Below, in pieces: positions 1-64,000 of a DNA stretch of 64,000 nucleotides. Source of the DNA: an uncultured delta proteobacterium (GTDB lineage Bacteria; Myxococcota_A; UBA9160; UBA6930). The notes under the pieces were generated by a model, which worked only from the letters and a program-made list of their open reading frames with translations, ran no database searches and was not told the DNA's origin. How positions within the stretch are numbered: position 1 is the first letter of the stretch; every line of letters starts with the position of its first letter. The DNA lies in contig CAWAPH010000036.1 of assembly GCA_963783795.1 (NCBI GenBank), positions 4,412 to 68,411 on the forward strand. The letters run 5' to 3'. The translations under genes and the position numbers were made by a program.

Positions 1-78
1 AGCACCTCGCTCACGAGAGCTTCCCCGGGAACTCCGACTCGAGCGCAGCGACGATCACCTTCCCGACGCTCACCGCGG

Positions 79-2076
79 CTACGGCGTCACGATGGCGAAG
101 TTCTGGTTCGGGGCATCGAGCAGCGAGAAGAACGAGAGCAGCGCGACGCGGCTCCCCTCCACCTCCAGGTCGTCGGAGAAGATCGCCTCGCGGAGCCCGA
201 CCTGCCGCATGGCCAGCCGCAGGAAGAAGTCTCTCGTAAGCCGGATCGTCGCATCGGCCTCGGGATCGGGGTCTCGGCGCTCGTGGTGGAGGACGGCGTT
301 CTCGACCGTGAGGACGTGAGACTCACCGAGATCGCTGAAGACGAAGTTGATCGTCGTTTCCTTTCCCTGCGCCTTGGGTCCGTCGAGACGAGCCGCCATC
401 GAGTCGAAGAAACGCGCCATCGGCACCTGGCGCAAGAGATCTACCGCAGCAGCGAGGTCGATTCCGGCCGGCTTCACGCCGTTGCGGAGCTCGTGAGCGC
501 CGGTGAGGTAGACGTCGCGCCAGGGGCCCGACTCGGCCTGGTAGCCGAGCTGGTCGTAGGCGCGGGCGAGGAGCTCGCGCGCTTCGGCATCGTCGGGCTC
601 GGCGAAGACGAGGTGGTTCAGCAGCATCGCCACCCAGCGGTACTCGCCGCGGCCGAAGGCCTCCCGTGCCTTGCGGCGCACTTCTGCGGCTCCGCCCATG
701 AACTCCACGTACTTCACCGCCGCCTCGGCCGGGGGCAAGGGGTCGAGGTTGGCCGGGTTCCCGTCGTACCAGCCGAAGTAGCCCTGGTAGACCGCCTTCG
801 CGTTGTGACGGACGGTCCCGTAGTAGCCCCGGTTCGCGAAGGAGGGCCGGAGCGACTCCGGCAGCTCGAGGGTCTCCGCGATCTCCTGCGGCGTGTAGCC
901 CGAGTTGGCGAGACGGAGCGTCTGGTCGTGGATGTACTTGTAGGTATCGCGCTGCTTCTCGAGGTACTCGATCACGCGGGCGTTGCCCCAGATGGGCCAG
1001 TGGTGGCTCGCGAAGACGACCTCGGCATCGGCGAAGAGATCGATCGCCTCGTCGATGTATCCGCTCCAGCGCAGGGCATCGCGGACCTTGGCGCCGCGCA
1101 GTGTGTAGAGGTTGTGCATGGTGTGGGAGACGATCTCCGCGCCGCACAGCGCCTTGGCTTCCGGCAGGTAGAAGGTGAGCTCCGCGGGCGCCTCCGACTC
1201 GGGCGCGTACTGGAAGACGAAGCGCACTCCGTCGATCTCCATCTCCTGAGGAGTGCGGTCCACCAGCTCGGTGGGCTGGACCAGCCCGATCCGCCCGCGT
1301 GCCGGCTCCTTTCCGAGCCCGGTGTCGACGTGGCCCCGCACGCTCCTCGAGAGCGGCATGCCGTACATGAAGCTGGCGCGCCGCGCCATCGCGACCCCCG
1401 CCAGCACGTTCTCGCTGGTGGCCTCGTGAACGAATCCGGCGGGCGCGATGATGCGGAGGGCGCTGCGCTCGGCGTCGTCCGCCGGGAGGACGCCCCCGAT
1501 GCCCCCGAAGTGATCGACGTGGCTGTGGGTGATGATGATCGCGGAGATCGGCCGCTCGCCCAGCTGGCGACGGGCCAGCTCGAGCGCTGCGCTCGCCGTC
1601 TCGGCCGAGGTCAGGGGATCGACCAGGATCCAGCCGGTCTTCCCCTCGATCAGCGTCATGTTGGAGAGGTCGTAGCCGCGCACCTGGTGGATGCCGGGTG
1701 TCACCTCGAAGAGGCCGTGGATGCCGTTGAGCTTCGCCTGGCGCCAAAGACTCGGGTGGACGCTGGGAGGCGGGTCGCCGTCGACGAACGCGTAGTCCCC
1801 GGTGTTCCAGGTGGTGCCCCCGCCCTCCCGCGGAACGAGCACGTCGGGATCGCTGGCGATGAGCCCCCGCCGCGCATCCTCGAAGTCCTGCTGGTCTTCG
1901 AGGGGGAGCTGACCGAGGACGGCCGCGTTCGCCTCGGCGGTCTGCGAGGTGGGGGACGTGTGGCCGCGCTCGTCGGCGTCGGGGGCCCAGGACGCGGGTC
2001 GTCCCGGCGGACCGGGCTCGCAGGCCGCGAGCGCGCACAGTGCCGCGAGGGCGAGGCAGACGGGGATGGATCTCAT
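79..2076 (-). CDS. alkyl/aryl-sulfatase, metallo-beta-lactamase fold (SdsA1/Bds1-like), probable lipoprotein
   Basis: Part of track ORF 79..2277. MBL motif 'ITHSHVDHFGG', a long helical dimerisation region and an SCP2-like C-terminus ('TINFVFSDLGESHVLTVENAVL...') as in type III alkylsulfatases. Start moved to the ATG at 2076 ('MRSIPVCLALAALCALAACEP', signal peptide plus lipobox Cys). The 67 upstream codons are R/P/G-rich and look non-coding. Confidence 0.85.
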   Translation of the reverse strand: MRSIPVCLALAALCALAACEPGPPGRPASWAPDADERGHTSPTSQTAEANAAVLGQLPLEDQQDFEDARRGLIASDPDVLVPREGGGTTWNTGDYAFVDGDPPPSVHPSLWRQAKLNGIHGLFEVTPGIHQVRGYDLSNMTLIEGKTGWILVDPLTSAETASAALELARRQLGERPISAIIITHSHVDHFGGIGGVLPADDAERSALRIIAPAGFVHEATSENVLAGVAMARRASFMYGMPLSRSVRGHVDTGLGKEPARGRIGLVQPTELVDRTPQEMEIDGVRFVFQYAPESEAPAELTFYLPEAKALCGAEIVSHTMHNLYTLRGAKVRDALRWSGYIDEAIDLFADAEVVFASHHWPIWGNARVIEYLEKQRDTYKYIHDQTLRLANSGYTPQEIAETLELPESLRPSFANRGYYGTVRHNAKAVYQGYFGWYDGNPANLDPLPPAEAAVKYVEFMGGAAEVRRKAREAFGRGEYRWVAMLLNHLVFAEPDDAEARELLARAYDQLGYQAESGPWRDVYLTGAHELRNGVKPAGIDLAAAVDLLRQVPMARFFDSMAARLDGPKAQGKETTINFVFSDLGESHVLTVENAVLHHERRDPDPEADATIRLTRDFFLRLAMRQVGLREAIFSDDLEVEGSRVALLSFFSLLDAPNQNFAIVTP

Positions 2077-2322
2077 GTGCGGACTCCTCGGACTGGGTCG
2101 CGATCGACGGTACCCAGGACCCGGCGATGATGTCTCAGGGCGTCGGGAGGTCCAGCGCGCCATCGAGCAGCCCGTATGCGATCCAGCTTCTCCTGGATGT
2201 CGCTCCAACTGCGAAATCCCGCGGGGAACTAGACCCGGAGGTCGAGTGGCCCGATCGCGACCGTGGCCGTCCACCATTGCCGAGGGCCTGGACGTGACCG
2301 TCTACGAAGTCGCCGCGGCCTT

Positions 2323-3549
2323 CTAGCTACCCCGCAGAACCTCGTATGCGGCCGTGGCCAGGCTCGCCGTGTCGTCATCGGCGGAGAGCTCCCAGAACAT
2401 CACGCCCCCGAGGCCTCGCTGCTTGACGTAGCTCGCCTTGGCGGCGATCGAGTCCGGGTCGTCGTAGCTGACCATGAGACCCGCCTCCGGGTCGTATAGC
2501 CACGGGGCACCGGCGGCGGGCGACCAGTGGGCGGGCGTCGTTTCCAGGAAGCGAGCCGCGAGGTCCCAGAAGTCGAAGATGCCCGGCTCCCAGGTGCCCG
2601 CGGGAAGGCCTGCGTGGGGCTGGTAGAGGCCGTCGTTCGCCTCCGGGACGCCCTGCCAGGCGCGGCCGTAGAAGGGAAGTCCGAGCACGATCTTGCGCCG
2701 GGGTACGCCGGCCTCACGGTAGCCCTGCACCGCGGCGTCGGCATTCGCCTCCGCGGGCCCCACTCCGTCGTCGAACAGCGGCGCGTGAAAGCCCGTGAGG
2801 GGGCTCCACCCGCCGGCGAGGTCGTAGGCCATCAGGTGGACCCAGTCGACCTGGGCGTGCAGCCGCTCGAGCTCGAAATTGGCGTAGAGATCGGCTGTCG
2901 CGGGGGCGGCGATGGTGAGGAGATAGCGCCGGCCGTCCGCAGCGCCGGCGGCGTCCAGCTCGGCGCGCAGCTCGGCCAGCAGCAGGGTCAAATTCCCGCG
3001 GTCCTCGGGCCGCGTGACGTTCCCCGGCAGGCCGCCGGCGACCGGGAACTCCCAGTCGAGGTCGATGCCGTCGAAGCCGTAGCTCCGCATGAACCCCACG
3101 CAGGACCCTGCGAACAGCTCGCGCGCCGCGGGCGTCGCCGCTGCGTCCGAAAAGCGCTCCGAGCCGGTCCAGCCACCCACCGAGATCAACGTCCGCAGCC
3201 GCGGGTGAGCCTTCTTGAGGATCTGGAGCTGACCGAAGCTGCCGCGAAAGGCGGCGTCGGGCGGATCGTTCGGGTAGGGCTTCTCGACATCGGCCCAGGG
3301 ATCGGCGAGCGCGCACTCCCCGGAGGCGGAAATGGCCGCGAAGGCGTACGAGAGGTGGGTCAGGCGATCCGCCGGAACGTCCGCGATGTGATAGTTCCGC
3401 TCGTAGACGGACCAGGAGGCGAAGTATCCCACGACCCGGGATCTGCCCTCGGGACGACAGCCTCCGGCTGCCATCGCGCAGATCACCAGGACCGCCCATT
3501 TCAGCACCAGCTGCATCCGCCAGGTTCGCCACATCTGCCGCACCGACAC
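2323..3549 (-). CDS. glycoside hydrolase family 18 (chitinase-like), secreted/lipoprotein
   Basis: GH18 catalytic motif 'DGIDLDWEFP' (DxxDxDxE), plus 'YFASWSVY', 'MAYD' and 'GGVMFWELSADD'. N-terminal hydrophobic segment ending 'AAGGC'. The true start may be the internal ATG at 3516. Confidence 0.85.
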   Translation of the reverse strand: MSVRQMWRTWRMQLVLKWAVLVICAMAAGGCRPEGRSRVVGYFASWSVYERNYHIADVPADRLTHLSYAFAAISASGECALADPWADVEKPYPNDPPDAAFRGSFGQLQILKKAHPRLRTLISVGGWTGSERFSDAAATPAARELFAGSCVGFMRSYGFDGIDLDWEFPVAGGLPGNVTRPEDRGNLTLLLAELRAELDAAGAADGRRYLLTIAAPATADLYANFELERLHAQVDWVHLMAYDLAGGWSPLTGFHAPLFDDGVGPAEANADAAVQGYREAGVPRRKIVLGLPFYGRAWQGVPEANDGLYQPHAGLPAGTWEPGIFDFWDLAARFLETTPAHWSPAAGAPWLYDPEAGLMVSYDDPDSIAAKASYVKQRGLGGVMFWELSADDDTASLATAAYEVLRGS

Positions 3550-3556
3550 CGCCCAA

Positions 3557-3586
3557 ACGCAGCCACACCCGATCCCGTGGCTGCGT
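3557..3586. promoter_or_regulatory. perfect 10-bp inverted repeat with 10-nt spacer (ACGCAGCCAC-N10-GTGGCTGCGT)
   Basis: Read directly in the divergent chitinase/ABC intergenic region, 8 nt upstream of the longest chitinase start. Confidence 0.3.
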
Positions 3587-3590
3587 ACAG

Positions 3591-3606
3591 CTCACCCATG
3601 GGTGAG
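3591..3606. promoter_or_regulatory. perfect 16-bp palindrome CTCACCCATGGGTGAG (candidate operator)
   Basis: Read directly. Lies between the divergent chitinase (-) and fetA-like (+) genes, immediately next to the 10-bp inverted repeat. Confidence 0.3.
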
Positions 3607-3730
3607 TGCGCCGGGGCCGCGGGAAAGTGACGCGAGCACGCCGCCCCAGCACATCCGGCCCATGCACCGGAATCACCATGCCCGGGAATCGCATTCGAGG
3701 CCGAGTTGCGCAAGTCTGTGTGCGGCCATC

Positions 3731-4390
3731 ATGACCTCGAGGACTCCGAACACTGATGCCATCGGACTGATGGACGTGACGCTGCGCTTCCACGGGCACA
3801 CGGTTCTCGAAGGTTTTTCCCTCCGTGTGCCAACGGGTGAGAAGGTCACCCTGGCTGGGCCATCGGGATCCGGAAAGACATCGATTTTGCGGTCGCTCCT
3901 GGGTTTCCTCACACCCGAGCGAGGTACGGTGAGTGTGGCCGGCGAGCCGGTCACCAGCCAATCCGTCTGGGGTATTCGCAGCCGCCTGGCCTATGTGCCG
4001 CAGGAAGCGGACCCGGGCGAGGGAACGGTCCGCACGATCCTGCGCCGACCCTTCGAGTACCGGGCGAACGCAGGGCTGCACCTCGACGACGGGTTGCTCT
4101 CGGAGATGTTCGACCGCTTCCGCCTGCCCATGCGCTTCCTGGACAAGGACATCAGCGATCTCTCAGGAGGCGAGAAACAGCGCGTAGCCATCGTCTGCGC
4201 GATTCTGCTCCAGCGCGAGATCGTGCTGCTCGACGAGGCAGCATCGGCGCTCGACAGAGACAACGCAGTTGCGGTGGCCGAGTACTTTCGCGAGCAGGAG
4301 GAACTCACCGTCCTTTCCTGCGCCCACGATGCCCTGTCTCTTCCCTTGCCGGGCCGCGTGGTGTCGCTCCTCGAAGGTGATGCTCGATGA
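3731..4390 (+). CDS. fetA: ABC transporter ATP-binding protein, FetA/YbbL-like
   Basis: Walker A 'GPSGSGKTS', signature 'LSGGEKQR', Walker B 'IVLLDEA'. Small single-NBD protein with the 'FRLP...LDKDISDLSGGEKQR' layout of YbbL. Start moved from 3602 to the ATG at 3731. Its stop overlaps the next start (ATGA). Confidence 0.75.
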   Translation: MTSRTPNTDAIGLMDVTLRFHGHTVLEGFSLRVPTGEKVTLAGPSGSGKTSILRSLLGFLTPERGTVSVAGEPVTSQSVWGIRSRLAYVPQEADPGEGTVRTILRRPFEYRANAGLHLDDGLLSEMFDRFRLPMRFLDKDISDLSGGEKQRVAIVCAILLQREIVLLDEAASALDRDNAVAVAEYFREQEELTVLSCAHDALSLPLPGRVVSLLEGDAR

Positions 4391-5175
4391 CAGCCGTGGA
4401 CATAGGCCTGCCGGGCATGCTCCTCGGCTACCTGCTCTTGATCTTGCCTCTGGCCGTCATTCTCTGGCTGCGCGTCCCGTTGCTGAAGGACACGACGGTT
4501 GCGGTTCTTCGCATGACCTTTCAGCTCCTCTTCGTCGGGTTCTACCTGCAGGTCGTGTTCCAGCTGAACAGCCCATGGGTGAACGCGGCGTGGCTGCTGG
4601 CGATGATCGTCGTGGCGGACATCTCGATCGCACGCAGCTGCCGGCTGCGCCTCTCGCGATTTGGCCTGCCCTTGTTCTGCGCCCTGCTGCTCGGAACGCT
4701 TCCTCCGCTACTGCTGCTGCTGGGCCCCATACTGCAGCGGCCGCAGCTGCTGGATGCCCAGTACGCGATCCCACTGAGCGGCATGATTCTTGGAAACTGT
4801 CTCCGTGCCGACATCATGGGTATCCGTGACTTCTACGAATCGCTTCGAAAGGGCGAGAAGCCCTTCTTGCTGGCGCTGGCACAAGGAGCCTCCCTGTCGG
4901 AGGCGACCCGTCCCCACTTCCGCGATGCCTGCCACGCGGCGCTGGCTCCGACGATCGCGACCATGGCCACCATCGGTCTCGTGTCGCTTCCGGGAATGAT
5001 GACCGGGGTGATCCTCGGCGGCGCCAACCCGATGACCGCCATCAAGTACCAGATCCTGATCATGCTCGCGATCTTCAGCGGAACCGCGATCACCGTCGCC
5101 GCGGCGATCCGCCTGACCATGGGGGTGAGCTTCTCGGCCTATGGCTTGCTGGACAAACGGATCTTCAGACAGTGA
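4387..5175 (+). CDS. fetB: ABC exporter permease, UPF0014/YbbM (FetB)-like
   Basis: Multi-pass hydrophobic 262-aa protein, translationally coupled (ATGA) to a YbbL-type ATPase. Size and arrangement match the FetAB pair. Confidence 0.75.
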   Translation: MTAVDIGLPGMLLGYLLLILPLAVILWLRVPLLKDTTVAVLRMTFQLLFVGFYLQVVFQLNSPWVNAAWLLAMIVVADISIARSCRLRLSRFGLPLFCALLLGTLPPLLLLLGPILQRPQLLDAQYAIPLSGMILGNCLRADIMGIRDFYESLRKGEKPFLLALAQGASLSEATRPHFRDACHAALAPTIATMATIGLVSLPGMMTGVILGGANPMTAIKYQILIMLAIFSGTAITVAAAIRLTMGVSFSAYGLLDKRIFRQ

Positions 5176-5416
5176 GTGAGCGTGCCCGGACCACAGGAAT
5201 CAGAACAGTGTCCGCGCAGCGTCCTGCATCGATCGAGTCGCCGACTCCCGCCGCTTCCCTCATCCAAACCGAATACCGCCGGATGGCCGCCATCCGGTCC
5301 AAGGAGGGCGGCTGAAGCCCCTGTCCGCTACCGTGGGTGTCCAGTTTCTTGAAACGCGATGCTCGGGGTCCTCCCCGGGGCGAATTGCACGCATGGGCTG
5401 AGAGAGCCATCGTGGG

Positions 5417-6505
5417 ATGCCGGTGGGAGTGAGACGCACAGCCTTCCTTGCTGCCATTCTGCTGTGTCTGGGGCTGGCCTGCGCCGGGATCGACTTCCCC
5501 CCCTGGCAGCAGCCCGAGGAGACCGAAGTCCCGGAGACGGGACAGGAGGCCGGGCTGCCCGGCACGAACGATGAGGCGGAGCTGTCGCTCGGCGAGCGCA
5601 GGCGCCACGCCATCGCCTACCTGGAGATCGGCAGCGAAGAGGAGGCGCGGTCCGAATTGCTCCTCGTTCTCGAGGAGGCGCCCTCCGATCGGAGGGCCAG
5701 GGATCTGATGCTTCAGATCGAGGCGATTCCCGAGGAGTACTTCGCGCCCGAGTTCCACGGGGAGTTCTCGGACTACGAGCTGCGCCTGGGATCGTCGCTG
5801 TCGGAGGTGGCAAAGGTCTGCCTCGGAGACAGCCTGAAGTTCTATGCGCTTTGGAAGCTCAACCGGGACAATCCGTATATCCTGCAGCCCAACGACGTCA
5901 GCGAGCCCACCACGATACGCATCCCCGGCCCCCCCTGCGCAGGAGACTCCGCATCCGTCCAGCCGTTGGATGCGGAGGATCAACCGGAGCCGACTGCGAA
6001 GACACAGGCCGAGACGCTGGAGGAGATCGACGCGGCGATCGGCTCCGGCTCCTACGAAACCGCGCTGCCCCTGATCGACCAGGCAGAGGCCGAATACGGA
6101 CCGGTACCGGAAGTCATCAGCCGCCGGGAACAGGCCTGTCGGGAGTATGCGGAGGAGACCGAGTCGAAAGACCCCGAGCGAGCCGCCGCACTGTACGTCT
6201 GTGCGGGAGACAGCAAGCGCACACAGGCCAAGACGCTCGACGACCAGCTCGAGGCGCTGCATTCCTTCGAGCGGGCTGCGCAGCTCGATCCCGCTGGGGA
6301 CGGCCCGTCGAGGCTCCAGGAGGAACGCGGGAATCTGAGGCGGGAGGTCAATCGGCTGCACACCGAGGCACACCGCGCCATGAGAGCTGGCGACTGCGCG
6401 ACCGCGAGCTCCTTGTGGCGTACGGCCTTGCGGATCGATCCCGGCGAAGAGCGAGCCCAGGCCGGTCTCAGCCGCTGCCGCTACGAGGGTCCGCAGACCC
6501 AGTGA
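5417..6505 (+). CDS. lipoprotein with LysM-like segment and TPR-like helical repeats
   Basis: Signal peptide plus lipobox 'LCLGLACAG'. LysM-like stretch 'YELRLGSSLSEVAKVCLGDSLKFYALWKLN'. C-terminal helical repeats ('SLWRTALRIDPGEERAQAGL'). G/C third-position bias supports this frame over the antisense ORF 5165..6373. Confidence 0.6.
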   Translation: MPVGVRRTAFLAAILLCLGLACAGIDFPPWQQPEETEVPETGQEAGLPGTNDEAELSLGERRRHAIAYLEIGSEEEARSELLLVLEEAPSDRRARDLMLQIEAIPEEYFAPEFHGEFSDYELRLGSSLSEVAKVCLGDSLKFYALWKLNRDNPYILQPNDVSEPTTIRIPGPPCAGDSASVQPLDAEDQPEPTAKTQAETLEEIDAAIGSGSYETALPLIDQAEAEYGPVPEVISRREQACREYAEETESKDPERAAALYVCAGDSKRTQAKTLDDQLEALHSFERAAQLDPAGDGPSRLQEERGNLRREVNRLHTEAHRAMRAGDCATASSLWRTALRIDPGEERAQAGLSRCRYEGPQTQ

Positions 6506-6545
6506 CCGACGGCGTCAACCGCTGCGCCTCGGTGCTGCGGCAGGG

Positions 6546-7352
6546 CTAGCGGCGTGCGGCGCGGGCCCTCTGCAGGGCGAGCTGCGCTCCGGCGTGATCT
6601 GGATCGTACTCCAGCGCCTCCTCGAACAACGCGATGGCGGCGTCCAGGTCCGATCGGGATGCGAGCAGGCCCTGCGCGTAGGCCCTCCGAGACAGCTCCG
6701 CCCGCAGGGCCTCGAGCTCCGGCCGTAGCTCTTCCGCCAGCCGCGGATCCTGGGCCGCCGCGCGCCCGTAGGCCTCGAACGCGCCGGAAAGATCCCCCTT
6801 GGCGCGACGCGACGCTGCAAGGCGCGCGAGCTGTGGCGCGGTGAGCGGCGGCGGATCGACGGCGGCAGAACTGGAGACACCGGGGGGAGTCTCCACGTAA
6901 CGATCCACCTCGGAAGCGCCGGGCACGGCCCGGGCTGCATTCTCCTTCATCAGGCGAATCGACCTGCGCCTCTCGAGGGCCTGCAAGCGGGCGAGGGCAT
7001 CGCTGCTGCGAGGGTCGAGCGCAAGTGCCGCGAGATAGTGGCGCCGCGCGCTGGCTTCGCCGGCAGCCGATCTTCCTGCGGCGATCTGCGCCCGCACGGC
7101 CCGAGCGATCCGCTTCTCCAGCGAAGCGATCGCGCTGCGGACTTCGGGCGCGTCGTCATCCCAGGTGGCGGCGACCCGCCACTCGAGCAATGCCCGCGCC
7201 AACTCACCCTCGGCCTCCAACGCCCGGGCGGCCGCCTTCCGCGCGTCGAGCCCCGCAGCGCCCGGTACCGGCCCATTCGGACTCCCCGGCCCCGCACAGC
7301 CGACCAGGACCGCCAGCACCGCACCCAACACGGCCGGAACGCCCCGGATCAC
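6546..7352 (-). CDS. TPR-repeat lipoprotein
   Basis: Last 268 codons of track ORF 6546..8435. GTG start at 7352 overlaps the deacetylase stop (GTGA). 'VIRGVPAVLGAVLAVLVGCAG' is a signal plus lipobox. TPR-like repeats ('HYLAALALDPRSSDALARL', 'ALFEEALEYDPDHAGAQLAL'). Confidence 0.6.
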   Translation of the reverse strand: MIRGVPAVLGAVLAVLVGCAGPGSPNGPVPGAAGLDARKAAARALEAEGELARALLEWRVAATWDDDAPEVRSAIASLEKRIARAVRAQIAAGRSAAGEASARRHYLAALALDPRSSDALARLQALERRRSIRLMKENAARAVPGASEVDRYVETPPGVSSSAAVDPPPLTAPQLARLAASRRAKGDLSGAFEAYGRAAAQDPRLAEELRPELEALRAELSRRAYAQGLLASRSDLDAAIALFEEALEYDPDHAGAQLALQRARAARR

Positions 7353-8359
7353 CGTCTCGCTCCCATCGGTTGCAGGGTCTGGAGGCGGCGCCGGAAGTCC
7401 GCGAGCTCGTCCTCGCCGTAGATCATCGTCCGCCGCAACCGGTAGGGATCCGCGAAGGCCGCGTTTCCGCCCCGCGTCACCGTCAGGCCCAGCTCGTATC
7501 CCTCTGCCTTCACCGCGGCGATCACGTCGTCGTTGGCGTCGCCGTAGGGAAACGAAAACGCATCCGAGGGAACTCCGAGCCGCTTGCGGAGAAGCCGCGT
7601 GGAGGCGCGCACCTCGTCGGCCAGGCGTGCCCGGTACTCGGGCGCGGTTTCGCCCTCGCGCCGCAGCGAGAGGTTCGCATGCGTCTTGGAGTGGGAAGCG
7701 ACGTCCAGCATGCCCGTCGCGATCATCTCCCGCAGCTCCTCCCAATCGAGCCCCGGCTCGCCCCTGACGAAATCGGTGTACACGAACAGCGTGGCCGGGA
7801 AGCCAAACTCCCGGAGCACGGGAAACCCGATGGTGTACACCGATCGGAATCCGTCGTCGATCGTGATGACCACCGATTTCCTGGGCAATGCCCGGCGACC
7901 CGCCAGGAACTCCCCGAGGTGGCGCAACGGGATCACCTGGTAGCCTTCGTCGCGCAGGAGGGCCATCTGGGCACGGAAGCTCGCCCGCGGAATCTCCATG
8001 GGATCGCGTGGCTCGTCGCGCGCCGTAAACCGATGATACACGAGAACGGGAACCGTCTGATAGCCGGCGGTCCAGACGCCCGTCGGGTTGACGTAGTGCT
8101 TGGGTATCGCCAGCTCGGCGTTGAGATGTGCCTGGTCGACGCCGTTGAACTCGGCGATCTGCCAGGACCGAGCCGGGTCTCCGAGAAAGCGCGCTGCCAG
8201 GTGCTCGAGACTCTCCTGGAATCCCGCCCGCACGATCACGAAATCGTCGTCTTCTGCGAGCACCTGCGTCCGGGCAATGGGCGACCACGCGCACCCGGCC
8301 ATCCCCACGCCGAGCGCGACCACTGCCGCCGCGAGCGCGACGCTGCACCAGCCCCTCAT
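7349..8359 (-). CDS. polysaccharide deacetylase (NodB/PgaB-like) with N-terminal LysM-like domain, lipoprotein
   Basis: Lipobox 'GVGMAGC'. LysM-like 'FVIVRAGFQESLEHLAARFLGDPARSWQIAEFNGV'. NodB motifs 'VVITIDDGFRS' and 'ASHSKTH'. ATGA overlap with the upstream kinase stop. Confidence 0.85.
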   Translation of the reverse strand: MRGWCSVALAAAVVALGVGMAGCAWSPIARTQVLAEDDDFVIVRAGFQESLEHLAARFLGDPARSWQIAEFNGVDQAHLNAELAIPKHYVNPTGVWTAGYQTVPVLVYHRFTARDEPRDPMEIPRASFRAQMALLRDEGYQVIPLRHLGEFLAGRRALPRKSVVITIDDGFRSVYTIGFPVLREFGFPATLFVYTDFVRGEPGLDWEELREMIATGMLDVASHSKTHANLSLRREGETAPEYRARLADEVRASTRLLRKRLGVPSDAFSFPYGDANDDVIAAVKAEGYELGLTVTRGGNAAFADPYRLRRTMIYGEDELADFRRRLQTLQPMGARR

Positions 8360-10125
8360 TCCGTGCGCACCCCGGACCCGCTCCCACCGTCCTCCTCCTG
8401 GCCCGGGTCCGTCTTCGGCGCCCCCACCCCGCCACCAGCTGGCGGCATCGCGAGCGTCACGTCCGCCGACTCGAGGTCGTCGGCGAGGCTCCCCTCCTCG
8501 ATCGCGCTCGCCGTCCGGTTGAAGCAGTCGTAGAGTCGGCCCATCTCGTCGTGCCGACTGTGGGTGATGCGCGTGTGGAAGTTCCCCCGGGCGAGCTCGT
8601 CGAGCGAGTCGTGAACCACGTCGAGCGATTTCAGTAGCCGCCGCGCTGCGACGAATGCCACGACACCCACCAGCGCGGCGGCGATGCCGATCAGTCCGAC
8701 CAGCAACCCGGTGGTCAACCTGGCTGCGCGGCGCAGCGGCTCGGTCGAGAGACCGAGGTGGAGCATCCCGCGCGGTTGCGCGCCGAATGTCACGGGCGCC
8801 CTCACGTGGAGAACGTCCTTGCCCTCGCCGCCTTCGACGATCGAGATCCGCAACTCCTGGGTGTCTCGAATGAGCTCGGTCTCCCGGGGCGGAACGTAGC
8901 GCTCTTCCTCGAGTTCGTAGGTGGTTTCGTTGAGGCGGCGGGCTATACCCTCGGTGTCGGTGATGACGAGGTACTCGAGCAAGGGACTCTCACCGCCGCT
9001 GCCGAGGAGGTCGCGCTGCTGGTTGACCTCTTCCACGAACACGGAAACCGCGTACCAGTCGAAGCCGACCTCGCCCGCCTTCTCCTTCGCGATGATCTGC
9101 GCGAGCCGGGCACCCCCTTCGTACGCCTGTTCCTGCATGGCACTGGCCTGGCGACGGTAGATCGCGGTGGCCCCGAGCGTCATGACGCCCGCGAGGAGAA
9201 GGGCGACCAGGGCGCCGACCTTCACCTCCGTGGGCAGTACCTGTCTCCGCTCCTCCTCGGAGCGCTCCAGCGTCCGGAGCTCCCTCCTCAGCGCTTCGGC
9301 TACCTGGTGCCCGTTCGCGAACCGATTCTGGGGCTTCTTGTGCATCAGCTTGCGGACGATGTTTTGAAGGCCGCGCGGCGTTTCCGGCGCGAGCTCACCA
9401 ACCGGGACCGGTTCCGTTTCCTTGATCTGCTCCAGCAGGCTCGTGATGGTGTTGCCGGAAAAGGCCGTGCGACCGGTGAGGATTTCGTAGAGGACCACCC
9501 CGAGGGCAAACAGGTCCGAACGACCGTCCGCCGGATTGCCGCGCGCCTGCTCGGGCGACATGTAGCGCGGCGTGCCGAGGACCGTGCCGACCACGGTCCG
9601 GTTCTCCACGTCCGGACCTTCGACGCGCGCGATGTTGAAGTCCATGATCTTGACGCGCCAATCGGTGCGCGTGACCGCGATGTTGGCGGGCTTGATGTCG
9701 CGGTGTATGACGGCGGGCGCGCTCGAGTGGGCGTAGTGCAGCGCGTCGGCGACCTGGATGGCGATGCGCAGGGCGGCGTCGAGGGGAATCTCCGCGTCCT
9801 GCGCCATGACCTCGTCGAGGGTGAGACCCTCGAGGAGCTCCATGACGATGTAGGGGCGACCGTCCACCTCGCCGACGTCGTGGATCGTGACGATATTGGG
9901 GTGTGTCAGCGGGCCGGCGGCGTTGGCGTCGGACAAGAAGCGGTGTCGGTAATCGGCATCGAGACAGAGCTCCTCCTTGAGGATCTTGATCGCGACGTGC
10001 CGCGGAATCTTCGGATCGTAGGCGTGGTACACATTGGCCATCGCCCCTTCGCCGATTTGCTCCCTGATTTCGTAGCGGTCGATGCGCTCGAGCATCCCCG
10101 ACCCTCCGGTGGCCCCTGAGGGCAA
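8356..10125 (-). CDS. Ser/Thr protein kinase - TM - periplasmic sensor - TM - HAMP
   Basis: Hanks motifs: 'IGEGAMANVY', 'VAIKIL', 'HRDIKPANI', 'DFNIAR', 'GTPRYMSPEQ'. Two hydrophobic segments flank a ~150-aa region. HAMP-like 'LLKSLDVVHDSLDELARGNFHTRITHSRHDEMGRLYDCFNRTA' is followed by an acidic tail. Start may be the ATG at 10095 ('MLERIDRYEI'). Confidence 0.9.
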   Translation of the reverse strand: MPSGATGGSGMLERIDRYEIREQIGEGAMANVYHAYDPKIPRHVAIKILKEELCLDADYRHRFLSDANAAGPLTHPNIVTIHDVGEVDGRPYIVMELLEGLTLDEVMAQDAEIPLDAALRIAIQVADALHYAHSSAPAVIHRDIKPANIAVTRTDWRVKIMDFNIARVEGPDVENRTVVGTVLGTPRYMSPEQARGNPADGRSDLFALGVVLYEILTGRTAFSGNTITSLLEQIKETEPVPVGELAPETPRGLQNIVRKLMHKKPQNRFANGHQVAEALRRELRTLERSEEERRQVLPTEVKVGALVALLLAGVMTLGATAIYRRQASAMQEQAYEGGARLAQIIAKEKAGEVGFDWYAVSVFVEEVNQQRDLLGSGGESPLLEYLVITDTEGIARRLNETTYELEEERYVPPRETELIRDTQELRISIVEGGEGKDVLHVRAPVTFGAQPRGMLHLGLSTEPLRRAARLTTGLLVGLIGIAAALVGVVAFVAARRLLKSLDVVHDSLDELARGNFHTRITHSRHDEMGRLYDCFNRTASAIEEGSLADDLESADVTLAMPPAGGGVGAPKTDPGQEEDGGSGSGVRTE

Positions 10126-10283
10126 GATGGTGAGATTCTTACAGGATTGCGACTCCCCGCCGCCAAGAAGTCGATCCTAGCTGATGGATGGGGTACGGGG
10201 TCTGCAGGCAGTGGCATAAGTCCCCGAGATTGCGAAGGTTGGTGCCTCCCGGCCCCATCGGACATCCAACGCGCCCGCCGAGA

Positions 10284-11357
10284 TCACCTCGTCCGAGAGA
10301 GCTCTTCCGGGAACCTCGACTCGAGCGCGGCGACGATGCGATCCATGCCGTGCACCAACGGATCGGCGGCAGGAACGCCATAGAGCTTCTCGTAGTCGGT
10401 GACGGTGGCCTCGATCTCCTCGGGCGTCATCTCCTCGTGGTTGATGGTGATGGCGACCACGGGGCGCTGCGAGAGCAGCTCGGCGATCGCCTTCTCGCGC
10501 TCGATGCCCGCCAGCTCGTAGCCGGGGAAGCCGTCGTAGTAGCGGCGACGGGGAGCGTGCTGGAGGACGATGGCGTGCGGCCGGCCGGCGGCGAGAAGCT
10601 CGAACCCACCGGGGAAGGCGGGGTTGGTGAGGCAGCCCTGGCCCTCCAGCAGGATCACCCTGGGCCGCCGCTCCAGCCAGGCCCGGTGCACGGCGTGCTC
10701 GATCTCACCGGCCACGAAGTCGTTGATCGTCGCGTCCAGGAACATGCAGTACTCGAGTCCCTGGAACCAGGCGGTCTGGCCGGTGCCGATCATCTCGGTG
10801 GAGACACCCCTGGCCCTGAGCTCCTGCATCAGCAGGCGCGCGGTGGTGCGCTTGCCGACCGCGGAATCGGTGCCCAGAACGGCGATCCGTAGGCTCTCGA
10901 CCTCCTCGATCTTCCCCTCGAAGAAGTGCAGCTCTTCGATCGGCTTGCAGCGGCGAATGTCGCGAATGGCGGCGCCGCCGGCCGCGGCGGCTGCCTGGAA
11001 GTCCGGATCTTCGCCGAGCCGCTGGTGGAGGCCGCTGTCCACGTGGATGCCGAGGCGAAGCGCCTCGACCAGCACCGGCCTGACCTCGGGAGGCAGCACT
11101 CCCCCGTCGGTGGCCATCCCCAGCACCAGGTACTCGGGCCTCTCCGGCAGGGCCGCGAGCGCCGCGCCGAGATCCGAGAAAACGGGAATGCCCGCGGGTC
11201 TCCCATCGAGCACCTCGCCGGCATCGCGTCCGGCGTGGCCCCCGTCGACGACGCCGACCACCCGGTAGCGCTCGGTGCCGCGTACCAGTCCGTGCGCCGT
11301 CTTGCCCACCGGCGTGTCGAAGTACCCGTCGCAGAACACCAGCGCCGTGCCGTCCAT
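10284..11357 (-). CDS. DUF1611 family protein (DgcN-like N-acetyltransferase family)
   Basis: 357 aa. P-loop-like 'VLGTDSAVGKRTTARLL' in the centre and the overall layout are typical of DUF1611. Confidence 0.7.
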   Translation of the reverse strand: MDGTALVFCDGYFDTPVGKTAHGLVRGTERYRVVGVVDGGHAGRDAGEVLDGRPAGIPVFSDLGAALAALPERPEYLVLGMATDGGVLPPEVRPVLVEALRLGIHVDSGLHQRLGEDPDFQAAAAAGGAAIRDIRRCKPIEELHFFEGKIEEVESLRIAVLGTDSAVGKRTTARLLMQELRARGVSTEMIGTGQTAWFQGLEYCMFLDATINDFVAGEIEHAVHRAWLERRPRVILLEGQGCLTNPAFPGGFELLAAGRPHAIVLQHAPRRRYYDGFPGYELAGIEREKAIAELLSQRPVVAITINHEEMTPEEIEATVTDYEKLYGVPAADPLVHGMDRIVAALESRFPEELSRTR

Positions 11358-11361
11358 CGCG

Positions 11362-12585
11362 TCACTCCTGCCTTCCCAACCGCGCCAGGTCGTCGCCCGA
11401 GGGCTTCTGGAAGGGACGCAGTCCGAACTCCGGCGCGATCGCCAGGATGTGGTCGAAGATGTCCGCCTGGATCGCCTCGTAGCTGGCCCAGGCGATGTCG
11501 TTGGTGAAGGCGTAGATCTCGATCGGCAACCCCTCGCCGCCGGGCTGCAGCTGTCGCACCAGGAGCGTCATCCCCTGGTGGATCCTGGGATGGTTCCGCA
11601 GGTAGCTCCGGATGTAGGCCCGCAGCGTTCCGATGTTGGTGAGCCGCCGGATGTCGGCGTTGATCGACTGGTCCCGGCCGGGCTCCGAGTTGTAGCTGGC
11701 GATCTCCTCGCGCTTGGCGTCGATGTAGTCCTTGAGCAGGGCGAAACGGCTGAAGTGCTCGATCTCCCCGTCGTCGAGGAAGCGGATGCTGCTCATGTCG
11801 AAGCAGATGGCGCGCTTGATCCGCCTTCCGCCGGACTGCGACATTCCCCGCCAGTTCTTGAAGGACGTCTCGATCAGCTTGTGGGTGGGAATCGTGGTGA
11901 TGGTCTTGTCCCAGTTCTGGACCTTGACGGTGTGGAGGGCCACGTCGATCACGTCACCGTCGGCGCCGTACTGGGGCATCTCGATCCAGTCGCCGACGTG
12001 GACCATGTCGTTGCCCGTGAGCTGGAGGCTGGCCACCAGCCCCAGGATGGTGTCGCGAAACACCAGCAGCAGCACCGCTGCCATGGCGCCGAGGCCGCTC
12101 AGGAAGACCCAAGGGCTCTTGTCCATCAGTGTGGCCACCACCAGGAGCCCCGCGACCACGTAGAAGAAGATCTTGAGCACCTGGAGATAGCCCTTGATGG
12201 GTCTGCGCCAGTTCTCGGGATCCCGCGAGTAGATCTGGTTCGCCGCCGTCAGGAAGGCACCGGCGGAGAGCGCCACCGCCACCACCATGGTCGCGATCGC
12301 CACGCGCTGGATCAGCACCAACAGGGTCTCGTGCAGGTCGGGAATCAGCGGAACGGCCCAGAGGACGACCAGGGCCGGCGCCAGGTGGGCCAGCCGCAGG
12401 AACACGTCGTTCTCGACCAGCGCGTCGTCCCAGGTGGCGGCACTGCGCGCCGCGATGCGGCGGATCGCAACCACGATCACCTGACGCGCCACGAAGTAGA
12501 CCGCCAGGGCGCCCGCTGCCAGCAGGGCCAGTCCGACGATCTGCGCCACCAGGGGTTGCTCCAACAGGTCATTCAGCTGGGACAT
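11362..12585 (-). CDS. mechanosensitive ion channel family protein (MscS-like)
   Basis: N-terminal TM helices followed by the MscS beta-domain 'VGDWIEMPQYGADGDVIDVALHTVKVQNWDKTITTIPTHKLI'. Start moved to the ATG at 12585 ('MSQLNDLLEQ'). Confidence 0.85.
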   Translation of the reverse strand: MSQLNDLLEQPLVAQIVGLALLAAGALAVYFVARQVIVVAIRRIAARSAATWDDALVENDVFLRLAHLAPALVVLWAVPLIPDLHETLLVLIQRVAIATMVVAVALSAGAFLTAANQIYSRDPENWRRPIKGYLQVLKIFFYVVAGLLVVATLMDKSPWVFLSGLGAMAAVLLLVFRDTILGLVASLQLTGNDMVHVGDWIEMPQYGADGDVIDVALHTVKVQNWDKTITTIPTHKLIETSFKNWRGMSQSGGRRIKRAICFDMSSIRFLDDGEIEHFSRFALLKDYIDAKREEIASYNSEPGRDQSINADIRRLTNIGTLRAYIRSYLRNHPRIHQGMTLLVRQLQPGGEGLPIEIYAFTNDIAWASYEAIQADIFDHILAIAPEFGLRPFQKPSGDDLARLGRQE

Positions 12586-12716
12586 GGCTCCGCTCCGGGC
12601 CCCGACGTGGGCCCCGCCATGGTATCGTGGCTGCCGGTTGCAGCCCGCCTCCACCGCGGTCCGTCGAGGGAGACGGGAATCCTGCCGCAAGTCAGCGAGA
12701 TCCGCGAGAAGCGCCG

Positions 12717-13355
12717 ATGAATCCCTTCGAGAAGATGAGCGACGAGGAGATCCGGAGGATCAACGATCTGCAGCGCGAGCTGTTCGACAAGATCTACCAG
12801 ATCTTCGAGCCCCCTCTCCCGGAAGGAGTACCCGAACGTCTGGAGCGGATCGTCGCGTCCGCCGGAATTCCCGCAGGCGCGAGCGTGCTCGACGTCGGCT
12901 CCGGCACCGGAATCATGGTGCCGCTGATCCGCGCGTGCCGGCCCGCCCGGATCTTCGCCTGCGATCTCTCCGACGCGATGCTGGAACGGCTCCGCGAGAA
13001 CCACCCCGATGTCGAGACGCTCCTGGGGGACGTGCGGAATCTCGAGCTGCCCACCGGGAGTCTCGACGCCGTTCTCGTCAACGCCTGCTACCCCAACATC
13101 GCGGACAAGGCGACCGCGCTCTCCAACATCCGCAGGATGACGAAGCCGGGAGGGCGTCTGGCGATCAGCCATCCGCTCGGGAGGGCTTTCGTCGGGGTGC
13201 TCCGCAAGAACTCCCCGTTTCCCCTCGACGACTTTCCGGAAAGGGCCGGCGCGGAGGCGCTGCTGCGCGCCTTCGGATTCGGCCTCACGAGCTTCGTCGA
13301 CGAGCCGGAGCTCTACATCCTGGTGGGCCAGAGGGACCGGGAAGAGGGAGAATGA
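12717..13355 (+). CDS. class I SAM-dependent methyltransferase
   Basis: Motif I 'VLDVGSGTGIM' and post-I acidic 'ACDLSDAML'. Start moved to the ATG at 12717. Confidence 0.8.
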   Translation: MNPFEKMSDEEIRRINDLQRELFDKIYQIFEPPLPEGVPERLERIVASAGIPAGASVLDVGSGTGIMVPLIRACRPARIFACDLSDAMLERLRENHPDVETLLGDVRNLELPTGSLDAVLVNACYPNIADKATALSNIRRMTKPGGRLAISHPLGRAFVGVLRKNSPFPLDDFPERAGAEALLRAFGFGLTSFVDEPELYILVGQRDREEGE

Positions 13356-13388
13356 GGAGACCATGAGAACCGGAGCGACGGGTGAACC

Positions 13389-14351
13389 ATGTCCATTCTG
13401 ATCACGGGCGGTACGGGTTTCATCGGCGCGGAGATCGTCCGCCAGCTCCTCGAGCGGGGCCAGGACGAAATCCACGTCATGCACCGAAGCGGCAACTTCC
13501 GGCGCCTGCAGGACGTCGCCGATCGGGTGAGCTTCATCCAGGTCGACCTGGCGGATACCGCCCGACTCGGCGAAGCCGTGGCGGCCACGCGGCCGCGGGT
13601 CATCTACCACCTGGGCGCCATCCTGACCGGCCCGGGTGAGGAGAATCCGCAGGCGGCCACGGCGGCGAACGTCTTCGGAACCTATGCACTCCTGGAGGCG
13701 GCCCGCCAGCACGAGGTGGGTCAGTTCCTCTTCGCCAGCAGCATCGGCGTCTACGGGGCCGACATCAGGGAAGACATCATCACCGACTTCACGCTGCAGC
13801 GGCCCTTCTCGATCTACGGCATCACCAAGCTCTTCGGTGAGCAGATGGGCGCCTACTACAAGCGGAAGTACGGCCTCGACTTCCGCGGCATTCGCTATCC
13901 GTCCATCGTCGGTCCCGGGGTGAGCACGCCCAGCGTGGTGCAGTTCACCAGCTGGGTGATCGAGGAGTGCGCCAAGGGGAACCCGTTCACCATCACGGTC
14001 ACGCCCGAGACGACGGTGCCGGTCATGTACTACAAGGACGCCGCGCGGGCGATGATCCAGCTGGGGGAAGCGCCGGCCCCGGGAATCGAGACGGTGAACT
14101 ACCTGGTCGACGGCATCAAGCCCACGCCGACCGCCGGGCAGCTCGCGGAGATCGTGCGGAGCAGGATTCCCGGGGCGCAGATCGGCTTCGAGCCCAACGC
14201 GATTCTGCAGCCCGTGATCGACCAGGTGATCCGCCCCATCGACGATCGCCGCGCCCGCGCGGAGTGGGGCTGGGAACCGGCCTACGACCAGGAGGCGATC
14301 GTGGACGACTTCCTCACCGAAATGAGGGAGAACCCGGAGCGGTACGAGTGA
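13389..14351 (+). CDS. NAD-dependent epimerase/dehydratase (extended SDR; L-threonine 3-dehydrogenase-like)
   Basis: 'ILITGGTGFIGAEI' Rossmann motif and catalytic 'YGITK' (YxxxK). Confidence 0.85.
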   Translation: MSILITGGTGFIGAEIVRQLLERGQDEIHVMHRSGNFRRLQDVADRVSFIQVDLADTARLGEAVAATRPRVIYHLGAILTGPGEENPQAATAANVFGTYALLEAARQHEVGQFLFASSIGVYGADIREDIITDFTLQRPFSIYGITKLFGEQMGAYYKRKYGLDFRGIRYPSIVGPGVSTPSVVQFTSWVIEECAKGNPFTITVTPETTVPVMYYKDAARAMIQLGEAPAPGIETVNYLVDGIKPTPTAGQLAEIVRSRIPGAQIGFEPNAILQPVIDQVIRPIDDRRARAEWGWEPAYDQEAIVDDFLTEMRENPERYE

Positions 14352-14352
14352 C

Positions 14353-14832
14353 GTGATCGACGAGAAGTACGCGGAAGTGGCCGGGCTGCTGGAGGGGGCG
14401 GTCGAAGCGATCCAACGGACCGGGATCCGGGTCTTGGCGTTGCGGGACCGCTACGCCAAGATGCTCATGCCGATCGAGGGCAACGTCAACCACGTCGGCA
14501 TCATGTACGCCGGATCCCTGTTCACACTGGGCGAGATCGCCGGCGGAGCGATTCACCTGGTCTCCTTCGACGTGACCAGGCTGATTCCCATCGTCAAAGA
14601 GGTGAGCATCCGCTTCCGGCGACCGGCTACCACCGACGTGACGATGCAGGTGAAGCTCGCTCCCGAGGAGGCGTCGCGCATCGAGGCCGAGGCGCTCGAC
14701 CAGGGCAAGGCCGACTTCGCACTGGATCTCGAGCTGGTGGACGCGAACGGCGAGGTGGTTGCGATCGTGGGGGGCACCTGGCAGGTGCGCGCGATTCAGC
14801 AGGGGATGCCGGTACTCCCACCGAACAAATAG
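14353..14832 (+). CDS. hotdog-fold thioesterase, YiiD C-terminal-domain-like
   Basis: GTG start 2 nt after the previous stop. 'NHVGIMYAGSLFTLGEIAGG' and a ~155-aa size fit the YiiD_C/PaaI-like thioesterase family. Confidence 0.6.
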   Translation: MIDEKYAEVAGLLEGAVEAIQRTGIRVLALRDRYAKMLMPIEGNVNHVGIMYAGSLFTLGEIAGGAIHLVSFDVTRLIPIVKEVSIRFRRPATTDVTMQVKLAPEEASRIEAEALDQGKADFALDLELVDANGEVVAIVGGTWQVRAIQQGMPVLPPNK

Positions 14833-14985
14833 CTCAGCGACTTCGTCGGACCGGTCGAGGCCCTGAAAACCCCGTCTTTTCCGGTAGTTCCCCGCTGGGA
14901 ACCGAAACCGGCGAGGCTGGAAGGGCTCGGATTGTGCCCGCAAAGCTCATTTGCGACACTCGGTGACGAAAGGGGGCACCGGACA

Positions 14986-15630
14986 ATGAGTCGACTTCTG
15001 ACCTCGATCGCGCTGAGCCTGTCCTGGCTGTTGATCACCACTCCGACGACATTCGCCGAGCCGAATCTGCAGAATGGCAAGACCAAGTTCGTCGTGTGCG
15101 AAGCCTGTCACGGCAAGACCGGAGGCGGCAGCAAGGAGATCGGCGCCCCACGAATCGCCGGCCAGATGGCTGCGTACGAGAAGCGTCAGCTCGAGAACTT
15201 CAAGGCCGGTATCCGCGGCACCAAGCCGGAAGACACCTTCGGCGCCGTGATGCGGCCGATGGCGCTGACGCTCGTCACCGAGCAGGACATCGTGGACACG
15301 ATCGCCTACTTCGACACCCTGGCGCCGGACATCCTCCCGCAGACCGTCCAAGGCGGGAACGCGGCCAAGGGCAAGGACATCTACGCGATCTGTGCCGCCT
15401 GTCACGGCGACGACGGCAAGGGGATCGAGGTGCTCAGCGCTCCCCGCGTCGCCGGAATTCCCGACTGGTACCTCGAACGCCAGGTTCGCAACTTCGACGG
15501 GGGCGTCCGGGGCGCGCACCAGGACGATATCTTCGGCCGCCAGATGGGCGCCATGCAGAAGCTCATGCTCCCGAACGACCAGGCCATCCTCGACGTGATC
15601 GCCTACATCAACTCGCTGCCGAAGGACTGA
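14986..15630 (+). CDS. dihaem c-type cytochrome, periplasmic
   Basis: Two CxxCH sites ('CEACHG', 'CAACHG'), each in a ~100-aa repeat. Signal peptide 'MSRLLTSIALSLSWLLITTPTTFA'. Start moved to the ATG at 14986. Confidence 0.85.
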   Translation: MSRLLTSIALSLSWLLITTPTTFAEPNLQNGKTKFVVCEACHGKTGGGSKEIGAPRIAGQMAAYEKRQLENFKAGIRGTKPEDTFGAVMRPMALTLVTEQDIVDTIAYFDTLAPDILPQTVQGGNAAKGKDIYAICAACHGDDGKGIEVLSAPRVAGIPDWYLERQVRNFDGGVRGAHQDDIFGRQMGAMQKLMLPNDQAILDVIAYINSLPKD

Positions 15631-15639
15631 GGAACGACG

Positions 15640-16302
15640 ATGCAGGTTCGTTACGTCCCCCGTTTCGAGGTCGATGCCGTCCTCCAGCCGGACGCCGCGC
15701 TCTGGCGGGACCAGACGGCCGAGACGGTGAAGATGAAGGGCACCCCGCTCGACATGCAACCCACCGCGGCGATCAAGGCCGCCTGGGCGGGCAAGAAGAT
15801 CGGCATCGTGGAAACGGTGCAGGTGGCCGCGGTCCACGACGGAGAGCGGATCGCCTTCCGCCTGGAGTGGGACGACCCGACCGAGGACAGCACCATCTCC
15901 GACACCACCTCCTTCGTCGACGGCTGCGGCATCCTCCTCCCCGCCGTTCCGTACGCGCCCATGGCCATCATGGGCGCCGTCGGACTGGCGGTGAATGCGT
16001 GGTACTGGATCGCGGACGAGAACGGCCGCGGCCGCCACCTGATGGCCGAGGGGCTCGGCACCACGCGCACCATCGACTACGAGCTGGTGCGGGGCAACGG
16101 TGTCCACAGGAACGGGCGCTGGCACGTGGTCATCGTCAGGGCGATGAAGGTGGAGAGCGCCGAGGAGCCGGTTCAGCTCGAGCCCGGCCAGAGCACCGGC
16201 TTCGGAGTGGCAGTCTGGGAGGGGAACCGCCGCGAGCGGGCGGGGATCAAGGCCATCTCGGGCGACGACTGGATCAAGCTCGACATCGAGCCCACCGCCT
16301 GA
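15640..16302 (+). CDS. EB_dh-domain protein (gamma-subunit-like haem-b domain of type II DMSO-reductase-family enzymes)
   Basis: Pattern 'VAAVHDGERIAFRLEWDDPTED...F.DGCGILLP...MG...NAWYW...GRWHVVIVRAM...GFGVAVWEGNRRERAGIKAIS' matches the ethylbenzene-dehydrogenase gamma-type domain as I recall it. No obvious signal peptide. Confidence 0.65.
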   Translation: MQVRYVPRFEVDAVLQPDAALWRDQTAETVKMKGTPLDMQPTAAIKAAWAGKKIGIVETVQVAAVHDGERIAFRLEWDDPTEDSTISDTTSFVDGCGILLPAVPYAPMAIMGAVGLAVNAWYWIADENGRGRHLMAEGLGTTRTIDYELVRGNGVHRNGRWHVVIVRAMKVESAEEPVQLEPGQSTGFGVAVWEGNRRERAGIKAISGDDWIKLDIEPTA

Positions 16303-16310
16303 GGAAGCGG

Positions 16311-17648
16311 CTAGCCCGCAGCCCTCATCAGCTCCGCACCTTCGCCGATCGCGCCCAGGTTGGCCTTGGCGACGTCCGCCTTCTGGAACGACTCGACTGC
16401 GGTGGCGAACGCTTCCACCGGGAATATCCGGCTGTGCTCGAGCAGCGCCGCCAGGGCCGCCGTCGCCACGCAGAGCCTGCCCACCCGTCTTCCCAGCTCG
16501 GCGAAGGGAAGACGCCGGACCTGCGCCCCGGTCTTCGGCAGCTCCAGGGTCTGCTCGGCGTAGACGACGCAGCCCGGCGCGAGCTTCTCGATCCTGGCGC
16601 GAACGCGCGCCAGGCCTTCCGCTGAGAGCACGACGAAGAAGTCCGGGGAGTCGATTCCGGTGTAGTCGATGCGCTCGGGGCTGACGATGATCTCCGCGAC
16701 CGAGTGGCCGGTCTTCACCGTGATCGGGTAGTCGTCCTTCTGGGTGGCGCTGAGGCCGGCGAAGATCGCCCCCTCCGCAAAGAGGGTGGCCGTGGACCGG
16801 ATCTTCTGGCCCGCGCTGCCCGCGATGACGATTCCCGTCTGCCTCTCGACCGCATGGGAATGGCGGCGCTCGATGCCGGGCCTGGCCTGGCTGCGCTGTC
16901 TGCCCGCCCGGCACGCGTCCCGGTACCGGACGCTGTACTCGGGGCGCGGCCGGTCCACCTGGAGGCCGAGTCCCAGGCCGTGCTCGTCACTCAGGGCGAG
17001 GAGATCCCTCTTCTTGAACCGATTGCGCGGCATGTAGTAGGCCGTGCAGAGCTCCCAGACATCGACCATGGCGAAGCCGGGCTGCTCGATCGCGGCGGCG
17101 ATGACGTCGGCCAGGTCGTTGTCGAAGGCGGTGGCCCGGTAGACCCACGCCGCCCCCGCGGCCACCGCAACGCCGCACAGATCCATCGGCCCCTCGACGT
17201 TCCCCCAGGGCGTGGTGGCGGTGAGGCCATCGGTTGGCGTGGTCACCGAGTGCTGGCCCCCGGTCATGCCGTAGTTGAAGTTGTTGGCGACGATCAGCGT
17301 GATGCCGATGTTGCGCCGGGCCACGTTCAGCAGGTGCGTGCCGCCGATCCCGCAGCCGCCATCGCCCTTGAGGGCGATCACGGTCAGCTCGGGCCGCGCC
17401 AGCTTGAGCCCGCAGGCGTAGGTGATCGACCGGCCGTGCAGGCCGTGGAAGGCGCTGGTGGCGAAGTGCCGGTCGGAGAGCCCGATGCAGCCGATGTCGG
17501 TGACGATGACCACGTCCTTCGGGTCGAGCTGCAGCTTGACGAGCGCCGCGTCGAGGGCCTTGACCAGCGGCTCGTGACCGCAGCCCGGGCAGTAGGGCAG
17601 GGGCCCGATCTCGTCGGTCATGTAGGTCTGGTAGCGGTTCCCGCTCAC
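16311..17648 (-). CDS. 2-oxoacid:ferredoxin oxidoreductase beta subunit fused to gamma domain
   Basis: Lower part of track ORF 16311..18929. 'PYCPGCGH', the TPP motif 'GDGGCGIGGTHLLNVARRNIGITLIVANNFNYGMTGGQ', then the gamma domain 'GIVIAGSAGQKIRSTATLFAEGA...YPITVKTGHSVAEIIVS'. GTG at 17648 overlaps the alpha stop (GTGA). An alternative ATG is at 17621. Confidence 0.85.
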   Translation of the reverse strand: MSGNRYQTYMTDEIGPLPYCPGCGHEPLVKALDAALVKLQLDPKDVVIVTDIGCIGLSDRHFATSAFHGLHGRSITYACGLKLARPELTVIALKGDGGCGIGGTHLLNVARRNIGITLIVANNFNYGMTGGQHSVTTPTDGLTATTPWGNVEGPMDLCGVAVAAGAAWVYRATAFDNDLADVIAAAIEQPGFAMVDVWELCTAYYMPRNRFKKRDLLALSDEHGLGLGLQVDRPRPEYSVRYRDACRAGRQRSQARPGIERRHSHAVERQTGIVIAGSAGQKIRSTATLFAEGAIFAGLSATQKDDYPITVKTGHSVAEIIVSPERIDYTGIDSPDFFVVLSAEGLARVRARIEKLAPGCVVYAEQTLELPKTGAQVRRLPFAELGRRVGRLCVATAALAALLEHSRIFPVEAFATAVESFQKADVAKANLGAIGEGAELMRAAG

Positions 17649-18805
17649 GCCAGACCCCCACGCTCGAGGATCTCCTGCGGAGAGACCAGGGTCGTGTCCA
17701 TCTTGCAGACGCCGACGACCGCGACCTCGCGCGGCGCCAGCCGCTCGATCTCGAGACGGTACTGCCCCATGTTCATCTCGGGGACGACGATCCTCTCGAC
17801 GCCTCGCAGCGCCGAAGTGATCGCCTTCTCCGGTACGGGCCAGAGGGTCTGGAGCACCAGGGAGGAGACCTTCCGCCCGCGCGACCGAGCCTCCCTGATG
17901 GCCACCGCCGCCGAGCTCGAGATGATGCCGTAGCTGACGACGAGCGTGTCGGCGCCCTCCTGGAGGTCTTCCCTCACCAGGGCGATCTCGTCGGCGGCCT
18001 CTTCGATCTTGGCCGTGTAGTGGTCGATCATCTCCTGGATGACCTCGGGCTTCGTCGTCAGGTAGCCGCGCTTGTCGTGCGTGGAGGTCGTGTAGCGCGC
18101 CACGTACTCGCCGCCGAAGTCCGAGATCGCCGGGACTTCCCCGGGAGTCTCGAAGACGTGCGGCAGATAGTCCTTCCGCCCCGAGGGCACCCGCTTGCGC
18201 CGGGCGAGCGGCGGAAGCTCGATCGCGTCCAGGTCGACCGACTCCTTCGTCACGCCGATCTCCTTGTTGGCCAGCAGGAACACCGGCGTGCGATACTTCT
18301 CGGCGAAGTTGAACGCCAGGTAGGTGAGCTCGTACGCCTCCCCGACGGTGGCCGGGCAGAGCGCGATGACCGGCAGCCCCCCGGAGGTCCCCCAGCGCGT
18401 GAACTGGATGTCGCCCTCGGCGCCCTTGGTGGCCGAGCCGGTGGCGGGGCCCTGCCGCTGGACGTCGACGATGACCATCGGCGTCTCGCCCATGATCGCC
18501 AGGCCGATGTTCTCGCTGTAGAGGCTCATCCCGGGCCCGCTCGTCGAGGTGAGCACCTTGCTCCCGGCCATCGCGGCGCCGATGCAGAAGCCCATCGAGG
18601 CGATCTCGTCCTCGGCCTGGATCGCGATGCCTCCCGTTTCGGGGAGGAGATCGAGCATGTGATGCAGGATCGAGGAGGCGGGAGTGATCGGGTAGCTGGC
18701 GAAGAAGTCGCATCCCGCTCGCACCGCGCCTCGCGCGATCGCCTCGTTTCCCTCGATGAACTCGTATCCCAAGCCGGGTTCCCGTCGCTGCTGAAGCAGC
18801 TCCAC
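17645..18805 (-). CDS. 2-oxoacid:ferredoxin oxidoreductase alpha subunit
   Basis: 'FIEGNEAIARGAVRAGCDFFASYPITPASSI' and the overall 386-aa layout are typical of KorA/PorA-type alpha subunits. Confidence 0.85.
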   Translation of the reverse strand: MELLQQRREPGLGYEFIEGNEAIARGAVRAGCDFFASYPITPASSILHHMLDLLPETGGIAIQAEDEIASMGFCIGAAMAGSKVLTSTSGPGMSLYSENIGLAIMGETPMVIVDVQRQGPATGSATKGAEGDIQFTRWGTSGGLPVIALCPATVGEAYELTYLAFNFAEKYRTPVFLLANKEIGVTKESVDLDAIELPPLARRKRVPSGRKDYLPHVFETPGEVPAISDFGGEYVARYTTSTHDKRGYLTTKPEVIQEMIDHYTAKIEEAADEIALVREDLQEGADTLVVSYGIISSSAAVAIREARSRGRKVSSLVLQTLWPVPEKAITSALRGVERIVVPEMNMGQYRLEIERLAPREVAVVGVCKMDTTLVSPQEILERGGLA

Positions 18806-18894
18806 GAAGAGGGTGCTGAACCGGTGGAGACAAGTCCATTATAGGAGCCGTTTCGGGTCTCGGGAACGGACCCACCGCTGCTACACTGGCGCGC

Positions 18895-19986
18895 ATGACG
18901 AAGCTGCTCCTGCTGGGCGCGGGCAACATTGGCGTCGCGATCGCGCACCTCTTCTCCAGCTCGGGCGACTACGAGGTCAGCGTCGCGGACCTCACCGAGT
19001 CCCGGCTCGCGGAGATGCCAGAAGGCGTTCACACCACCTGCGTCGATGTGACCGACCCGGGCGCAACGAGGGCGTTGATGCGCGGAATGGACGTCGTGGT
19101 CAGTGCCTGCCCCTTCCACCTGAGCCTGCCCATCGCGGAGGCCGCGCGCGAGCTCTCGGTCCACTACTTCGATCTCACCGAGGACGTGGTGACCGCCCGC
19201 CAGGTGCGCAAGATCGCGGCTGGCGCCGACACCGCTTTCATGCCCCAGTGCGGGCTGGCGCCGGGCTTCGTATCCATCGCCGCCTACGAGCTGGTCAAGC
19301 AGTTCGATTCGCTCCGCCGCGTCCGCATGCGCGTGGGCGCCCTTCCGCTGTTTCCCTCGAACGCGCTCATGTACAACCTCACCTGGAGCACTGCGGGCCT
19401 GATCAACGAGTACTGCAACTCCTGCGAGGTGATCCACGACGGGGAGCTGCGCGAGGTGCTGCCGCTGGAAGGCTACGAGCAGTTCTCGCTGGACGGCGTG
19501 AGCTACGAGGCGTTCCACACCTCGGGCGGCCTCGGCACCATGTGCGAAACGCTCATCGGCAGAGTGGAGAACCTGAACTACAAGACGATCCGCTACCCCG
19601 GCCACTGCGAGCTGATCCGGTTCCTCTGCAACGACCTTCAGCTCAGGAAGAGGAGGAAGCTCTTTCAGGACGTGCTCGAGCACGCCGTCCCCGTGACGCT
19701 GCAGGACGTGGTGCTGGTCTTCATCACCGTGAGCGGCCACAAGGCGGAGAAGCTCGTCCAGGAGAGCTACACCAGAAAGGTCTATCACGGCAGGGTGGGA
19801 ACCCTCGATCTGGCGGCGATCCAGATCACCACTGCGGCCGCGCTCTGTGCGGTCGTCGACCTGCAGTGCGCCGGAAGGCTGCCGAGGCAGGGCTTCGTCA
19901 AGCAGGAAGACGTTTCGCTGGAGGACTTCCTGGAGAACCGCTTCGGTGCGTACTACGGCGGGGAGGCCGACGATGGACATCGCTGA
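18895..19986 (+). CDS. saccharopine dehydrogenase family enzyme, probable L-lysine 6-dehydrogenase
   Basis: 'LLLLGAGNIGVAIAHLF' Rossmann motif and the Sacchrp_dh C-terminal region ('NLTWSTAGLINEY', 'GGLGT'). Overlaps and is co-oriented with an ALDH7-type gene. Confidence 0.75.
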   Translation: MTKLLLLGAGNIGVAIAHLFSSSGDYEVSVADLTESRLAEMPEGVHTTCVDVTDPGATRALMRGMDVVVSACPFHLSLPIAEAARELSVHYFDLTEDVVTARQVRKIAAGADTAFMPQCGLAPGFVSIAAYELVKQFDSLRRVRMRVGALPLFPSNALMYNLTWSTAGLINEYCNSCEVIHDGELREVLPLEGYEQFSLDGVSYEAFHTSGGLGTMCETLIGRVENLNYKTIRYPGHCELIRFLCNDLQLRKRRKLFQDVLEHAVPVTLQDVVLVFITVSGHKAEKLVQESYTRKVYHGRVGTLDLAAIQITTAAALCAVVDLQCAGRLPRQGFVKQEDVSLEDFLENRFGAYYGGEADDGHR

Positions 19987-21475
19987 GCCGTGCCAGAAGC
20001 TGGGACTCAGCGAGGCGAGCCTCGAGGGCGGCGACCTGCGGGTGACGAGTCCGATCGACGGCAGCCGCATCGCGTCCGTCGAGAGTGCGGACGCGAGCGA
20101 GGTGGGCGCGGCGATCGGCCGCGCCCATGAGGCCTTCCTGGACTGGCGCTCGGTGCCAGGTCCCGCGCGCGGCGGGCTGATCCGCGAGTTCGGCCAGGTC
20201 CTGCGCGAGCACAAGGACCCGCTCGGCGAGCTGGTCAGCGTCGAGTGCGGAAAGATCCGGGAGGAGGGGCTGGGCGAGGTCCAGGAGATGATCGACATCT
20301 GCGACTTCGCCGCGGGTCTCTCGCGCCAGCTCTACGGGCTGACCATCGCCTCGGAGCGGCCGGGGCACAGGATGTTCGAGACCTGGCACCCGCTCGGCCC
20401 GGTGGGCGTGATCAGCGCGTTCAACTTCCCGGTCGCCGTCTGGTCCTGGAACTTCGCCATCGCCGTCGTCTGCGGCGATCCGGTGGTGTGGAAGCCCTCC
20501 GAGAAGACGCCAGTGACCGCGCTGGCCTGTCAGCAGCTCTTCGAAGAGGCGGCGCGACGTTTCGGCGACGCTCCCGAGCACCTCTCCCAGGTGCTCCTGG
20601 GTGGGCGCGAGGTGGGAGAGGCCCTCGTCACCGACCCCCGGGTGCCGCTGATCAGCGCCACGGGAAGCTGCCGGATGGGGCGCGAGGTCGCCCCGCGCGT
20701 GGCGGAACGCTTCGGACGCTGTCTGCTGGAGCTGGGTGGCAACAACGCGATGATCGCAACCGCGAGCGCCGACCTCGGCCTGGCGCTGCGCGCCATCCTC
20801 TTCAGCGCCATGGGCACCGCCGGACAGCGCTGCACCACGCTGCGCCGCCTGATCGCCCACCGGGACGTGCACGACGAGCTGATGGCTCGGCTGCGGCAGG
20901 CGCACGCGGGGATTCGCGTCGGCGACCCGCTCGAACCCGGTACGCTGGTCGGCCCCCTGATCGACCGGGCGGCGTACGAGCAGATGCAGGCGGCGCTCGA
21001 CCGGGCGCGGGCAGACGGGGGACGGGTTCTCGGTGGTGAACGCGTCCTACAAGAAGCGCACCCGAACGCCTACTACGTGATGCCGGCCATCGTCGAGATG
21101 CCGTCACAGACCGCGATCGTGCGAGAGGAGACCTTCGCCCCGATTCTCTACGCGATGCGCTACGACCGTCTGGGGGACGCGATCGCCATCCACAACGACG
21201 TGGAGCAGGGGCTCTCCTCCTGCATCCTGACCACGGATCTGCGGGAAGCGGAGACGTTTCTCTCCTTCGAGGGCAGCGACTGCGGCATCGCCAACGTCAA
21301 CATCGGCCCGAGCGGCGCCGAGATCGGTGGCGCCTTCGGCGGCGAGAAGGCAACCGGGGGCGGCCGGGAAGCCGGCTCGGACGCCTGGAAGAGCTACATG
21401 CGCCGGGCCACCAACACCATCAACTACGGCCGCGAGCTGCCCCTGGCACAGGGAATCCGCTTCGGCGACGAGTAG
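19973..21475 (+). CDS. amaB: alpha-aminoadipic semialdehyde / piperideine-6-carboxylate dehydrogenase (ALDH7 family)
   Basis: Near-colinear with antiquitin as I recall it: 'GEVQEMIDICDFAAGLSRQLYG', 'FNFPVAVWSWN', 'ELGGNNA', 'GTAGQRCTT', 'EIGGAFGGEKATGGGREAGSDAWKSYMRRATNTINYGRELPLAQGIRF'. Start moved to the ATG at 19973. Confidence 0.9.
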   Translation: MDIAEPCQKLGLSEASLEGGDLRVTSPIDGSRIASVESADASEVGAAIGRAHEAFLDWRSVPGPARGGLIREFGQVLREHKDPLGELVSVECGKIREEGLGEVQEMIDICDFAAGLSRQLYGLTIASERPGHRMFETWHPLGPVGVISAFNFPVAVWSWNFAIAVVCGDPVVWKPSEKTPVTALACQQLFEEAARRFGDAPEHLSQVLLGGREVGEALVTDPRVPLISATGSCRMGREVAPRVAERFGRCLLELGGNNAMIATASADLGLALRAILFSAMGTAGQRCTTLRRLIAHRDVHDELMARLRQAHAGIRVGDPLEPGTLVGPLIDRAAYEQMQAALDRARADGGRVLGGERVLQEAHPNAYYVMPAIVEMPSQTAIVREETFAPILYAMRYDRLGDAIAIHNDVEQGLSSCILTTDLREAETFLSFEGSDCGIANVNIGPSGAEIGGAFGGEKATGGGREAGSDAWKSYMRRATNTINYGRELPLAQGIRFGDE

Positions 21476-21502
21476 GACGCACGAACAGAGGAGGCGCGCA
21501 CC

Positions 21503-22849
21503 ATGCAGCCGCAGGAAATCACCGACAACATGTTTCTCCCGCTTCCCGGGCTACCCCCGGTTCTGATCACGAAGACCGAGGGGGTGTACCTGTACGATGG
21601 CTCCGGGAACAGGATCCTCGACGCTTCGGGCGGGCCGATGGCGGTCACCATCGGCCACGGCCGGCCGGAGGTGGCCGACGCGGCCGCCCGCGTCCTCCGG
21701 GAGGTCTCCTACGTGCTCCCCGTGTTCGCTTCCGAAGCCAGGATCGAGCTGGTCAAGCGCATCAAGAAGCTGCTCCCGGAGCAGCTTCGCAACGTCTACT
21801 TCTGCTCTGGCGGGTCGGAGGCGAACGAGGCGGCGATCAAGCTCGCCCGCCAGTACCAGGTGCTGGCCGGTCGGGAGTCCCGGTACAAGATCATCTCCCG
21901 CAACCTCAGCTACCACGGCATGACCATGCTCACGCTCTCGATCAGCGACGTGAAGATGCGGCAGCGGGACTTTCTCCCCATGCTGTGGAAGAACCCCCGA
22001 GTCGAGGCCTGCTACTGCTATCGCTGTCCATTCGGGAAGGAATACCCCGGCTGCGACATCGCTTGCGCGCGGCAGCTCGAGGAGCGGATTCTCGCCGAGG
22101 GGCCCGACACCGTCGTCGCCTTCATCGCCGAGCCGATCGTCGCCTCGGCCGGCGGCGGGCTGGTGCCCCCTCCCGAGTACTTCCCGATCATCCGCGAGAC
22201 CTGCGACAAGTACGACGTCGTGTTCATCGCAGACGAGATCGTCACGGGCTTCGGAAGGACGGGAAGGAACATGGGGTTGGAACACTTCGGCGTCATCCCC
22301 GACATTGCCACCTTCGCCAAGGGCGTGAGCAGCGGCTACGCCCCCCTCGCCGGGATGGCCGTGAGCGACGATCTCGTCGCGACCTTCGAGGAGAAGCAGG
22401 CGGAGTTCCAGCACCTCTACACGTTCGCAGCCCATCCGGTCGCCTGTGCGATCGGCAGCGAGGTGATGCGGATCGTCGAAGAGGAGAACATGATCGCGCG
22501 CGCCGAGCAGATCGGGAAATACCTGCACGAGAGCCTGCTCGGTCTCATGGATCTCCCCATGATCGGCGACATCCGCGGCAAGGGAATGCTCTGGGGGATC
22601 GAGTTCGTCAAGGACAAGGAGACCAAGGAGCCGTTCGCGAAGGAGAAGAACGTCAAGATGGACGTTCTGGTGCAATGCCTGCTGAAGGGCGTCTTCTTCT
22701 ACCCCGGGTACTACGAAGACGAACTCGGCCGAGGCGACCAGCTGATGATCGCCCCCCCCTTCATCATCACCGAGGAGCAGATCGACGAATTCGTCTCGAT
22801 CCTGAGGGAGACGCTCGAGGGCTCACGCGACAAGTACTACGCGGACTGA
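21503..22849 (+). CDS. class III (omega) aminotransferase, PLP-dependent
   Basis: 'SGGSEANEAAIKLAR', 'FIADEIVTGFGRTG', 'TFAKGVSSGY' (PLP lysine). Confidence 0.9.
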   Translation: MQPQEITDNMFLPLPGLPPVLITKTEGVYLYDGSGNRILDASGGPMAVTIGHGRPEVADAAARVLREVSYVLPVFASEARIELVKRIKKLLPEQLRNVYFCSGGSEANEAAIKLARQYQVLAGRESRYKIISRNLSYHGMTMLTLSISDVKMRQRDFLPMLWKNPRVEACYCYRCPFGKEYPGCDIACARQLEERILAEGPDTVVAFIAEPIVASAGGGLVPPPEYFPIIRETCDKYDVVFIADEIVTGFGRTGRNMGLEHFGVIPDIATFAKGVSSGYAPLAGMAVSDDLVATFEEKQAEFQHLYTFAAHPVACAIGSEVMRIVEEENMIARAEQIGKYLHESLLGLMDLPMIGDIRGKGMLWGIEFVKDKETKEPFAKEKNVKMDVLVQCLLKGVFFYPGYYEDELGRGDQLMIAPPFIITEEQIDEFVSILRETLEGSRDKYYAD

Positions 22850-22885
22850 TCGCGGCGCCCTGCGGCCCGTGACTGCGCGACGTCT

Positions 22886-22921
22886 CACCCGCCGCTCCTG
22901 CCTGCTACCGGGCAGCGGGTG
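22886..22921. terminator. GC-rich stem-loop in a convergent intergenic region
   Basis: 'CACCCGCCGCTCC...GGGCAGCGGGTG', about 11 pairs with one mismatch, 37 nt after the aminotransferase stop. No U-tract. Confidence 0.3.
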
Positions 22922-23028
22922 AACTCGAACGGCGCGTTCTGCGCCACCGGCGCGAAGCTGGCGTTCTGCTCGAGCGTGAGATAGAGGCCAGTCACGCCGC
23001 CCTCCGTCCTTCTGTGTCTTCTCGCGTG

Positions 23029-23046
23029 TTCTTCTGACCAGAAGAA
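23029..23046. repeat. AT-rich 8-2-8 inverted repeat TTCTTCTG-AC-CAGAAGAA
   Basis: Read directly, 13 nt beyond the stop of the MerB-like gene. Preceded by two further CTTCT(G) copies (23008..23025). Confidence 0.3.
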
Positions 23047-23058
23047 AACCGACTTGCG

Positions 23059-23661
23059 TCAGAAGTCGTCGATGATGCTGTTCGCCCGGAGCTTGGTGAA
23101 ATCCACCATTGGGACGAAGAAGAGCGGGTCGCACTCGGCGTCTTCCAGCTCGTAAGTCAGGTCGTGGTCCATCCGGAAACGGATCGGGCGACCACAGCAG
23201 GCGCATTCCGAGTGGATGTCGAAGGAGAGCGGTTCGTTTCTGAGTCGCCCTTGCACGAAGGGCGTCGCGACGGCGTCGGTGCCTCAGGCAGCCCAGAACC
23301 GCTCGCCGCTGCTGAAGTCCAGGTGGTGGGGCGTGGGCTCGGCGGTGACCGGGTAGGCCCAGACGACGTCGCGGCCCTCCGGGCGATACAGGAAGATGAG
23401 CCGCCGCTCCAGCTCGTCCAGGATTTCCACTACCCGCGCCCCCGCCATCTGCAGCTTCTCCGCGACGAAGTCGGGCGACATCGGCCGCCCGAGCCGCGGC
23501 AGCTCACGGACCACGAAGTGGTGCACCCTGCGCTGCTCCTCGTCCAGGCCGCCGAGGGCCAGGTTGGTCTTGCGCGCCTCCGAGGGAAAGCGCCTCCGGA
23601 AGAGACCCCAGGGAATCGGCACCATGCGGCGCCTGATGCCCAGCAGAACTCTTTTCATCAT
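23059..23661 (-). CDS. MerB (organomercurial lyase)-fold protein with in-frame TGA at the catalytic Cys position (candidate selenoprotein; alternatively a nonsense pseudogene)
   Basis: Track ORFs 23284..23718 and 23059..23256 share one frame and are separated only by the TGA at 23284..23286. 'GERFWAA[TGA]GTDAVATPFVQG' aligns with MerB 'DRRLYAW-C96-ALD99-TLIFPALIG'. 'HSECACCGRP' aligns with the Cys117 region. 'ECDPLFFVP' aligns with 'FCCHVHFFAS' (Cys159/160). AGGAGG sits 3-6 nt before the ATGATG at 23661/23658. Confidence 0.6.
23244..23266 (-). promoter_or_regulatory. candidate bacterial SECIS-like hairpin
   Basis: mRNA sense 5'-CGCCCUU CGUGC AAGGGCG-3' (7-bp stem, 5-nt loop containing GU, plus one outer G-C pair). 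The stem starts 20 nt after the UGA. Confidence 0.3.
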
Positions 23662-23821
23662 CAGCCTCCTTGGCCCGAATGATTCACGAGCGTAGGTTCC
23701 CTGCGTTCTTCCTGTCAACGCAGAGGCGGCCGGGCCAGGCTAACCTGGAGCGCCCGGGAAGCGAAATCGCTGCATCCCCGGGCAGCTCGCCCCAGTGCCG
23801 ACCCGGAAGGAGCCTGGAGAC

Positions 23822-24943
23822 ATGCCGGACCACGAGGTCGGAAACACCGTCATCGTTTGCAGGGACGACCTCGCCTATCTCTCCCATCCATCCATCGCGA
23901 TTCTCGAGAGCGGCGAGTGGCTGGCGGCCTTCAACCATTCGCGCCGGCGCAATCCCAGCTTGCACCCGCCCACCGACCCGCTGTTTCGCAGCGTGCTGTC
24001 GCGCAGCTCGGACCAGGGGGCCAGCTGGAGCGACCCGAGCTTCGCCCCGGACTTCGACTGGTCCGGCACCGAATGCCCGGGCATCGCGCAGCTCAGCGAC
24101 GGCACGGTCGTCCTCACCCAGTTCCGCTTCGGCTGGTATCCCCTGGGACTGGCCAGGAAGCGCCGTGCGGCTGGCGAGCCCATCTCGCTCTGCCTCCCCG
24201 GCAAGTACTGGACGGAGGACTTCGGTGACGCTGACTGGGAGCAGTCGCTCTTCACCTGGGCCAGGGGCTACCACGGACTCTACGCCCACCTGAGCAGCGA
24301 CGGCGGCCACACCTTCGACTGCACCGTCAAGCTCGACACCGGGTCGTACCGGGACGGCTACGCGCGCACGCCCGTCGCCGAACTCTCCGACGGCCGCGTG
24401 GCGTACGCCGTCACCGAGCACCACCCGCCCGCCAACCGGTACACCTACGTCCTCTTCTCGGGGGACAAGTGCCAGACCTGGGAGCCGCCGGTTCCCATCG
24501 TCGACAGCCCCGATCGCCTCTTCGCCGAGCCAGACATCGTCGAGGTCGAGTCGGGAGAGATCTACTGCGTGCTCCGCAGCGACTCGCGCGTCCATCTGCA
24601 CGGCTGCCGCTCCCTCGACGGCGGACGGACCTGGAGCGCCCCGGAGAAGACTCCCCTGCAGGGGCTTCCCGGGCATCTCCTGGTGCTTCGCGACGGGCGT
24701 CTGCTGTGCAGCTACGGCCGGCGGCAGGACCCCTTCGGCATTCGCGCCTGCCTCTCCGAGGACGGCGGGCGAAGCTGGCAGGTGGACGGCGAGATCGTGA
24801 TCCGGGACGACCTGCCGAACTGGGACCTCGGCTATCCCACTGCGATCGAGTACGCGCCGGGCCGCCTCTTCGTCTGCTACTACGGCGAGGAGCCGGACGG
24901 GGTCCACTGCATCCAGGGCACCTACGTCGACCTCCAGAGCTGA
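23822..24943 (+). CDS. BNR/Asp-box repeat protein (sialidase-like beta-propeller), no signal peptide
   Basis: Five Asp-boxes: 'SSDQGASW', 'SSDGGHTF', 'SGDKCQTW', 'SLDGGRTW', 'SEDGGRSW'. Start taken at the ATG at 23822. Confidence 0.8.
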   Translation: MPDHEVGNTVIVCRDDLAYLSHPSIAILESGEWLAAFNHSRRRNPSLHPPTDPLFRSVLSRSSDQGASWSDPSFAPDFDWSGTECPGIAQLSDGTVVLTQFRFGWYPLGLARKRRAAGEPISLCLPGKYWTEDFGDADWEQSLFTWARGYHGLYAHLSSDGGHTFDCTVKLDTGSYRDGYARTPVAELSDGRVAYAVTEHHPPANRYTYVLFSGDKCQTWEPPVPIVDSPDRLFAEPDIVEVESGEIYCVLRSDSRVHLHGCRSLDGGRTWSAPEKTPLQGLPGHLLVLRDGRLLCSYGRRQDPFGIRACLSEDGGRSWQVDGEIVIRDDLPNWDLGYPTAIEYAPGRLFVCYYGEEPDGVHCIQGTYVDLQS

Positions 24944-25141
24944 CGAGGATCCGGCGACAAACCCTCACCCTGGCTGCATTTCGACAGCCCCACGCTGCAA
25001 AATCCCGTGGGGAAGGGGGTACTCGGCCCTCCTTCCCCAGCCGGCGGCAGGGGTGGCGCGACCCCGCCGATCTTCGCATCATGGGGCCCTCGAACCCGAC
25101 CCACCTCGTTCATCCCGCGACACGCCATAGGAGACCCCCCC

Positions 25142-26869
25142 ATGCCCGAGATCACCGTTGGAGAGTTGCTGGTCCGCTGCCTGAAGGCCGAGGGCATCGA
25201 GCTCATCACCGGAATCATCGACGGAGCCCACATCCCGATCGTGGTGCACACCGAGAAGTACGGGATTCGCTACGTGAATGCGCACCACGAGGAGGCCGCC
25301 GTACACATTGCGGAGGGCTACTCGCGCATTTCGCGCAAGCCCGGAGTGGTGATCGGGAACCCGGCCTGCGGCACGGGGAACATGCTGGCCGGCGTGGTGA
25401 GCGCGCACGGGGAAGGCCATCCGATCGTCGCGATCGGGACGCTGCGGCCGGCCATCAAGAGCGACCCGAACCGCGGTGGGGCCTGGCAGTCGGCGGACAC
25501 AGAGAGCATGGCGCGCCCCATCACCAAGTACGCGGCGACAGTGCGCATGTGGGAGAGGCTCCCCGAGATGATGCGCGCCGCCTTCCGGGCGGCGATGACC
25601 GGGCGGCCCGGCCCGTCCTACCTGGCGATCGCGGACGACCTCCTGCTCGAGAAGATCGACGCGGACCGCCTGCCCCCGATCCACGAGGCGGAGCGCTACC
25701 GGGTCACGAACATGGGCGCCGGCGATCCGGCGCTGATCGACCGCGCCGCCGATATGCTCGCGGGGGCGGAGCGGATCTGGCTGCACGCCGGCAAGGGCGT
25801 GCTCTGGGCCGATGGTTCGAAGGAGCTGGTCGCACTTGGCGAGCACCTAGGCGCATGCCTCGGCACGAGCCTCGGCGCACGGGGCGTGGTTCCCGAGGAC
25901 CATCCGCACGCCTTCCATCCCTTCGACATGGGCGGGGCCGGACTGGGCCGCTCCGACGCGGAGGTGGTGCTGGTGGTGGGCGGCCGGCTCGGCGAGTACG
26001 ACGGTTGGGGCGGACCGCCGATGTGGGGCGATCCCGCCGGGCAGAAGACCATCCAGATCGACTCGGATCCGCTGTCGATCGGCCTCAACCGCCCTGTGGA
26101 CCTCGGGATCGTGGCCGACGCCAAGGGGGCGCTCGGCGCGCTGCTCGAGGCGGTGCGCAGCCGGACCGCAGCGCGGAGCGGGCCGCCGAACCTGGCGCGC
26201 TACCGCGAGAAGACCAACGAGACCATGCAGACGGGCATCGCCTACCTCGGAACCGAGTGCACCACGGGCGTGAACCCGGGGCAGATGGTGATGGCGGTGC
26301 GGCAGAAGTTCCCGCCCGAGTCGATCACCGTTCTCGACGGCGGCAACACCACCCTCGCCGGCGTCGCCTTCCACCCGATCCTCTCCTCGCCGAGCTTCCT
26401 CTACTCGGTGAAGATGGGCTATCTGGGAACCGGGCTTCCCTTCGCGATGGGCGCCAAGCTCGCGGCGCCCGGCCGCCCGGTCTGCATGATCACCGGCGAC
26501 GGCGCCTTCGGCTTCAACGTGATGGAGCTCGAGACCGCGGCGCGCGAGAATCTGCCGATCGTCGTGCTGGTCGCAGTGGACGCGGCCTGGGGGATGGAGA
26601 AGACCGCCTACGTGGCTCAGGGCTACGGCTCCTCCGACTGGAAGGGGCGCGGCATCGAGCTGGCGGAGGTCTCCTACGACGCGGTAGCGAAGGGCCTCGG
26701 CTGCCACGGCGAGCGGGTGAAGCGCATGGAGGACCTGGAGCCCGCCCTCGACCGTTCGCTGGCATCGGGCAAGCCGGCCGTGATCCACGTGGAGGTGGAC
26801 CGCGATCTCAACACCAAGCCCCCGGGCTGGGAGCAGTTCCGCGCTGCGAGGAGTACACAGGGTTACTGA
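25142..26869 (+). CDS. thiamine-pyrophosphate-dependent enzyme (acetolactate synthase large-subunit-like)
   Basis: N-terminal 'GIELITGIIDG', 'NPACGTGNMLAGV', and the TPP motif 'GDGAFGFNVMELETAARENLPIVVLVAVDAAWG'. Start moved to the ATG at 25142. Confidence 0.85.
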   Translation: MPEITVGELLVRCLKAEGIELITGIIDGAHIPIVVHTEKYGIRYVNAHHEEAAVHIAEGYSRISRKPGVVIGNPACGTGNMLAGVVSAHGEGHPIVAIGTLRPAIKSDPNRGGAWQSADTESMARPITKYAATVRMWERLPEMMRAAFRAAMTGRPGPSYLAIADDLLLEKIDADRLPPIHEAERYRVTNMGAGDPALIDRAADMLAGAERIWLHAGKGVLWADGSKELVALGEHLGACLGTSLGARGVVPEDHPHAFHPFDMGGAGLGRSDAEVVLVVGGRLGEYDGWGGPPMWGDPAGQKTIQIDSDPLSIGLNRPVDLGIVADAKGALGALLEAVRSRTAARSGPPNLARYREKTNETMQTGIAYLGTECTTGVNPGQMVMAVRQKFPPESITVLDGGNTTLAGVAFHPILSSPSFLYSVKMGYLGTGLPFAMGAKLAAPGRPVCMITGDGAFGFNVMELETAARENLPIVVLVAVDAAWGMEKTAYVAQGYGSSDWKGRGIELAEVSYDAVAKGLGCHGERVKRMEDLEPALDRSLASGKPAVIHVEVDRDLNTKPPGWEQFRAARSTQGY

Positions 26870-26894
26870 GCCGACCAGCTGCTGAAGGTGTCTC

Positions 26895-27587
26895 ATGCTC
26901 GAGCCGAGTTCCGAGTTTCTGGCTCCCACTGCCATCCTCGACAGTGACCATCCCAGCGTCGCGGCCTACAGCGAGAAGTGCCTTCGCGGAGTGGCCGACG
27001 ACCCGGTCTCCCGGGCCGTGGCCCTCTTCTACGCCGTGCGCGACGGCATCTGGTACGACCCCTATTCGCCCTTCTACCTGCCGGAGCACTACCGGGCGAG
27101 CTTCGTCCTTGAACGGGGCCGGGGGTACTGCGTCTGCAAGGCCGCCCTGCTCTGTGCGCTGGGGCGGGGCGCCAGCGTGCCCTCCCGGCTGGGCTTCGCC
27201 ACGGTGCGGAATCACCTGGCCACACGGCAGCTGATCGAGTTCATGGGCTCCGACCTCTTCGTCTATCACGGCTACACCGAGTTCCACCTGGACGGCAAAT
27301 GGGTGAAGGCGACCCCCGCCTTCAACGTCGAGCTCTGCGACCGCTTCGGCGTCGCACCACTCGAGTTCGACGGGAAGTCCGACGCCCTCCTCCACGCCTT
27401 CAACTCCGAGAACCAGCCCTTCATGGAGTACATGCAGGAGCACGGGACGTTCGCCGACGTGCCGCTGGCGGAGATCCTGGCCGCCTGGGAGGAGACCTAC
27501 GGAAGGGACCGGGTCCGGGAGTGGATCGCCCGTTACGAAGAGGCCGGCGCCAGCGGACGCGACTTCGACAGCGAAGAGGTGATCTGA
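26895..27587 (+). CDS. transglutaminase-like cysteine-protease-fold protein
   Basis: 'GRGYCVCKAALLCALGRGASVPSRL' (nucleophile Cys) and 'YHGYTEFHLDGKWVKATP' (His). Confidence 0.7.
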   Translation: MLEPSSEFLAPTAILDSDHPSVAAYSEKCLRGVADDPVSRAVALFYAVRDGIWYDPYSPFYLPEHYRASFVLERGRGYCVCKAALLCALGRGASVPSRLGFATVRNHLATRQLIEFMGSDLFVYHGYTEFHLDGKWVKATPAFNVELCDRFGVAPLEFDGKSDALLHAFNSENQPFMEYMQEHGTFADVPLAEILAAWEETYGRDRVREWIARYEEAGASGRDFDSEEVI

Positions 27588-27707
27588 ACCAGTACCCATG
27601 GAACCATCTGCTCGACGATTCGGTCAAGTGGAGAATTGTGGGCTCCTTCACCCGAACCGAGCCCGCCCCCGGCGAAGGGGGTGAACCACCGACGCAAAGA
27701 GGCGACC

Positions 27708-28199
27708 ATGCCCACCACGCCCGACGCCGCAGCCAGGCTTCAGATCCTCGAAGACATCGAATCGATCCGCAAGCTGAAGGCCTCGTACTGCTATCTCGTG
27801 GACGCCGCCATCGCCGGTGATCTCGGTAAGTGGGACGAGTTCATGACTCACTTCGTCGACGATGCATGGATCGATTTCGAAGGATTCGGACGTCACGAAG
27901 GCAAGGAGGCCGTTGGCCGGTTCTACAGGGATCTGGTCGGCTCGTCCCTCTCGTATTCGGCGCACATGGTCAGCAATCCCCTCATCGAAGTGGATGGCTC
28001 GAACGCCAGGGGAAGCTGGTACGTCCACGTGCCCGTCACCATCCGGCCCAGGAACGAGGCGGCGTGGCTGCAGGGGAAGTACCAGGAGGAGTACCTGAAG
28101 GTGGACGGCCAGTGGAAATGGAAGTCGATCGTGACCACGTTCGATTTCATCACGCCGTACGATCAGGGTTGGGTTCAGACCCGGATCGCCGCGCTCTAG
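27708..28199 (+). CDS. SnoaL-like / NTF2-fold protein
   Basis: 'LQILEDIESIRKLKASYCYLVD' opening helix, about 160 aa, ending 'GKYQEEYLKVDGQWKWKS'. Start moved to the ATG at 27708. Confidence 0.65.
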   Translation: MPTTPDAAARLQILEDIESIRKLKASYCYLVDAAIAGDLGKWDEFMTHFVDDAWIDFEGFGRHEGKEAVGRFYRDLVGSSLSYSAHMVSNPLIEVDGSNARGSWYVHVPVTIRPRNEAAWLQGKYQEEYLKVDGQWKWKSIVTTFDFITPYDQGWVQTRIAAL

Positions 28200-28202
28200 C
28201 TC

Positions 28203-31200
28203 TCAGTTCGAGGCGGGCGCGCCGAGGTCCACCTGCACCTCTTCGCTCTCTCTCCATCCGTAGCGGACGGCCTTGGCGGTGAGAGTCCCGCCCTCGGGAA
28301 GCTCGAGAGCCTCGCTGTAGAGGCGCCAGTGGCCGCCGCCCAGGCGATATCCGAGGGACGCTCCGGGTTCACTGCAGTCGAGGGCGACCCGCACTCGTCC
28401 GGTGCCGACGTCCTTCACCCTCGCGGATGGCGGCGGCGTGATGGGCTCGACGCCGCCTGGCCAGAAGAGCTCGGCCAGCTCGGCCTCGGGAATCGCGCCC
28501 CGGTCTTCGGTCGCTGCAAGCCAGGCGTCGAGTGCGTCCCGCATCCGGTCGAGCGTGGGAGCGTGGGCCGGATCCTCGGCTAGATTGACGAGCTCGTGAG
28601 GGTCGTCCCGGGTGTCGTAGAGCTCTTCGCGCGAGCGGGGCTCGAACCAGCGCGCCGCCGCGGCATCGAGGGAGCCGCTCTCCCAGAACGACCACAGCTC
28701 TTCCATGCTGTCCAGGTTCTGGCGATAGGCGATGCGTGTTGCCCCCGGCTCCTGCGGGTGGTAGTTGCGAATGTATTTGAAGCGGCGATCGCGAACGGCG
28801 CGCTGGCGATCGGGGAATTCGTCCATCCGGTCCTTGGCCGCGTAGATGTACTCGCGCAAGCCCGCCGGGTCGTCGGCGGTGAAGTCGCGACCCACCATGT
28901 AGTCCGGCGCGCGAATCCCCGCCATCGCGAGAATGGTCGGAGCCAGGTCCACGAAGCTCACCAGGCGGGGATCCTCGCCGCCTGCCTTCAAGGCGGCCGG
29001 CCGGAGCGCGTCGGGCCAGCGCACGATCATCGGAACACGGATTCCCGAGTCGAAGACCTCGCGCTTGGCCCGGGGAAGGCCGTCGCCGTGGTCGGTCGTC
29101 CAGATCACGATGGTGGAGTCCGAGAGCCCATCCCGGTCGAGCGCCTCCAGCAGCGCGCCTACCTCTTCGTCCATCTTGTGAATGTTGTTGTAGTGCCGGG
29201 CGATGTCGCGGCGCACCGTGGGCGTGTCGGGATAGTAGGGCGGTACCGGGACGTCCCGTGCAGCGACCACGTCGTGATGGCCCCAGAAGGTGATCCGGTA
29301 GATCAGCTGGAAAAGGAGGTGGGTGCCGCTCTTCGGGAATCCGGTGCGGGGGAAGACGCCGCTCTCGTGGGTCGAGTGGAAATTGACGAGCCCGAAGAAG
29401 GGCTGGTCGGGCTCCCGCTCCCGCCAGTCTGCGCGAAATCGACCCTCGCGATCCCAGATCGTGAAAGGGCCGGAGCCCGGCCAGATCTTGCTGAACTGAT
29501 AGTCGAGCTTGAGTTGGGTGAAGGTGTGATAGCCCGCAGCGCGGAGCAGCTCCGGATAGGCCTTCACCTCCGGCGGGGGCACGGCTCGGTAGCCGCCCTG
29601 GAAGCTCCGCATGTGCTGTGCTCCCAGTGCCATCTGGTGCACACCGGTGATGTGTGCGGCGCGGCTCGGGGCGCAGACCCCCGCGGTGGTGAAGGTGTTG
29701 GGATACCGCACGCCTTCGCTGGCCAGCCGGTCGATGTGGGGAGTCACGGCCAGCGGGTCGCCGAAAGCACCGACCCGCGGCCCCATGTCCTCCGCCATCA
29801 ATACCAGGATGTTGGGAGGTTCTGGACCCGGGTCGGCCTCGCTCGCCTCCGTGTCGAGGCCGACAGCTTTCGGCGCCCGCCGCGCCCGCACCTTCTGCTC
29901 GAAGCTGAAGGCGGCCCGGAGAAGCGCGCGCTCGCCGAGGAAGCCGCCGATGAAGCTCAGGCCCACCGGCTCGCCGGACTCGCGGTAGCCCGCCGGCACG
30001 CTCACCGCCGGATAGCCGGCCGGGGGGTAGCTCACGAAGAAGGACGAGCCCATCGCGACCAGCATCTCCAGGTCGCGATCGGCCAGCATGCCGTCGATCC
30101 ACTCGCGGGCGCGGGAGACGCTTCGAGCGCTGGCTTCGCGGTACTCCGCATCCGTGGCGCTGCTCGCCTGGGCGGCGCCCAGCATGTCCTGACCGAACGG
30201 TGCACGCTCACCCGGGTCTTCCGCGTTGAAGGCGATCACCTCCGCCAGCGACCTCACCGGCGCCTTCATGGCATCGAGAAACTTGCCGACGCCGCGGGGG
30301 AAGTCGCGGTTCGCGAGCACGAAGAAGTCGTCCCGGAAAGGCTTGAGGTCGAGGAGTGAGATGGGCGGAAGCTCGACCAGCTCCGCGCCGCACTGCTCCA
30401 GCACCTCCAACGCCCCGTGCAGCATCTCGTCGTCGTAGCCGCGCAGGCGGACCACGCCGACGCGCCTGTCCCTCAGGCCATCCTCATCCAGAACTCCCCG
30501 GTAGGAGGTCCCGACCCGCAAGACTCGCAAGGTCGTGGGATCGTTCGCGTCCTCCCCTGAGAGCGCGTCGAGCAGAATCGCGGCGTCCGTCACGTTGCGC
30601 GTCATCGGACCGGCGGTGTCCTGCGCATCCACCATGGGGATGATTCCGTGACGGCTCACCAGCCCCACGGTGGGCTTGACGGCCACGACGCTGTTCTGGG
30701 ACGCGGGAGAGATGAGCGAGCCCCATGTCTCGGTTCCGACGGCTGCGGTGACGAAGCTCGCGGCCACCGCCACCGCCGATCCCGAGCTCGAGCCGCTGAC
30801 GTCGAACTCGCCGTACGGATTTCGCACCTGGCCACCCACGGAGCTGAACCCGTTCGGGAGCGTGCTCGACATGTAGTTGGCCCACTCGCTGAGCGCGCTC
30901 TTGCCGAGGACGACCGCGCCGGCCTCGCGTAGACGCCGCACCAGGAAGGCATCGCGATCCGTCCGGAGCCCCTCCAGGGCCTTCGCGCCCGCCGTGGTGT
31001 GCAGGGCGCCTCCGGTGGCGATGTTGTCCTTCACGAGGACGGGGATGCCGTGCATGAGACCCCGTGCGCCACCTCGAGCGCGCTCCGCGTCCAGTGCTCT
31101 CGCAGTCTCGGCCGCGTCCGGATCGAGCTCGGTCACGCTGCGGAGCTGGCCATCGTACTTCCGGATGCGGCGGAGGTAGTAGAGGACGAGCTCCTCGGAG

Positions 31201-31499
31201 CTGAGCCGGCCGCGCTCGAAGAAGCCCTGGATCTCGACGATGTCCGCACCCCCGAGCAGGGCGTCGAGCTCGCGCACGCGCGCCTCCCCCAGCTGCGCGA
31301 TCCCCGCTTCGAAAGGCGAGAAGTCCAGCTCGCGCCGGCCGCTGTAGCTGGCGGGAGTCTCGAGCTGCCGCGCGAGGTCCTCCCGCTCGGGCTGACGGAC
31401 GAATCGATCCACCAGGGCGCGGTCCACCAGGCCAGTGTACCAGGCGACCCCCGCCAGGGCGGCCAGTGCCAGCAGCGCGACCGCGGCGGCCCGCTTCAT
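28203..31499 (-). CDS. fusion protein: amidase-signature amidase + formylglycine-type sulfatase (+ C-terminal beta-sandwich)
   Basis: One uninterrupted 1098-codon ORF. N-terminal signal/anchor. Amidase motifs 'IPVLVKDNI' and 'VSGSSSGSAVAVAA'. From about residue 575 a sulfatase domain with 'NILVLMAEDMG' and 'CAPSRAAHITG' (C-x-P-x-R). Confidence 0.85.
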   Translation of the reverse strand: MKRAAAVALLALAALAGVAWYTGLVDRALVDRFVRQPEREDLARQLETPASYSGRRELDFSPFEAGIAQLGEARVRELDALLGGADIVEIQGFFERGRLSSEELVLYYLRRIRKYDGQLRSVTELDPDAAETARALDAERARGGARGLMHGIPVLVKDNIATGGALHTTAGAKALEGLRTDRDAFLVRRLREAGAVVLGKSALSEWANYMSSTLPNGFSSVGGQVRNPYGEFDVSGSSSGSAVAVAASFVTAAVGTETWGSLISPASQNSVVAVKPTVGLVSRHGIIPMVDAQDTAGPMTRNVTDAAILLDALSGEDANDPTTLRVLRVGTSYRGVLDEDGLRDRRVGVVRLRGYDDEMLHGALEVLEQCGAELVELPPISLLDLKPFRDDFFVLANRDFPRGVGKFLDAMKAPVRSLAEVIAFNAEDPGERAPFGQDMLGAAQASSATDAEYREASARSVSRAREWIDGMLADRDLEMLVAMGSSFFVSYPPAGYPAVSVPAGYRESGEPVGLSFIGGFLGERALLRAAFSFEQKVRARRAPKAVGLDTEASEADPGPEPPNILVLMAEDMGPRVGAFGDPLAVTPHIDRLASEGVRYPNTFTTAGVCAPSRAAHITGVHQMALGAQHMRSFQGGYRAVPPPEVKAYPELLRAAGYHTFTQLKLDYQFSKIWPGSGPFTIWDREGRFRADWREREPDQPFFGLVNFHSTHESGVFPRTGFPKSGTHLLFQLIYRITFWGHHDVVAARDVPVPPYYPDTPTVRRDIARHYNNIHKMDEEVGALLEALDRDGLSDSTIVIWTTDHGDGLPRAKREVFDSGIRVPMIVRWPDALRPAALKAGGEDPRLVSFVDLAPTILAMAGIRAPDYMVGRDFTADDPAGLREYIYAAKDRMDEFPDRQRAVRDRRFKYIRNYHPQEPGATRIAYRQNLDSMEELWSFWESGSLDAAAARWFEPRSREELYDTRDDPHELVNLAEDPAHAPTLDRMRDALDAWLAATEDRGAIPEAELAELFWPGGVEPITPPPSARVKDVGTGRVRVALDCSEPGASLGYRLGGGHWRLYSEALELPEGGTLTAKAVRYGWRESEEVQVDLGAPASN

Positions 31500-31576
31500 G
31501 GGCGACTACTCCAACAGCCCGTCGGGTCTCCTCCGCAACCCGGTCGGCCCCCGCTCGGTCTCCTCGGCTGCCTCGA

Positions 31577-34450
31577 TCAGACGTGCCCCCGCACCCTCTC
31601 CACCTCGATGGCCACCTCCTTGGGAGTGTTGTTCATGGAGAGATAGTGACCCCGGTACTGCAGGTGCCCGTAGTCGCCCACCATGTTGTTGGGCTTGAGC
31701 GAGGCGGGCAGCACGTCGTTCTGCACCGCGCCATCCGGGAACTGGTAGCCCTCCCAGGCGTGGTAGCAAATCACCTCCCCCGGCTGGACGACCGGTGAGA
31801 CCTTCGCGTGCAGCACGAACTCCCCCACGTCGTTGTAGACGCGAATCCGGTCGTGGTCGGATATCCCCCGCTCGCGGGCATCCACCTGGCTCATGTAGGC
31901 CACCGGCCCGCCCCGCTGCAGGCGCAGCATCTGCTGGTTGGCGCGCATGATGGAGTGCTGGCTCCAGCGGGCGTGACCCCCGTTCAGGCGCAGCGGGTAG
32001 GGCCCACCCGCTGCGACCGGCTCCTTGTGCGTGGTCAGCTGCTCGCCCACCTCCAGGTACCACTCGTGGTCGATGTAGAACTGCTGGCGGCCCGTCAGCG
32101 TCGGCCACGGGTTCTTCTGCTTGTGGAACCAGCCGAACTGGGTGATCGGCTCGCTGTAGTCGAAGTCGCTCATCACCGAGTTGAGCCCCAGGGCCAGAAA
32201 CAGGCCCGGGATCGCCTCGATCTTGACCATTCCGTCTTCGACGGCTTTCTTCCACGGCTGCTCGCCGAGGTCGGTGGCCCGGGTGATCGGCGAGTTCTGC
32301 ATGATGTAGTCGAGTGCCTTGACCTCGCCCTTCTCGCCCTCCGTGTACGCGCCGTTCGCGGTGAGCTGCTCGTAGAGATTCGAGAGCGTGTGCGTGCTGC
32401 CGTTGATGTCGGTGCAGTCCTCGATGCCCCTCGCCCTGGCCCGCTCCTGGATCTTCCTGGCCAGGCCGAGCACGACGTCCCACTCGTGCTTGGACTCGTA
32501 CAGCGGCTGCACGGCGCGGTCGCCCACCACCACGTAGGGGATGTAGGAGATCACGTACTTGATGCCCGGCTTCTCGTAGTAGCCGGCGGCGGGAAGGATG
32601 TAGTCCGACCACATCCCCGAGGTCGACATCCGGAAGTCGCAGGTCACGATGGTGTCGATGCTCTTCCAGAGGCTGTCCCGGATCGTCCGCGGGTTGGGCC
32701 AGCGGCGAAGCGGGTTGGGGCCCGAGTAGTAGAGGAACTTGGGACGCTTGGGAGGTTTCGGATGGACGGGCTGCCACTCATTCTCGAAGACATCCTTCAT
32801 GTACTCGGCGACCGGGCGCGGCAGCGCCGGATCCGCATACGCGTCCGTGGCAGCCGTCTCGGCGAACTTCGGGTCGTGCGCGTAGAGCCAGGGGATCAGC
32901 GGCACCAGCCGCCTGTGCTGCTTGGTCATCGCGAACATGAACTTCGCGATGTCCTGCATCTGGGGGCGGTCCATCGGATCCGGCTCGCGCGGCTCGGTGG
33001 CCATCCCTCCATCCATGTTGAACAGCGAGAAGCCCGGGAAGGGCCACCAGGTCGACACCTTGATCCCCGAGCCGGGCTTGCCTCCGCTGTTTCCCGTCAG
33101 AGCCATCAGGTAGACCATTCCGCGCTGGAACAGGTCCGAGTGGTAGTGCTTGCAGGCGCCCCAGGAGGAGAAGATCATCGCGGAACCGGCCTTCGCCAGC
33201 TCCCGAGCCACCACGCGCATGTTCTTGGCCGGGACGCCGGTGATCTCCGCGGCGCGCTCGGGCGTGTACTCCGCCAGATGGGCGCGCAGGAACTCGAACA
33301 CCGGACGCACGCGCACTCGCGTTCCGTCGAGCAGACGCACCCTGTGGGATCCCTCCAGCTCCGGGTCGGTATCGTCGTCGAGGGCGATGCTCATCACCTC
33401 GGAGCCCCAGGTCCCGTTCGCCAGCTGCCTCTTGCCCGTTGCGGCGTTCCAGAAGTAGAACTGGTCGTCCGCTCCACCCTCTTCGAGGTCGCTTTCGCGG
33501 AGGAAGCGGCCGTTGTCCTCCCGCACCAGGAAGGGAAGATCCGTCTGCTCCTTCACGTACTCGGCGTCGTAGAGGCTCTCCTCGACGAGCACGTGCGCCA
33601 TGCCCAGCGCCAGGGCGGCATCCGTACCCTGGCGCGGATTGAGCCAGCGGTCCGCGTGGAGCGTCGAGGGGCTGAAGTCGGGGGCCACCGTCACCACCTT
33701 GGCTCCCCGGTAGCGCGCCTCGTAGAGGAAGTGGGCATCGGGCTGCCGCGTGTAGTTCGGGTTGGCGAGCCAGATGAAGATGTAGTCCGAGAGGAACCAG
33801 TCGTCGGAGGTCCCCTCGCTCATGTAGGTGCCCCAGCTCTGGATCAGACCCACCGGCAGGTCACCGACTCCCGCCCAGTTGTCGATGGTGATCGCCCCGA
33901 GGCAGGCCATGAACAGGTGCATCTCCATCACCGAGCCGATGCCGGCGTCGATGTTGGTGGTGCCCGAGTCGTAGATGACGCAGTCGGCGCCGTCTTCGAC
34001 GATGACGTCCAGGAGCTTGTCGGCGACCTCCTCGAAGGCCTGATCCCAGCTCAGCCGCTGCCAGCGGCCCGAGCCGCGTTCGCCGACGCGCTTCATCGGG
34101 TACCGGATACGCGTCGGATCGTACATCTGCGCTGCGTACGCGCAGCCCGGGCCACAGCCCCTCGGGTTGAAGTCCGGGATGTCCTTGAACTCCTGCGGGT
34201 AGTTCGCGTTCTGCTCCTCGCGCCAGACGATCCCGTCCTTCACGTAGGCATCGTACGAACAGCTCTCGATACAGTTCACCCGCAGGTGCGACACCTTGAC
34301 CACGTCGTCCCAGGTCCACTCCTCGCGGTAGACGTCCTCCCAGCCCCGATACTCATATGGCTGGGACATCAGCTTCTTGAGGCGCGCCTGGGGATCGATC
34401 GGCTTGAAGCGACGCAGGGCCGGAGTGGACGAGACAGCGGATTGGGACAC
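31577..34450 (-). CDS. molybdopterin oxidoreductase, NarG/EbdA-like (type II DMSO reductase family) catalytic subunit
   Basis: 957 aa. N-terminal 'WDDVVKVSHLRVNCIESCSYDAYVKDGIVWREEQNANYP...NPRGCGPGC...RIRYPMKR' parallels the NarG FS0 region. C-terminus 'DHDRIRVYNDVGEFVLHAKVSPVVQPGEVICYHAWE...LKPNNMVGDYGHLQY'. An RR dipeptide ('ALRRFKP') is present but no hydrophobic h-region. Confidence 0.85.
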   Translation of the reverse strand: MSQSAVSSTPALRRFKPIDPQARLKKLMSQPYEYRGWEDVYREEWTWDDVVKVSHLRVNCIESCSYDAYVKDGIVWREEQNANYPQEFKDIPDFNPRGCGPGCAYAAQMYDPTRIRYPMKRVGERGSGRWQRLSWDQAFEEVADKLLDVIVEDGADCVIYDSGTTNIDAGIGSVMEMHLFMACLGAITIDNWAGVGDLPVGLIQSWGTYMSEGTSDDWFLSDYIFIWLANPNYTRQPDAHFLYEARYRGAKVVTVAPDFSPSTLHADRWLNPRQGTDAALALGMAHVLVEESLYDAEYVKEQTDLPFLVREDNGRFLRESDLEEGGADDQFYFWNAATGKRQLANGTWGSEVMSIALDDDTDPELEGSHRVRLLDGTRVRVRPVFEFLRAHLAEYTPERAAEITGVPAKNMRVVARELAKAGSAMIFSSWGACKHYHSDLFQRGMVYLMALTGNSGGKPGSGIKVSTWWPFPGFSLFNMDGGMATEPREPDPMDRPQMQDIAKFMFAMTKQHRRLVPLIPWLYAHDPKFAETAATDAYADPALPRPVAEYMKDVFENEWQPVHPKPPKRPKFLYYSGPNPLRRWPNPRTIRDSLWKSIDTIVTCDFRMSTSGMWSDYILPAAGYYEKPGIKYVISYIPYVVVGDRAVQPLYESKHEWDVVLGLARKIQERARARGIEDCTDINGSTHTLSNLYEQLTANGAYTEGEKGEVKALDYIMQNSPITRATDLGEQPWKKAVEDGMVKIEAIPGLFLALGLNSVMSDFDYSEPITQFGWFHKQKNPWPTLTGRQQFYIDHEWYLEVGEQLTTHKEPVAAGGPYPLRLNGGHARWSQHSIMRANQQMLRLQRGGPVAYMSQVDARERGISDHDRIRVYNDVGEFVLHAKVSPVVQPGEVICYHAWEGYQFPDGAVQNDVLPASLKPNNMVGDYGHLQYRGHYLSMNNTPKEVAIEVERVRGHV

Positions 34451-34563
34451 GGCGAGCCTCCCTATGCAGGGCCTTCACCACAGCAGGATCAGACGGATCC
34501 CCAGGATAACCGAGCGGGATCCGCGACGCCGGCTTCGGCCAGGCCCGCAGGGAGGAGGCCCGT

Positions 34564-35348
34564 CTAGACGAGCAGGGCCCCGCCATCGACAGCAAAGGAC
34601 TGGCCCGTCATGTAGCTCGAAGCGTCCGAGGCCAGGAACAGGATGGCGTCGGCGATCTCGGCGGGCTCCCCGACGCGCTTCATCGGAATCCGCTGGCTCG
34701 CGCCCTCCTTGGCCCGCTTGCGACTGCTCCTCGGGCAAGAGCGAGAAGATGGAATCGTAGAAGCCGCGTGCCGACCGCACCCGGAGCCACGCAGTTCACC
34801 CGGATCCCGTACGGCGCCCACTCGAGCGCCATCACCTTGGTCGCCATCATCACCCCTGCCTTGGCGATGGAGTAGTGCCCGGTCGGAACCTGCACGCGGT
34901 AACCGCTCACGGAGGAGACGTTCACGATGCGGCCGTCGCCCTTCTCGCGCATGATGCGCGCGGCGGCCTGGCTCAGGAAGAAGAGGCCCTTGAGATCCAG
35001 GTTGAAGACCGTGTCCCAGGCGCGCTCCTCCATGTCGATGGCGGGTGAGAAGAAGTTGGTACCGGCGTTGTTCACCAGGATGTCGAGCGATCCGAGCTCG
35101 CCCACCACCTGGTCCACGAGAGGCTGGATCTGGTCCATGCGCCCCACGTGCGCCGCCACGGGCAGTGCGCGGCGGCCCAGCTTCTCGACCTCCCCCGCGA
35201 CGCGCTCGAGGTCGGGGAGCTTGCGGCTCGAGACCGCCACGTCGGCGCCGGCCCGCGCCAGGGTGAGCGCCACGGCCTCGCCGATGCCGCGGCTGCCGCC
35301 TGTGACCAGGGCCACCTTTCCGTCGAGTGAGAACTGGGGAAGATCCAT
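34564..35348 (-). pseudogene. SDR family oxidoreductase, disrupted by two +1 frame changes near the C-terminus (or sequence error)
   Basis: '[17 protein letters not shown]', 'NNAG', 'YSIAKAG', 'VNCVAPGAV' lie in the frame of ORF 34680..36452. '[14 protein letters not shown]' is in a second frame. '[38 protein letters not shown]' is in a third (ORF 34564..35388). Shifts at about 34775 and about 34720. Confidence 0.75.
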
Positions 35349-35479
35349 CTGCAGCTCCTCTGGCGCGGTTCGGTGCGGAGCGTACCACGGGCGGCCATCG
35401 AGCGGGTCGAAGAAGAGTAGGCCGTATTTCTCACCCGACCGTGTAGCGAGAAACCCCTGCTCCCTGCCGCCAATCGCTG

Positions 35480-36865
35480 CTACTCGATCCGGACGCCCTG
35501 CTTCTCGAGGCGCTTCTGAACCTTCGACCGGTCGACCTGCGCACACGACACCTCGTCCTTGACCGATACCGCAGCCGCAACGCCCGCGCCCTGCCCGGTG
35601 ACCGAGCAGCACATCATCTGCCGGGTGGCCGCGTGCGACACCTTGTCGCCGGCCACGCAGCGCCCTGCGACCAGCAGGTTGTCCACCTTCTGCGGCAGGA
35701 TGATCCCGTAGGGCACCTGGAAGTACCGGCCCGTCGAGGGAAGCACGACGTAGCCGCTCCCGTCGAGAAACTCGGGGCAGATCCCGATCGAGTCCTCGAA
35801 GCGGGCCTGACCCAGCACCTCCTGCTCGGTCAGCCGATGGTGACCGACGATCTTTCGCGACTCCCGCGCGCCGAGGGACGCTCCGATGGTCCTGAGCCGC
35901 GCAGCTTCGAAACCGGGCGTGTACTTCTTGAGCGCGGCGAGCGCCCACATCACGTGCTGGCGGCCCTCGATCTCTCCCTTCGTGAGGTCCCGGACGTCGG
36001 TCGGGTCGATGCCCATCACCCGGATCGCATTCATGCTGGTGACCTCGCCCTTGTCGGTGAAGTTGTTCCACTGCCCGCCCATCTGGACGTGCGAGGGGAT
36101 CTCGCCGGCTTCCTTGGCCCTCTCGAAAGGCTCCACCAGGCGCGTGCTGACCTCCTTCTTCTCCCTCTCGCCGGACTTCTGGCCCGAATCCCAGAGCGAC
36201 CTGGGCTTCTCCCGGAAGATGTATTTGAAGAACGCTTGGAGATCGACGCCGCTGCAGCCGAAGTTCACCGTCACGGCCGAGAGCTTGTCCTTCGGGTCCT
36301 GGTGGTACGGGACCCCCGCGCGGGCGGCGATGTCCGCATCCCCGGTGGCATCGATCACGCACTTCGCCAGGATGGCCTGTCTCCCAGACTTGCTCTCGGT
36401 GATGATGCCTTTGACGGTGTCGCCTTCCATGATGACGTCGGCGAAGGCGCAATGAAGCAGGGGAGTGATGCCCGCCTCCTGCACCATCTCGTCGGCGATG
36501 ACCTTGAACACCTCCGTATCCAGGATCTCGTAGCGCTTGACGGTCAGGCTGGCGCCCCGTTCCTTGGCGCGCTGCTCGAACTCCACACCGATGCCGCCCG
36601 CGTCCACGGTCTCGGGACTGGTCCGGTACCAGGCGATGGTTCCGACGATGGTCTGAGTGATGACCCCACCGAAGCAGCCGTGGCGTTCGACGAGCATGGT
36701 GTCCACTCCCGCTCTGGCGGCGGCGAGTGCGGCCGAGAGCCTGCCCGGACCGCTGCCGACCACCAGAACGTCCGTCTCCGCCATCACCGGGGTCTTCCTG
36801 GCCGGCTCTTCGATGTGCTTCACGACTGCTCTCCTCTCATCGAACTCCCGATACCGGTGGCACAC
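35480..36865 (-). CDS. FAD-dependent oxidoreductase (PF12831-like)
   Basis: 'DVLVVGSGPGRLSAALAAARAGVDTMLVERHGCFGG' dinucleotide-binding motif. The likely start is the GTG at 36823 (GGAG upstream) or the ATG at 36784. Confidence 0.8.
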   Translation of the reverse strand: MCHRYREFDERRAVVKHIEEPARKTPVMAETDVLVVGSGPGRLSAALAAARAGVDTMLVERHGCFGGVITQTIVGTIAWYRTSPETVDAGGIGVEFEQRAKERGASLTVKRYEILDTEVFKVIADEMVQEAGITPLLHCAFADVIMEGDTVKGIITESKSGRQAILAKCVIDATGDADIAARAGVPYHQDPKDKLSAVTVNFGCSGVDLQAFFKYIFREKPRSLWDSGQKSGEREKKEVSTRLVEPFERAKEAGEIPSHVQMGGQWNNFTDKGEVTSMNAIRVMGIDPTDVRDLTKGEIEGRQHVMWALAALKKYTPGFEAARLRTIGASLGARESRKIVGHHRLTEQEVLGQARFEDSIGICPEFLDGSGYVVLPSTGRYFQVPYGIILPQKVDNLLVAGRCVAGDKVSHAATRQMMCCSVTGQGAGVAAAVSVKDEVSCAQVDRSKVQKRLEKQGVRIE

Positions 36866-36905
36866 CTCGCGCGAGGGGCGAGAGCTCTAGCGCCGACCCC
36901 TGCGG

Positions 36906-37364
36906 CTACGGCCCGCGAATCTCGGCCAGGCGTTCGAGGAGCCACTGCCGCACCGGCTGCTGGGGCTCCCCAGGGCACTCCACCAGATAGGGACGGCCCG
37001 TCATCGAACTCTTCGACGCCACACCTTCGATGAAGTCCTCCGCGCTCTCTACCTTGTCACGCGCGTACTTGTACTTGCGTTCGACGTGAGCCTTTGCGTC
37101 CGCAGCGGAGCCCGGTTTTCCATTGCGGATGAAGGTGCACTCCGACGCGCCGATGGCGCCGATCAGCGCCCCGATCTCTTCCTCGGCGGTCAGCTCGGGC
37201 CGGGCGGCTGCGGGTTCACCCTCCGAGGACCGCGGCGGATCCTGGGCGAACGACGAAGGTGCGCAGAGAATCAGCGCGGCGAAGAACAGCAGGATCGGGA
37301 AGGCGACGGCATCCCTCCTCCACGAAACGGAAGAGGAGACGACATGCGGCTTCGGGGCGAGCAT
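36906..37364 (-). CDS. DUF5329-like secreted protein
   Basis: Signal peptide 'AFPILLFFAALILCAPSSFA', then 'EEEIGALIGAIGASECTFIRNGKPGSAADAKAHVERKYKY...AEDFIEGVASKSSMTGRPYLV'. Start moved to the ATG at 37364. Confidence 0.55.
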   Translation of the reverse strand: MLAPKPHVVSSSVSWRRDAVAFPILLFFAALILCAPSSFAQDPPRSSEGEPAAARPELTAEEEIGALIGAIGASECTFIRNGKPGSAADAKAHVERKYKYARDKVESAEDFIEGVASKSSMTGRPYLVECPGEPQQPVRQWLLERLAEIRGP

Positions 37365-37489
37365 GATATGGGTTCCCCCGACTGGAGAGACGCCGATGGG
37401 CGGGGACGGCCGGGTGAAGCCCAGGAGGTCCAGCGGCCAGCCCGGAGCATAGATCAAGGCCAGCGTGTCCGCAGTCGGATGAGGTCGGC

Positions 37490-38797
37490 ATGACAGACCG
37501 CAAGGTGATCGTCGTAGGAGCGGGCATCGGTGGCCTTTCGGCCGCCCACTCACTCCACCAGAGGGGCTACGAGGTGGAGATCCTCGAGGCCTCGAACCGC
37601 CCGGGCGGGCGGATGATGACCCTGGAGCACAGGGGAGACCGGGTGGACGTGGGCGCCCAGTTCTACCACTCGAACTTCCGCAGTGCCTTCGAGCTGATGG
37701 ATGCGGCAGGGGTGAGCGGCGAGAGGAGGATGCTCCGAGGGAGCGTGCAGTACTCCCTCCGGGACGGTGGTCGATACCTCTACAACCAGCGCAATCCCTA
37801 CATGAAGCTCCTCGGGTGGAGGGGCAACCTGAAGCTCTACGAGTTCGTCCTCCGCTACGTCCTTCTGGGACGCCGCTTCTCCGAGTTCGCGATCCGCGAG
37901 GACATCCCGGCCTACGACGACGTCGGAATCCTGGACCTCTACGACTCCCCGTCGGATCGAACCATTCGCGACTACCTGGTGACGATGCTCACCATGGGTG
38001 AGGCGCTCGCCTTTCCGGAGTGGGTCAGCCTGTATCACTTCATCCGCCTCTTCCGTCTGACGCTCTTCTGTGACTACTTCGGCCTGGTCCGCGGCGTATC
38101 CGCCCTGGCAGAGGACCTGGCGGCGCAGATGCCCGTCGAGTACGAGACACCCGTTCGCCAGCTGGTCCTCGAGAAGGGCCGCGTGGTGGGTGTCGAGTTG
38201 GAGGGCACCGGCAGCGTCCGAATGGCCGACCACGTGATCGTCGCCGTCACGCCGCCGGCGGCGGCGCGGCTGCTCCCGGAAGAGCTCGACGAACAGCGCC
38301 GCTTCTTCGACTCGGTCAAGTACGCGCCCCTCCCGATGCCCGTCTTCTTCCTCGATCGCCCGCTCCGCAAGGACGTCTGGTGCTACTTCAACGACCCGAG
38401 CTTGCGAAGGACCTTCATGTTCGCGATCGACGCGCACGCCAAGGTCCCGGAGATGTGCCCGAGCGGAAAGGCGGCGCTGACCGGCTGGGCCGTCTACCCG
38501 ACGACGCTCTCCCTGATGGACGAATCCGACGAGACCATCCTGGCCCTGGCCCGGGAGGACATGGAGCTGATGGTCCCCGGGTTCTCCCAGTGGATCGACG
38601 AGGCGACGGTGGTCCGGCATGCCTTCGTGAACGCGGTCTATCCCCCCGGTTCGTACCGCCAGGTCCTGGACTTCCAGGAACGAGCGAGGCACCTGCGGGG
38701 TGTCTCCTTCGCGAGCAGCGCCCTCCACGGGATGAGCATGGAGGCAGCCATCCGCAGCGCCGCTGCCGCCGTCCGCCGCGTCTGCGCGTGGGGATGA
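37490..38797 (+). CDS. FAD-dependent amine-oxidase/protoporphyrinogen-oxidase-like oxidoreductase
   Basis: 'KVIVVGAGIGGLSAAHSLHQRGYEVEILEASNRPGGRM'. Confidence 0.8.
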   Translation: MTDRKVIVVGAGIGGLSAAHSLHQRGYEVEILEASNRPGGRMMTLEHRGDRVDVGAQFYHSNFRSAFELMDAAGVSGERRMLRGSVQYSLRDGGRYLYNQRNPYMKLLGWRGNLKLYEFVLRYVLLGRRFSEFAIREDIPAYDDVGILDLYDSPSDRTIRDYLVTMLTMGEALAFPEWVSLYHFIRLFRLTLFCDYFGLVRGVSALAEDLAAQMPVEYETPVRQLVLEKGRVVGVELEGTGSVRMADHVIVAVTPPAAARLLPEELDEQRRFFDSVKYAPLPMPVFFLDRPLRKDVWCYFNDPSLRRTFMFAIDAHAKVPEMCPSGKAALTGWAVYPTTLSLMDESDETILALAREDMELMVPGFSQWIDEATVVRHAFVNAVYPPGSYRQVLDFQERARHLRGVSFASSALHGMSMEAAIRSAAAAVRRVCAWG

Positions 38798-38815
38798 CCG
38801 GGCGGGAGAGGAGGA

Positions 38816-39791
38816 ATGCCAGCCATGGAGATCGCCGACGGCGTCTTCTTCTTCCGGGGCAGGGCCGGCGACCGGCTGCGACCGGGAGCGGGCTCGGTCA
38901 ACGTCACCGTGGTTCGCGGGACTGCGCTGGCAATGCTCGATGCGGGTGTCACACGAGGCGGCGCCTTCCGCTCTCTTCGCGCCCGCATGCGAGCCTGCAA
39001 CCTGGCCCTGGGCGACGTCGCCTGGCTCGCCCACACCCATAGCCACTGGGATCACATCAACGCCTCGGATGCGGTTCAGCGGGGCGGAGCAGCCCGGTTG
39101 GCAGCGCCCAGGGAGGAGATTCCACTCATCGAGGATTCCGGGAAGAACTTTCGCGGATTCCTCACCGACTTCGGCTTGCTCGCGCGAGAGGTGCTTCCCC
39201 TATCCGGCGGTGCTGGCGAGACTCGCCATCCGGTACGCCTGGGGGCGACAGCCGCGGCTCCACGTCGATCGCGCCCTCGACGATGGCGAAATCCTCGACG
39301 TGGGACGGCACGTTCGGGTCGTGGCCCTCCCCGGCCACACGACGGGACACGCCGGCTACTGGATCCCGGACGCTGGCGTGCTCGTCACGGGGGACCTGAT
39401 CGACTTCGAGAACTCGCAGGGCATGGATCTCAACAATCCGCGCTCCGACTTCGGAATGGCCCTGGACTCACTGCGCCGAGCTCTGGAGCTCGAGCCCGAG
39501 ATCCTGATTCCGGCTCACGGCGAGCCGACGGTCGGCCGACACCGCGTCGAGCAGGTGCTGAATGCCGCCCTCGATGGAGGGCTCGAGTATCCAGAGAGAA
39601 TCCTGGCAGCGCTCGGGAGCCAGACGCTGCGCCTCGGTTCGATCGCTCCCGCGGTCTTCCCGGACGTGCCGCTCTCGATGCGAGCGATGACGATGATGCT
39701 GGTGCTGGTCGTGCTGCTGCACATGGAACGCAGCGGGCAGATTCAGCGCACCAAACTCTCGGGAAGACCCGCCTGGGTACGGCCCGCTTGA
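38816..39791 (+). pseudogene. MBL-fold metallo-hydrolase with one +1 frame change in a C4 run (or sequence error)
   Basis: 'HTHSHWDH' lies in the frame of ORF 38816... 'RALDDGEILDVGRHVRVVALPGHTTGHAGYW...LIPAHG' lies in ORF 38940..39791. The junction is at CCCC 39197..39200. Confidence 0.75.
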
Positions 39792-39875
39792 ACCGAACTC
39801 GTCGCGCCCGCGCGTCGTTTTCAACCCGGAAGGCTTGCGATAGGCTCGCTCGCAGTGACAACCCGGAGGCGCCCC

Positions 39876-40616
39876 ATGACCGTCGAACTGGTTCCGCTCG
39901 AATGTGGATGGGTCCGGCAGGCCCAGTCGATTCTCGAGACCGGGGCATCCAACGACGATATCGACATCCCGGTTCCCGCATGGCTGATCCGCCATCCGAA
40001 GGAGACGCTGCTATTCGACGCCGGCCTCCACCCCGGTCTGGCGAAATCACCGGAGAGCCTTGGCCGACTGGCCTCCCTCTTCACTCCGATCCTCGACGAG
40101 GGAGGGTCGATTCGCGGACGCCTGGAGGGGGCGGGTGTCGACCCCGATGGAGCGCTCACCGTGATCGTCTCGCACTGCCACTTCGACCACGTCGGGGGTC
40201 TCTGCGAGCTTCCCAATGCGCGCCTGATCGTGCAGCGGGCCGAGTGGCAGGCCGCTCACCCGGGAGACGGGCTGAGCTACGACCCGGCTCTCTACGACCT
40301 CGGACACGACGTCACGACCGTCGACGGCGATCACGACCTCTTTGGCGACGGCAGCGTCACCTGCATCCCGACCCCCGGTCACTCCGTCGGCCACCAGTCG
40401 CTCCGCGTGGTGACGGCGGACGGTCCCGTCGTCGTCGCCGCGGACGCCTGCTACTTCGCCCGCACCCTCGACGGTGGGGCACTCCCCTCGTTCGGATCCG
40501 ACCGGGAGGCGCAGAAGCGCTCGCTCGGGCGGCTGCGAGCCGAGCGCTCGATGGGCGCCGAGGTGATACCCGGCCACGATCCGGAAGTGTGGCGGCGCCT
40601 CGTCGGCCCGTCCTGA
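39876..40616 (+). CDS. MBL-fold hydrolase, N-acyl-homoserine-lactonase-like
   Basis: 'VSHCHFDHVGG' (HxHxDH), 'TPGHSVGH', 'AADACYF'. GGAGG lies 6 nt before the ATG at 39876. Confidence 0.8.
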   Translation: MTVELVPLECGWVRQAQSILETGASNDDIDIPVPAWLIRHPKETLLFDAGLHPGLAKSPESLGRLASLFTPILDEGGSIRGRLEGAGVDPDGALTVIVSHCHFDHVGGLCELPNARLIVQRAEWQAAHPGDGLSYDPALYDLGHDVTTVDGDHDLFGDGSVTCIPTPGHSVGHQSLRVVTADGPVVVAADACYFARTLDGGALPSFGSDREAQKRSLGRLRAERSMGAEVIPGHDPEVWRRLVGPS

Positions 40617-40654
40617 GCAAGAGACGGTTCACGCCTTCGAGCGCCCGACTCGGA

Positions 40655-41797
40655 TCAGGGTCGTGAGTCGCGCCCCTTGAGGAGCTCCCGGGCGATGTTG
40701 TTCCTCTGGATCTGCGCCGTCCCTCCGGCGATGGTCCAGCCGCGGGCGAATCGGACCAGCCACTCCATCGGATACTCCCGGGAGTACCCGTATCCGCCGA
40801 AGATCTCCAGCGCGGCGTTGGTCACCTCCACGCCCATCTCGTTGGAGAAGACCTTCGCCGTAGCGGCCTCCAGGCGGGAGGGGAAGCCCTGCTCGCCGTT
40901 CACGACGGCGCGGTAGATCAGCAGCCGGGCGGCGTCGATCTTCACCTTCATGTCGGCGAGCATCCACTGGATGCCCTGGAACTCCGCGATGGGCTTGCCG
41001 AACTGCGTCCTCTCCTGGGCGTAGGCCAGGGCCTTCTCGAAGGCGCACTGGGCCGTCGCCAGCGACATGGTCGCGTTGCCGCATCGCTCGGCATTGAAGG
41101 CCATCATCATCTTGCGGAATCCGTCCTCCTTGATGAGCACGTTGCCGGCCGGAACCGTGGCGTTCTCGAAGAAGAGCTGGTTCTGGATGGTTCCGGACAT
41201 GTTCGGCTCGTTCTTGCCGACGCTGAAGCCCGGCGTCTCCCTGTCCACGATGATCGATCCGATTCCCTCGATGCCCTCGCCGAAGCGGCAGTACACCATG
41301 AACGCGTCGGCCCGGTCTCCATCGCTGATGAAGGACTTGGCGCCATTCAAGACGTAGTGGTCGCCGTCCTGCACGGCGCGCGTCTTGAGCTCGGTGGCCG
41401 CCGAGCCCGCCGTCGGCTCGGTGATGGCGATCGACATCGAGCCTTCCCCCCGGCAGACGGGCGGGATGTACTTCTCCTTCTGCTGATCCGTGCCGTAGCG
41501 GGCCACCGCCCGGATCGGACCGAAGTTCGCGCCGAAGACGATTCCCGCGGCGAGCGGATCGACCCTGCCGATCTCCTCCATCACCATGATGGCGTCGACC
41601 GGAGTTCGGCCTCCGCCCTGGTACTCCTCCGGCAGCGTCATTCCGAGCAGGCCCATCTCGGCCATCTTCTGCTGCATTTCTCGCGGGTAGTCCCCTCGGC
41701 TCTCATGAGTGAACGCGATCGGCCGAAGCTCCCTCTCCGCAAAGGCCTGCACCGTCTGGCGCAGCATCTCCTGCTCTTCGTTCCACTGGAAGTCCAT
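40655..41797 (-). CDS. acyl-CoA dehydrogenase
   Basis: 380 aa with canonical ACAD blocks ('ITEPTAGSAATEL', 'LNGAKSFISDG', 'QFGKPIAEFQGIQWMLADM', 'GGYGYSREYPMEW'). Confidence 0.9.
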   Translation of the reverse strand: MDFQWNEEQEMLRQTVQAFAERELRPIAFTHESRGDYPREMQQKMAEMGLLGMTLPEEYQGGGRTPVDAIMVMEEIGRVDPLAAGIVFGANFGPIRAVARYGTDQQKEKYIPPVCRGEGSMSIAITEPTAGSAATELKTRAVQDGDHYVLNGAKSFISDGDRADAFMVYCRFGEGIEGIGSIIVDRETPGFSVGKNEPNMSGTIQNQLFFENATVPAGNVLIKEDGFRKMMMAFNAERCGNATMSLATAQCAFEKALAYAQERTQFGKPIAEFQGIQWMLADMKVKIDAARLLIYRAVVNGEQGFPSRLEAATAKVFSNEMGVEVTNAALEIFGGYGYSREYPMEWLVRFARGWTIAGGTAQIQRNNIARELLKGRDSRP

Positions 41798-41897
41798 ACT
41801 CTCTTCCTCCTGCCTGGGGGGCGGATAGCGTCGATGACCAGGGCGGTCAATGACCGGATCTTTACTCGCCCGCCTGCCGAAGCGCTAACTTCGCCGC

Positions 41898-42392
41898 ATG
41901 TCCATGGTCGCCCACTACAGGTACTGTCCGGTGTGCCGCTCGGAGTACACGCTGATGGCCACGCGCTGCATCGACTGCGAGGTCGATCTAGTCGACGAAG
42001 GCGAGCTGGCCGCCCTCGAGGAGCAGGTCGAGTCGTTCCCCCCCGCATCCGAGCTCGACTGCGTGCGGGTGGCTCCCCTCCCGTGGATCCGAGCCCTGTC
42101 GGGGTCTCTCCAGGAGGACGGAATCGGGCATCGGGTCGAGCCCGCCACGACCGACGACGCCCCCGAGGACCAGCGCCCCGACGTCTTCGGCGACGTCCAG
42201 CTCTTCGGCCTCTACGTCCAGAGCGCGGACATCTCCCCCGCGCGAGAGATCGACGGCTCCATCGCGGGCCGGCTCCTGCCCGAGGAAGCTCCGGCGCTCG
42301 CTGAGGACGAGGAAGAGGCCTGCCCGGCCTGCGGCACTGCGCTCACGCCGGACAGTGTCGAATGCCCGGATTGCGGGCTGCGCTTCGGTTAG
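41898..42392 (+). CDS. double zinc-ribbon protein, function unknown
   Basis: 'CPVCRSEYTLMATRCIDCE' and 'CPACGTALTPDSVECPDCG', with an acidic linker. Its TAG stop overlaps the TAA stop of the convergent GTPase gene (TTAG at 42389..42392). Confidence 0.55.
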   Translation: MSMVAHYRYCPVCRSEYTLMATRCIDCEVDLVDEGELAALEEQVESFPPASELDCVRVAPLPWIRALSGSLQEDGIGHRVEPATTDDAPEDQRPDVFGDVQLFGLYVQSADISPAREIDGSIAGRLLPEEAPALAEDEEEACPACGTALTPDSVECPDCGLRFG

Positions 42393-43780
42393 CCGCTGCG
42401 TTCGTCCGCGGCGAAGATGTCCGCGATCGCGCCCACCAGACCCTCCATCGCATCGGGGCGGTCGGGATTCTTCCGGAGCTGCTCGAATCTCCGCTCGAGC
42501 CCGGAGCGGTGATCCTTCGAGAGGGGAGGCAGCGCCTCGTCGGGACGATCGAGAAGCGCCAGCTCGCCGCGCAGGGAGTGGTTGCGGCGCGCAACCAGCC
42601 AGTGGTGATAGCGAGCGCGATTGAAGACGACGTGGGGAAAGCTCCGGTTGCGGGTAGGACCAGCGACGAGCTTCTCTCCTCCCAGGGGAACGTCGAGAAC
42701 CCTGACCTTGACCAGGCGATCGGCGGTCCACCAGCCGAGAGCCGCGCCGACGCCCGCACCCAGCAGGGCGCCCAGCATGAACGACATGCCGCCGAGCTGC
42801 GCGTCCACCACGGCGCCGGTCGTGGCCCCGCCCATGGCGCCGGTCGCCATCAGCTCGCTCTTCCGCAGGCCGAAGACGAGCCAGGTCTTCTCCGCGAAGA
42901 GGTCCTCGTCGAGCAGCTCGAGCGCGGCTTCACGGCGCTCGATCCGGCGATGGCTGTAGATCATCTCGACCTCGTCGCGGCAGCGCTGCTCCAGCGAGCG
43001 GAGACCGTCCTGGAAACGGGCCTCGATTCCCGACCTCACCCTGTCGAGCTCGCCACGAGAGGTCAGCTTCTCCTCCACCTCGAAGCCCAGCATGCTCACC
43101 AACCCCCCGGCAATGGCGCGGGCGGCGAGGCGGCGTTGACGCTCCCTGTGCTGCTCGAGGCAGTGGACGGCGCGCTCCAGTGCCTCGCGCCACTCTTCGC
43201 GCAGCTGACCGAAGGCGCGGAGCAGATCGACCCGCTTGTCGAACTCCGCCATCACCGCGTCGAAGACGCGAACCACCCTGAAGTACTGACCGAGGGCCGC
43301 CTTCCACGGCTCGATGTAGTCGGCCGGGCCGATCGGATTGATCAGCGCCATGCTGGGCTGGCCGGTCCAGCGCAGGATCTCCATCTCCGGCTCGTATTCC
43401 TCTCCGAAGGGGACCGAGCCGTCGACGACGTAGAGGATTCCCGCGCCGTCGATGATCGGCTGGAGGAGCTCACACTCTTCCTCGAAGACGTCTTCCCCGC
43501 GGTGCGTCTCGACGAACTGACGGACGACCTCGGCGTGGCGGTCGGAGGTGGTCTCCTGCTGGCGCATCCAGTGGAGTGCGCGGCGGGCGCGCTGGAAGCC
43601 GGGCGTGTCCACCAGGGCGTAGAGCTCCTCGCCGTCGACGGTCATGGGAAAGCGCCGGCAGCGGGCCGTGGTGCCCGGTTCCGGGCTGATCCCGACCGAG
43701 TCGTCGGACGCCAGCGTGGAGACGATGCTGGACTTGCCCTTGTTGGGATGACCGACGACGGCAAAGACCGGCTCGCTCAT
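42389..43780 (-). CDS. GTPase with C-terminal DUF3482-like membrane region
   Basis: G1 'GHPNKGKSS', G2 'PGTT', G3 'DTPG'. C-terminal hydrophobic, glycine-rich segments. Start at the ATG at 43780 overlaps the upstream stop (ATGA). Confidence 0.75.
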   Translation of the reverse strand: MSEPVFAVVGHPNKGKSSIVSTLASDDSVGISPEPGTTARCRRFPMTVDGEELYALVDTPGFQRARRALHWMRQQETTSDRHAEVVRQFVETHRGEDVFEEECELLQPIIDGAGILYVVDGSVPFGEEYEPEMEILRWTGQPSMALINPIGPADYIEPWKAALGQYFRVVRVFDAVMAEFDKRVDLLRAFGQLREEWREALERAVHCLEQHRERQRRLAARAIAGGLVSMLGFEVEEKLTSRGELDRVRSGIEARFQDGLRSLEQRCRDEVEMIYSHRRIERREAALELLDEDLFAEKTWLVFGLRKSELMATGAMGGATTGAVVDAQLGGMSFMLGALLGAGVGAALGWWTADRLVKVRVLDVPLGGEKLVAGPTRNRSFPHVVFNRARYHHWLVARRNHSLRGELALLDRPDEALPPLSKDHRSGLERRFEQLRKNPDRPDAMEGLVGAIADIFAADERSG

Positions 43781-45294
43781 CGGGCCGCTCCTTCCGTCCA
43801 CGGGCGAACGCTGAGGGCCGGGTCTTGGAGACCTCGCAGCCGCTTCTCCCATTGTGCCAGATCACCCGGCTCGGGCGGCGCGAGCTGGCCCGAGGCCCGG
43901 ATCCCGGTGGGAGTGACGACGATCAGCCGGCGTGGGCCGGCGGTGCGGCGCAGGTCGCGGATGAAATCCAGCAGCTCCATCACCGGTGGCTCCCACGCCT
44001 TCACCACCAGCACGATCCCCACCGAGGCCAACGAAGCGGACAGCTCGGCGATCGTCTCCTCATCGGCGGAGATCGAGCTCCGGCCGCCGGCGTGGCGAAC
44101 CGCGACGACCTGGCGGTTCCAGGCGGACTGGCATTGCTGGCCGAGCGATTCGTCCGTGATGTCGAGGCCACTCCAGTTGACCAGGGCGAGCTCGCCGACA
44201 GCGAGGGAAGCAGCCTCGGCGGAGGCCGGGGTCTGATCTCCCGGACTCGCGCTCGCCGGGGCTTCGGGGGAAGTGGCCTGGGTGGAGACGAGCTCCGAGG
44301 TCAGGCGGTCGACGACCACGGTGACTCCGGGCAGCTCGGCGAAGGCGCCGCGGAGCGATCGAAGCAGCTGCGCGCCCACACCGAGCAGGAGCAGCAGGCG
44401 CGGCAACAGACCGTAGGTGAGCATGCTGGCGACGAGAAATGGCCACCACTGACCCCAGCGGCCCGGTTCCGCAACCCCCGGAACGCCCGTCTGGCGGTAG
44501 TAGAGCGTCTCGCGAACCAGGTCGAGTGCCGGTACCGCGTCGGGGACGAGTCGAGCCCAGGGCCAGGAGAGCATCCCGGTCAGGCGATGGACGCGCTCGG
44601 GATCGGGCTCGAGCGTGGTGCTCCAGGCGAACGCCAGGTCGGAGAAAATGATCAGATACAGGCAACCCGCCAGGGCCCCGAGGTTGAACGCGATCGCGAA
44701 TGCCTGGGCGGAGAAGAGGATGGCCCACTTCTGGACGCTGGCGAGGTGGCGGCCGTGGGACGAGCCGGCGCGGGTGGCTGCGGCGAGCGGCTGGCGAACC
44801 CTCTCGGGAAGCCAGCGGGCGAGGACACGGATCAGTTGACCGGGCGAGAGCCATGCCAACGACTCCTGGACCGCGCTGAACCCGGGAACGCGGCGCGTCA
44901 GGCGCTGGGGAAGCATGACCACTCCCAGTGGCAGCAGCAGGAGCAGCTGGGCTCCGACGAAGACCGCCAGGACCTGGACGACGTTTACCGGGCGAGAGCC
45001 GTCATAGCTGTAGACCGCTGCGGCAGCGACCCAGCCAACCACGAGGCCGAGGACCGCGAGGAGCAGGATCTGGAGGCGGTAGATCGCACTCAGCGGTTTC
45101 CCCGGGAGATGCGCCTCCGTCTTTCGGAGCGAGTCGAGCCAGGCCTGGAGCAGGGTCCGGGTCTCACGGGCGTGAGGGCGCAGTGCACCGACCAGCGCGC
45201 GATCGCGGCGGTGCAGGGCCACCTCGGGCTGCCCGGCATCGCGCTCCATCTGAACGACCAGGTCGATCAGATCAGCCAGCATCGAAGCCCTCAC
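43777..45294 (-). CDS. DUF2868-like integral membrane protein
   Basis: 505 aa with several TM segments. Position immediately upstream of and coupled to a DUF3482 GTPase, as in the conserved pair I recall from proteobacteria. Confidence 0.6.
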   Translation of the reverse strand: MRASMLADLIDLVVQMERDAGQPEVALHRRDRALVGALRPHARETRTLLQAWLDSLRKTEAHLPGKPLSAIYRLQILLLAVLGLVVGWVAAAAVYSYDGSRPVNVVQVLAVFVGAQLLLLLPLGVVMLPQRLTRRVPGFSAVQESLAWLSPGQLIRVLARWLPERVRQPLAAATRAGSSHGRHLASVQKWAILFSAQAFAIAFNLGALAGCLYLIIFSDLAFAWSTTLEPDPERVHRLTGMLSWPWARLVPDAVPALDLVRETLYYRQTGVPGVAEPGRWGQWWPFLVASMLTYGLLPRLLLLLGVGAQLLRSLRGAFAELPGVTVVVDRLTSELVSTQATSPEAPASASPGDQTPASAEAASLAVGELALVNWSGLDITDESLGQQCQSAWNRQVVAVRHAGGRSSISADEETIAELSASLASVGIVLVVKAWEPPVMELLDFIRDLRRTAGPRRLIVVTPTGIRASGQLAPPEPGDLAQWEKRLRGLQDPALSVRPWTEGAAR

Positions 45295-46450
45295 GCAGCG
45301 AGAATCCGCGCCGTCGAAGCTCCTCGACGTAGAGTGCCGGCGGCACGGCGATCTCGGCCGGGTGTACGCCGCGCGGTGTCTGGCCTCGCGCGCTCATCAC
45401 GGTCTTGATCGAAGCGTCCCAGCCGGTGGTGCGCTCCATCGCCGTGAAGCCGGTATCCGGATCGTAGCGGTCGATCAGCTCGACGAGCACCTCAGCCGGC
45501 TTGCCGTCCTTGACACCCCTGGCCACGACGCGCACCACCACGAAGTCGCGCTCTTCCGGCCCCGCCTTGATCTTCGGGTCCAGCAGGGTGTGCAGCACCT
45601 CGCGCGGCGAGACGCTCGCCCCGCCCACCTCGACCGGCTGCTCCTCCAACAGGCCCGCGTCCATGTAGGCCTTCCACTGGGTGAAGTGGCCGGGCCAGCG
45701 AAGCGTCTTGTTCCACAGGGTCTGGAGCTTCCCTTCGAAGGTCCAGGGCATGGTCGACGTCCCGCCGCCGGCGACGAACGCCTCCATCTCGCCGATGGGG
45801 TCGGGAAGCACGATGGTCTCGTAGTCCTCCGGCAGGAACGTCGGCACCTCGACGCGCCGGCCGCCGCGGATGAAGTGAGCCACACCGTAGTACTCGTTGG
45901 TGAGACCGGCGATGTTGAAGGTGAGGATGTAGTTGAAGGGAGGCCTGGGCTCGGCGGGGTTGCCGCCATCCCACATCATGACCTCGTCCGTGCTGTCGAG
46001 CTTGCTCATCGCGTAGGTGATCAAGCTGGTGCCCATGCCGGGCACCTGACCACAGTCGGGGATGATCGCGATGCCCGCGTCCTCCGCCTGCGGGCTCTGC
46101 AGCAGCTGCATTTGCACCAGCTCGGTGTTGCCGCCGAGGTCGGTCATGCACGCAGCGGCGCGAATCGCGGCGCTGGTGATGCCGGGGTTGTGCCAGTAGG
46201 GAACCGCCGACAGGAAGGCGTCCACGCCACTCAGCATGGCCTCGAGCTGCCGGGAATCCGTGACGTCGACGCGGCAGGGCTCCGCCACCTGCCTGTCTAG
46301 CAGACGGTTGACGCGTGCGGCCGACTTCTCGGCTGCAGCGGGATCGAGATCCGCGAGCAGAACGCGCTTCGCATCGCCGAAGCGCGCCATGTCGTAGGCC
46401 GCCGCCGTGCCCTGCCTTCCGCTGCCGAGGACTGCGTACACCTGACTCAC
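45272..46450 (-). CDS. saccharopine dehydrogenase family protein (NAD(P)-binding)
   Basis: 'VYAVLGSGRQGTAAAYDM' Rossmann motif and the Sacchrp_dh C-terminal domain. GTG start overlaps the MttB-family stop (GTGA). Confidence 0.8.
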   Translation of the reverse strand: MSQVYAVLGSGRQGTAAAYDMARFGDAKRVLLADLDPAAAEKSAARVNRLLDRQVAEPCRVDVTDSRQLEAMLSGVDAFLSAVPYWHNPGITSAAIRAAACMTDLGGNTELVQMQLLQSPQAEDAGIAIIPDCGQVPGMGTSLITYAMSKLDSTDEVMMWDGGNPAEPRPPFNYILTFNIAGLTNEYYGVAHFIRGGRRVEVPTFLPEDYETIVLPDPIGEMEAFVAGGGTSTMPWTFEGKLQTLWNKTLRWPGHFTQWKAYMDAGLLEEQPVEVGGASVSPREVLHTLLDPKIKAGPEERDFVVVRVVARGVKDGKPAEVLVELIDRYDPDTGFTAMERTTGWDASIKTVMSARGQTPRGVHPAEIAVPPALYVEELRRRGFSLREGFDAG

Positions 46451-47892
46451 TGGCCACTCCCTTCTCGCGCGCGAACGATCTCACGAATCTGCTGCTCGCA
46501 GCGCAGCGGCTCCGGCTCGTGTGTGGCGAGAATCTCCCTGGCGCGTTCACGCGCCCTGCCGAGAGCCGTCGGCCGGCCGGCATCCTTCCACGCCTCGAGA
46601 GGCATGCGATCGAGCAGTGTGGGCTGCCAGATCTTCCGCATCTGCTGGAGCGTGTGCTCCTGCTCCATGAAGTGGCCCCCGGGACCCACCGTCTCGATCA
46701 CTTCGACGGCGAGGCTCTCCGGATCGACGGGGATGTCCGCCGACAGATGCCGCAGCATGTCGAAGAGCTCGCAGTCCAGGAGCAGCTGCTCGAAGGAGAA
46801 GACCTTGGCGGCCTGCAGCAGGCCCGCTCCGTAGACGATGTCGGCCCCGGCCAGGAGACTCATCACCCCCGAGACTGCGTTCTCCACGCCGGCCTGCCAG
46901 TCGATTCCCTTGGCGCCCGTCGCGAAGGTGCCGACGCAGCTCGGCAGCCGGTAGAAGCGGGCCATCTCGGCGCACGCCGCCTGCAGCAGCGCGTCCTCGG
47001 GACCGCCGGCGGTGACGCCACCCCTGCGAAGCTCCATTGCCGTGCTGCAGGATCCGTAGAAGGTCGGGGCCCCCGGGTAGAAGAGCTGCAGCAGCGCGAT
47101 GCCGGCCAGCAGCTCGGCGTTGGTGAGGACCACGGTCCCCGCCAGGGTCGCCGGCGCGGTCGCACAGGCGATCGCCATGTTCACGAAGCCGGTCGGCAGG
47201 CCGGCGGCGGCAAAGACGAAGGCCGCCTCGAGCGAGCCGGCATCGTACGACAGGGGGCTGATGCTGCACTGGAACCCGGAGAGGATGGGGCGCCGCCTGA
47301 GTGCATCCGCCCCCCCTGCGATCTCCGCGGCCATCTGCACGGCGGTTCCGGCGCTCGCAGGATCCACCACGGTCATCGCCTGTGCGTGCTTGCTCGAGCC
47401 GGTGAGCAGAGCTGCGGTCTCGACGACCGGCTGCATCCGGGGCGCGCAGTCGGCGGCGCTGAGCGCGGGACAGAGGATCGAGATGGCATCGAGCGCATCG
47501 GCCACGCGCACGGCGGCTTCCAGATCGGCGCACACCGAGGAGCGTAGCTCGCCCGTCTCCAGGTCGGTGAGCTGGACAGCGTTGCCGTCGAGGGACAGGT
47601 GGCTCTGCCTCCCGTCGAGGAGAACATCATCGTCCGGGTGGCGGGCGCAGAGGGTGTAGCTGCTCGGCGCGAAGGCCAGTGCTTGCGCAACGATTTCGGG
47701 GGGAAAGCGGACCCGCCGGGTCCCGGAGTCGACGACCAGTCCCAGCTCGCGCGCCTGCTCCTGGCGTTCGGGAGCCAGCGGCATGCTGAGCCCGGTCTCG
47801 CTGAGGACGCGTAGACTCGCTTCGTGGATGGCGCGGACCTTGTCCGCGCCCAGCACACGGAGCGGCCTCTCGGAACGCGCGCTGACGACCAC
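46447..47892 (-). CDS. MttB-superfamily methyltransferase (non-pyrrolysine type)
   Basis: Lower 481 codons of ORF 46447..48246. 'IHEASLRVLSETG', 'FQCSISPLSYD', 'GFVNMAIACATAPATLAG', 'GAGLLQAAKVFSFEQLLLDCE', 'GPGGHFMEQEHT'. GTG at 47892 follows GGAGG. No in-frame TAG. Confidence 0.8.
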   Translation of the reverse strand: MVVSARSERPLRVLGADKVRAIHEASLRVLSETGLSMPLAPERQEQARELGLVVDSGTRRVRFPPEIVAQALAFAPSSYTLCARHPDDDVLLDGRQSHLSLDGNAVQLTDLETGELRSSVCADLEAAVRVADALDAISILCPALSAADCAPRMQPVVETAALLTGSSKHAQAMTVVDPASAGTAVQMAAEIAGGADALRRRPILSGFQCSISPLSYDAGSLEAAFVFAAAGLPTGFVNMAIACATAPATLAGTVVLTNAELLAGIALLQLFYPGAPTFYGSCSTAMELRRGGVTAGGPEDALLQAACAEMARFYRLPSCVGTFATGAKGIDWQAGVENAVSGVMSLLAGADIVYGAGLLQAAKVFSFEQLLLDCELFDMLRHLSADIPVDPESLAVEVIETVGPGGHFMEQEHTLQQMRKIWQPTLLDRMPLEAWKDAGRPTALGRARERAREILATHEPEPLRCEQQIREIVRAREGSGQ

Positions 47893-47975
47893 GAGCGAAT
47901 CTCCTCCGGGTCTCGCCGTATCGGCTGGCGTGCGGAGGCCCGAACGGCGCCAGGGTCCCCCACACATCCGGTACA

Positions 47976-49140
47976 ATGAGCTTCCCGCGGGATGCGAGCG
48001 ACCCGCACCCCGCGGCCAGGAACCATACGACGCATCGGGAATCGACGAAAGGAACGGCCCTGAGCACCGAATCCGAGAGTGAGAGACACCCGCTCCCGCC
48101 CCTGCCGCCGCAGCCCGGCGACGTGCCGTGGCCGACCGACGCCTGGCCTCGCGCGGAGATCGACCCCCGGGTGGACCGCGACCTCGTGGCCCGCCTCCTC
48201 GACCACGCGTTCGCGCAGCCCGAGAGCCTCGGCACCACCCACGCACTGCTCGTCGTGCACCGGGGGGCGATCGTGGTGGAGCGCTACGCCGAGGGAATGG
48301 ACGCGAGCACCACGCACGTCTCCTGGTCGATGGCCAAGAGCATGCTCCAGGCCACCATCGGCATCCTCGTGCGCGACGGGCGCATCGATGTCGGGGCGCT
48401 CGCCGACGACCCCGCCTGGAGGAGCCCCGGCGACCCGCGCGCGCACATCACGATCGACCAGCTGCTCAAGATGCGGAGCGGTCTCCTGTTCCACGAGGAC
48501 TACGTCGACGAGCACGTCTCCCACGTGATCGAGATGCTGTTCGGGGCGGGCAAGCCGGATGCCGCGGCCTACGCTGCCGCGCTGCCCCTGGAGCACGAGC
48601 CGGGCTCCTTCTTCTCGTACTCGAGCGGCACCTCCAACATCCTCTCGGCTGTCGTGGCTCGCGCACTCGGGGCGCGCGGCGATGCCTACCGCGAGTTCCT
48701 CCGCCGCGAGCTCTGGGATCCGCTCGGGATGACGTCGGCGGACCCGCGCTTCGACGAGGCCGGCCACTGGATCGCGTCGTCGTTCGTGTTCGCCACCGCG
48801 CAGGACTTCGCGCGCTTCGGACTGCTCTACCTGCGCGACGGCATCTGGGAAGGCCGGAGGATCCTGCCGGAGGGATGGGTCGGACTACGCGCGAACCCAC
48901 ACGGGGACCGACGAGGAGATCGGCCTCGGCTACGGCGCGCACTGGTGGCTGATCCCCGGCAGCCTGGGGATCTTCCGCTGCTCGGGCTACAACGGCCAGC
49001 GCATCGCCGTAGTGCCGCCGCTGGATCTCGTGGTGGTGCGGCTGGGCGTCTCGCCGGTGGATCTCCAGCCGGAGCTCGAGCGCTTCAGCATGGAGCTGAT
49101 CGACGCATTCCGGCCGCTGCTCGGATGGAGGCGAATCGTG
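47976..49140 (+). pseudogene. beta-lactamase-family serine hydrolase with a +1 frame change; the corrected frame runs without a stop into the next gene
   Basis: 'SWSMAKS' (SxxK) and 'YSSGTSN' lie in the frame of ORF 47976... 'DYARTHTGTDEEIGLGYGAHWWLIPGSLGIFRCSGYNGQRIAVVPPLDLVVVRLG' lies in the +1 frame. The junction is at about 48882. Confidence 0.7.
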
Positions 49141-49950
49141 AAACCGGGCTCGATCTTCTTCATCACCGGGGCGGCCAACGGAATCGGTGCCAGGGCGGCC
49201 GAGCGCGCGGTCGGAGATGGCCACCGCGTCGTCGTCGCGGACGTCGACGAGAGCGCCGCGTCGGATCTCTGCAAACGCCTCGGCGACCGGGCCTTCGCCG
49301 TGCGCCTGGACGTGCGCGACGTCGCCGGCTGGGAGGAGGCTCTCGACGCCGCATGGGCGCAGTTCGGCGGCATCGACATCCTGGTCAACAACGCGGGCCT
49401 GATCCACCCCGGGTGGTTTCGCGAGCAGTCCATCGAACAGGTCGAGCACATGGTGCAGGTCAACCTGCTGGGTCTGATCAAGGGCGTGCGCGCCATCCTT
49501 CCGCGCTTCGCCGCCCAGGGTCACGGCCACATCATCAACATCGCCAGCTACGTCGCGTTCGCGGTTCTCAAGGGCCAGACCGTCTACTCCGCCACCAAGC
49601 ACGCCGTTCGCGCCTTCCACCACGGAGTCGCCCAGGAGCACGAGAACGATCCGATCGACTTCACGCTGATCTGTCCCACCGCGGTCGACACCCGGATGCT
49701 GCGCCAGCAGATCGGCCAGGACTCCTGCGCGCTGGCCTTCTCCGAAGCATCCGTCACTCCGGAGCAGGTCGCCGACGCCATCCATCGCGCCGCGGAGGAG
49801 AAGCCACTCGAGATCCTGGTCCCGCGCTGGCCAGGCGCCGCCTTGCGCTTCATCGGCGTGATGCCCCGCCTGCTTCGCAGCATCACGCGCCGAGCCGAGC
49901 AGAAGGGGCTGAAGGTCGTCGCCAGGCAGCGCCAGCGCGGCGGGGAGTGA
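49138..49950 (+). CDS. SDR family oxidoreductase
   Basis: 'IFFITGAANGIGARAA', 'NNAG', 'YSATKHAV'. GGAGG lies 6 nt before the GTG at 49138. Confidence 0.8.
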   Translation: MKPGSIFFITGAANGIGARAAERAVGDGHRVVVADVDESAASDLCKRLGDRAFAVRLDVRDVAGWEEALDAAWAQFGGIDILVNNAGLIHPGWFREQSIEQVEHMVQVNLLGLIKGVRAILPRFAAQGHGHIINIASYVAFAVLKGQTVYSATKHAVRAFHHGVAQEHENDPIDFTLICPTAVDTRMLRQQIGQDSCALAFSEASVTPEQVADAIHRAAEEKPLEILVPRWPGAALRFIGVMPRLLRSITRRAEQKGLKVVARQRQRGGE

Positions 49951-49990
49951 CGACCCCACTGCTGCACCCGGCTTCCCTGGGGCGCAACCG

Positions 49991-52161
49991 TCAGCCTTCC
50001 GGCTCTGCCTTGCGGACCTCCACCGACGATGCCCGTCTGATGCGCCATGCCGGAGAGGCGCTCGAGGTTCTCGGGGCCGTCCGCGGCCAGCAGGTTCGCA
50101 TTCACTCCTCTGGTCTGGCTGGCGATGCCGAGGCCCTCTGCCTTCTGGTGCCCCCAGCCGTGAGGCAGGGCGACCACCCCGGGCATCAGCTCAGCCGTCG
50201 TGACGACGGGAACGCAGACGCTCCCCGTGGCCGAAGAGACGCGAGCCAGGTCCGAGTCTTCGAGGCCCAGACGCCTGGCATCCTGGTCGTTCACGTAGAG
50301 GTAGTTGGTGCGCCGCCTCCCCTTCGCAAAGGCCGCGGTGTTGTGCATCCACGAGTTGAGACTCAGGTGCTCGCGCTTGCTGATCAGCTTGAACCTCTCG
50401 CTTCCCTGTACCTCCAGTCTCGAAATCGGCTTCCAGCTTCCGGGCCGCATCGAGCAGGCGAGCCGGGGCGAGGGCGACCTTGCCGTCATCGGTGAGAACT
50501 CGTTCTTCCCAGGAAGCTACCCGCCCGGTTGGGCGCGAGAAGCCTTCCGTGCGGATGGCGGCGGAGTGAGCGAACGCCTCCCAGTCCGAGGCCAAGCGCC
50601 ACCAGATCGAAGAGCCGCTCGGGACGAATCCCGAGGAAGGGCCGGGACCGGCCCAGATCGAGCATGCGTTGCACCGGCCCGAGGCCGAAGATCGGCACTC
50701 CTGCGGCTCGGGCGAGGTCCAGGAGGATCCGACACTCGTCGCGCTGTTCGCCCTCAGGGGCGACGACCCGATCCGTGTACTGGATGTACGGAATGGCCTG
50801 GAGCCTCAGCACACTGGGAAAGAGAAACGGAAGGTCCGGACGCTGCAGGTACGAGAGACCCGGCAGGACGTAGTGAGCGAGATTGGCGGTCTCGTTGCGG
50901 AAGATGTCGATCGCGACCAGGAGGTCGAGCTGGCCGAGAGCCTCCTCGAGATGTGCCGTGTTCGGACAGGAGAGAAGCGGGTTTCCGCCCACGACGACGA
51001 GTGCTCGAACCTGTCCCCGGCCTGGCGTCAGGATCTCGTCCGCCAGGGTTCCGCTCGGAAAGCTGTCGACCACCGAGGCGAAGTCGCCCACTCGCGAGCG
51101 ATCCTTTCGGACGGCGAACCCGGCCTTCCTGGCGAGGCGGGGAAAGAGCGGCAGGCCCTTGCCGACGAGAGTTCCGCCGCTTCGATCGAGGTTGCCCGAG
51201 ATGGCGTTGATCGCCTCCTGGATCCAGAAGGCCAGCGAGCCATTGGTCCCCTGACTCACACCCGTGGCGCTGTAGAGCGCCGCGCCCGAGGCTCGCCGAT
51301 GGAGCTCGACCATCTCTCGGAGCTTCTCCGGACTGACCCGGGTCGCTTCCGCCGTCCGCTCGGCAGTGAAGGGTCGCGCAAGCTCGACGAGCTCGTCGTA
51401 TCCGGTCGTGAATCGCGCGACCCGCTCACGGTCGACACCGCCGGTGGAGACCAGCTCGTTCAGGAACGACAACAGGAAGAAGACATCGGTGCCGGGACGG
51501 ATGTGAACCTGCTCGCCCACCGACGCGCGCTGTCTCCGTCGAGCCGCGGGTTGACGAAGAAGACCCGGCCACCCCGCTTCTCGATCTCCTTCAGCCGGGG
51601 CAGGGGACGAGGAAGGTTGACGAAGGGCATGCCGGAGACGGCGGGGTTCGCTCCGATCAGGATCAGGCACTCGGTGTGGTCCACGTCCGGGAACGGCTGC
51701 AGGAGGGGGGATCCGTACATGTGCTCGGCCACCACGAACTTGTTGCTGCAATCCAGGGACGCCACCTGGTAGCTGGCTTTGCTTCCGATCCCGCGCAGGA
51801 AGCCGTTCACGAAGAAGGGCTGCAGGAAGGAGAGCCCGGCCCCGCTTCCCATGTAGCGTTGCGATCGAGTCGGGTCCGAACTCGCTCCGAAGGGATCGCA
51901 GCTTCTCCCCGATCTCTTCGAGTGCCCGATCCCACGAGATTCGCTGGAACCGACTCACCAGACCGCTCGAGCGGGTGCTCGGAGACGATCCGGAGAGTGA
52001 TGGATTTCTCCGAACCGGACGCCCTTGGCGCAGGCATGACCTCGGCTGACGACGTGCTCCCTGTCCGGCCGGATCTCGACCACGCGATTCCCCTCCACCG
52101 TGACCGTGAGCCCGCAGAGCGCTTCACAGAGTCGGCAGAAGGTGGAGTGAAGCTCAGCCAT
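49991..52161 (-). pseudogene. molybdopterin (bis-MGD) oxidoreductase, fragmented by about eight +1 frame changes
   Basis: Pieces in three frames reassemble a full MopB enzyme. These are 'FCRLCEALCG...HACAKG' (4Fe-4S), 'HPLERSGE', 'FQRISWDRALEEIG', 'YMGSGAGLSF...ECLILIGANP', 'FFVNPR/STETAR/VGEQVHIRPGTD', '...HPHGRLLAPNRAGSFLGR', 'VLTDDGKVALAP', 'FKLISKREHLSLNSWMHN...ALPHGWGH' and 'VEVRKAEPEG*'. Confidence 0.8.
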
Positions 52162-52330
52162 GGTGGAGCTGCGGAGTACGCAATGGATGAAACCGCCCGA
52201 TTCGCGTGATCTCGTTGGAGGCCCGCGAACCCCTATAATGGCCGGGTACCCGAGCAGGTCAAGCAGTTTCCCGGCTCTTTCGAGACCGCACTGGAGCGCC
52301 CTCCGAAGCGGCGCAGCCCGAGGAGATGCG

Positions 52331-53602
52331 ATGGACTTCGACATCCCGGCCGAACTGGCCGACTACCTGAAAGAGCTCGACGAGTTCATCGAGCGGGAGA
52401 TCAAGCCCCTCGAGGAGGCCGACGACAACATACGCTTCTTCGATCACCGGCGCGAGAACGCCCGCACCGACTGGGATCGGGGCGGACTGCCGACCCCGGA
52501 GTGGGAGGCGCTGCTCGATGAGGCGCGCCGTCGCGCCGACGCCGCCGGTCACTACCGCTACCCCTACCCTGAGGAGTACGGCGGCCGGGGCGGCAGCAAT
52601 CTCGGAATGGCGATCATCCGGGAGCACCTCGCCGCCAGGGGGCTGGGGCTGCACAACGACCTGCAGAACGAGCACTCCATCGTCGGCAACAACGTCGGGC
52701 TGCTGCTGATGCTGGACTACGGCTCCGAAGCCCAGAAGAGCGAGTGGATCGATGCCCTGCTCGAGGGCCGCAAGGGCTTCGCCTTTGCGATCACCGAGTC
52801 CGCCCACGGCTCGGACGCCACCCACATGGAGACGAGCGCCGTCCGCGATGGAGACGGCTGGCGGATCGACGGCGAGAAGACCTGGAACACCGGCATCCAT
52901 CGGGCTCCCTACAACCTGGTCTTCGCGCGAACGGGTGGCAAGGCGGGAGACGGAAACGGGATCACCGCGTTCCTGGTACCCATGGACGCCCCGGGCGTCA
53001 AGATCGAGGAGATGCTCTGGACCTTCAACATGCCGACCGATCACGGCCGCGTCTCCCTCACCGACGTGCGGGTCGGCGACGATGCGATCTTCGGCGAGGA
53101 GGGGCGCGGGCTTCAGATCGTGCAGCACTTCTTCAACGAGAACCGCATCCGCCAGGCGGCTTCGAGTCTGGGCGCCGCGCAGTTCTGCATCGACGAGTCG
53201 GTCGCGTACGCGAAGGTGCGGGCGCCCTTCGGCAAGCCTCTGGCCGTCAACCAGGCGATCCAGTTCCCGCTGGTCGAGCTGCAGACGCAGTGCGAGATGG
53301 TGCGAGCACTGATCCACAAGACCGCGTGGATGATGGACACCTACGGCGCGTTCTCGGTTTCCGACAAGGTCTCCATGTGCAACTACTGGTCGAACCGGCT
53401 CTGCTGCGAGGCCGCGGACCGCGCCATGCAGGTGCACGGCGGGCTGGGCTACTCGCGCCACAAGCCCTTCGAGCACATCTACCGGCACCACCGGCGCTAC
53501 CGGATCACCGAGGGCGCCGAGGAGATCCAGATGCGCCGGGTGGCGGGCTACATGTTCGGCTTCATGAAGCAGCGCGCGCCCAAGGGCGTGGCGGAAGACT
53601 GA
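52331..53602 (+). CDS. acyl-CoA dehydrogenase family protein
   Basis: 'ITESAHGSDATHM', 'IDGEKTWNTG', 'FGKPLAVNQAIQFPLVEL', 'GGLGYSRHKPFEHIYR'. AGGAG lies before the ATG at 52331. Confidence 0.9.
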   Translation: MDFDIPAELADYLKELDEFIEREIKPLEEADDNIRFFDHRRENARTDWDRGGLPTPEWEALLDEARRRADAAGHYRYPYPEEYGGRGGSNLGMAIIREHLAARGLGLHNDLQNEHSIVGNNVGLLLMLDYGSEAQKSEWIDALLEGRKGFAFAITESAHGSDATHMETSAVRDGDGWRIDGEKTWNTGIHRAPYNLVFARTGGKAGDGNGITAFLVPMDAPGVKIEEMLWTFNMPTDHGRVSLTDVRVGDDAIFGEEGRGLQIVQHFFNENRIRQAASSLGAAQFCIDESVAYAKVRAPFGKPLAVNQAIQFPLVELQTQCEMVRALIHKTAWMMDTYGAFSVSDKVSMCNYWSNRLCCEAADRAMQVHGGLGYSRHKPFEHIYRHHRRYRITEGAEEIQMRRVAGYMFGFMKQRAPKGVAED

Positions 53603-53626
53603 GCTGACTCCAGCGAACGCCGGGAT

Positions 53627-54541
53627 TCAACCGAGCCCGAAGGCGTCCAGAGCGGCGCGCGCTACCTGGTCTCCCCACTCCTGCACGAAGTGGTTCCCCT
53701 CGGCGACCTCGAAGGGCGGCGGGCAGCCGCGGATCGTCGAGCGCAGCTCCTCCATCACGGGCGGACCGAGCACGACGTCCTGCATGCCCACGGCCATGAA
53801 GGTCTCGCCCTGCCAGTCGTTGGCGAAGAACCTGCGAGCCCGCTCGCCGTGCTCGACCCCCGCCATGCCTGGCTCCACCGGGACCATCTGGGGGAAGCGG
53901 CGCACGCCGGCCTGGTGGCGTTCATCGGGGAAGGGGGCGTGGTAGGCGGCGAGGTCGAGAGGCGACATGTGCGAGCCCGCAGAGCTCAGCGCCAGCAGGC
54001 CTGCCACCGGGATGTCCCGGAAGGTCCCGGCGAAGCTCTTCCACATCTGGAAGCCCGGGCTGACGTCCTTGCCGACCGGGATCGCCGTATTCATCACCAG
54101 CAGCCGGGAGAAACGCTCGGGCATCTCCGGGACGACCGAGAGGCCGAGGATGCCGCCCCAGTCCTGGCAGACCAGTGTGATGCGCTGGAGGTCGAGCCGT
54201 TCGACGAAGCGCAGCAGCGCGTCGCGGTGGAAGTCGAAGCTGTAGACCTCGTCGCGCACCGGCTTGTCGGAGCGGCCGAAGCCGAAGAAGTCCGGCGCCA
54301 CGGCGCGGCAACCGGCCCCCGTGAAGACCGGGATCATCTTCCGGTAGAGGTAGGCCCAGGTGGGCTCGCCGTGAAGGCAGAGGAAGAGGTCCTCGGCGTC
54401 GGGGGGGCCCTCGTCCACGTAGTGGAGCCGCAATCCCTCGAATCCCCGTAGGTCCTCGATGTAGCGGGGCTGATAGGGAAAGCCCGGAAGAACAGCGAAT
54501 CGTTCCTCCGGAGTGCGCAGGGCCTCGATCCCGGCCGTCAT
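53627..54541 (-). CDS. haloalkane dehalogenase (alpha/beta hydrolase)
   Basis: 'LRLHYVDEGP', 'LCLHGEPTWAYLYRKMIP', nucleophile motif 'LVCQDWGG', C-terminal 'GNHFVQE'. Confidence 0.85.
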   Translation of the reverse strand: MTAGIEALRTPEERFAVLPGFPYQPRYIEDLRGFEGLRLHYVDEGPPDAEDLFLCLHGEPTWAYLYRKMIPVFTGAGCRAVAPDFFGFGRSDKPVRDEVYSFDFHRDALLRFVERLDLQRITLVCQDWGGILGLSVVPEMPERFSRLLVMNTAIPVGKDVSPGFQMWKSFAGTFRDIPVAGLLALSSAGSHMSPLDLAAYHAPFPDERHQAGVRRFPQMVPVEPGMAGVEHGERARRFFANDWQGETFMAVGMQDVVLGPPVMEELRSTIRGCPPPFEVAEGNHFVQEWGDQVARAALDAFGLG

Positions 54542-54598
54542 CGTATCGTCTCCATGCGGTGAGCTACGGCTCCGAGAGACAGCGCGGGGAAAGCCCGC

Positions 54599-55186
54599 TC
54601 ACGGCTGGTAGGGCTCCATCCCCGCTCGCTCGAACATGCTGTCGTCACAGCAGGGCGGCGGCCCCCCCATGGACTTCATCAGATTCCGGATCTTCTCCGC
54701 CGCCTGCCGAGTGTCCTCGGGCGTATTCGGATCGTGCAGGGCCTGCCAGGTGAAGTCCAAGGCTGCGAGCAGCTCCGTCCGCGTGGAATCGCTGAGCTTG
54801 AGCAGTGAGAAGCGACGCTTGTGGCTCTGGACGAACGCGTCGTAGGTGAGCGGTCTGTCCGGCCGCCTCGGCGCCTTCGCCTGCTTGAGGAGCTCCGTCG
54901 GGTCGTTCTCGTTCTTGCGGAGAGCCGCGTTGATGGATACGACCGTGCCATCGAGCTCTTCCCGGGCGCCTTCCGAGAGGCCCATCAGCTCCCAGATCTC
55001 GGCGTGCGTCGCCAGGAGCTCCGCGTTCCGCTCTTCGATCCGAGAAGTGTCTGCCGCAGCCGGCACCACAGGCGCTACCGATTCCTGCTCCGAGACTTCC
55101 GGCTGCGGTGATTCCTCTACCGGGGGCGTCGAGCAGGACTCCGCTGCGACGAGAAGAACGAGCAGAATCGGGACCCATCGAAGCAT
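54599..55186 (-). CDS. secreted hypothetical protein
   Basis: Signal peptide 'MLRWVPILLVLLVAAESC'. Helical, acidic body. No recognisable domain. G/C third-position bias supports the frame. Confidence 0.5.
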   Translation of the reverse strand: MLRWVPILLVLLVAAESCSTPPVEESPQPEVSEQESVAPVVPAAADTSRIEERNAELLATHAEIWELMGLSEGAREELDGTVVSINAALRKNENDPTELLKQAKAPRRPDRPLTYDAFVQSHKRRFSLLKLSDSTRTELLAALDFTWQALHDPNTPEDTRQAAEKIRNLMKSMGGPPPCCDDSMFERAGMEPYQP

Positions 55187-55335
55187 CACTCTTCTCCCAA
55201 CTTGGCGAGCACCTCCTGTCAACATGGCACGGACAGATCGGCGCTTCAAGCGCGGGCCAGCCGGTCCGGGGGCCCCTCCCCGCTCGACCCCCCAGCCCCC
55301 CAGACACGCCATCCTGTAGTAACTTCGACTACACC

Positions 55336-57009
55336 ATGGAAATCGAGCTCGGACGTCTGCTCCTGGAGAACCCGCTCCTGCTGGCCTTCCTGGTCATCGG
55401 CCTCGGCTACCTGGTCGGCAAGGTCCGCATCGGCGGAGTGGACGTGGGCGTCACGGCGGGCGTCCTGCTGGTGGGCCTGGTGCTCGGCCACCTGGGCTTC
55501 CCAGACCAGCCCGGGGCCGCGAGCTTCGGCTTCGCCATCTTCATCTTCTCCGTCGGAGTACAGGCCGGGCCGAGCTTCTTCAGCGCGCTGCGCGAGGACG
55601 GCAGGCGCTACATCATCCTCGCGCTGGTGGTGGCCGGGACGGCGGCGATCCTCGCCGCCACGCTGTCGAAGCTGCTCGGCCTCGAGCAGGGCCTGGGAGC
55701 GGGGCTGCTGGCGGGTGCGCTCACCAGCACTCCCACGCTCGCCGGCGCCCAGGATGCGGTGACCTCCGGGCTGGCGCGCCTGCCCGAGGGCATCGACGCG
55801 GTGCGCGCCTCCAGGAACGTGAGCGTCGGCTACGCGATCACCTACCTCTTCGGAACCGTCGGCATGATCCTCGCCGTGCGCTTCGTGCCCCGGAGGCTGG
55901 GGATCGACCTGCCGGCGGAGGCCCGCAGGATCGCACAGGAGCGTGGGATTGGAATCCGCAGGCGGCTGGTGGGCTCGGCGGCGACGCTGCCCATTATCCG
56001 GGCCTACCGTGCGTCAGAAGAGCTGGCGGACAAGACCATCGAGCAGGCTCGCATCGAGCTGGATCGCAAGGTGCTGCCGCTCCGCGTCCGGCGGGGCCGC
56101 GAGATCCTGGAGGCGGAGCCCTCGCTCGAGATCCAGTCGGGCGACGTGATCTCGGTGATTGCGAGCGTCGATCAGCACCGCGACACCCGCGAACGTGTCG
56201 GCGAGGAGATCCTCGACCCCGAGCTGATCGACTTCACGATCGTGACGCGGGAGATCGTGATCAGCCAGGCCACCGGCACCGGCAAGCCGCTCTCAGAGCT
56301 CGGCCTGCGCGACGACTACGGGTGCCTCCCGGTCCGGCTCACCCGGGCCACGATCGACCTCGCGGTCGAGCCCGGAGCCGTCCTCCAGCGCGGCGACCGG
56401 CTTCAGGTGACGGGCGAGGAGTCCAGGGTCGAGAGGCTGGCGGAGGCACTCGGCTACCTCGAGGGCGAGGTGGAGCAAACCGACCTCCTGACCTTCGCCT
56501 TCGGGATGGCAATCGGCTTCCTGCTCGGACTCGTGGTGGTGAAGGTCGGGGGGATCTCGATCGGTCTCGGCACCGCGGGGGGCCTGCTGCTGGTCGGCAT
56601 CCTGGTGGGCTTCCTCGGCTCGGTCAATCCGACCTTCGGAATGATGCCCGCACCGGCGCGCTCCTTTCTGATGAACTTCGGTCTGGCGCTGTTCATGGCC
56701 CAGGTGGGTCTCAAGGCGGGCGTGGGCGTGGTCGAGGCGCTGACCTCGGTCGGGCCCGCGATGATCGGAGCGGGCGTTCTGGTCACCCTGCTCCCGCTGA
56801 GCGTGGGGTTTGCGGTGGGCCGCTACGCGCTCGGCATGAACCCCGCCCTCCTCCTCGGCTCGCTCACCGGCGCCATGACCAGCACCCCAGCGCTCAACGT
56901 CCTGACCGATCTCTCGCGCAGCTCGGTTCCCGCCCTCGGCTACGCGGGGACCTACACGTTCGCCAACGTACTCCTCACCTTTGCGGGCACCGTGCTGATG
57001 ATGCTGTAG
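55336..57009 (+). CDS. AspT/YidE/YbjL-family transporter with two central RCK-C (TrkA-C) domains
   Basis: Duplicated membrane halves ('GLGYLVGKVRIGG' / 'GLVVVKVGGISIGLG') flank two 'GD.I.V.G'-type RCK-C repeats. Start moved to the ATG at 55336. Confidence 0.85.
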   Translation: MEIELGRLLLENPLLLAFLVIGLGYLVGKVRIGGVDVGVTAGVLLVGLVLGHLGFPDQPGAASFGFAIFIFSVGVQAGPSFFSALREDGRRYIILALVVAGTAAILAATLSKLLGLEQGLGAGLLAGALTSTPTLAGAQDAVTSGLARLPEGIDAVRASRNVSVGYAITYLFGTVGMILAVRFVPRRLGIDLPAEARRIAQERGIGIRRRLVGSAATLPIIRAYRASEELADKTIEQARIELDRKVLPLRVRRGREILEAEPSLEIQSGDVISVIASVDQHRDTRERVGEEILDPELIDFTIVTREIVISQATGTGKPLSELGLRDDYGCLPVRLTRATIDLAVEPGAVLQRGDRLQVTGEESRVERLAEALGYLEGEVEQTDLLTFAFGMAIGFLLGLVVVKVGGISIGLGTAGGLLLVGILVGFLGSVNPTFGMMPAPARSFLMNFGLALFMAQVGLKAGVGVVEALTSVGPAMIGAGVLVTLLPLSVGFAVGRYALGMNPALLLGSLTGAMTSTPALNVLTDLSRSSVPALGYAGTYTFANVLLTFAGTVLMML

Positions 57010-57040
57010 CCTCGGGACTTCCACTCCAAGGGAGGACCCG

Positions 57041-57478
57041 ATGGCGAACGTATTCCCCACCGAGTTCACGCCGTGGACGGCGGCGCTCGGCGGGCTCCTG
57101 ATCGGAGTCGCGGCATCGCTGCTGATTCTCGGCAATGGCCGCATCGCGGGCATCAGCGGGATCTGCGGCCGGCTCTTCGCCCCCGGTAGCGGCGACCGCG
57201 GCTGGCGGCTCAGCTTCCTGGTGGGGCTTCCGCTGGGAGCGCTCGCGGTGGATGCGATCCGGGGTGGACTTGCGGTCCAGATCACGGCTTCGCCGCTCGC
57301 GATCGTGGCCGCCGGCCTCCTGGTCGGCTTCGGCACGCAGCTCGGCAACGGCTGCACCAGTGGCCACGGGGTGTGCGGCCTGGCACGCGGCTCGCGACGC
57401 TCGCTTGCGGCGACCATCACCTTCATGGCCAGCGCTGCGGTCACCGTGTTCCTCGCGCGCCACGTGGTCGGAGGTTGA
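57041..57478 (+). CDS. YeeE/YedE family sulfur-compound transport protein (half-size)
   Basis: 'GNGCTSGHGVCGLAR' signature and four hydrophobic segments. Confidence 0.8.
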   Translation: MANVFPTEFTPWTAALGGLLIGVAASLLILGNGRIAGISGICGRLFAPGSGDRGWRLSFLVGLPLGALAVDAIRGGLAVQITASPLAIVAAGLLVGFGTQLGNGCTSGHGVCGLARGSRRSLAATITFMASAAVTVFLARHVVGG

Positions 57479-57482
57479 ATCG

Positions 57483-57926
57483 ATGCGAATCGTGATCGCG
57501 TTGTTCGCGGGCTTTGCCTTCGGCGCCGGGCTCGCTTTCGCCGACATGACGAACCCCGCCAAGGTGCAGAACTTCCTCGACTTCTTCGGAAGCTGGGACC
57601 CGAGCCTCGCGTTCGTGATGGGCGCGGGGCTCGCCGTCGCCGCGGTGGGCTTCGCCGCCGCCAGCAAGCGCCCGGCGCCGCTCTTCGGCGGGACCTTCGA
57701 GCTGCCGACCCGGCGAGACCTCGATGCGGAGCTGCTCGGCGGTGCGGCGCTCTTCGGCGTGGGGTGGGGACTCGCGGGCTTCTGTCCGGGACCGGCGCTG
57801 GCCGCGCTGCCGCAAAACGTCGGCGCCGTCTACGCCTTCGTGCTGGCGATGCTCGCCGGGATGGCCCTGCACCGGCTCGTGTACGTCCCGCTCCGAGAGA
57901 AGGCCGCGAAGCAGCCGGAAGGCTGA
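57483..57926 (+). CDS. YeeE/YedE-related membrane protein (second half-size unit)
   Basis: ATG 5 nt after the previous stop. '[26 protein letters not shown]', '[14 protein letters not shown]'. Confidence 0.75.
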
Positions 57927-58099
57927 GCATCACGGCAAGGCCGGCCACCGCATACCGTGGTGGGTGCTGGCATCTTTCGGCTGGCGGGCAGGCCGGAGTG
58001 GGCGGCTCGATAGGGCAACTCGAGGCGTTTGACACCGTTCGTCCCCGAACGCACTCTCTCGTCTCGATGAGCGGCACGTGCTGGCAGCAGAGACGTTCG

Positions 58100-60616
58100 A
58101 TGAACCGCCTGCTCTGCACGGCGTGGCTGGCGGCGCTGGCCATCCTCGTGCCGTCCAGCACCTCCTTTTCCACCGATGATCCGCTGACCTTCGCCGAGCG
58201 GCAGTGGCTCGACGCGCACCCCACCATCCGGCTGGCTCCCACGCCGAGCTACGAGCCGACCGAGTTCTTCGACGAGCAGGGCGTCTACCGCGGGATCACC
58301 GCGGACATCGTCGCGACGATCGAGGAACGTCTCGGCATCGAGTTCGAGGTCGTGCGCAACGAAACCTGGGCGGAGACGATCGAGGAGCTCCGATCGGGTC
58401 GGCTCGACGCCGTACCCATCGCGGCCCGTACGCCGGAGCGCGACGAATTCCTCGTCTTCGGGGCACCCTACGTCGTCTACCCCGCGGTGATCCTCGTCAG
58501 AAAGGGCGTGGAGCTGGGCGCGAGCCTCGAAGCCTTCGCTGGCAGGCGCGTGGCCGTGCCTCAGGGCTACGCCGCCGAGGAGTACGTGCGGGGCAACTTC
58601 CCCGAAGTGGAGGTCGTGCCCTATCCCTCCCCCGTAGCGGCGCTACGAGCCGTCTCCATCGGGGAGGTCGATGCCTACGTCACCGAGATGGCCTCGGCAG
58701 CCTGGTACATGCAACAGGAAGGAATCTCGAACCTGACCATCGCCGGGGAATCGGGCTTCGTCTACGAAATGGGCTTTGCCTGCCGCCGCGACTGGCCCGA
58801 GCTGGTCCGCATCTTCCAGAAGGGACTGGACCTGGTCAGCGAGGAGGAACGCCAGGCGATCTTTCAGCACTGGGTGCGGCCTTTCGAAGAGGCACCGTTC
58901 TGGAGGGAGCGGGCGTTCTGGTGGACGGCGTCCGGTGTCGCCCTCGGGTTGGCGGTGATCGCCCTGATCGGCATGGGGTGGAACCGACAGCTGAGCCGCC
59001 TCGTCGATCAGCGAACTGCCGAGCTCCAACAGCACCGCGAACGCCTCGAAGAGCTGGTCGCGCAGCGAACCGCACAGCTGCGCGAGGCCATGGAGGAGGC
59101 GCGGTCTGCCAACCAGGCCAAGAGCCGCTTCCTCGCCAACATGAGCCACGAGCTTCGCACGCCGATGAACGCCATCATCGGCTACAGCGAAATGCTGATG
59201 GAAGATGCCGAAGAAGAGGGCGACGAGGTCGCAGCGGCCGACCTGAAGAAGATCCGGAGTGCGGGCAAGCACCTGCTGGCGCTCATCAACGACGTCCTCG
59301 ACCTCTCCAAGATCGAAGCCGGCAAGATGGAGGTCCACCTCGAGGACTTCGAGATCGCTCCCGTCATCGACGATGTCGTCGCCACCAGCGAAGCCCTGGT
59401 GAAGAAGAACGACAACCGCTTGCGGGTCGAGGTGGACCCGTCGCTCGGGTCGATGCGGGCCGATCTCACCAAGGTCCGGCAAGCGCTCTTCAACCTGCTG
59501 GGCAACGCCGCGAAGTTCACGCGGGAGGGTGAGATCGCACTCCTGGTGGCGCAGGAGACGCGGGACGGCGTTCCGTGGGTGCAGATGTCGGTTTCCGACA
59601 CGGGTATCGGGATCCCGCCCGAGAAGCAAGATCGCGTCTTCGAAGAGTTCTCCCAGGCCGACGACGACACCAGTCGAACATACGGGGGTACGGGTCTGGG
59701 CCTCCCGATCAGCCGCCGCTTCTGTCGGATGATGGGCGGCGACGTGACCCTGGAGAGCCGCGCCGGTGAAGGCTCCACGTTCACGATCCAGCTGCCGATC
59801 CGCGTGATGCCCGACGCAGAGCTGCCCGCCGCAGCAAAGGCGACCGCGGCAGAAGCCGCGCTCCCCGCCAGCCCCGGGGAATCGAGCACGGTGCTCGTGA
59901 TCGACGACGATCCCAATGCGCTGGATCTGCTCGGAAGGACCCTGCAGAGCACGGGGCATCGCGTCGTGACGACGAGCGATGGCCAGGAGGCCCTGCGCCT
60001 GGCCAGGACCCTGCAACCGGCCGCGATCACCCTGGACGTCGTGATGCCCGGCATGGACGGCTGGGAAGTGCTGCGCGAGCTCAAGCTCGATCCCGAGACG
60101 AGAGACATCCCGGTCGTCATGGTCACGATGACCGACGACCGGGAGACGGGCTACGCCCTGGGAGCCACCGAGTTCCTGACCAAGCCCATCGAGCGCGGCC
60201 GGCTCGTGCAGATGCTCGAGCGCTACGCACAGGCGGACTCCCAGCGATGTGCGCTGGTGGTGGACGACCAGCCGGAGAATCGCGAGACACTGAGGCGGAC
60301 CCTCGAGAAGCAGGGCTGGCAGGTGAGCGAGGCCGAGAACGGCCGCGTGGCCCTCGACCGCGTCGCAGAGCACTGCCCCTCGCTGATCCTCCTCGACCTG
60401 ATGATGCCCGTGATGGACGGCTTCGAGTTCGTGATGGAGCTGCGCAAGGTCGAGGCGTGGCGCGAGATTCCCATCGTCGTGGTGACCGCCCGCGATCTCA
60501 GCGAGGAGGACCGCAGCCGGCTGAGCGGCGAGGTCGTGGGTCTGATCCAGAAGGGCGGCATGGACCGCGAATCGCTGCTGGCGCAGCTCCGCGCGCAGCT
60601 GTCGACGCTCGGTTGA
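58100..60616 (+). CDS. hybrid sensor histidine kinase: periplasmic solute-binding (SBP_bac_3-like) domain, HisKA/HATPase, two receiver domains
   Basis: Signal '[16 protein letters not shown]'. SBP-like '[19 protein letters not shown]'. H-box '[12 protein letters not shown]'. '[10 protein letters not shown]'. Receivers 'VLVIDDDPN...DVVMPGMDG' and 'LVVDDQPEN...[10 protein letters not shown]'. The first 112 codons of track ORF 57764.. overlap the YeeE gene and are rejected. Confidence 0.9.
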
Positions 60617-60666
60617 CAGGCTGCGTCCGCGCGACGCGATCGACGCAGACGAGCGTCGCGTCTGTC
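60615..60666. terminator. 52-nt compound palindromic structure (two hairpins closed by an outer stem)
   Basis: Outer stem GACAGGC/GCGTCTGTC-type pairing. Inner hairpins GCGTC-CGCGC-GACGC and CGACGC-AGACGA-GCGTCG. Starts inside the kinase stop codon, in a convergent intergenic region. Confidence 0.35.
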
Positions 60667-60785
60667 ATGCGTAAGAATCTCCACGCCTGGAACTCGGCCC
60701 TTCGACCTCGACCGGAGCGTCTACGCGGTAGCGCTGAGGCAGGGAATCCTTCGCTCGCAACCGGCAACCCTACGAATGGGCTGCT

Positions 60786-62531
60786 CTAGTTTGTCGGAGA
60801 GACTTCCATCGCGTGACATGCCGCGATGAAGCCGAACGTGGCTGCGGGGCCCAGCGTGGAGCCGGGACCGGGGTAGGCCCGCCCCATCGCTGAAGCAGCG
60901 CAATTGCCGATCGCGTACAGCCCCTGGATCGGCTCCTCGGCCTCGTTCAGCACACGAGCGCTGATATCGGTGCGCAGCCCCCCCTTGGTCCCCAGGTCTC
61001 CTGGATAGGTCTCGACACCGTAGAAGGGGGGCTTCTCGATGGGCCCCAGACAGGGGTTCGGTTCGACGCGTCCGTCGCCGTAGTAGCGCTGAAAGATGCT
61101 GCTACCGCGTCGGAAGTCGCTGTCGTATCCCTTGCGCACAAGCTCGTTGAGCCTGGCGACGCTCCTCGAGAGACCCGCCGCATCGATCCCGAGCAGCTTG
61201 GCGAGCCCCTCCAGCGTGTCGGCCCGCCTCAGGAAGTCGCGCTTCAAACGCCGCGGCAGAATCCAGTCGGGCTGCTGGGCGCCCGGCAGGAGCGGACCAC
61301 AGAGATACTTCTTGCGGAAGCTGGCGTCGTGGATCAAGAAGCAGGGAATGGTCGGCGCCCCGGCCGTGTGCTTCTCGTGGATCGCGTTCACCACGTCGAT
61401 GTACGGGAGGGCTTCGTTGACGAAGCGCTCACCTCGCCGGTCGACCAGGATGCTCCCGGGTAGCGACTTCTCGATGAAGAGCATCCGGGCATGGGGCTCG
61501 CTCGCAACGACCGTGGTGGGACCCCACCAGGCATCGTCCATCAGGTCGGTGGCGGCACCCACTGCGAGACCCATCTGGATCGCATCGCCCGTGTTGTCGG
61601 GGTTGCCACAGGTCCACTCGGCTCGGGTCGGACCGGGCAGGTATTTCTCCCGCATCGCCTGACTGGCTTCGAACCCGCCCGTGGCCAGAACGACGCCCTT
61701 CCGGGCGCGGATCCGGATCGTGCGGCCGTCCTGTTCGGCCGCGACACCGACCACGCGGCCTTCCTCCACGAGCAACTCGCGGGCAGAGGTGTCCAGCCAG
61801 AGTGGAATGCTGCGATCCAGTAGAGAGCAGCGAAGCCCGCCGACCAACGCGTTCCCCATCACCAGGTTGCGGTCGCGCCTCGACCGGAAGCGCCACGGCA
61901 GGTCGAGGAAGTACCCGGCGAAGAGACGCAGCATCAGACCGACCCGTCCCCTCTCCCGGCAGAGGAGCTTTCGCCCCTCCGCGATGGTCAGGGCGATCCG
62001 CCCGATGACCAGGGTCTGGGTGGCACTCTCTCGCATGCGCAGGAACTCGTCGCCGAGCTTCCTGGCGTGGAAGCTCTTCGCCTCCAGGGAGCGGCCGCCG
62101 GAGCAGAAACCCGATGCCGCCGGGTAGTAGTCCGGGTACTCCGGCAAGAGGGCAAACTCGAGCTGCGTCTGCTCGCAGAGGTACCGCGCCATCTTGGGCG
62201 CGGTCTCCACGTAGGCGCGCAGCCGATCCTCGGAGACGACGCCCCCGCTCGTCTCCTTCAGATAGGCCAACGCGTCTTCCGGCGTGTCGTCGATGCCAAA
62301 CTCACCCATCAGGCGGTTGTTCGGCACCCAGAGACAGCCGCCCGACATGGCCGAAGAGCCCCCGTACTGCGAGCCCTTCTCGATCAGCAGGACGACGGCC
62401 CCTTCGTCGTGCGCCTTGAGGGCGCAGACCATGGCGCCCGCGCCCGAGCCGACCACGAGCAGGTCGACGACATGATCCCAGTCGTTCTTCGCGCCGCTCT
62501 CTGAAACCACTTCGCTCTTCAGCGCCGCCAT
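60786..62531 (-). CDS. FAD-binding dehydrogenase, 3-ketosteroid-delta1-dehydrogenase / fumarate-reductase flavoprotein-like
   Basis: 'DLLVVGSGAGAMVCALKAHDEGAVVLLIEKGSQYGGSSAMSGG', 'VVLATGGFE', C-terminal 'GLYAIGNCAAS'. Confidence 0.85.
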   Translation of the reverse strand: MAALKSEVVSESGAKNDWDHVVDLLVVGSGAGAMVCALKAHDEGAVVLLIEKGSQYGGSSAMSGGCLWVPNNRLMGEFGIDDTPEDALAYLKETSGGVVSEDRLRAYVETAPKMARYLCEQTQLEFALLPEYPDYYPAASGFCSGGRSLEAKSFHARKLGDEFLRMRESATQTLVIGRIALTIAEGRKLLCRERGRVGLMLRLFAGYFLDLPWRFRSRRDRNLVMGNALVGGLRCSLLDRSIPLWLDTSARELLVEEGRVVGVAAEQDGRTIRIRARKGVVLATGGFEASQAMREKYLPGPTRAEWTCGNPDNTGDAIQMGLAVGAATDLMDDAWWGPTTVVASEPHARMLFIEKSLPGSILVDRRGERFVNEALPYIDVVNAIHEKHTAGAPTIPCFLIHDASFRKKYLCGPLLPGAQQPDWILPRRLKRDFLRRADTLEGLAKLLGIDAAGLSRSVARLNELVRKGYDSDFRRGSSIFQRYYGDGRVEPNPCLGPIEKPPFYGVETYPGDLGTKGGLRTDISARVLNEAEEPIQGLYAIGNCAASAMGRAYPGPGSTLGPAATFGFIAACHAMEVSPTN

Positions 62532-62889
62532 TGGCCAACCCTCTCTGGTAGCAACCGGCTAGAGCCGTAGAAGGTTTCGCGGGAAGAATCGGATCTTTTC
62601 GATAACGCCACTCGAGGAAGAATGCAACCGCATTTCTATGGGGTTTTTCCGTTCCCTTTGGCCCGCCGCGGGCATGAGGTGCCGACCTGCGGATGTCTTG
62701 CGTTTCCCGGTTCTTGGACGGATCCGGTCTCAAACCGCGCCGTCTTCGATGGGACCGCGCAGCACTGGCGCAAGCTGCGGCATGGGAGATCGCTTGCGCA
62801 CGCGGACTTTCCAGACGGCAGGGCGCTCGCCCGATCTCGGCGCGCGGGTCACGCAGGGATGTGAGGAATCGTTCAGGAAGAGCTTTCGA

Positions 62890-64000
62890 TCAGCTCACCG
62901 CCTCGACACGGCAGGGGACGAATCGGTGGTATGGAGTCGCCGCCAACCGATCCCGATGGGTGTTCTTGGCCAGCCGGTTGGCATTGGCTCCGAACGTCTT
63001 CCCCTGGTGGATTAAGCCGAATCCGTGCGGCATCAGGAGATATCCGGGGCGGGTGGCTTCCGTCACCTCGAGCTCGATGGACTCCTCGCCGGCTTCCGTG
63101 CTCACTCGCACGATCTGCCCGTCTTTCAGACCGTTCTCTTCCGCGTCCTTGGGGTTCATGTACAAGGTGCAGGCCCGCTTGCCTTCGTTCCAGATGGGAT
63201 CACGCATGCATGAGTTGGCGTTCATATCCATGTGATTGCCCGAAGACATGATGAAGGGGAAGGCCCGGTCGGGCTCGAGCGCTGCTGCTTCCCTGGCCGG
63301 ATCGATCTCTTCCATCCACGCCCGGAGCTCGGGAACAGCCAGGTGAATGCGGCCATCTTCGGTCTCCAATCGCTCCAGGTTGTTGCTCGTGTCCACTTCC
63401 CCGGCCCAGATCCCCTGGGGATGCTCCAGACCGGCCTTGAAGATCTCCTCGCCCAGCAGCGGCCCGGGGGTGAAGCCCGCCCGGCCGGCATTCTGCTGGG
63501 CTTCCGGAGGCAGGGTCTGCAGCGCAGCCCAGACGGTGGCCAGGTTGATCGAACCCATGCTCTTGCCCAGGGTCCTGGCGAGGACGAAGGGAATGCGAGG
63601 AGCGACCTCGGGATTGGCTCCCATGTACTCCATCAAGGCAAGGCCGAACTTCAATCGGTCGCCAGCTGTCGGCTGCTTCGGAAAGTGATCCCGGTATGTC
63701 TGGAACCAGGCCGAGACGCTCCGCCAGCCGCGTGAAGATCTCCGCCGCCTCCAGCTGCTCTCCCTCCGGCTCGACCGACGGCTGGTTGATCTGGAAGAAC
63801 ACCTTGGGATAGCCGCCCAGTACGAGTCCCGTGTTCCACGACTCGAATCCAGAGAGATCGGGCAGAACATACTGGGATGCGGCCGCCGTCTCGGTCATGG
63901 CGACGTCGATGGTGACCAGCAGGTCCAGCTCTTCGAACGCTTCCTCGTAGGCCGTGGTGTCGGCGAAGGAGCGAAGCGGGTTGGCGGCGCTGACGATCAC
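62890..64000 (-). pseudogene. second molybdopterin oxidoreductase (C-terminal two-thirds; runs off the window) with one +1 frame change
   Basis: 'LDLLVTIDVAMTETAAASQYVLP...EAAEIFTRLAERLG' lies in ORF 63200..64000. 'WFQTYRDHFPK...FIMSSGNHMDMNANSCMRD...LLMPHGFG...VPCRVEAVS*' lies in ORF 62890..63870. The junction is at about 63710. Paralogous to 49991..52161. Confidence 0.75.

Follow-up and report, generated by a model that had tools for sequence, protein, structure and literature searches.

A MerB-superfamily gene with in-frame UGA codons at both catalytic cysteine columns: a predicted double selenoprotein

Introduction

The textbook example of an enzyme that breaks carbon-mercury bonds is MerB, which relies on two cysteines and one aspartate. 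A selenoprotein with this kind of fold has already been catalogued. This is SaoL (NF040728), an organometallic lyase selenoprotein that resembles MerB and is encoded at the SAO locus (Haft and Gwadz, bioRxiv 10.1101/2022.07.06.499078). It occurs in strict anaerobes, its gene is part of a nine-gene SAO operon, and its one selenocysteine (Sec) belongs to a CU motif aligned with MerB Cys159, while the Cys96 column holds a cysteine. Reviews equate SaoL with the selenoprotein that appears under the name 'Organic mercuric lyase MerB2' in Table S3 of Peng et al. (2016). In a 2026 inventory of 119 prokaryotic selenoprotein families, SaoL is the sole MerB-type family, and no double-Sec entry with a MerB fold is present; the selenoprotein families of Haft and Tolstoy (2025) are included in the 2026 review table.

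Here, we analyse a gene within a 64,000-nucleotide stretch of bacterial DNA (the window). An original prediction, made from the sequence of the window, had proposed a candidate selenoprotein with the MerB fold in which a TGA stands for a catalytic cysteine. Our comparisons support this proposal and enlarge it, in that both catalytic cysteine columns are TGA. We consider it highly probable that positions 22885..23661 constitute one MerB-superfamily gene with a product of about 258 amino acids, in which both metal-binding catalytic cysteines are encoded as UGA, most likely read as Sec.

Gene structure and context

Two open reading frames on the minus strand, 23284..23718 and 23059..23256, had been proposed to share one frame with a single TGA (23284..23286) between them, and translation bears this out. 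The TGA had also been described as the only interruption of a gene spanning 23059..23661 and encoding a protein of ~200 amino acids. In this respect the description has to be revised, because another in-frame TGA stands at 23059..23061, where the stop had been read. Past this codon the frame is open for another 57 codons, up to a TAG, so the product is expected to have ~258 rather than ~200 amino acids, and the true extent of the gene is 22885..23661. Its features are as follows.

22885..23661, minus strand: coding sequence of the predicted MerB-superfamily double selenoprotein, 258 codons and a TAG stop at 22885..22887
23284..23286, minus strand: TGA#1, predicted Sec126, aligned with MerB Cys96
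23275..23277, minus strand: Asp129 (GAC, three residues after the first predicted Sec), aligned with MerB Asp99, which acts as proton donor
23246..23264, minus strand: SECIS-like hairpin 1, a 7-pair stem (23258..23264 with 23246..23252) and a CGUGC loop (23253..23257)
23194..23205, minus strand: conserved cysteine cluster (C-A-C-C in the window), which includes Cys153 and Cys156
23059..23061, minus strand: TGA#2, predicted Sec201, aligned with MerB Cys159; taken as a stop by the ORF callers and in the original prediction
23026..23049, minus strand: SECIS-like hairpin 2, a stem of nine pairs, interrupted by one internal mismatch and capped by a GGUC tetraloop (23036..23039)
22888..23058, minus strand: C-terminal 57 codons, translated only with readthrough of TGA#2 and corresponding to the last helices of the MerB core

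There are two candidate start codons, ATG at 23661 and ATG at 23658, of which the second is favoured by an AGGAGG at 23665..23670. The neighbouring aminotransferase gene, which is convergent, has its end at 22849 and thus does not overlap the MerB-like gene. The window has a GC content of 67%, and its genetic code is standard; TGA is the commonest ordinary stop, ending 30 of the 46 called genes. Genes in the neighbourhood encode an aldehyde dehydrogenase, a class-III aminotransferase, a BNR-repeat protein, a TPP enzyme and other metabolic proteins.

Distribution and conservation of the family

In a scan with one genome per species, relatives of the protein were encoded at 247 genome loci, of which the best 80 (42-72% protein identity) were kept for analysis. 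Both columns are TGA in all 80 of these orthologous loci, and the spacing between the two TGAs is 74-75 codons in 77 of them. The double-UGA design is present in at least 80 bacterial species, and the family is widespread, mostly in uncultured bacteria. By their record names, the loci include members of Thermodesulfobacteriota, Myxococcota, Acidobacteriota, Spirochaetota, Gemmatimonadota, Chloroflexota, Bacteroidota, Rokuibacteriota, Binatia and Margulisiibacteriota. The sequences around the two codons are highly conserved, with the motif GE..xAAU[AG]xDAxATPFVQG at TGA#1 and IIDxFU[RK]xSVFFWSEEHA at TGA#2.

When 1.84 billion representative proteins were searched exhaustively with a profile, 883 matched at E<=1e-3. 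Most of the best 150 have a length of ~125 amino acids and break off directly before TGA#1, at profile position 125. All source names of family members read 'hypothetical protein', and the family was not found in NCBI curated models or in the selenoprotein catalogues that could be searched here. Since neither the 2026 inventory nor the curated models contain the family, public records hold hundreds of its members as truncated 'hypothetical proteins'.

Some relatives carry a genuine cysteine at one of the two columns, as would be expected for Sec/Cys pairs under the original prediction. Cysteine is found at the first column in P0001, P0002, P0034, P0036 and others. These C/U forms are ~200 amino acids long and end at TGA#2, and P0001 and P0002 are 68% identical to the window protein. 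In the DNA of seven C/U forms, the codon at the first column is TGT or TGC, and TGA#2 is kept in all seven. Conversely, P0035 and P0113 have cysteine at the second column, both with serine at the first (S/C forms). There are also divergent relatives that have neither Sec nor Cys. Database homologues that appear to be 'full-length' were considered as further Cys forms and rejected, as they show W at both columns; this W results from code-4 gene calling on contigs of ~1 kb, so these entries are TGA/TGA too.

Relationship to MerB

The read-through product, with Sec replaced by Cys in the query, matches the Pfam MerB family PF03243 with 47.3 bits (cutoff 27; E=2.5e-12). The match covers residues 106-237 and profile positions 2-121 of 126, and thereby spans both TGAs. 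Alignment of the family profile with solved MerB and MerB2 structures places U126 at Cys96, D129 at Asp99, C153 at Cys117 and U201 at Cys159. The earlier assignments of TGA#1 to Cys96, of the aspartate three residues further on to Asp99, and of 'HSECACCGRP' to the Cys117 region therefore agree with the alignment. On the other hand, 'ECDPLFFVP' had been taken for the Cys159 region, which is incorrect because Cys159 falls on TGA#2. Around the first TGA, 'YAA-U-A-x-D' is aligned to 'YAW-C-A-L-D' of MerB. Around the second, 'IIDDF-U-RKSVFFWSEEHA' (also given as 'IIDAF-U-RKSVFFWSEEHA') is aligned to 'VRQSF-C-CHVHFFASVPTA', and the segment past TGA#2 aligns to the C-terminus of MerB2 and the MerB core.

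The predicted structure agrees with the alignments. As a stand-in for the fold comparison we used the family member P0003, which is 54% identical to the window protein and whose AlphaFold model has a pLDDT of 88.4 and a pTM of 0.86. When this model was compared with the PDB using Foldseek, the top 11 matches were all MerB or MerB2, with E-values from 1e-11 to 3e-7 and target TM scores of 0.61-0.78, and the next PDB match, no longer significant, had an E-value of 0.016. The modelling thus shows a predicted MerB fold that the family would share.

Two described proteins are the closest structural counterparts. The MerB of plasmid R831b (PDB 3F0P and 1S6L; EC 4.99.1.2) is matched in fold (Foldseek E ~1e-11, target TM ~0.75) and is colinear at all four of the positions named above, but sequence identity is only ~19% and the present family has an N-terminal extension of ~35 amino acids. 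MerB2 (PDB 5C17) is the top sequence match among solved structures when the family profile is used (E 1e-4), and its C-terminal 'C-x-x-x-x-F-x-S-x-E-H-A' aligns directly with the present family, although identity is 13%. Both R831b MerB and MerB2 have cysteine at the two catalytic columns, whereas the present family is predicted to have Sec at both. Scores against the canonical MerB models NF033555 and NF009710 are likewise low, at 38 bits (cutoff 200) and 39 bits (cutoff 193) for the window protein.

The two catalytic thiols of MerB, Cys96 and Cys159, are accordingly both replaced by UGA codons. A predicted Sec pair in place of a Cys pair would be a chemical analogue of the site and not its loss. 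The remaining catalytic residue is retained: every one of the 81 sequences has Asp129, encoded by GAC in 64 of them and by GAT in 17. Cys153 is also invariant, and Cys156 is kept in 90% of sequences.

Possible chemistry and genomic neighbourhood

A lyase reaction analogous to that of MerB can be outlined from these residues. Two selenolates would chelate the metal of an R-metal compound, and Asp129 would protonate the leaving carbon. The metal ion would then remain bound at the Se-Se-Asp site and later pass to thiols, with the conserved residues Cys153 and Cys156 as a possible route. It is quite possible, although we put it forward tentatively, that the substrate of such a lyase is an organomercurial or another organometal.

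The family has no conserved operon across the 80 loci; the most frequent neighbour family is present at 10 of the 80 (neighbourhood clusters 0-3 are the gene itself and shadow ORFs). MarR-type regulators occur in about 14 of the 80 loci and a MerR-type regulator in three. The operon of merR, merT, merP and merA was not found in the window or among the recurrent neighbours of the 80 loci, and in this the gene differs from the MerB of plasmid R831b. With no mercury-resistance neighbours, the substrate is a guess.

Moreover, a bis-selenolate would probably bind Hg(II) so tightly that catalytic turnover becomes questionable, and a role as a trap, chaperone or sensor is therefore a serious rival to the lyase. 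According to this alternative, the MerB fold with two Sec residues does not belong to a turnover enzyme, and the protein is a high-affinity soft-metal trap, chaperone or sensor (for Hg, Cu, Ag or Cd) or a redox protein whose cycle involves a Se-Se bond. The absence of a nearby mer operon or reductase partner fits such a role, as does the fact that MarR- and MerR-type regulators are the sole recurrent neighbours. The additional conserved pair Cys153/Cys156 and the relatives that lack both Sec and Cys point in the same direction. However, invariance of the proton-donor aspartate in every one of the 81 sequences is what protonolysis would lead us to expect and simple binding would not, and MerB mimics that contain selenium cleave Hg-C bonds faster than their sulfur counterparts do (PMC11639659). 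We regard a non-catalytic or redox role as possible, and lean against it.

Within the lyase reading, a more specific role can be imagined, namely that anaerobic and sediment bacteria employ the protein as a demethylase of methylmercury or other organometals that does not depend on the mer operon. Its Se-Se-Asp site would be tuned to bind and cleave trace (picomolar) organometals beyond the reach of a thiol-based MerB. We consider this specific role unlikely. If it were true, the family would provide an enzyme behind mer-independent demethylation within those very guilds that also methylate mercury, and HgcA is usually itself a selenoprotein. If the substrate is methylmercury, the family would bear on mercury cycling in anoxic environments. 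As a natural version of MerB in which both sulfur ligands are predicted to have been exchanged for selenium, in many phyla, the family also offers a test of what selenium does in the cleavage of carbon-metal bonds and in metal capture.

Distinction from SaoL

Since SaoL is already catalogued as a MerB-like selenoprotein, the gene might simply belong to the SaoL family. The two have much in common: both match PF03243, both have Sec or UGA at the MerB Cys159 column, both retain the aspartate, and NF040728 is the top NCBIfam match of the window protein. Nonetheless, the window gene fails every test of SaoL membership. It scores 43.6 bits against NF040728, for which the cutoff is 140, and nine other family members score 27-48 bits; these nine comprise C/U, S/C and divergent forms and are all far below the cutoff of every curated model against which they were scored. 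The C/U forms were considered as SaoL proteins in their own right, and were rejected because of these scores.

The sequence and context differ as well. SaoL has a CU dipeptide and a single Sec, whereas the present family has F/Y-U and, as predicted, Sec at both columns, and SaoL keeps a cysteine, Cys99, where the present family has its additional predicted Sec, at the Cys96 column. SaoL lies in its nine-gene SAO operon, while no such nine-gene neighbourhood was found in the window or in the 80 loci. The taxonomic spread of the present family is different from that of SaoL and broader. Membership of the SaoL family is thus hardly credible, and the sequence comparisons give good support to the view that these proteins form a second, distinct clade of MerB-superfamily selenoproteins, separate from canonical MerB and from SaoL.

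Conserved hairpins downstream of both UGA codons

A bacterial selenoprotein gene is expected to have a SECIS directly 3' of its UGA, and in Escherichia coli fdhF this element is a hairpin within the coding sequence. The hairpins described here are in the same location. We measured synonymous-codon entropy along the gene and found that it collapses to ~0 bits at two places only, which are codons 134-138 (CCC TTC GTG CAA GGG) and codons 206-211 (TTC TTC TGG TCA GAA GAA). Other invariant residues retain 1.4-1.9 bits of synonymous entropy. Between and after the TGAs, for example, L140, R141, C153, P184, H212, R217, G225 and Y227 are invariant with normal synonymous variation, and codon choice is also free at F116 (TTC 53, TTT 22), P104 (CCG 51, CCC 17) and E120 (GAG 53, GAA 28). 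RNAalifold found two hairpins unprompted, each at one of the sites of entropy collapse and each lying 12-20 nucleotides past its UGA.

The stem of hairpin 1 consists of a core of five pairs found by RNAalifold and two outer pairs, with 94.3% of cells paired, and its loop occupies nucleotides 30-34 counted from the U of TGA#1. Its outer pairs show compensatory CG/UA changes, with 19 double-change cells compared to 9.9 +/- 2.0 in shuffles, a count that was reached in none of 500 shuffles. Hairpin 2, which codes for V-F-F-W-S-E-E-H, is paired in 100% of cells among 79 distinct sequences, and its tetraloop lies at nucleotides 23-26 from the U of TGA#2. The only changes in hairpin 2 are G-U wobbles; it lacks covariation because it is invariant. 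These patterns in the alignment show that each hairpin is under RNA-level constraint.

As a positive control we used the segment past the UGA of E. coli fdhF, which is a 100% match to annotated Sec-containing fdhF in more than 5,400 genomes. The fdhF SECIS has a GGUC apical tetraloop at nucleotides 22-25, and hairpin 2 has the same loop one nucleotide further from its UGA. The stem sequence differs from that of fdhF, and the 5-nucleotide CGUGC loop of hairpin 1 is ~8 nucleotides further from the UGA than the fdhF loop. Single-sequence folding energies of the two hairpins are not significant (z from -0.5 to -0.9). The genuine fdhF SECIS is likewise not significant (z -1.3), so this folding-energy test does not discriminate. 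The SECIS that would accompany a Sec codon is supported by a conserved hairpin after each TGA, but not by an Rfam scan of 22800..23800 at E<=10, which detected no SECIS family and only spurious microRNA, lncRNA and snoRNA matches.

If the hairpins act as SECIS elements, SelB with Sec-tRNA(Sec) would bind each of them as the ribosome meets the corresponding UGA, and Sec would be inserted twice. Two separate predicted SECIS elements within one short bacterial gene would make this a compact system for the serial recoding of UGA. Genes for selA, selB, selD and tRNA-Sec were not found within the 64-kb window, and tRNA-Sec was not found in the 60 loci that were scanned for tRNAs.

The C/U forms allow the hairpins to be compared in relatives in which TGA#1 is replaced. 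Hairpin 2 is kept in six of the seven C/U forms with available DNA and is disrupted in L087, near a contig end. Hairpin 1 is exact in five of the seven, while in L085 and L087 it has lost core pairs that every one of the 81 U/U sequences retains. This pattern lends partial support to the idea that hairpin 1 may be a disused SECIS in C/U forms after a recent TGA-to-TGY change. Its retention in five of seven relatives with Cys at the first column could reflect either the recency of the change or a further role of the hairpin.

Decoding of the two UGA codons

We considered whether one or both TGAs simply terminate translation, such that the product is a 125-amino-acid N-terminal domain or a 200-amino-acid protein ending at TGA#2. 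Gene callers yield exactly these truncated products, and a small terminator-like hairpin with a T-rich run at 23050..23068 overlaps TGA#2. However, the terminator-like stem lies in variable alignment columns 4-12, and the T-run is the 5' arm of hairpin 2. Moreover, the original prediction had noted that the part downstream of TGA#1 looks like coding sequence, and purifying selection downstream of each TGA equals that on the upstream part. When the window gene was compared with its nine closest orthologues by the Nei-Gojobori method, dN/dS was 0.16 in the N-terminal part, 0.18 between the TGAs and 0.16 past TGA#2 (~0.17 throughout). Across the 45 codons past TGA#2, none of the 80 loci has a stop in frame 0, whereas 71 of them have stops in frame +1. 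The segment encoded there is also the one that aligns to the MerB core. Termination at either codon is thus very improbable, and these patterns suggest that translation continues past both TGAs.

A related question is whether the TGAs specify one of the standard amino acids, namely Trp, Gly or Cys, either through an altered genetic code or through near-cognate readthrough. Many database entries indeed show W at both columns, but these are the code-4 calls on short contigs described above. TGA is the main ordinary stop in the window, and the loci come from many phyla in which the standard code is used. In addition, the two codons occupy the columns of the catalytic cysteines, and downstream of each comes a hairpin with SECIS-like spacing. 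We therefore give scarcely any weight to decoding as Trp, Gly or Cys.

Finally, two in-frame stops in a short gene could, read naively, indicate a pseudogene or a sequencing error, but this is effectively already refuted by the same two TGAs in 80 of 80 loci at 42-72% protein identity, with no other stops or frameshifts among these orthologues and with purifying selection throughout.

We also considered other selenoprotein candidates in the window; the remaining TGA-bridged ORF pairs were rejected, as they are adjacent genes with their own start codons.

Misleading annotation of the predicted selenocysteine codons

In the members of the MerB-like family that databases list as full-length (P0003-P0033, from JGI/ENA metagenome gene calls), Trp stands at both of the columns where the window gene has its predicted selenocysteine (Sec) codons, because genetic code 4 was applied when genes were called on short contigs. 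This gene-calling artefact masks the selenoproteins, which then look like ordinary proteins.

A second source of confusion lies at TGA#2, the downstream Sec codon.

23050..23068, minus strand: terminator-like flag, a small hairpin whose loop holds TGA#2, followed by GTTTTCTTCT

The 5′ arm of hairpin 2, the SECIS-like hairpin 3′ of TGA#2, supplies the T-run of this pattern, and the terminator-like hairpin itself is not conserved among the orthologues. Annotators could be led by the pattern to read TGA#2 as a true stop.

Variants among orthologues and relatives

Individual orthologous loci depart from the usual arrangement. A 13-codon insertion in one (L015:717-981) separates the Sec codons, giving a spacing of 88 codons versus the usual 74-75. 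Another has a third in-frame TGA (at approximately L076:6562-6564), 13 codons 5′ of the second conserved TGA, which could be a third Sec codon, a sequencing error or incipient decay.

Cys and Sec are both absent from the two catalytic columns in five divergent, full-length relatives (P0114, P0115, P0119, P0172 and P0183), where column 1 holds E, G, D or S. These relatives are probably paralogues that lack catalytic activity or have a different function.

The closest homologue of the window protein with Cys at column 1 and a TGA at column 2 has an AbiEii-family gene on one side and a PIN-domain gene on the other (L081:190-2331), surroundings that are toxin-antitoxin-like.

Other features of the window

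Upstream of the MerB-like gene is a short divergent intergenic region.

133 nt, between the MerB-like gene and a BNR-repeat gene (23795, plus strand): contains a palindrome, GCCCGGG-N18-CCCGGGC (23752..23783)

The palindrome may serve as an operator or form a bidirectional hairpin; an Rfam 'mir-3155' match there is spurious.

Further genes of the window are as follows.

28203..31499, minus strand: single ORF of 1098 aa, with an amidase domain (residues 103-474) and a sulfatase domain (695-915)
31577..34450 and 62890..63870, minus strand: two molybdopterin-oxidoreductase genes
46447..48246, minus strand: MttB-family (trimethylamine methyltransferase-like) gene

Neither molybdopterin-oxidoreductase gene showed a TGA-bridged reading frame, and selenoprotein status is therefore unsupported here for both. 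The MttB-family gene has no in-frame TAG and is thus a non-pyrrolysine member of its family. The fusion of amidase and sulfatase domains in one ORF is unusual.
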